A DNA stretch of 14,991 nucleotides. Source: Candidatus Saccharimonadota bacterium. Its GTDB lineage: Bacteria; Bacteroidota; Bacteroidia; Flavobacteriales; Blattabacteriaceae. Below the pieces are notes generated by a model. The model made no database searches. It saw only the letters and a list, made by a program, of their open reading frames with translations, and was not told the DNA's origin. This document shows positions 1 to 14,991 of the stretch, one piece after another. Where the stretch lies: contig CP099826.1 of NCBI GenBank assembly GCA_029851245.1, positions 136,282-151,272 of the forward strand, in the 5' to 3' direction. A program made the translations under genes and the position numbers. Numbering within the stretch: the stretch's first letter is position 1; each line of letters opens with the position of its first letter.

Positions 1-460
1 CTTTAAATAAAAAACCATTAGTATAAATTTTATGTTTTAAAGGAATTGTAAAAATTTTTAAAGAATCATTTTCATATATTTTATTAAATTTTTTTTTTTT
101 TAAAGTAATATAATTAATTTTATATGTAATTTTAGTTTTTGACCATTTAAAATTTTCATTAATAATATTTTTTAATCCTTTAGGAGAATAAATATTAAGT
201 GGATTTTTTCTACCTAATAATTGATAAGTTGATAAAATTCCCATTATTCCATAATAATGATCACCATGTAAATGAGAAATAAAAATATTATTAATTTTAT
301 TAATTTTAATTTTAGCTCTAATTAATTGTACTTGTGTACCTTCTCCACAATCTATTAAATAATAATTTTCTCTCATATATAAAATTTGTGATGTAGGATG
401 AAATTTTTTTTTAGGTAAAGAAGAATTACAACCTAATATAATAACATAAGATTTAATCAT
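1..460 (-). CDS. rnz: Ribonuclease Z (tRNA 3' endonuclease, metallo-beta-lactamase fold). This is the N-terminal part; the C-terminus lies beyond the window start.
   Basis: Not in the ORF track because it is truncated by the window edge. My manual minus-strand translation from the ATG (plus-strand 'cat', 458-460) is open all the way to base 2. It reads MIKSYVIILGCNSSLPKKKFHPTSQILYMRENYYLIDCGEGTQVQLIRAKIKINKINNIFISHLHGDHYYGIMGILSTYQLLGRKNPLNIYSPKGL... The LGxxSxxP...DCGEGTQ...IFISHLHGDH(Y/F)xG...GR..PLxIYxPxGL pattern is the RNase Z signature, including the HxHxDH zinc motif. Confidence 0.85.
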   Translation of the reverse strand, partial: MIKSYVIILGCNSSLPKKKFHPTSQILYMRENYYLIDCGEGTQVQLIRAKIKINKINNIFISHLHGDHYYGIMGILSTYQLLGRKNPLNIYSPKGLKNIINENFKWSKTKITYKINYITLKKKKFNKIYENDSLKIFTIPLKHKIYTNGFLFK

Positions 461-510
461 ATTATAATTTATTTTAACATATAAATTTAAATATAATAAT
501 AAATAAAATT

Positions 511-3012
511 ATGTATAAAGAAACACCTTTAATTAAACAATATTATAAATTAAAATTAAAATATCCTGATACAATATTATTTTTTCAAGTAGGAGATTTT
601 TATGAAATTTTTGGATATGATGCAATATTATGTTCAAGAATATTAGAAATTACTTTAACTAAAAGAAATAAAAAAAATAATAATAGTATTTATTTAGTAG
701 GTTTTCCTTGTAAAGCATTAAATATTTATTTAAATAAATTAATAAAAAAAAATATTAAAGTAGCAATATGTAATCAAATATTAAATAATAATAATATTGA
801 AAATAATAAATTAATAAAAAGAAAAATTACTAATATAGTAACTCCTGGAATATCAATTTATGAAGATATTACAAAAAAAAAAAATAATAAAAAATATGTA
901 ATTTCAATATTTTTTAATAAAAGAAATATTTTTGGAATATCATTAATAGAATTTTCTACAGGAGATTTATTAATAACTGAAGGGAATTTAAATTATATAA
1001 AACATATTATAAATTGTTTTAATCCAATAGAATATTTTATAAAAAAAAAATTAAAAGAAAAATTTTATAATTATTTTAATATTAAAAATAATATTACATT
1101 ATTAAATAATAAATTATATAATTATAAATTTACATATAAAATATTATTAAAACATTTTAATATTTTATCATTAAATCGTTTTGGTATAGAAAATATGTAT
1201 TATAGTATAATTTCTTTAGGAGTATTAATTTATTATATAAAAAAATATTATAATTTAAATTTAAATCATATAAATAATATTAAAAAAATTGAAAAAGATA
1301 AATATGTATGGATAGATGATAACACAATAAATAATTTAGAAATTATTAAACCATTAAATAAAAAAGGTAAGTCATTATTAAATATATTAGATAATACATA
1401 TACATCTATGGGTTATAGATTATTAATAAATTGGTTATTATTACCTTTAAAGGAAAAAAAAAGTATTTATAGAAGACAAAAAATAATATATTATTTTTTT
1501 AAAATAAATGATAAAATTAAATTAGAATTAATATATAATTTAAAATTAATTTATGATATAGAAAAAATATTATCAAAAATTACTAATAATAATATTAATC
1601 CTAATCAGTTATATAAATTTATATATTCTATAAAAAAAATAAATAATATATTAAAAATAATAAAAATTAAAAATAATTATAAAATTTTTAATATAAATAT
1701 AAAATATATAAATAATATAAATAATATATATAATAAAATTAAAAAAGTTTTAATTAAAGATCCTATAAATAAATTTAATAAAAAGTTTTATATACAAAAA
1801 AATATATCAAAAAAATTAGATATTTATAAAAATAAATTAAAAAAAAATAAGAAATATATATATAATTATTATAATAATATAAAAAAAAATATTAATATAA
1901 ATTATTTATTAATAAAAAATAATGATTTATTAGGATATTTTATAGAAATTAAAAAAAAAGATAATTATAAAATACCTAAAGATTGGATAAAAAAACAAAA
2001 ATTATCAATTTATATTAGATATACTACAAAATTAATTAATAAATATGAATATATAATTTTAAATATTAAAAAAAAAATTTTTATTTATGAAAAATTAATA
2101 TTTAATAATATTATAAATTATTTAAAAAAAAAAATTAAAATTTTTAAAAAAATCTCATATATTATAGCAAAAATTGATGTTTTATTTTCATTATATATTA
2201 CTGCAAAAGAAAATAATTATATTAGACCAAAAATAATAAATAATAAATTAAAAAGTATAAAAATAATAAAAGGTAGACATCCTGTAATAGAAAAAAATAT
2301 TAATAATTATTATATTTCTAATGATATTTATTTAGATAATAAAGATAATCAAATATTAATTATTACTGGACCAAATATGTCAGGAAAATCTGCAATTTTA
2401 AGACAAACAGTATTAATTATTATAATGGCACAAATAGGAAGTTATGTACCTGCTAAAAAAGTATATTTTAATATAGTAAATAAAATATTTAGTAGAATAG
2501 GTGCATCAGATAATATTTCAATAGGAGAATCAACATTTATGATTGAAATGAATGAAACTTCAAATATATTAAATAATATTAATGAAAATAATTTAATAAT
2601 AATGGATGAAATTGGAAGAGGTACTAGTCCAAATGATGGAATTTCATTATCTTATTCTATAATAAAATATTTAATAAATAATAAATATAAACCTAAAGTA
2701 TTATTTGCAACACATTATCATGAATTAAAAGAATTATTATTATTTAATAAAAAAAATATTAAATATTATTATTTATCAATTAAAAAAAAAAAAAAAAAAA
2801 TTATATTTATAAGAAAATTAAAAAAAGGATTAAATAGTAATAGTTATAGTAGTTATATAGCAAAAATAGCAGGTATACCTAAAATAATAATTTATGATAG
2901 TAAAAAAATTAATAATTTATTAAAAAAAAAAAATATTATAAGTTTTTTATTTTATAGAATATTATCATTATTATATATAATAAAAAATTATTTTTTTGCG
3001 AAAGTAGTTTAA
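511..3012 (+). CDS. mutS: DNA mismatch repair protein MutS
   Basis: 833-aa ORF. The N-terminus reads TPLIKQYYKLKLKYPDTILFFQVGDFYEIFGYDA, the domain I mismatch-binding F-x-E motif. Walker A (ITGPNMSGKSAILRQ), Walker B (LIIMDEIGRGTS), ATHYHEL and the C-terminal SYSSYIAKIAGIP (SYGI-VA-LAG-P type) are all present and in frame. The last 15 nt overlap tRNA-Gly. Confidence 0.93.
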   Translation: MYKETPLIKQYYKLKLKYPDTILFFQVGDFYEIFGYDAILCSRILEITLTKRNKKNNNSIYLVGFPCKALNIYLNKLIKKNIKVAICNQILNNNNIENNKLIKRKITNIVTPGISIYEDITKKKNNKKYVISIFFNKRNIFGISLIEFSTGDLLITEGNLNYIKHIINCFNPIEYFIKKKLKEKFYNYFNIKNNITLLNNKLYNYKFTYKILLKHFNILSLNRFGIENMYYSIISLGVLIYYIKKYYNLNLNHINNIKKIEKDKYVWIDDNTINNLEIIKPLNKKGKSLLNILDNTYTSMGYRLLINWLLLPLKEKKSIYRRQKIIYYFFKINDKIKLELIYNLKLIYDIEKILSKITNNNINPNQLYKFIYSIKKINNILKIIKIKNNYKIFNINIKYINNINNIYNKIKKVLIKDPINKFNKKFYIQKNISKKLDIYKNKLKKNKKYIYNYYNNIKKNININYLLIKNNDLLGYFIEIKKKDNYKIPKDWIKKQKLSIYIRYTTKLINKYEYIILNIKKKIFIYEKLIFNNIINYLKKKIKIFKKISYIIAKIDVLFSLYITAKENNYIRPKIINNKLKSIKIIKGRHPVIEKNINNYYISNDIYLDNKDNQILIITGPNMSGKSAILRQTVLIIIMAQIGSYVPAKKVYFNIVNKIFSRIGASDNISIGESTFMIEMNETSNILNNINENNLIIMDEIGRGTSPNDGISLSYSIIKYLINNKYKPKVLFATHYHELKELLLFNKKNIKYYYLSIKKKKKKIIFIRKLKKGLNSNSYSSYIAKIAGIPKIIIYDSKKINNLLKKKNIISFLFYRILSLLYIIKNYFFAKVV
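2782..2800 (+). repeat. A19 homopolymer inside the mutS coding sequence. It encodes K6 and is the longest mononucleotide run I found in the window.
   Basis: Counted directly: 'caat t' is followed by 19 a, then 'ttatattt'. It reads ATT AAA x6 ATT. The conserved downstream MutS motif stays in frame. Confidence 0.97.
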
Positions 3013-3070
3013 TAGGTAGAACATAACCTTGCCAAGGTTAAGGTTACGGGTTCGATTCCCGTCTTTCGCT
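2998..3070 (+). tRNA. tRNA-Gly (anticodon GCC), no encoded CCA
   Basis: Folded by hand. Acceptor GCGAAAG/CTTTCGC, D stem GTTT/GAAC, anticodon stem TAACC/GGTTA with loop TTGCCAA, 5-nt variable loop, T arm ACGGG-TTCGATT-CCCGT, discriminator T. It is a GC-rich island in AT-rich surroundings. Confidence 0.9.
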
Positions 3071-3082
3071 AAAATTTATTAT

Positions 3083-3171
3083 GCCTAGATGGTGAAATAG
3101 GTAAACACGCAGGACTTAAAATCCTGTAATTCAATAAATGAATTTTGCGGGTTCGATTCCCGCTCTAGGCA
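3083..3171 (+). tRNA. tRNA-Leu (anticodon UAA), class II with a long variable arm, no encoded CCA
   Basis: Acceptor GCCTAGA/TCTAGGC, anticodon stem CAGGA/TCCTG with loop CTTAAAA, variable-arm hairpin AATTCA-ATAAA-TGAATT, T arm GCGGG-TTCGATT-CCCGC, discriminator A. Confidence 0.9.
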
Positions 3172-3193
3172 TTTAAAGAATAAATATAAATAA

Positions 3194-6100
3194 TATGTTT
3201 TTTTTTTTGATACTGAAACAAATGGATTACCAAAAAATAATAAATTTTATTTAGAAAATATTTTAGATTGGCCACGTTTAATACAAATATCATGGCAAAT
3301 ATATAATAAGAATGGAAAATTAATTAATTATAATAATTATTATATAAAAAATAAAAATATAAATATTAATAAAAAATCATATTTTATAAATAAAATTAAA
3401 AAAAAAACTTTAAATATATATGGTAAAAATATAAAATATGTATTAAAAAAATTTTATAAATATTTAATTATATCTGATTATATTATAGGTCATAATATTA
3501 ATTTTGATTGTAATATTATAATTAGTGAATTATATAGATTAAAATATTATAAAATTAGAGAAATATTTTTAAAAAAGAAAAAAATAGATACTCAAAATAT
3601 ATTTACAAAAAATAAAAATTATAAATGGATAAGTTTAAAAAAAATATTTAAAATATTATATAAAAATATAAATATAAGTAAAAATAATTTATATCATAAT
3701 TCATTTTTTGATGTTTATATAAATGTATTATGTTTTATAAAAATGATTTATTATAAAAAAATTATTTTTAATTTTAAAATAAATATAAAAAATATATTAA
3801 AAAATATTTTAAAAATTAAAATTTATAATTTTTTATTTAAAAAAAGAATAGATAATATATATAAAAAATATTTTTTTAATATACATAATAAAAGTCATTA
3901 TTCAATATTAGAATCAACAATAAAAATTAATTTACTAATTAAAAAAGCTATTAAATATAAAATGAAAGCTATTGGGATAATAGATAATAATATGATGGGA
4001 ATGTATGAATTTATTAATACTATTAATAATATAAATAATAATCATAAAAAAAATATTATAAAAGCAATAATAGGAATTAAAATATTAATTTTAAATGAGA
4101 ATAATGAATATTTTAATTATTATATAATAGCAAAAAATAAAATAGGATATTATAATTTAATAAAAATTACAAGTTATAGTAATATTAAATATAATAATAA
4201 AAATTATATAAATAAAAAAATAGTTAAAAAATATAGTAAAGGTTTAATATTTTTAATAGGTACTTTAAACACTGAAATATCAAATAATATAATAAATAAT
4301 AAAATAAATAAAGTTAAAAAAATATTATTATATTGGAAAAAAATATTTAATAATGATATTTATATTGAAATTTTTAAAAATGATAATATATATGAAAATA
4401 AAATTAATAAAATATTAATAAAATTATCTAAATATTATAATATTCCTTATATAAATCAATATGAATCTTATTATTTAGAAAAAAAAGATTTTATAATATA
4501 TAAAATATTATATTGTATAAAAAATAAAATTAATATTAATATTTTAAAAAAAGAAAAAAATATATATTATAAAAATAAATATTATTTTAAAAGTTTTAAT
4601 AAAATAAAAAATAAATTTAAAAATTATTATAAAGGTTTTAAAAATTTAAGAAAATTATATAAAAAAATAAAAGTTATTAATATAAATAAAAAATTTTATT
4701 TACCTAATTATAAAATACCTAAAAATTTTTATAATAAAATTAAATATTTATATAATAAAAAAGATATTAATTATATTTATTTAAAATATTTAATTTTTAA
4801 AGGAGCTAAAAAAAAATATAATAAATTAAATAATATAATAATTAAAAGAATAAAACATGAATTAAAAATAATTAAAAAAAAAAAATTTGAAAATTATTTT
4901 TTAATAGTACAAGATATAATAATAACATCAAAAAAATTAAAAATATATGTAGGCCCAGGTAGAGGTTCAGTAGGAGGATCAATAGTAGCATATTGTTTAA
5001 ATATTACTAAAATTAATCCTTTAAAATATAATTTAATATTTGAAAGATTTTTAAATGTTAATAGAGTAAAATTACCAGATATAGATATAGATATAGATGA
5101 TGTAGGTAGAAAAAAAATAATATTATATATATTTAAAAAATATGGATATTATAATGTATCAAATATAATAACATTTAATAAATTTGGATCTAAATTAGTA
5201 ATAAAGGATACTTTTAGAGTATTTAATTTACCATATAAAGAATCAAATTATATATCAAAATTAGTAATAAAAAATTTTACTTTAAAAGAAATTTTATATA
5301 AAAGTTTATTATTTTTTAAAAATAAAATATCAAATGAAAATTTTAAGAAAATATTAAAAATAAAAAATATATATAATAATAAAACTAATATTGTAAGTAA
5401 AGTATTAAAAATAGCTATTAATTTAGAAGGTTTGATAAAAAATACAGGTATACATGCATGTGGAATAATAATATCAAAAGATAAAATTATTAATCATTTA
5501 CCATTAATGTTAAATAATAAAAATAAAAATATATTATTAACACAATATGATACTAATGATATAGAAGAAATAGGATTATTAAAAATAGATTTATTATTAT
5601 TAAAAACATTAAATATAATAAAAAATACTTTAAATAATATTATAAAAAATAAAAAAAAAATAAAATTTTATATTTATAATATTAAAACTTATAAATTATT
5701 TAAAAAAGGTAATATAATAGGTGTATTTCAATATGATTCTATAAAAATGATAAAAGTTTTAAGAGATTTAAATCCTAATAAATTTGAAGATTTAATAGCA
5801 TTAAATTCATTATATAGACCAGGTACAATAAGATATTTATATAATTATATAAATAGAAAAAATGGTAAAGAAAAAATAAACTATGATTTAAAAATAATTA
5901 AAGAATATTTAAAAGAAACATATGGAATAACAATTTATCAAGAACAAGTAATATTAATAGCTAAAAAATTATCTGGTATAAATAATTATAAAGCAGATAT
6001 ATTAAGAGAAGCTATAGCAAAAAAAAAAGTAAAAAAATTATTATTAATAAAAAATAATTTTTTTAAAAAATCATTAAATAATGGATATTCTATTAATATA

Positions 6101-7273
6101 TTAAATAAAATATGGCAAGATTGGAATAATTTTTCTTTATATGCATTTAATAAATCACATGCTACTTGTTATACATATATAACATATCAAACTGCATATT
6201 TAAAAACTAATTATAAATTAGAATATATGTGTAGTTTATTAAGTAATAATTTACAAAATTATAAAAAATTAATAAATTATATTAAAGAATCAAATAAATT
6301 AAAAATTAAAATACTACCTCCTAATATTAATAAAAGTAAAAAAAAATTTAGTATAGTAGATAATAAAAAAAATATTATAATATATGGTATAGAAGGTATA
6401 AAAAGTATTGGACAAAAAATATCAAATGAAATAATAAAAAATAATAAATATTTAAATTTATTAAATTTTTTTAAAAAAATAAATTTAAAAATAATAAATA
6501 AAAAAATTATAAATAATTTAATAATTTCAGGATCATTTGATACTTTTGGGATAAAAAGATATTTATATTTTTTAAAATATAATGATAAATATAATGTTAT
6601 AAATTATATTATAAAAAAAGTAGTAAACTATAAAAAAAATAAAAAAAGTATAAATTTTAATATTAATAAATATTTTAAAAATAAAATTAAAATTACTGAA
6701 AAAATAAAAGTATATTATATATGTAAACAAAAAAAATTATTAGGAGTATACTTAAAAGAGACTCCATTATTATATTATAAATTTGAAAAACTTATTTTAA
6801 ATATTAAAAATACAATAAATAATTATAATATTAATTATTTATTTTATGGAATATTAAATAATATAAATAAAAAAAATAATTATTATGAATTAATATTAGA
6901 AAATGATAAATTAAAAAAAATTAAAATTTATATTAATAATAATATTTATATAAAATATAAAAAAATATTAAAAATATATAATATAATAGTAATTAAATTT
7001 AATAGATATAATATAATATATATAAATACTATATATAATATTTTTAAATGTTATAATATTAATATTAATATATATAATAAAATTTTATTATTTAATAAAA
7101 TATTAAAATTTATAAAAAAAAAAAAACAAAATAATAAATATAAAAAAATAAATATAATATTATATAAAAAGAAAAAAATATTTAAAAAAAAAACATATAA
7201 TATTAAAGTAAATAGAAAATTATTATTACATATTATAAAATTTAATAAACTAATTAAATTTAATTTTTATTAA
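3194..7273 (+). CDS. dnaE: DNA polymerase III alpha subunit (DnaE-type) with an N-terminal DnaQ/epsilon-like DEDDh 3'-5' exonuclease domain in the same frame. The 5' boundary and start codon are unresolved; the ORF track begins it at the internal ATG at 3743.
   Basis: DnaE motifs in the 3743-7273 ORF: GPGRGSVGGSIVAYCLNITKINPL..LIFERFLN, catalytic LPDIDIDIDD, GIHACGIIIS, GVFQYDS, NSLYRPG, YQEQV and FNKSHATCYTYITYQTAYLK. I checked codon by codon that this frame has no stop back to the TAA at 3191-3193. That adds 183 codons, which encode the exonuclease domain. Confidence 0.85.
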   Translation, partial: YVFFFDTETNGLPKNNKFYLENILDWPRLIQISWQIYNKNGKLINYNNYYIKNKNININKKSYFINKIKKKTLNIYGKNIKYVLKKFYKYLIISDYIIGHNINFDCNIIISELYRLKYYKIREIFLKKKKIDTQNIFTKNKNYKWISLKKIFKILYKNINISKNNLYHNSFFDVYINVLCFIKMIYYKKIIFNFKINIKNILKNILKIKIYNFLFKKRIDNIYKKYFFNIHNKSHYSILESTIKINLLIKKAIKYKMKAIGIIDNNMMGMYEFINTINNINNNHKKNIIKAIIGIKILILNENNEYFNYYIIAKNKIGYYNLIKITSYSNIKYNNKNYINKKIVKKYSKGLIFLIGTLNTEISNNIINNKINKVKKILLYWKKIFNNDIYIEIFKNDNIYENKINKILIKLSKYYNIPYINQYESYYLEKKDFIIYKILYCIKNKININILKKEKNIYYKNKYYFKSFNKIKNKFKNYYKGFKNLRKLYKKIKVININKKFYLPNYKIPKNFYNKIKYLYNKKDINYIYLKYLIFKGAKKKYNKLNNIIIKRIKHELKIIKKKKFENYFLIVQDIIITSKKLKIYVGPGRGSVGGSIVAYCLNITKINPLKYNLIFERFLNVNRVKLPDIDIDIDDVGRKKIILYIFKKYGYYNVSNIITFNKFGSKLVIKDTFRVFNLPYKESNYISKLVIKNFTLKEILYKSLLFFKNKISNENFKKILKIKNIYNNKTNIVSKVLKIAINLEGLIKNTGIHACGIIISKDKIINHLPLMLNNKNKNILLTQYDTNDIEEIGLLKIDLLLLKTLNIIKNTLNNIIKNKKKIKFYIYNIKTYKLFKKGNIIGVFQYDSIKMIKVLRDLNPNKFEDLIALNSLYRPGTIRYLYNYINRKNGKEKINYDLKIIKEYLKETYGITIYQEQVILIAKKLSGINNYKADILREAIAKKKVKKLLLIKNNFFKKSLNNGYSINILNKIWQDWNNFSLYAFNKSHATCYTYITYQTAYLKTNYKLEYMCSLLSNNLQNYKKLINYIKESNKLKIKILPPNINKSKKKFSIVDNKKNIIIYGIEGIKSIGQKISNEIIKNNKYLNLLNFFKKINLKIINKKIINNLIISGSFDTFGIKRYLYFLKYNDKYNVINYIIKKVVNYKKNKKSINFNINKYFKNKIKITEKIKVYYICKQKKLLGVYLKETPLLYYKFEKLILNIKNTINNYNINYLFYGILNNINKKNNYYELILENDKLKKIKIYINNNIYIKYKKILKIYNIIVIKFNRYNIIYINTIYNIFKCYNININIYNKILLFNKILKFIKKKKQNNKYKKINIILYKKKKIFKKKTYNIKVNRKLLLHIIKFNKLIKFNFY
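3198..3208 (+). repeat. T11 homopolymer between the only upstream ATG (3195-3197) and the first exonuclease motif codon (GAT at 3209)
   Basis: Counted directly: 'atg', then 11 t, then 'gatactgaaaca'. Eleven T's place the ATG in a different frame from the long ORF. Twelve or nine would place it in frame. Confidence 0.95.
3209..3742 (+). other. DEDDh (DnaQ/RNase T superfamily) exonuclease domain, upstream of and in frame with the dnaE ORF
   Basis: Translation: (FFF)DTETNGLPK...WPRLIQISWQIY...IIGHNINFDCNIIISEL...LYHNSFFDVYINVLCF. Exo I is D-x-E (GAT 3209, GAA 3215). Exo II is H-N-x-x-F-D (3491-3508). Exo III is H-x4-D (CAT 3695, GAT 3710). All four acidic residues and the His are present. Confidence 0.8.
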
Positions 7274-7354
7274 ATTTTATAATTATTAAAATATTAATAT
7301 TTATTAATTTTAAAAAAAATTAAAAATAATATTAATTATATTATTAAAAATAAA

Positions 7355-9931
7355 ATGTATAATACAATAAAAAATATAATTAATTTTTATATTAAAAAAT
7401 ATAAAAATAATAAAAATAAAAAAATATTATTTATATTACCTAATAATAAATATATAAATATTATAAAAAATATTTATTTAAATAATAAAGATTATAATTT
7501 AATATATAAATTATTAATAACTAAAAAAAAATTTATAAAATTAATAACAAATTTAAAAGTAGTTAATAAATATAAATTATATAATATATTATTAAATATT
7601 ATAAATAATAATAAAAAAAATAAATTTTATAAAATTTCATATTTAAAATTATATAAATTAATTAATAAATTAATAAATATATTTAATAAAATTGATAATA
7701 ATTTATTAAATGTTAAAGATTATTTTAAAAATAAATTTATATATTATAAATTATCAAAATGGTATCCAAATATAAAAAATAAAATTAAAAATTATAATAA
7801 ATATAAATATTATTATTTAATATATAAAAAATTTATTAAAAAAATTAAAAATTATAAAATTTCATATATTGGATTAGCAAAAAGAATTTTAATTAAAAAA
7901 ATAAATAATTTTATAAAAAATAATAAAAAATATTATTTTATTTTTATAAATTATAATTTTTATTATAAATCTGATATTAAAATAATAGAAAAAATATATT
8001 TTAATAAAGTAGGAAAATTTATTTTAAATTTTGAAAAATTTTATTTTAATAAAGATAATGAATTTTATAAATTATTTAATAATTTTAATAAAAGTAAAAT
8101 TTTAAAAAAAAATATAAAATATATTAATAATAATAAAAAGAATAAAAATATTAATTTATATAAGGGATTTAATATTATTGAAAAATATTTAATTATAAAT
8201 AAAATAATAAAAAATATAAATAATAAGAATAAAATTAATATAATATTTACAAATAATAAATATTATAATTTATTATTAAATTTTATTAAAAAAAAAAAAA
8301 TAAATTTTGATTTTAAAATAAATGTTAATTTTTTAGATATTAATAAATTTTTATTATTAATAATAAAAATTATAATTAATAATAAAATATATAAAAATAA
8401 ATATTATTTTAAAAAAAAATATATTTTATATTTAATAAAAAATAATAATATAAAGTATTTAATTAAAAAAAAATATATAAAATATATTAATAATTATATT
8501 GAAAATAATATATATAATAAATATATAAAATATATATTTTTTAAAAAAAAATATATAAAAAAAATATTTTTATTTAAATTAATAAAATATAAAAATAATA
8601 TTAGTAAAATATTATTATTATTAATAAATATAATAATTAATAAAATTATAAAAAATATTAAAATTAACAATATTGATATTATATATTTATATAAAATTAA
8701 AAAATTTTTAAAAAGTTTATTTAAAAATATTAATAATAATTTAAATTTTAAATTTAATATTAAAAAATTTTATAAATTATATTTAATATATATAAAAAAT
8801 TTAAAATTAAATGTTAAAAATAATAATAATAATAATTTAAATATAAAAATATCAGATGTTAATAATATAATATATAATAATTATAAAACTTTAATATTAA
8901 TATTTGATTATAGTAATAAATATAATAAAAAAAATATAAAATATTTTATTAAATTATATAAAATATATAAAATATTACAAGAATCAAAAAATATATATAT
9001 AATTTATAGTAATAATGAAGAATATTTTATAAAAAATAGTTATTTTTTTAAAAATATTTTAAAAAATAAAAATATTAAATATTATAACTATAAAAATAAT
9101 TTTAATATTAAAATAAATAATAAATTAATAATAAAAAATATTAATTATAAAAATAATAAAAATATTAATTTTTCTTTTACAAAGATTAAAAATTATTTAA
9201 TAGATAAAATAAATTATTATTATAATATATTAAGAATAAATGATAATAATGAATATCAAAAATATGGAATAATATCACATAAAATAATATTTAATTTATA
9301 TAAAAAATATATAAATGTTGATTTAAAATATAAATATATAAAAGATATTAAAAAAAAATTTATAAAAAATATTAAAAATGAATTTTTTAAAAATTATAAA
9401 TATTTAAAATTTAATAAAAAATTATTATATATATATAATATTATAAAAAATAATATATTAAATATTATAAATTATGATGAAAAATTATTATTAGAAGGAA
9501 ATAGTATAAAAATAATAAATTTAGAAAAATATAAAAGTAAAAATATATTTAATTATAAAAATAAAAATATTTATTTAAATGGTATAATTGATAGAATAGA
9601 AAAATTTAATAATAATTATAAAATAATTGAATATAAATTTATATTTAATTTTTATACAAATTATATAAATATTAATACTTTAAATATTAATAATATTAAT
9701 AAATTATTTAATAATTATAAATATTTTAATTATTTACAAATTTTAATATATTGTTATTTAATATATAAAAAAAAATATAAATATTTATATTTTTCTATAT
9801 ATTTTCCTTATAATAATATTAAATTATTAAAAATAAATTATAAAATAATTAAAATATTTAAAAAAATATTATTTAATAAAATATTATATATATTAAAAAA
9901 TAATAATTTAAAATTGAATTTAGATTTTTAA
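7355..9931 (+). CDS. Highly diverged PD-(D/E)XK nuclease family protein, AddB/RecB-like, resembling the roughly 900-aa nuclease proteins of Bacteroidota
   Basis: 858-codon ORF made up almost entirely of K/N/I/Y/F/L. Only the C-terminal RecB-type nuclease core is recognisable: GIIDRIEK (Asp codon 9590-9592), IIEYKF (E-x-K, 9629-9637) and YLQILIYCYL (Q-x3-Y, 9737-9751). The N-terminus KKILFILPNNKYINIIKNIYL resembles the 'vfvlPskRa..fl' start I recall for this family. An ORF this long would not stay open by chance in DNA where TAA is so frequent. Confidence 0.55.
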   Translation: MYNTIKNIINFYIKKYKNNKNKKILFILPNNKYINIIKNIYLNNKDYNLIYKLLITKKKFIKLITNLKVVNKYKLYNILLNIINNNKKNKFYKISYLKLYKLINKLINIFNKIDNNLLNVKDYFKNKFIYYKLSKWYPNIKNKIKNYNKYKYYYLIYKKFIKKIKNYKISYIGLAKRILIKKINNFIKNNKKYYFIFINYNFYYKSDIKIIEKIYFNKVGKFILNFEKFYFNKDNEFYKLFNNFNKSKILKKNIKYINNNKKNKNINLYKGFNIIEKYLIINKIIKNINNKNKINIIFTNNKYYNLLLNFIKKKKINFDFKINVNFLDINKFLLLIIKIIINNKIYKNKYYFKKKYILYLIKNNNIKYLIKKKYIKYINNYIENNIYNKYIKYIFFKKKYIKKIFLFKLIKYKNNISKILLLLINIIINKIIKNIKINNIDIIYLYKIKKFLKSLFKNINNNLNFKFNIKKFYKLYLIYIKNLKLNVKNNNNNNLNIKISDVNNIIYNNYKTLILIFDYSNKYNKKNIKYFIKLYKIYKILQESKNIYIIYSNNEEYFIKNSYFFKNILKNKNIKYYNYKNNFNIKINNKLIIKNINYKNNKNINFSFTKIKNYLIDKINYYYNILRINDNNEYQKYGIISHKIIFNLYKKYINVDLKYKYIKDIKKKFIKNIKNEFFKNYKYLKFNKKLLYIYNIIKNNILNIINYDEKLLLEGNSIKIINLEKYKSKNIFNYKNKNIYLNGIIDRIEKFNNNYKIIEYKFIFNFYTNYININTLNINNINKLFNNYKYFNYLQILIYCYLIYKKKYKYLYFSIYFPYNNIKLLKINYKIIKIFKKILFNKILYILKNNNLKLNLDF

Positions 9932-10903
9932 TCCTAATTTATTTTTAATATTGTAAATTTTTTTTTTTGAAATATATTTAATTTTTTTATAATTTATATA
10001 TAATATTTTTTTTATAATATTAATATTATTAATATAATAATTAAATTTTTTTCTTTCTTTACTATAAAATTTTAATATATAATTATATAATTTTTTTTTA
10101 ATATTATAATACCCTATTTTATTATTTTTAATTTTTTCTTTTAAATAAATTATTTCTTCTTTATTTGTAATAATTTTATATAATTTATATAAAATAGTAC
10201 TTTTAAAATTATTATATGATATAAATTTATTATTAGTTTTAATATTCATAATTTGATTTTCTAATATAGTTTTATTTTCAAAAATATTAATAATATTATT
10301 ATTAGATTTACTCATTTTATTACCATCAATACCAGGAATAATTTTATTATATATTATTTTATAATTGGGTAATTTAAATAAATTACTATTAATTTTAGAA
10401 TTAATAATTTTAGCAATTTTTCTTGTAAATTCTATATGTTGTATTTGATCTTTACCAATAATTACATAATTAATATCATATAATAATATATCAGATGCCA
10501 TTAATATAGGATAATTAATTATACCAGTATTAATATTATTATTTTTATTATTTTTAAAAACATGTGATAATTTTAATCTATTAAAAGGGAAAAAACAATT
10601 TAAATACCAAAATAATTCTGTAATTTCTTTAATATCAGATTGTCTATAAAAATAAATATTATTTTTTTTAAAATTAAAATTTAAAAAAGATAACCATACA
10701 GAAATAGTATTATATATATTATTAATTAATATATTTTTATTATTATAATTGGTTATAGAATGTAAATCTGCAATTAATATAAAAAATTTTTTTTTTTTAT
10801 ATTTATTAATATATAAAATTGTAGGGTTAATAACACTTAATATATTAGCTATATGTGGAGTACCAGTAGTTTTTATACCAGTCATATAATTATTAAATTT
10901 CAT
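9920..10903 (-). CDS. trpS: Tryptophan--tRNA ligase
   Basis: 327 aa. It has a class I HIGH-type motif (TGIKTTGTPHIANILS) and a KMSKS motif (DGNKMSKSNNN). Length and layout are typical of bacterial TrpRS. An alternative start at the second Met (cat 10883-10885) is possible. Confidence 0.9.
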   Translation of the reverse strand: MKFNNYMTGIKTTGTPHIANILSVINPTILYINKYKKKKFFILIADLHSITNYNNKNILINNIYNTISVWLSFLNFNFKKNNIYFYRQSDIKEITELFWYLNCFFPFNRLKLSHVFKNNKNNNINTGIINYPILMASDILLYDINYVIIGKDQIQHIEFTRKIAKIINSKINSNLFKLPNYKIIYNKIIPGIDGNKMSKSNNNIINIFENKTILENQIMNIKTNNKFISYNNFKSTILYKLYKIITNKEEIIYLKEKIKNNKIGYYNIKKKLYNYILKFYSKERKKFNYYINNINIIKKILYINYKKIKYISKKKIYNIKNKLGLKI

Positions 10904-10927
10904 AAAATATTAAAATTTTATATATAA

Positions 10928-11179
10928 TTATGTAGGAATTACATAAACATAAGTTTTTTTATTTATTTTTTTATATTTTATAATACCATCTATTTTAGAA
11001 TGTATTGTAAAATCTTTACTTAAATATGTATTAATACCTGAATAATATTTATTACCTCTTTGTTTAATAATAATATTTCCAGGTTTTGTAATAGCTCCAC
11101 TAAATAATTTTACTCCTAATCTTTTACCGATAGAATCTCTACCATTTTTAGTACTACCTACACCTTTTTTATGTGCCAT
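10928..11179 (-). CDS. rpmA: 50S ribosomal protein L27
   Basis: 83 aa. MAHKKGVGSTKNGRDSIGKRLGVK...IIKQRGNKYYSG is the canonical L27 N-terminus. Confidence 0.96.
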   Translation of the reverse strand: MAHKKGVGSTKNGRDSIGKRLGVKLFSGAITKPGNIIIKQRGNKYYSGINTYLSKDFTIHSKIDGIIKYKKINKKTYVYVIPT

Positions 11180-11507
11180 ATTTTTTAATTTTAATAATTT
11201 TTAATTTAGTTAAATATTGTCTATGTCCTTTTTTAATTTTATAACCTTTTCTTCTTTTTTTTTTAAAAATAATTATTTTATTATCTTTAATATTATTAAT
11301 AATAATTGCTTTAATTATAAAATTTTTAATTTTTGGATTTCCAATATATATTTTATTATTAATATCTTTAACTAATAAAATATTTTTTTTAAAATATATA
11401 ATATCATTAATATTATATTTTTTTAATTTATTTATATAAATAAATTTTTTAGGAAAAATTAAATATTGATGATTACCGAATTTTATTATTGCTTCTTTAT
11501 AAAACAT
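11169..11507 (-). CDS. rplU: 50S ribosomal protein L21
   Basis: 112 aa. The sequence contains ...GNHQYLI...IIIFKKKRRKGYKIKKGHRQYLTKLKI, the L21 KRRK..GHRQ signature. It lies immediately upstream of rpmA (the conserved rplU-rpmA pair) and overlaps it by 11 nt. Confidence 0.92.
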   Translation of the reverse strand: MFYKEAIIKFGNHQYLIFPKKFIYINKLKKYNINDIIYFKKNILLVKDINNKIYIGNPKIKNFIIKAIIINNIKDNKIIIFKKKRRKGYKIKKGHRQYLTKLKIIKIKKYGT

Positions 11508-11545
11508 TATAATAATTATTAATTATATTATTTATTATATTATAA

Positions 11546-12994
11546 TTATATAATATTATTTTTGAAAAATGATGTAATATTAAATTTTTTTTTAAAAAAT
11601 TTATTTAAATTATTAATATTATATATAACTTGTTTCATATTATCTCTAAATCTTATTGTTACAGTATTATTAATAATAGAATTTTTATCAATTGTAATAC
11701 AAAAAGGAGTACCTATAGAATCTTGTATTTTATATCTTTTACCGATTGAATTATTATCATTATAAATAGTAGTAAATTTATATTTTAAATTATTATAAAT
11801 TTTTTTTGAAATTTTAATAATTTTTTTTTTCTTAATTATTGGTAATATTGCTATTTTTATAGGTGATATAAAATATGGTAATTTTAAATAAATTCTTTTT
11901 TTATTATTAATATTTTGTATTTTTAATGAAGATATTAATATAGAAAAAAATAATCTATCTAATCCTAATGAAGTTTCAATTATATATGGTATATATTTTT
12001 TATTTGTTTTATTATTAAATAAATATAAATTTTTTTTAGAATATTTAATATGATTTTTAATATCATAATTTTTTCTAAAATGTATACCTTCTAATTCTTT
12101 AAATTTATTAAAAAATTTAAAATTAATATCTATTGCAAATTTTGAATAATGTGATAATTTTTTATGTTTTTTTAAACTATATTTATTTTTACCTAAATTA
12201 AAATAATAATGCCAATTTAATCTAGATTTTATCCAATATTTATACCATTTTTTTTCTTCTCCAGGTAATATAAAATATTGCATTTCCATTTGTTCAAATT
12301 CTTTAGTTCTAAATATAAATTGTTTAGAAATTATTTCATTTCTAAAAGATTTCCCTATTTGTGCAATACCAAAAGGAATTTTTAATCTATTAGAATTAAT
12401 TACATTTTTAATATTAATATATATACCTTGTGCAGTTTCAGGCCTTAAATATAAATACTTATTGTAATTATTAATATTATTTATATAAGTTTTAAACATT
12501 AAATTAGTTTTTTTAATATTTTTCCAATAATAATATTTTAACAAATTATTATTATTAATAATTTTTTTTAATAATTTATTAAGTTTATAAATATTATTAT
12601 TTTTATAATATTTATTAAATAAATTAATAATATATTTTTTTTTAATTTTATTATTAATTTTTAATAAAATTTTTTTAAATAAATCTTCTATAATATATAT
12701 TTTATTATTTTTTTTATTTATAATATAATATTCATTAAAATATTTAGTATGACCTGATGCTTTTAATACTATATTATTAGTAAATATTGAAGTTTCAATA
12801 CCTACAATATTATTTCTATATTTTACCATATAATTCCACCAAAATTTTTTAATATTATTTTTCATTTCTATTCCTTGTGGACCATAATCATATATAGATT
12901 TTATACCATTATATATTTCACAAGATTTATATATAAAACCATATATTTTAGCATGATTAATAATAATATTTAATTTTTCATTATATTTTATCAT
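11546..12994 (-). CDS. glyQS: Glycine--tRNA ligase, single-chain (alpha2 dimer) GlyQS type
   Basis: True start is MIKYNEKLNIIINHAKIYGFIYKSCEIYNGIKSIYDYGPQGIEMKNNIKKFWW (ATG = 'cat' 12992-12994). Class II motif 2 is FRNEIISKQFIFRTKEFEQMEMQYF and motif 3 is ETSLGLDRL. The 26 extra N-terminal codons in the ORF track (MVEQRTENPCVPGSIPGDT...) are a read-through of the tRNA-Phe gene. Confidence 0.92.
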   Translation of the reverse strand: MIKYNEKLNIIINHAKIYGFIYKSCEIYNGIKSIYDYGPQGIEMKNNIKKFWWNYMVKYRNNIVGIETSIFTNNIVLKASGHTKYFNEYYIINKKNNKIYIIEDLFKKILLKINNKIKKKYIINLFNKYYKNNNIYKLNKLLKKIINNNNLLKYYYWKNIKKTNLMFKTYINNINNYNKYLYLRPETAQGIYINIKNVINSNRLKIPFGIAQIGKSFRNEIISKQFIFRTKEFEQMEMQYFILPGEEKKWYKYWIKSRLNWHYYFNLGKNKYSLKKHKKLSHYSKFAIDINFKFFNKFKELEGIHFRKNYDIKNHIKYSKKNLYLFNNKTNKKYIPYIIETSLGLDRLFFSILISSLKIQNINNKKRIYLKLPYFISPIKIAILPIIKKKKIIKISKKIYNNLKYKFTTIYNDNNSIGKRYKIQDSIGTPFCITIDKNSIINNTVTIRFRDNMKQVIYNINNLNKFFKKKFNITSFFKNNII

Positions 12995-13014
12995 AAAATT
13001 TATAATTATATAAA

Positions 13015-13087
<73 letters not shown>

Positions 13088-13097
13088 AATAATATAT

Positions 13098-13766
13098 TTA
13101 TATACTTAAATATTTGAATTTTTTAATATAAATATTATTAATATTATATTTTTTTTTTATAATTAAATTAAATTTTTTAATATTTTTTTTATTATATTTT
13201 ATATTATTAATAATAATATATATAGATAATTTTTTAGTAATAATTTTTAATTTTTTATTATTATAATTTTTTTTAATTTTAAAACATATTATTAAAGAAT
13301 GTTTATAATTATGATGATTATAATTATGAATATAATAATTTTTAAATTTATAAAAATTTGAAATTTTAATTTGTTCTTTTAAAATAATATTAGTTTTTAA
13401 TATTTTATTAATAATGATTTTATTATTTATTAAATCATTTAAATTATTAATATTATTATTTAATAAAGTAATTTTAATAATTTTTTTAATAAATTTTTTA
13501 AAAATAATATTTTTAATTATAAAATCTGATAAAAAATTAATTTTTAAAATTATACCTATATTATTATTTTTATTTTTTTTAGATATTGTTATACCATTAT
13601 TAATATTATTATTAATTACAATATTATAATTAAATTTTTTATAAAAATATTTAATAGAATTTTTAATATTCCATTTATTTTTCATTAAAATATTTTTACA
13701 ATATATTATACTTAATTTAGTAATTTTTCTAAAATTAATTATTTTTTTAATTTTTTTTATATTCAT
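13098..13766 (-). CDS. tsf: Translation elongation factor Ts (shortened, 222 aa)
   Basis: The N-terminus IKKIKKIINFRKITKLSIIYCKNILMKNKWNIKNSIKYFYKK fits the EF-Ts UBA-like domain (LR..TG....dCKkAL.e..gD...Ai..LRkkG). It sits directly downstream of rpsB, the conserved rpsB-tsf pair, with a 20-nt overlap. The rest is too diverged to judge by eye, and it is shorter than typical EF-Ts. Confidence 0.78.
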   Translation of the reverse strand: MNIKKIKKIINFRKITKLSIIYCKNILMKNKWNIKNSIKYFYKKFNYNIVINNNINNGITISKKNKNNNIGIILKINFLSDFIIKNIIFKKFIKKIIKITLLNNNINNLNDLINNKIIINKILKTNIILKEQIKISNFYKFKNYYIHNYNHHNYKHSLIICFKIKKNYNNKKLKIITKKLSIYIIINNIKYNKKNIKKFNLIIKKKYNINNIYIKKFKYLSI

Positions 13767-14478
13767 TATATTTTAATAATTTTTTTTCTCTTTTTTTAAA
13801 CCCTTTAATTATTGATAAAGTTAATCTTTTTAATATAAATTTTACAGATTTATAAGAATCATCATTAGCAATAATAGGATAATCAATATTATTAGTAGAA
13901 CAATTAGTATCTATAATACCAATTATATATATGTATGATTTAATAGCTTCTTTTAATGCTATAAATTCTTTTTTAATATCTACTATTATAATAAATAAAG
14001 GTAATTTATTTAAATTTATAATAGAACCAAATTTTTTATTAATTTTTTTATATTTTCTATTTAATAATAGTTTTTCTTTTTTAGATAAATAATTATATAT
14101 TGTATTTTTTTTAGTTTTAATATTTTTTTTTTTATTAATAGAAAATTTAGTTATTTTAATATTACTTAATAAACCTGCTGGCCATTTATTATTAATATAA
14201 GGCATATTAACTATTTTTGCATATTTTTTTATTAAATAACTAATTTGTTTTTTAGTACCTAAAAATAATATTTTACCTCCTATATATGCACATTTTTGTA
14301 ATATTTTTTCTGCATTATTTTGTAAATTTATATATTTAATAGGATTAATAATATCTATATTATTTTTTTTAAATAAAATATATTTAGTAATATTATAATT
14401 TCTTTCTGAAGTATTATGTCCTAATAAAATTTTATTTTTATAAATAATTTTTAATAATTTTTTATTAATTTTTAACAT
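13747..14478 (-). CDS. rpsB: 30S ribosomal protein S2
   Basis: 243 aa. LLGHNTSERNYNITKYILFKKNNIDIINPIK...GGKILFLGTKKQ...NMPYINNKWPAGLLSN matches the S2 pattern (GvHFGH...WNPkM..yIf....IhIIdL.kT...G.kiLFVGTKkqa...pYVn.RWlGGmLTN). Confidence 0.94.
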   Translation of the reverse strand: MLKINKKLLKIIYKNKILLGHNTSERNYNITKYILFKKNNIDIINPIKYINLQNNAEKILQKCAYIGGKILFLGTKKQISYLIKKYAKIVNMPYINNKWPAGLLSNIKITKFSINKKKNIKTKKNTIYNYLSKKEKLLLNRKYKKINKKFGSIINLNKLPLFIIIVDIKKEFIALKEAIKSYIYIIGIIDTNCSTNNIDYPIIANDDSYKSVKFILKRLTLSIIKGFKKREKKLLKYNEYKKN

Positions 14479-14508
14479 TTTTTTTAAATAATTAAATAAT
14501 AATTAATT

Positions 14509-14991
14509 TTAACGTTTAGAAAATTGAAATTTTTTTCTAGCTTTTTTTCTACCATATTTTTTCCTTTCAACAATTCTAGAATCTCTAGTTAATAAATAAT
14601 ATTTTTTTAATATTTTTTTATATTTATTATCAATTAAATAAAGAATTTTTGAAATTCCTAATGAAATAGCTTCTGATTGTCCAGTATATCCACCACCTTT
14701 AATATTAATATTAATATGAAATTTATTAATATTTTTAGTAATTATTAAAGGAAATAATATTTTATAAATAATAATATTATTATTTTTAAAATATATATTA
14801 TATTTTAATTTATTTATTTTTATAAAATATTTTTTATTTTTATTTTTTTTATATAAATATATTGAAGCAATAGAAGTTTTTCTTTTTCCTATTGAATGAT
14901 AATATTTAATAATTTTTTTTTTTATAATTTTATTTTTTATAATTTTATTTTTTATAATTTTATTTTTTATAATTTTATTTTTTATAATTTT
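14509..14991 (-). CDS. rpsI: 30S ribosomal protein S9. No ATG occurs within the window; the frame stays open through a tandem repeat to the window end.
   Basis: Not in the ORF track. Manual minus-strand translation gives ...(KNKII)n KKKIIKYYHSIGKRKTSIASIYLYKKNK...INIKGGGYTGQSEAISLGISKIL...LTRDSRIVERKKYGRKKARKKFQFSKR*. The GxRKtsxA, GGGxxGQ and C-terminal ...KKaRKxxQFSKR motifs are diagnostic of S9. The stop codon is TAA at 14509-14511. Confidence 0.9.
   Translation of the reverse strand, partial: KIIKNKIIKNKIIKNKIIKNKIIKKKIIKYYHSIGKRKTSIASIYLYKKNKNKKYFIKINKLKYNIYFKNNNIIIYKILFPLIITKNINKFHININIKGGGYTGQSEAISLGISKILYLIDNKYKKILKKYYLLTRDSRIVERKKYGRKKARKKFQFSKR
14918..14991. repeat. Perfect 15-bp tandem repeat (ttttttataatttta), about 4.9 copies, running into the window end
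   Basis: Read directly. Units are at 14918-14932, 14933-14947, 14948-14962 and 14963-14977, with a partial unit at 14978-14991, and there are no mismatches. The period equals 5 codons. On the minus strand only the rpsI frame is open across it (KNKII repeated); the other two frames hit TAA in every unit. Confidence 0.93.

Follow-up and report, generated by a model that had tools for sequence, protein, structure and literature searches.

The dnaE gene of a Shikimatogenerans symbiont of the beetle Rhyzopertha dominica (~10% GC) begins with an ATG that is out of frame with the polymerase downstream, the two being separated by a run of eleven T's (T11) in the 14,991-nt stretch of DNA analysed here (the window). 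The same run is present in related symbionts, and comparison of the sequences suggests that T11 probably reflects a genuine loss of 1 nt, which has been inherited and is made good by slippage along the T's. Three explanations had been offered in the initial annotation, namely a homopolymer-length error in the assembly, a genuine frameshift with slippage rescue and a recent inactivation of the proofreading domain; the second appears to give the best fit.

All features described below are on the forward strand. Upstream of dnaE lie tRNA-Gly(GCC) (2998..3070; ARAGORN; Rfam tRNA, 74.1 bits), which overlaps the 3' end of mutS (the mutS ORF ends at 3012), and tRNA-Leu(UAA) (3082..3172; ARAGORN and Rfam). 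The gene order mutS-tRNA-tRNA-dnaE, to which tRNA-Gly(GCC) belongs, is conserved in relatives. The gap from the end of tRNA-Leu to the dnaE ATG is 22 nt in the window and only 3 nt in CP104094-96, too small for a leader or promoter, so that dnaE is probably co-transcribed with the tRNAs and the 5' end of its mRNA is probably made by tRNA processing. A scan for promoters and terminators gave no excess over shuffled sequences, and an Rfam scan returned three tRNAs and nothing else.

The start region was observed to be arranged as first described, with a TAA stop in the exonuclease-dnaE frame (3191..3193) one codon 5' of the T-run, an ATG (3195..3197) whose frame is +1 to that of the exonuclease-polymerase ORF, and eleven T's (3198..3208), the putative slip site, where relatives carry 12 nt forming four Phe/Leu/Ile-rich codons. 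Read literally, ATG 3195 opens a dead-end ORF of 19 codons (3195..3254), MFFFLILKQMDYQKIINFI, which stops at TAG 3252-3254, again as the initial annotation had it, while GAT at 3209 begins 1,354 open codons of the exonuclease-DnaE fusion. The 183 codons from 3194 to 3742, in the same frame as the ORF-track dnaE start at 3743, were claimed to be free of stops and indeed contain none; the chance of this is 1.3e-11 from the regional base composition, with an expected stop spacing of ~8 codons, and the remaining five frames of the stretch hold 12-34 stops each. The ORF listing agrees that this frame has no ATG, GTG or TTG before 3743, and the in-frame TAA at 3191-3193 rules out initiation further upstream. 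The exonuclease-DnaE1 fusion is left with no conventional in-frame initiation codon, ATG 3195 being in +1. This ATG, already proposed as the obvious start, is predicted to be the true dnaE start because the family N-terminus is invariably M-x-x-x-x-D-T-E-T, with Met and four residues before the Asp in Blattabacterium, Karelsulcia and free-living Bacteroidota; its position is kept in 7/7 clade-A loci. Since M-x-x-x-x-D requires 12 nt, T11 is one base short.

Two other ways of starting the protein were considered and rejected. In four lineages an in-frame AUA lies two or three codons further 5' and could serve for non-AUG initiation, but this would not be general, as TAA stands directly 5' of TAT-GTT in the window and CP099824, where no in-frame start or near-cognate codon occurs from the TAA to the T-run. 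An ORF extended into tRNA-Leu, as in the public annotation of CP104096 (MNFAGSSPALGIYVFFFD...), would translate the tRNA and is blocked by the TAA in the window.

The open frame encodes a predicted DEDDh (DnaQ/epsilon-like) 3'-5' exonuclease domain (3209..3724), followed by a linker of ~50 residues to the PHP domain (3725..3880), which contains ATG 3743, and by the DnaE1 polymerase body through the stop codon (3881..7273). The initial call of a DEDDh exonuclease, made from the motifs DTETNGL (D 3209, E 3215), HNINFD (D 3506) and HNSFFD (H 3695, D 3710), was strengthened by an HMM search, in which 3194-3742 matched Pfam RNase_T (PF00929) with 32.7 bits against a cut-off of 24. The catalytic residues (D 3209-3211, E 3215-3217, D 3506-3508, H 3695-3697 and D 3710-3712) correspond to D6 and E8 of Exo I (D-x-E), D105 of Exo II, and H168 and D173 of Exo III (H-x4-D), which are invariant in alignment A1, the window included. 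The A1 profile matches the solved structures of DnaQ (8h18, 4e-8), the PolC exonuclease (2p1j, 5e-8) and E. coli epsilon (1j53, residues 9-178, 1e-5); a PDB search with the exonuclease domain as a single sequence gave no match, so that the profile was required. One exonuclease-domain peptide of the rescued product would be MFFFFDTETNGLPK.

The polymerase body carries the Pfam domains PHP, DNA_pol3_alpha, DNA_pol3_finger and HHH_6, with RNase_T at residues 4-177 and PHP at 230-393. From 3209 to 7273 there is neither a stop nor a change of frame, giving the single-polypeptide architecture seen in relatives. The N-terminal fusion of an epsilon-like domain to Bacteroidota DnaE, which had been put forward in the initial annotation, is real: an N-terminal exonuclease is fused to DnaE1 in Bacteroidetes with a linker of ~60 residues (Timinskas et al. 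2014, PMC3919608), and comparison with relatives indicates that the fusion is ancestral in Bacteroidota. When Shikimatogenerans was searched for a stand-alone dnaQ, only the split exonuclease ORF of CP099823 came up; since even the fused proteins were missing from the result, it does not speak for the absence of such a gene. The dnaE loci of relatives were collected singly, by protein-encoding contig searches; a full-protein query against genome contigs had two distant Bacteroidota loci among the matches listed.

ATG followed by T11 and GAT was found in the window and in AP026967.1, CP104096, CP104094, CP099822, CP099824 and CP099823, that is, in seven assemblies from six lineages. The T11 genomes form one clade in the tree together with CP104095, which is nested within them and has T12; T11 occurs in 6/8 clade members. 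Within the clade, DnaE of the window lineage, CP104096 and CP099822 share only 60-64% identity. Such a distribution bears directly on the first reading of the run, in which the assembly error was held to be most parsimonious: a true T12 would have been under-called by short-read assemblies and the gene would be an ordinary fused ORF. Homopolymers of at least 11 nt are error-prone and library PCR favours their contraction, both of which lend this reading some support. The relatives' genomes were assembled with SPAdes from Illumina reads (PMC10284843), and given the Illumina basis of all the assemblies a shared systematic under-call of T12 is conceivable. Single-genome dnaE frameshifts are also present in relatives at longer runs (A14, A21 and T15); these could be errors and, if so, the assemblies are not immune to error.

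An artefact would nevertheless demand that seven assemblies from at least two pipelines (a Logan contig and those of the public genome records) had all made one identical -1 error at this site, whereas CP104095 was called as T12. AP026967.1, a separate record, is 100% identical to the window across 6,531 bp, T11 included, with A12, A13 and A19 runs also matching base for base, although the data behind AP026967.1 and ERR3173699 may not be independent. Long open frames at the same loci contain at least 40 further A/T runs of 11-13 nt that preserve frame, as do 19/20 genic runs of at least 10 nt in the window (the longest A19); in-frame T11/T12 tracts of the window include 9958-9968 and 10787-10798. 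Errors would be expected to be sporadic, whereas T11 tracks the phylogeny. The recurrence of T11 and the in-frame runs thus contradict an assembly error, which we regard as very unlikely.

The sequence downstream of the run has remained under constraint in the T11 genomes. In four of them the frame read from GAT continues for 1,323-1,410 codons before a stop, the exonuclease part is open in 6/6 T11 lineages, and the catalytic D, E, D, H and D are present in every T11 genome. For T11/T11 pairs, dN/dS was 0.28-0.46 in the exonuclease domain and 0.19-0.49 in the rest of the gene (Nei-Gojobori, NG86), values to be read only as a comparison of exonuclease with rest, since ~10% GC distorts the absolute figures. 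The ratio of exonuclease to core divergence was 0.85-1.11 in T11 pairs versus 0.81-1.45 in in-frame lineages. These rates indicate that the exonuclease domain evolves no faster than the polymerase core. The frameshift is accordingly a single indel in an A/T run of at least 9 nt, in a gene that is otherwise intact and under purifying selection, and it is conserved across lineages, as described for frameshifts in endosymbionts.

The recent inactivation that had been listed as a third option is contradicted by the open frames, by the catalytic residues, all of them intact, and by evolutionary rates in the normal range. In a related reading the exonuclease is untranslated: DnaE synthesis would begin internally, for example at ATG 3743, and the 183 codons before it would be what is left of a very young pseudogene. 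The DnaE start is indeed placed at 3743 by gene callers and in the public annotation, and exonuclease-less polymerase is viable in the genus, as two sister lineages without the domain retain DnaE. However, ATG 3743 is Leu in relatives and not a conserved start, and the annotation begins DnaE within the PHP domain in CP099824 and past the Exo I motif in CP099822. Open frames and catalytic residues persist in 6/6 T11 lineages where a stop is expected every ~8 codons, the rates are the same as in in-frame lineages, and the frameshift is older than several speciation events and is therefore not young. We consider a silent exonuclease highly improbable. Because the exonuclease domain has been wholly deleted in the two sister lineages that retain DnaE, selection on it is not absolute in the genus. 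One exonuclease-less dnaE, in CP099828, has a second, independent T11 frameshift at its start.

In the favoured scheme, an ancestral 12-nt T-rich tract encoding residues 2-5 of the exonuclease-DnaE fusion would have lost 1 nt, and the deletion would have passed down through the entire clade of Shikimatogenerans symbionts. Rescue would most likely proceed by realignment of RNA polymerase on the A11 template, adding one U to some transcripts, and the corrected mRNA, translated normally from AUG 3195, would specify MFFFFDTETNGL... and be read as far as the dnaE stop. Slipping of peptidyl-tRNA-Phe by -1 on UUU_UUU_UUG may play a part and would also yield MFFFFDTETNGL. Because uncorrected transcripts would give just the 19-residue peptide, DnaE output would be lowered, and T11 probably reduces it instead of abolishing it. 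The sequences establish how the site is built, that it is conserved and that the domain is still constrained, whereas slippage on T11 and its efficiency are inferred; a T-interrupted version of ATG-T11-GAT would be TTTTTATTTTT. Homopolymer frameshifts conserved between species are known in Blochmannia dnaX and dnaG (PMC3017870).

Rescue could instead be purely translational, with initiation at AUG 3195 and a -1 slip of peptidyl-tRNA-Phe on U_UUU_UUG of an unedited mRNA. The site contains a formal X_XXY_YYZ heptamer (U_UUU_UUG, 3203-3209) in the 0 frame of ATG 3195, on which tRNA-Phe re-pairs perfectly in the -1 frame, and UUG, in the A site of the 0 frame, is rare among Leu codons and ends in G in a genome of ~10% GC; in CP099828 UAA comes directly after the analogous T11, the classic pairing of a slippery codon with a stop that allows +1 shifting. 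Against these points, folding of 3173-3300 gave no downstream stimulatory structure (z = 0.11 versus shuffles), the AT-only sequence just 5' of the ATG has no Shine-Dalgarno-like or G-rich stimulator, and the rescue shown experimentally in AT-rich endosymbionts is transcriptional. A ribosomal slip as the sole route is thus unlikely.

The correction might also reside in DNA. Obligate symbionts are polyploid, and replication slippage could leave their cells with a mixture of T11 and T12 copies, of which a T12 minority supplies DnaE while the consensus reads T11. The tract is evidently mutable, with T11 and T12 among close relatives (CP104096 versus CP104095), and replication slippage is an accepted source of such tract indels (PMC3017870). 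With a consensus of T11 in six lineages, however, T12 would have to persist as a stable minority everywhere, and heteroplasmy as the explanation seems rather improbable. It is compatible with slippage at the RNA level, and the two would probably act together.

Beyond rescue of an inherited deletion, T11 may have been favoured by selection as a switch for recoding, placed where the replicase mRNA begins, a proposal to which we give little credence. The corrected fraction would then depend on U addition, tying the output of proofreading polymerase to transcription conditions such as UTP supply, or that output would be kept deliberately low. The second T11 in CP099828 and the near-fixation of T11 over T12 would, on such a proposal, reflect selection for an out-of-frame start, and polymerase and proofreader dosage would be linked to the extreme AT drift of these genomes.

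If T11 is real, the sole replicative polymerase and its fused proofreader are made only via a specific 'error' of RNA polymerase or the ribosome, in symbionts whose genomes are, for bacteria, some of the most AT-rich and most reduced on record, and the frameshift has outlasted several speciations of the hosts. The slippage rescue of Buchnera and Blochmannia would then extend to Bacteroidota and to the core replicase. Frameshifts of this kind are already known from poly(A) runs in those two symbionts; what makes this one notable is that a replicase and its proofreader are affected. The arrangement suggests a feedback loop, in which a reduced supply of polymerase and proofreader would increase both replication slippage and AT drift. 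The public records examined give dnaE of these symbionts an N-terminally truncated product (924-1,384 aa, with 1,176 aa in the records of the R. dominica symbiont) or, alternatively, an ORF beginning inside tRNA-Leu. Owing to these truncated or misplaced annotations, gene-content comparisons would mis-score the proofreading domain as missing or broken, which hides its genuine loss in two other lineages.

The closest known cases are the homopolymer frameshifts of Buchnera and Blochmannia rescued by transcriptional slippage, as far as they are covered in PMC3017870 and PMC5009743 (Tamas et al. 2008, Wernegreen et al. 2010). The resemblance lies in a 1-nt indel in an A/T run of at least 9 nt in an AT-rich obligate symbiont, in a gene that is otherwise intact and constrained, with the frameshift common to several species; as in Blochmannia, where dnaX and dnaG are affected, a replication gene is hit. 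Unlike those Gammaproteobacteria, the bacterium here belongs to Bacteroidota, the site lies at codons 2-5, just after the start, so that all product depends on the slip, and the gene is a replicative polymerase with a fused proofreader; the frameshift is conserved across lineages with DnaE ~60% identical and is known from sequence alone. The protein itself resembles the Bacteroidetes exonuclease-DnaE1 fusion (PMC3919608) in its N-terminal DEDDh exonuclease, linker of ~50-60 residues and PHP domain, and the domain order is that of Blattabacterium, Karelsulcia and free-living Bacteroidota. It differs in that the start codon is out of frame and that the module has been deleted in two sister Shikimatogenerans lineages.

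Like dnaX, this is a Pol III holoenzyme gene read via slippage on a homopolymeric or near-homopolymeric run. In dnaX, -1 ribosomal frameshifting at A_AAA_AAG in E. coli, where the site has flanking stimulators, and transcriptional slippage at A9 in Thermus give two useful products, tau and gamma, whereas the unshifted product here would be a dead-end peptide of 19 residues, and the search for a stimulator was negative. The UTP-sensitive reiterative transcription of pyrBI, codBA and upp of E. coli likewise involves T-runs that RNA polymerase meets close to the start of the mRNA and at which it can add U's. The E. coli runs measure 3-4 nt, belong to the initially transcribed region and serve to control promoter escape, whereas transcription of dnaE in these symbionts probably starts upstream of the tRNAs.

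In the window, a TAA stop (3191-3193) is followed on the plus strand by an ATG (3195-3197), a run of eleven T residues (T11, 3198-3208) and, directly after it, GAT at 3209. The 183 codons from 3194 to 3742 are free of stops and share the frame of the dnaE start at 3743 in the ORF track, and the ORF listing of the window gave no ATG, GTG or TTG in this frame before 3743. Translation from the ATG at 3195 yields a peptide of 19 residues ending at TAG (3252-3254). The stretch is 51% A and 38% T, a composition at which one stop in eight codons or so is expected. Chance does not explain the open frame: 183 codons would stay open with a probability of 1.3e-11, and each of the other five frames holds 12-34 stops. 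Pfam RNase_T (PF00929) matches the 183 codons with 32.7 bits (cut-off 24), and the exonuclease region continues uninterrupted into PHP, Pol III alpha, finger and HhH domains in Pfam. Alignment of the window region with ten relatives revealed five invariant columns (D6, E8, D105, H168 and D173), corresponding to the DEDDh catalytic set, and the alignment profile matches the solved structures of DnaQ, PolC-exonuclease and E. coli epsilon. PF00929 also lies ahead of PHP in DnaE of Blattabacterium, Karelsulcia and hundreds of free-living Bacteroidota (1,400-1,475 aa), indicating that the fusion is ancestral. The initial annotation had described the start region exactly as found; the Pfam score, catalytic set and structure matches bear out its DEDDh domain call, and its mention of an N-terminal epsilon-like fusion in Bacteroidota DnaE was right, as evidenced by the relatives' domains and by Timinskas et al., who assign this architecture specifically to DnaE1 of Bacteroidetes (PMC3919608). 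The N-terminus of the fused proteins is always M-x-x-x-x-D-T-E-T-T-G-L, so the ATG at 3195 is the true start, with 12 nt due before GAT, compared with 11 nt in the window.

Comparison of this region among relatives decides the case. The window lies within Logan contig ERR3173699_16620, and its called DnaE (1,176 aa) clusters (>=90% identity) with a protein of equal length, P0169, present in NCBI as BDT61556.1 (Flavobacteriales endosymbiont of Rhyzopertha dominica) and WGH25882.1 (Candidatus Shikimatogenerans bostrichidophilus). The complete genome encoding P0169, AP026967.1, matches the window at 100% identity across 6,531 bp, including T11 and all other homopolymers there. We read the dnaE start regions in the loci of the closest relatives and found ATG, T11 and GAT in the window and AP026967.1 as well as in CP104096, CP104094, CP099822, CP099824 and CP099823. 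CP104095 carries T12, in frame, and the lineage of protein P0004 and the whole sister clade have an interrupted tract (MFLFFD..., MFLFID...), also in frame. All T11 genomes fall into one clade of the DnaE tree, with CP104095 and P0004 nested within. Given that DnaE identity is only 60-64% among the window lineage, CP104096 and CP099822, this clade is deep, and the T11 state has either passed down across several speciation events or originated more than once.

An assembly error, the explanation preferred in the initial annotation, is not supported. A shared systematic bias may still account for T11, and would need to be specific to this one site. The relatives' genomes were assembled with SPAdes from Illumina reads (PMC10284843). 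Only the dnaE-start run breaks frame among the 20 genic A/T runs of >=10 nt in the window, some of 12, 13 and 19 nt, and at least 40 runs of 11-13 nt, not counting the dnaE start runs themselves, lie inside long open frames across seven loci. The Logan contig and AP026967.1, separate assemblies, show no base difference in the locus of the R. dominica symbiont. T12 is callable at this site, since CP104095 was called T12 and its close relatives CP104094 and CP104096 T11. Moreover, the distribution of T11 tracks phylogeny, unlike sporadic errors.

The sequences speak against recent inactivation of the proofreading domain, with DnaE starting internally. In four T11 genomes the frame from GAT runs open for 1,354, 1,323, 1,402 and 1,410 codons, and in the other two it is open across the entire exonuclease domain; all catalytic residues are kept. 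The dN/dS values of the exonuclease and the rest of the gene are 0.46 vs 0.19 for CP104096/CP104094 and 0.28 vs 0.49 for CP099822/CP099824 (all T11), and the exonuclease/core divergence ratio is 0.85-1.11 in T11 lineages vs 0.81-1.45 in in-frame lineages. None of the annotated internal starts is conserved: relatives have Leu in place of ATG 3743, the start in CP099824 lies inside PHP and that in CP099822 drops Exo I. In the window and CP099824, TAA directly precedes TAT-GTT-T9, and no in-frame or near-cognate start was found there.

Elsewhere in Shikimatogenerans the exonuclease domain is cleanly deleted in two lineages, CP099828.1 (1688-1830) and SRR19201377_8386 (236-520), giving a replicase without a fused proofreader; dnaE then starts at the PHP domain ~40 nt past tRNA-Leu (e.g. 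MKKKISFFNIHNYTHY...). This start in CP099828.1 (1728-1760) is also out of frame over a T11 (ATG AAT TAT AAA AAT TTT TTT TTT TAA), the PHP frame (NIHNYTNY...) being +1 to the ATG, and T10 would restore it. UUU directly before UAA forms a classic context for +1 slippage; alternatively, translation could start at an in-frame ATT or ATA a little further upstream. Further dnaE frameshifts, each in one genome only and each splitting the annotated gene, occur at A14 (CP104094.1, ~2500-2515), A21 (CP099823.1, ~1415-1435) and T15 (JAMYFC010000007.1, ~1445-1460), and may reflect either genuine dependence on slippage or errors of assembly. In the T11 genome CP099822.1 (1-500), mutS is called as two pieces (452 aa and 240 aa) beside A9/A16 runs, a further candidate homopolymer frameshift, here in a DNA-repair gene.

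The window has a GC content of 10.4% (1-14991), well under the 15.1% average of published Shikimatogenerans genomes (PMC10284843) and one of the lowest contents seen in bacterial DNA; individual genes go down to 5.2% (tsf) and 4.0% (orf858). The latter, an 858-codon plus-strand ORF (7355-9931) in which K, N, I, Y, L and F make up 90% of residues, is an extreme example of protein coding in almost pure AT sequence. It stays open while the other two forward frames hold 115 and 224 stops, and weakly matches a PD-(D/E)XK nuclease (22.6 bits). In the relatives' loci L007 (CP099823.1) and L009, ORFs of 843-878 aa adjoining dnaE, the one in L009 with PDDEXK_1, are putative counterparts; orf858 is absent from the corresponding position in CP104094-96. 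Gene packing is tight: the convergent genes orf858 (+) and trpS (-) share 12 nt at their 3' ends (9920-9931), and tRNA genes abut or overlap ORFs at 2998-3012, where tRNA-Gly covers the final 15 nt of mutS, and at 13014-13088. A class II aaRS ORF (508 aa, TTG start, 11546-13072, minus strand) begins within tRNA-Phe antisense; the true initiation codon is probably an ATG ~26 codons downstream, from which MIKYNEKL is read.

Among the three explanations in the initial annotation, a genuine frameshift with slippage rescue is the best supported. Initiation would have to occur at the out-of-frame ATG 3195, after which the frame would be restored within the T-run, and transcriptional slippage is the best supported route: bacterial RNA polymerases realign on A/T runs of >=9 (review by Atkins et al., PMC5009743). 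The ribosome could formally also slip by -1 on U_UUU_UUG, but the site shows no stimulatory structure (z = 0.11). T11/T12 heteroplasmy among polyploid genome copies is another possibility. Between the tRNA-Leu 3' end and the dnaE ATG lie 22 nt in the window and just 3 nt in CP104094-96, suggesting that the message is probably almost leaderless.

The annotated dnaE ORF of CP104096.1 (3001-3051) and CP104094.1 (1206-1256) starts at an ATG inside tRNA-Leu, giving MNFAGSSPALGIYVFFFD..., an annotation artefact of the T11 frameshift; in CP104094.1 this ORF is the 5' fragment of annotated dnaE. The words frameshift, homopolymer and polymerase are absent from the main text of the genome paper (PMC10284843). 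The site is notable because it occupies codons 2-5 of the gene encoding the replicative polymerase with its proofreader, is conserved over a deep clade and leads to mis-annotation of dnaE in the public records examined. Slippage under the preferred, transcriptional reading would resemble the slippage-rescued homopolymer frameshifts already known in AT-rich endosymbionts, such as Buchnera aphidicola and Blochmannia pennsylvanicus, listed by Atkins et al. (PMC5009743), and the conserved homopolymer frameshifts in Blochmannia dnaX and dnaG (PMC3017870).
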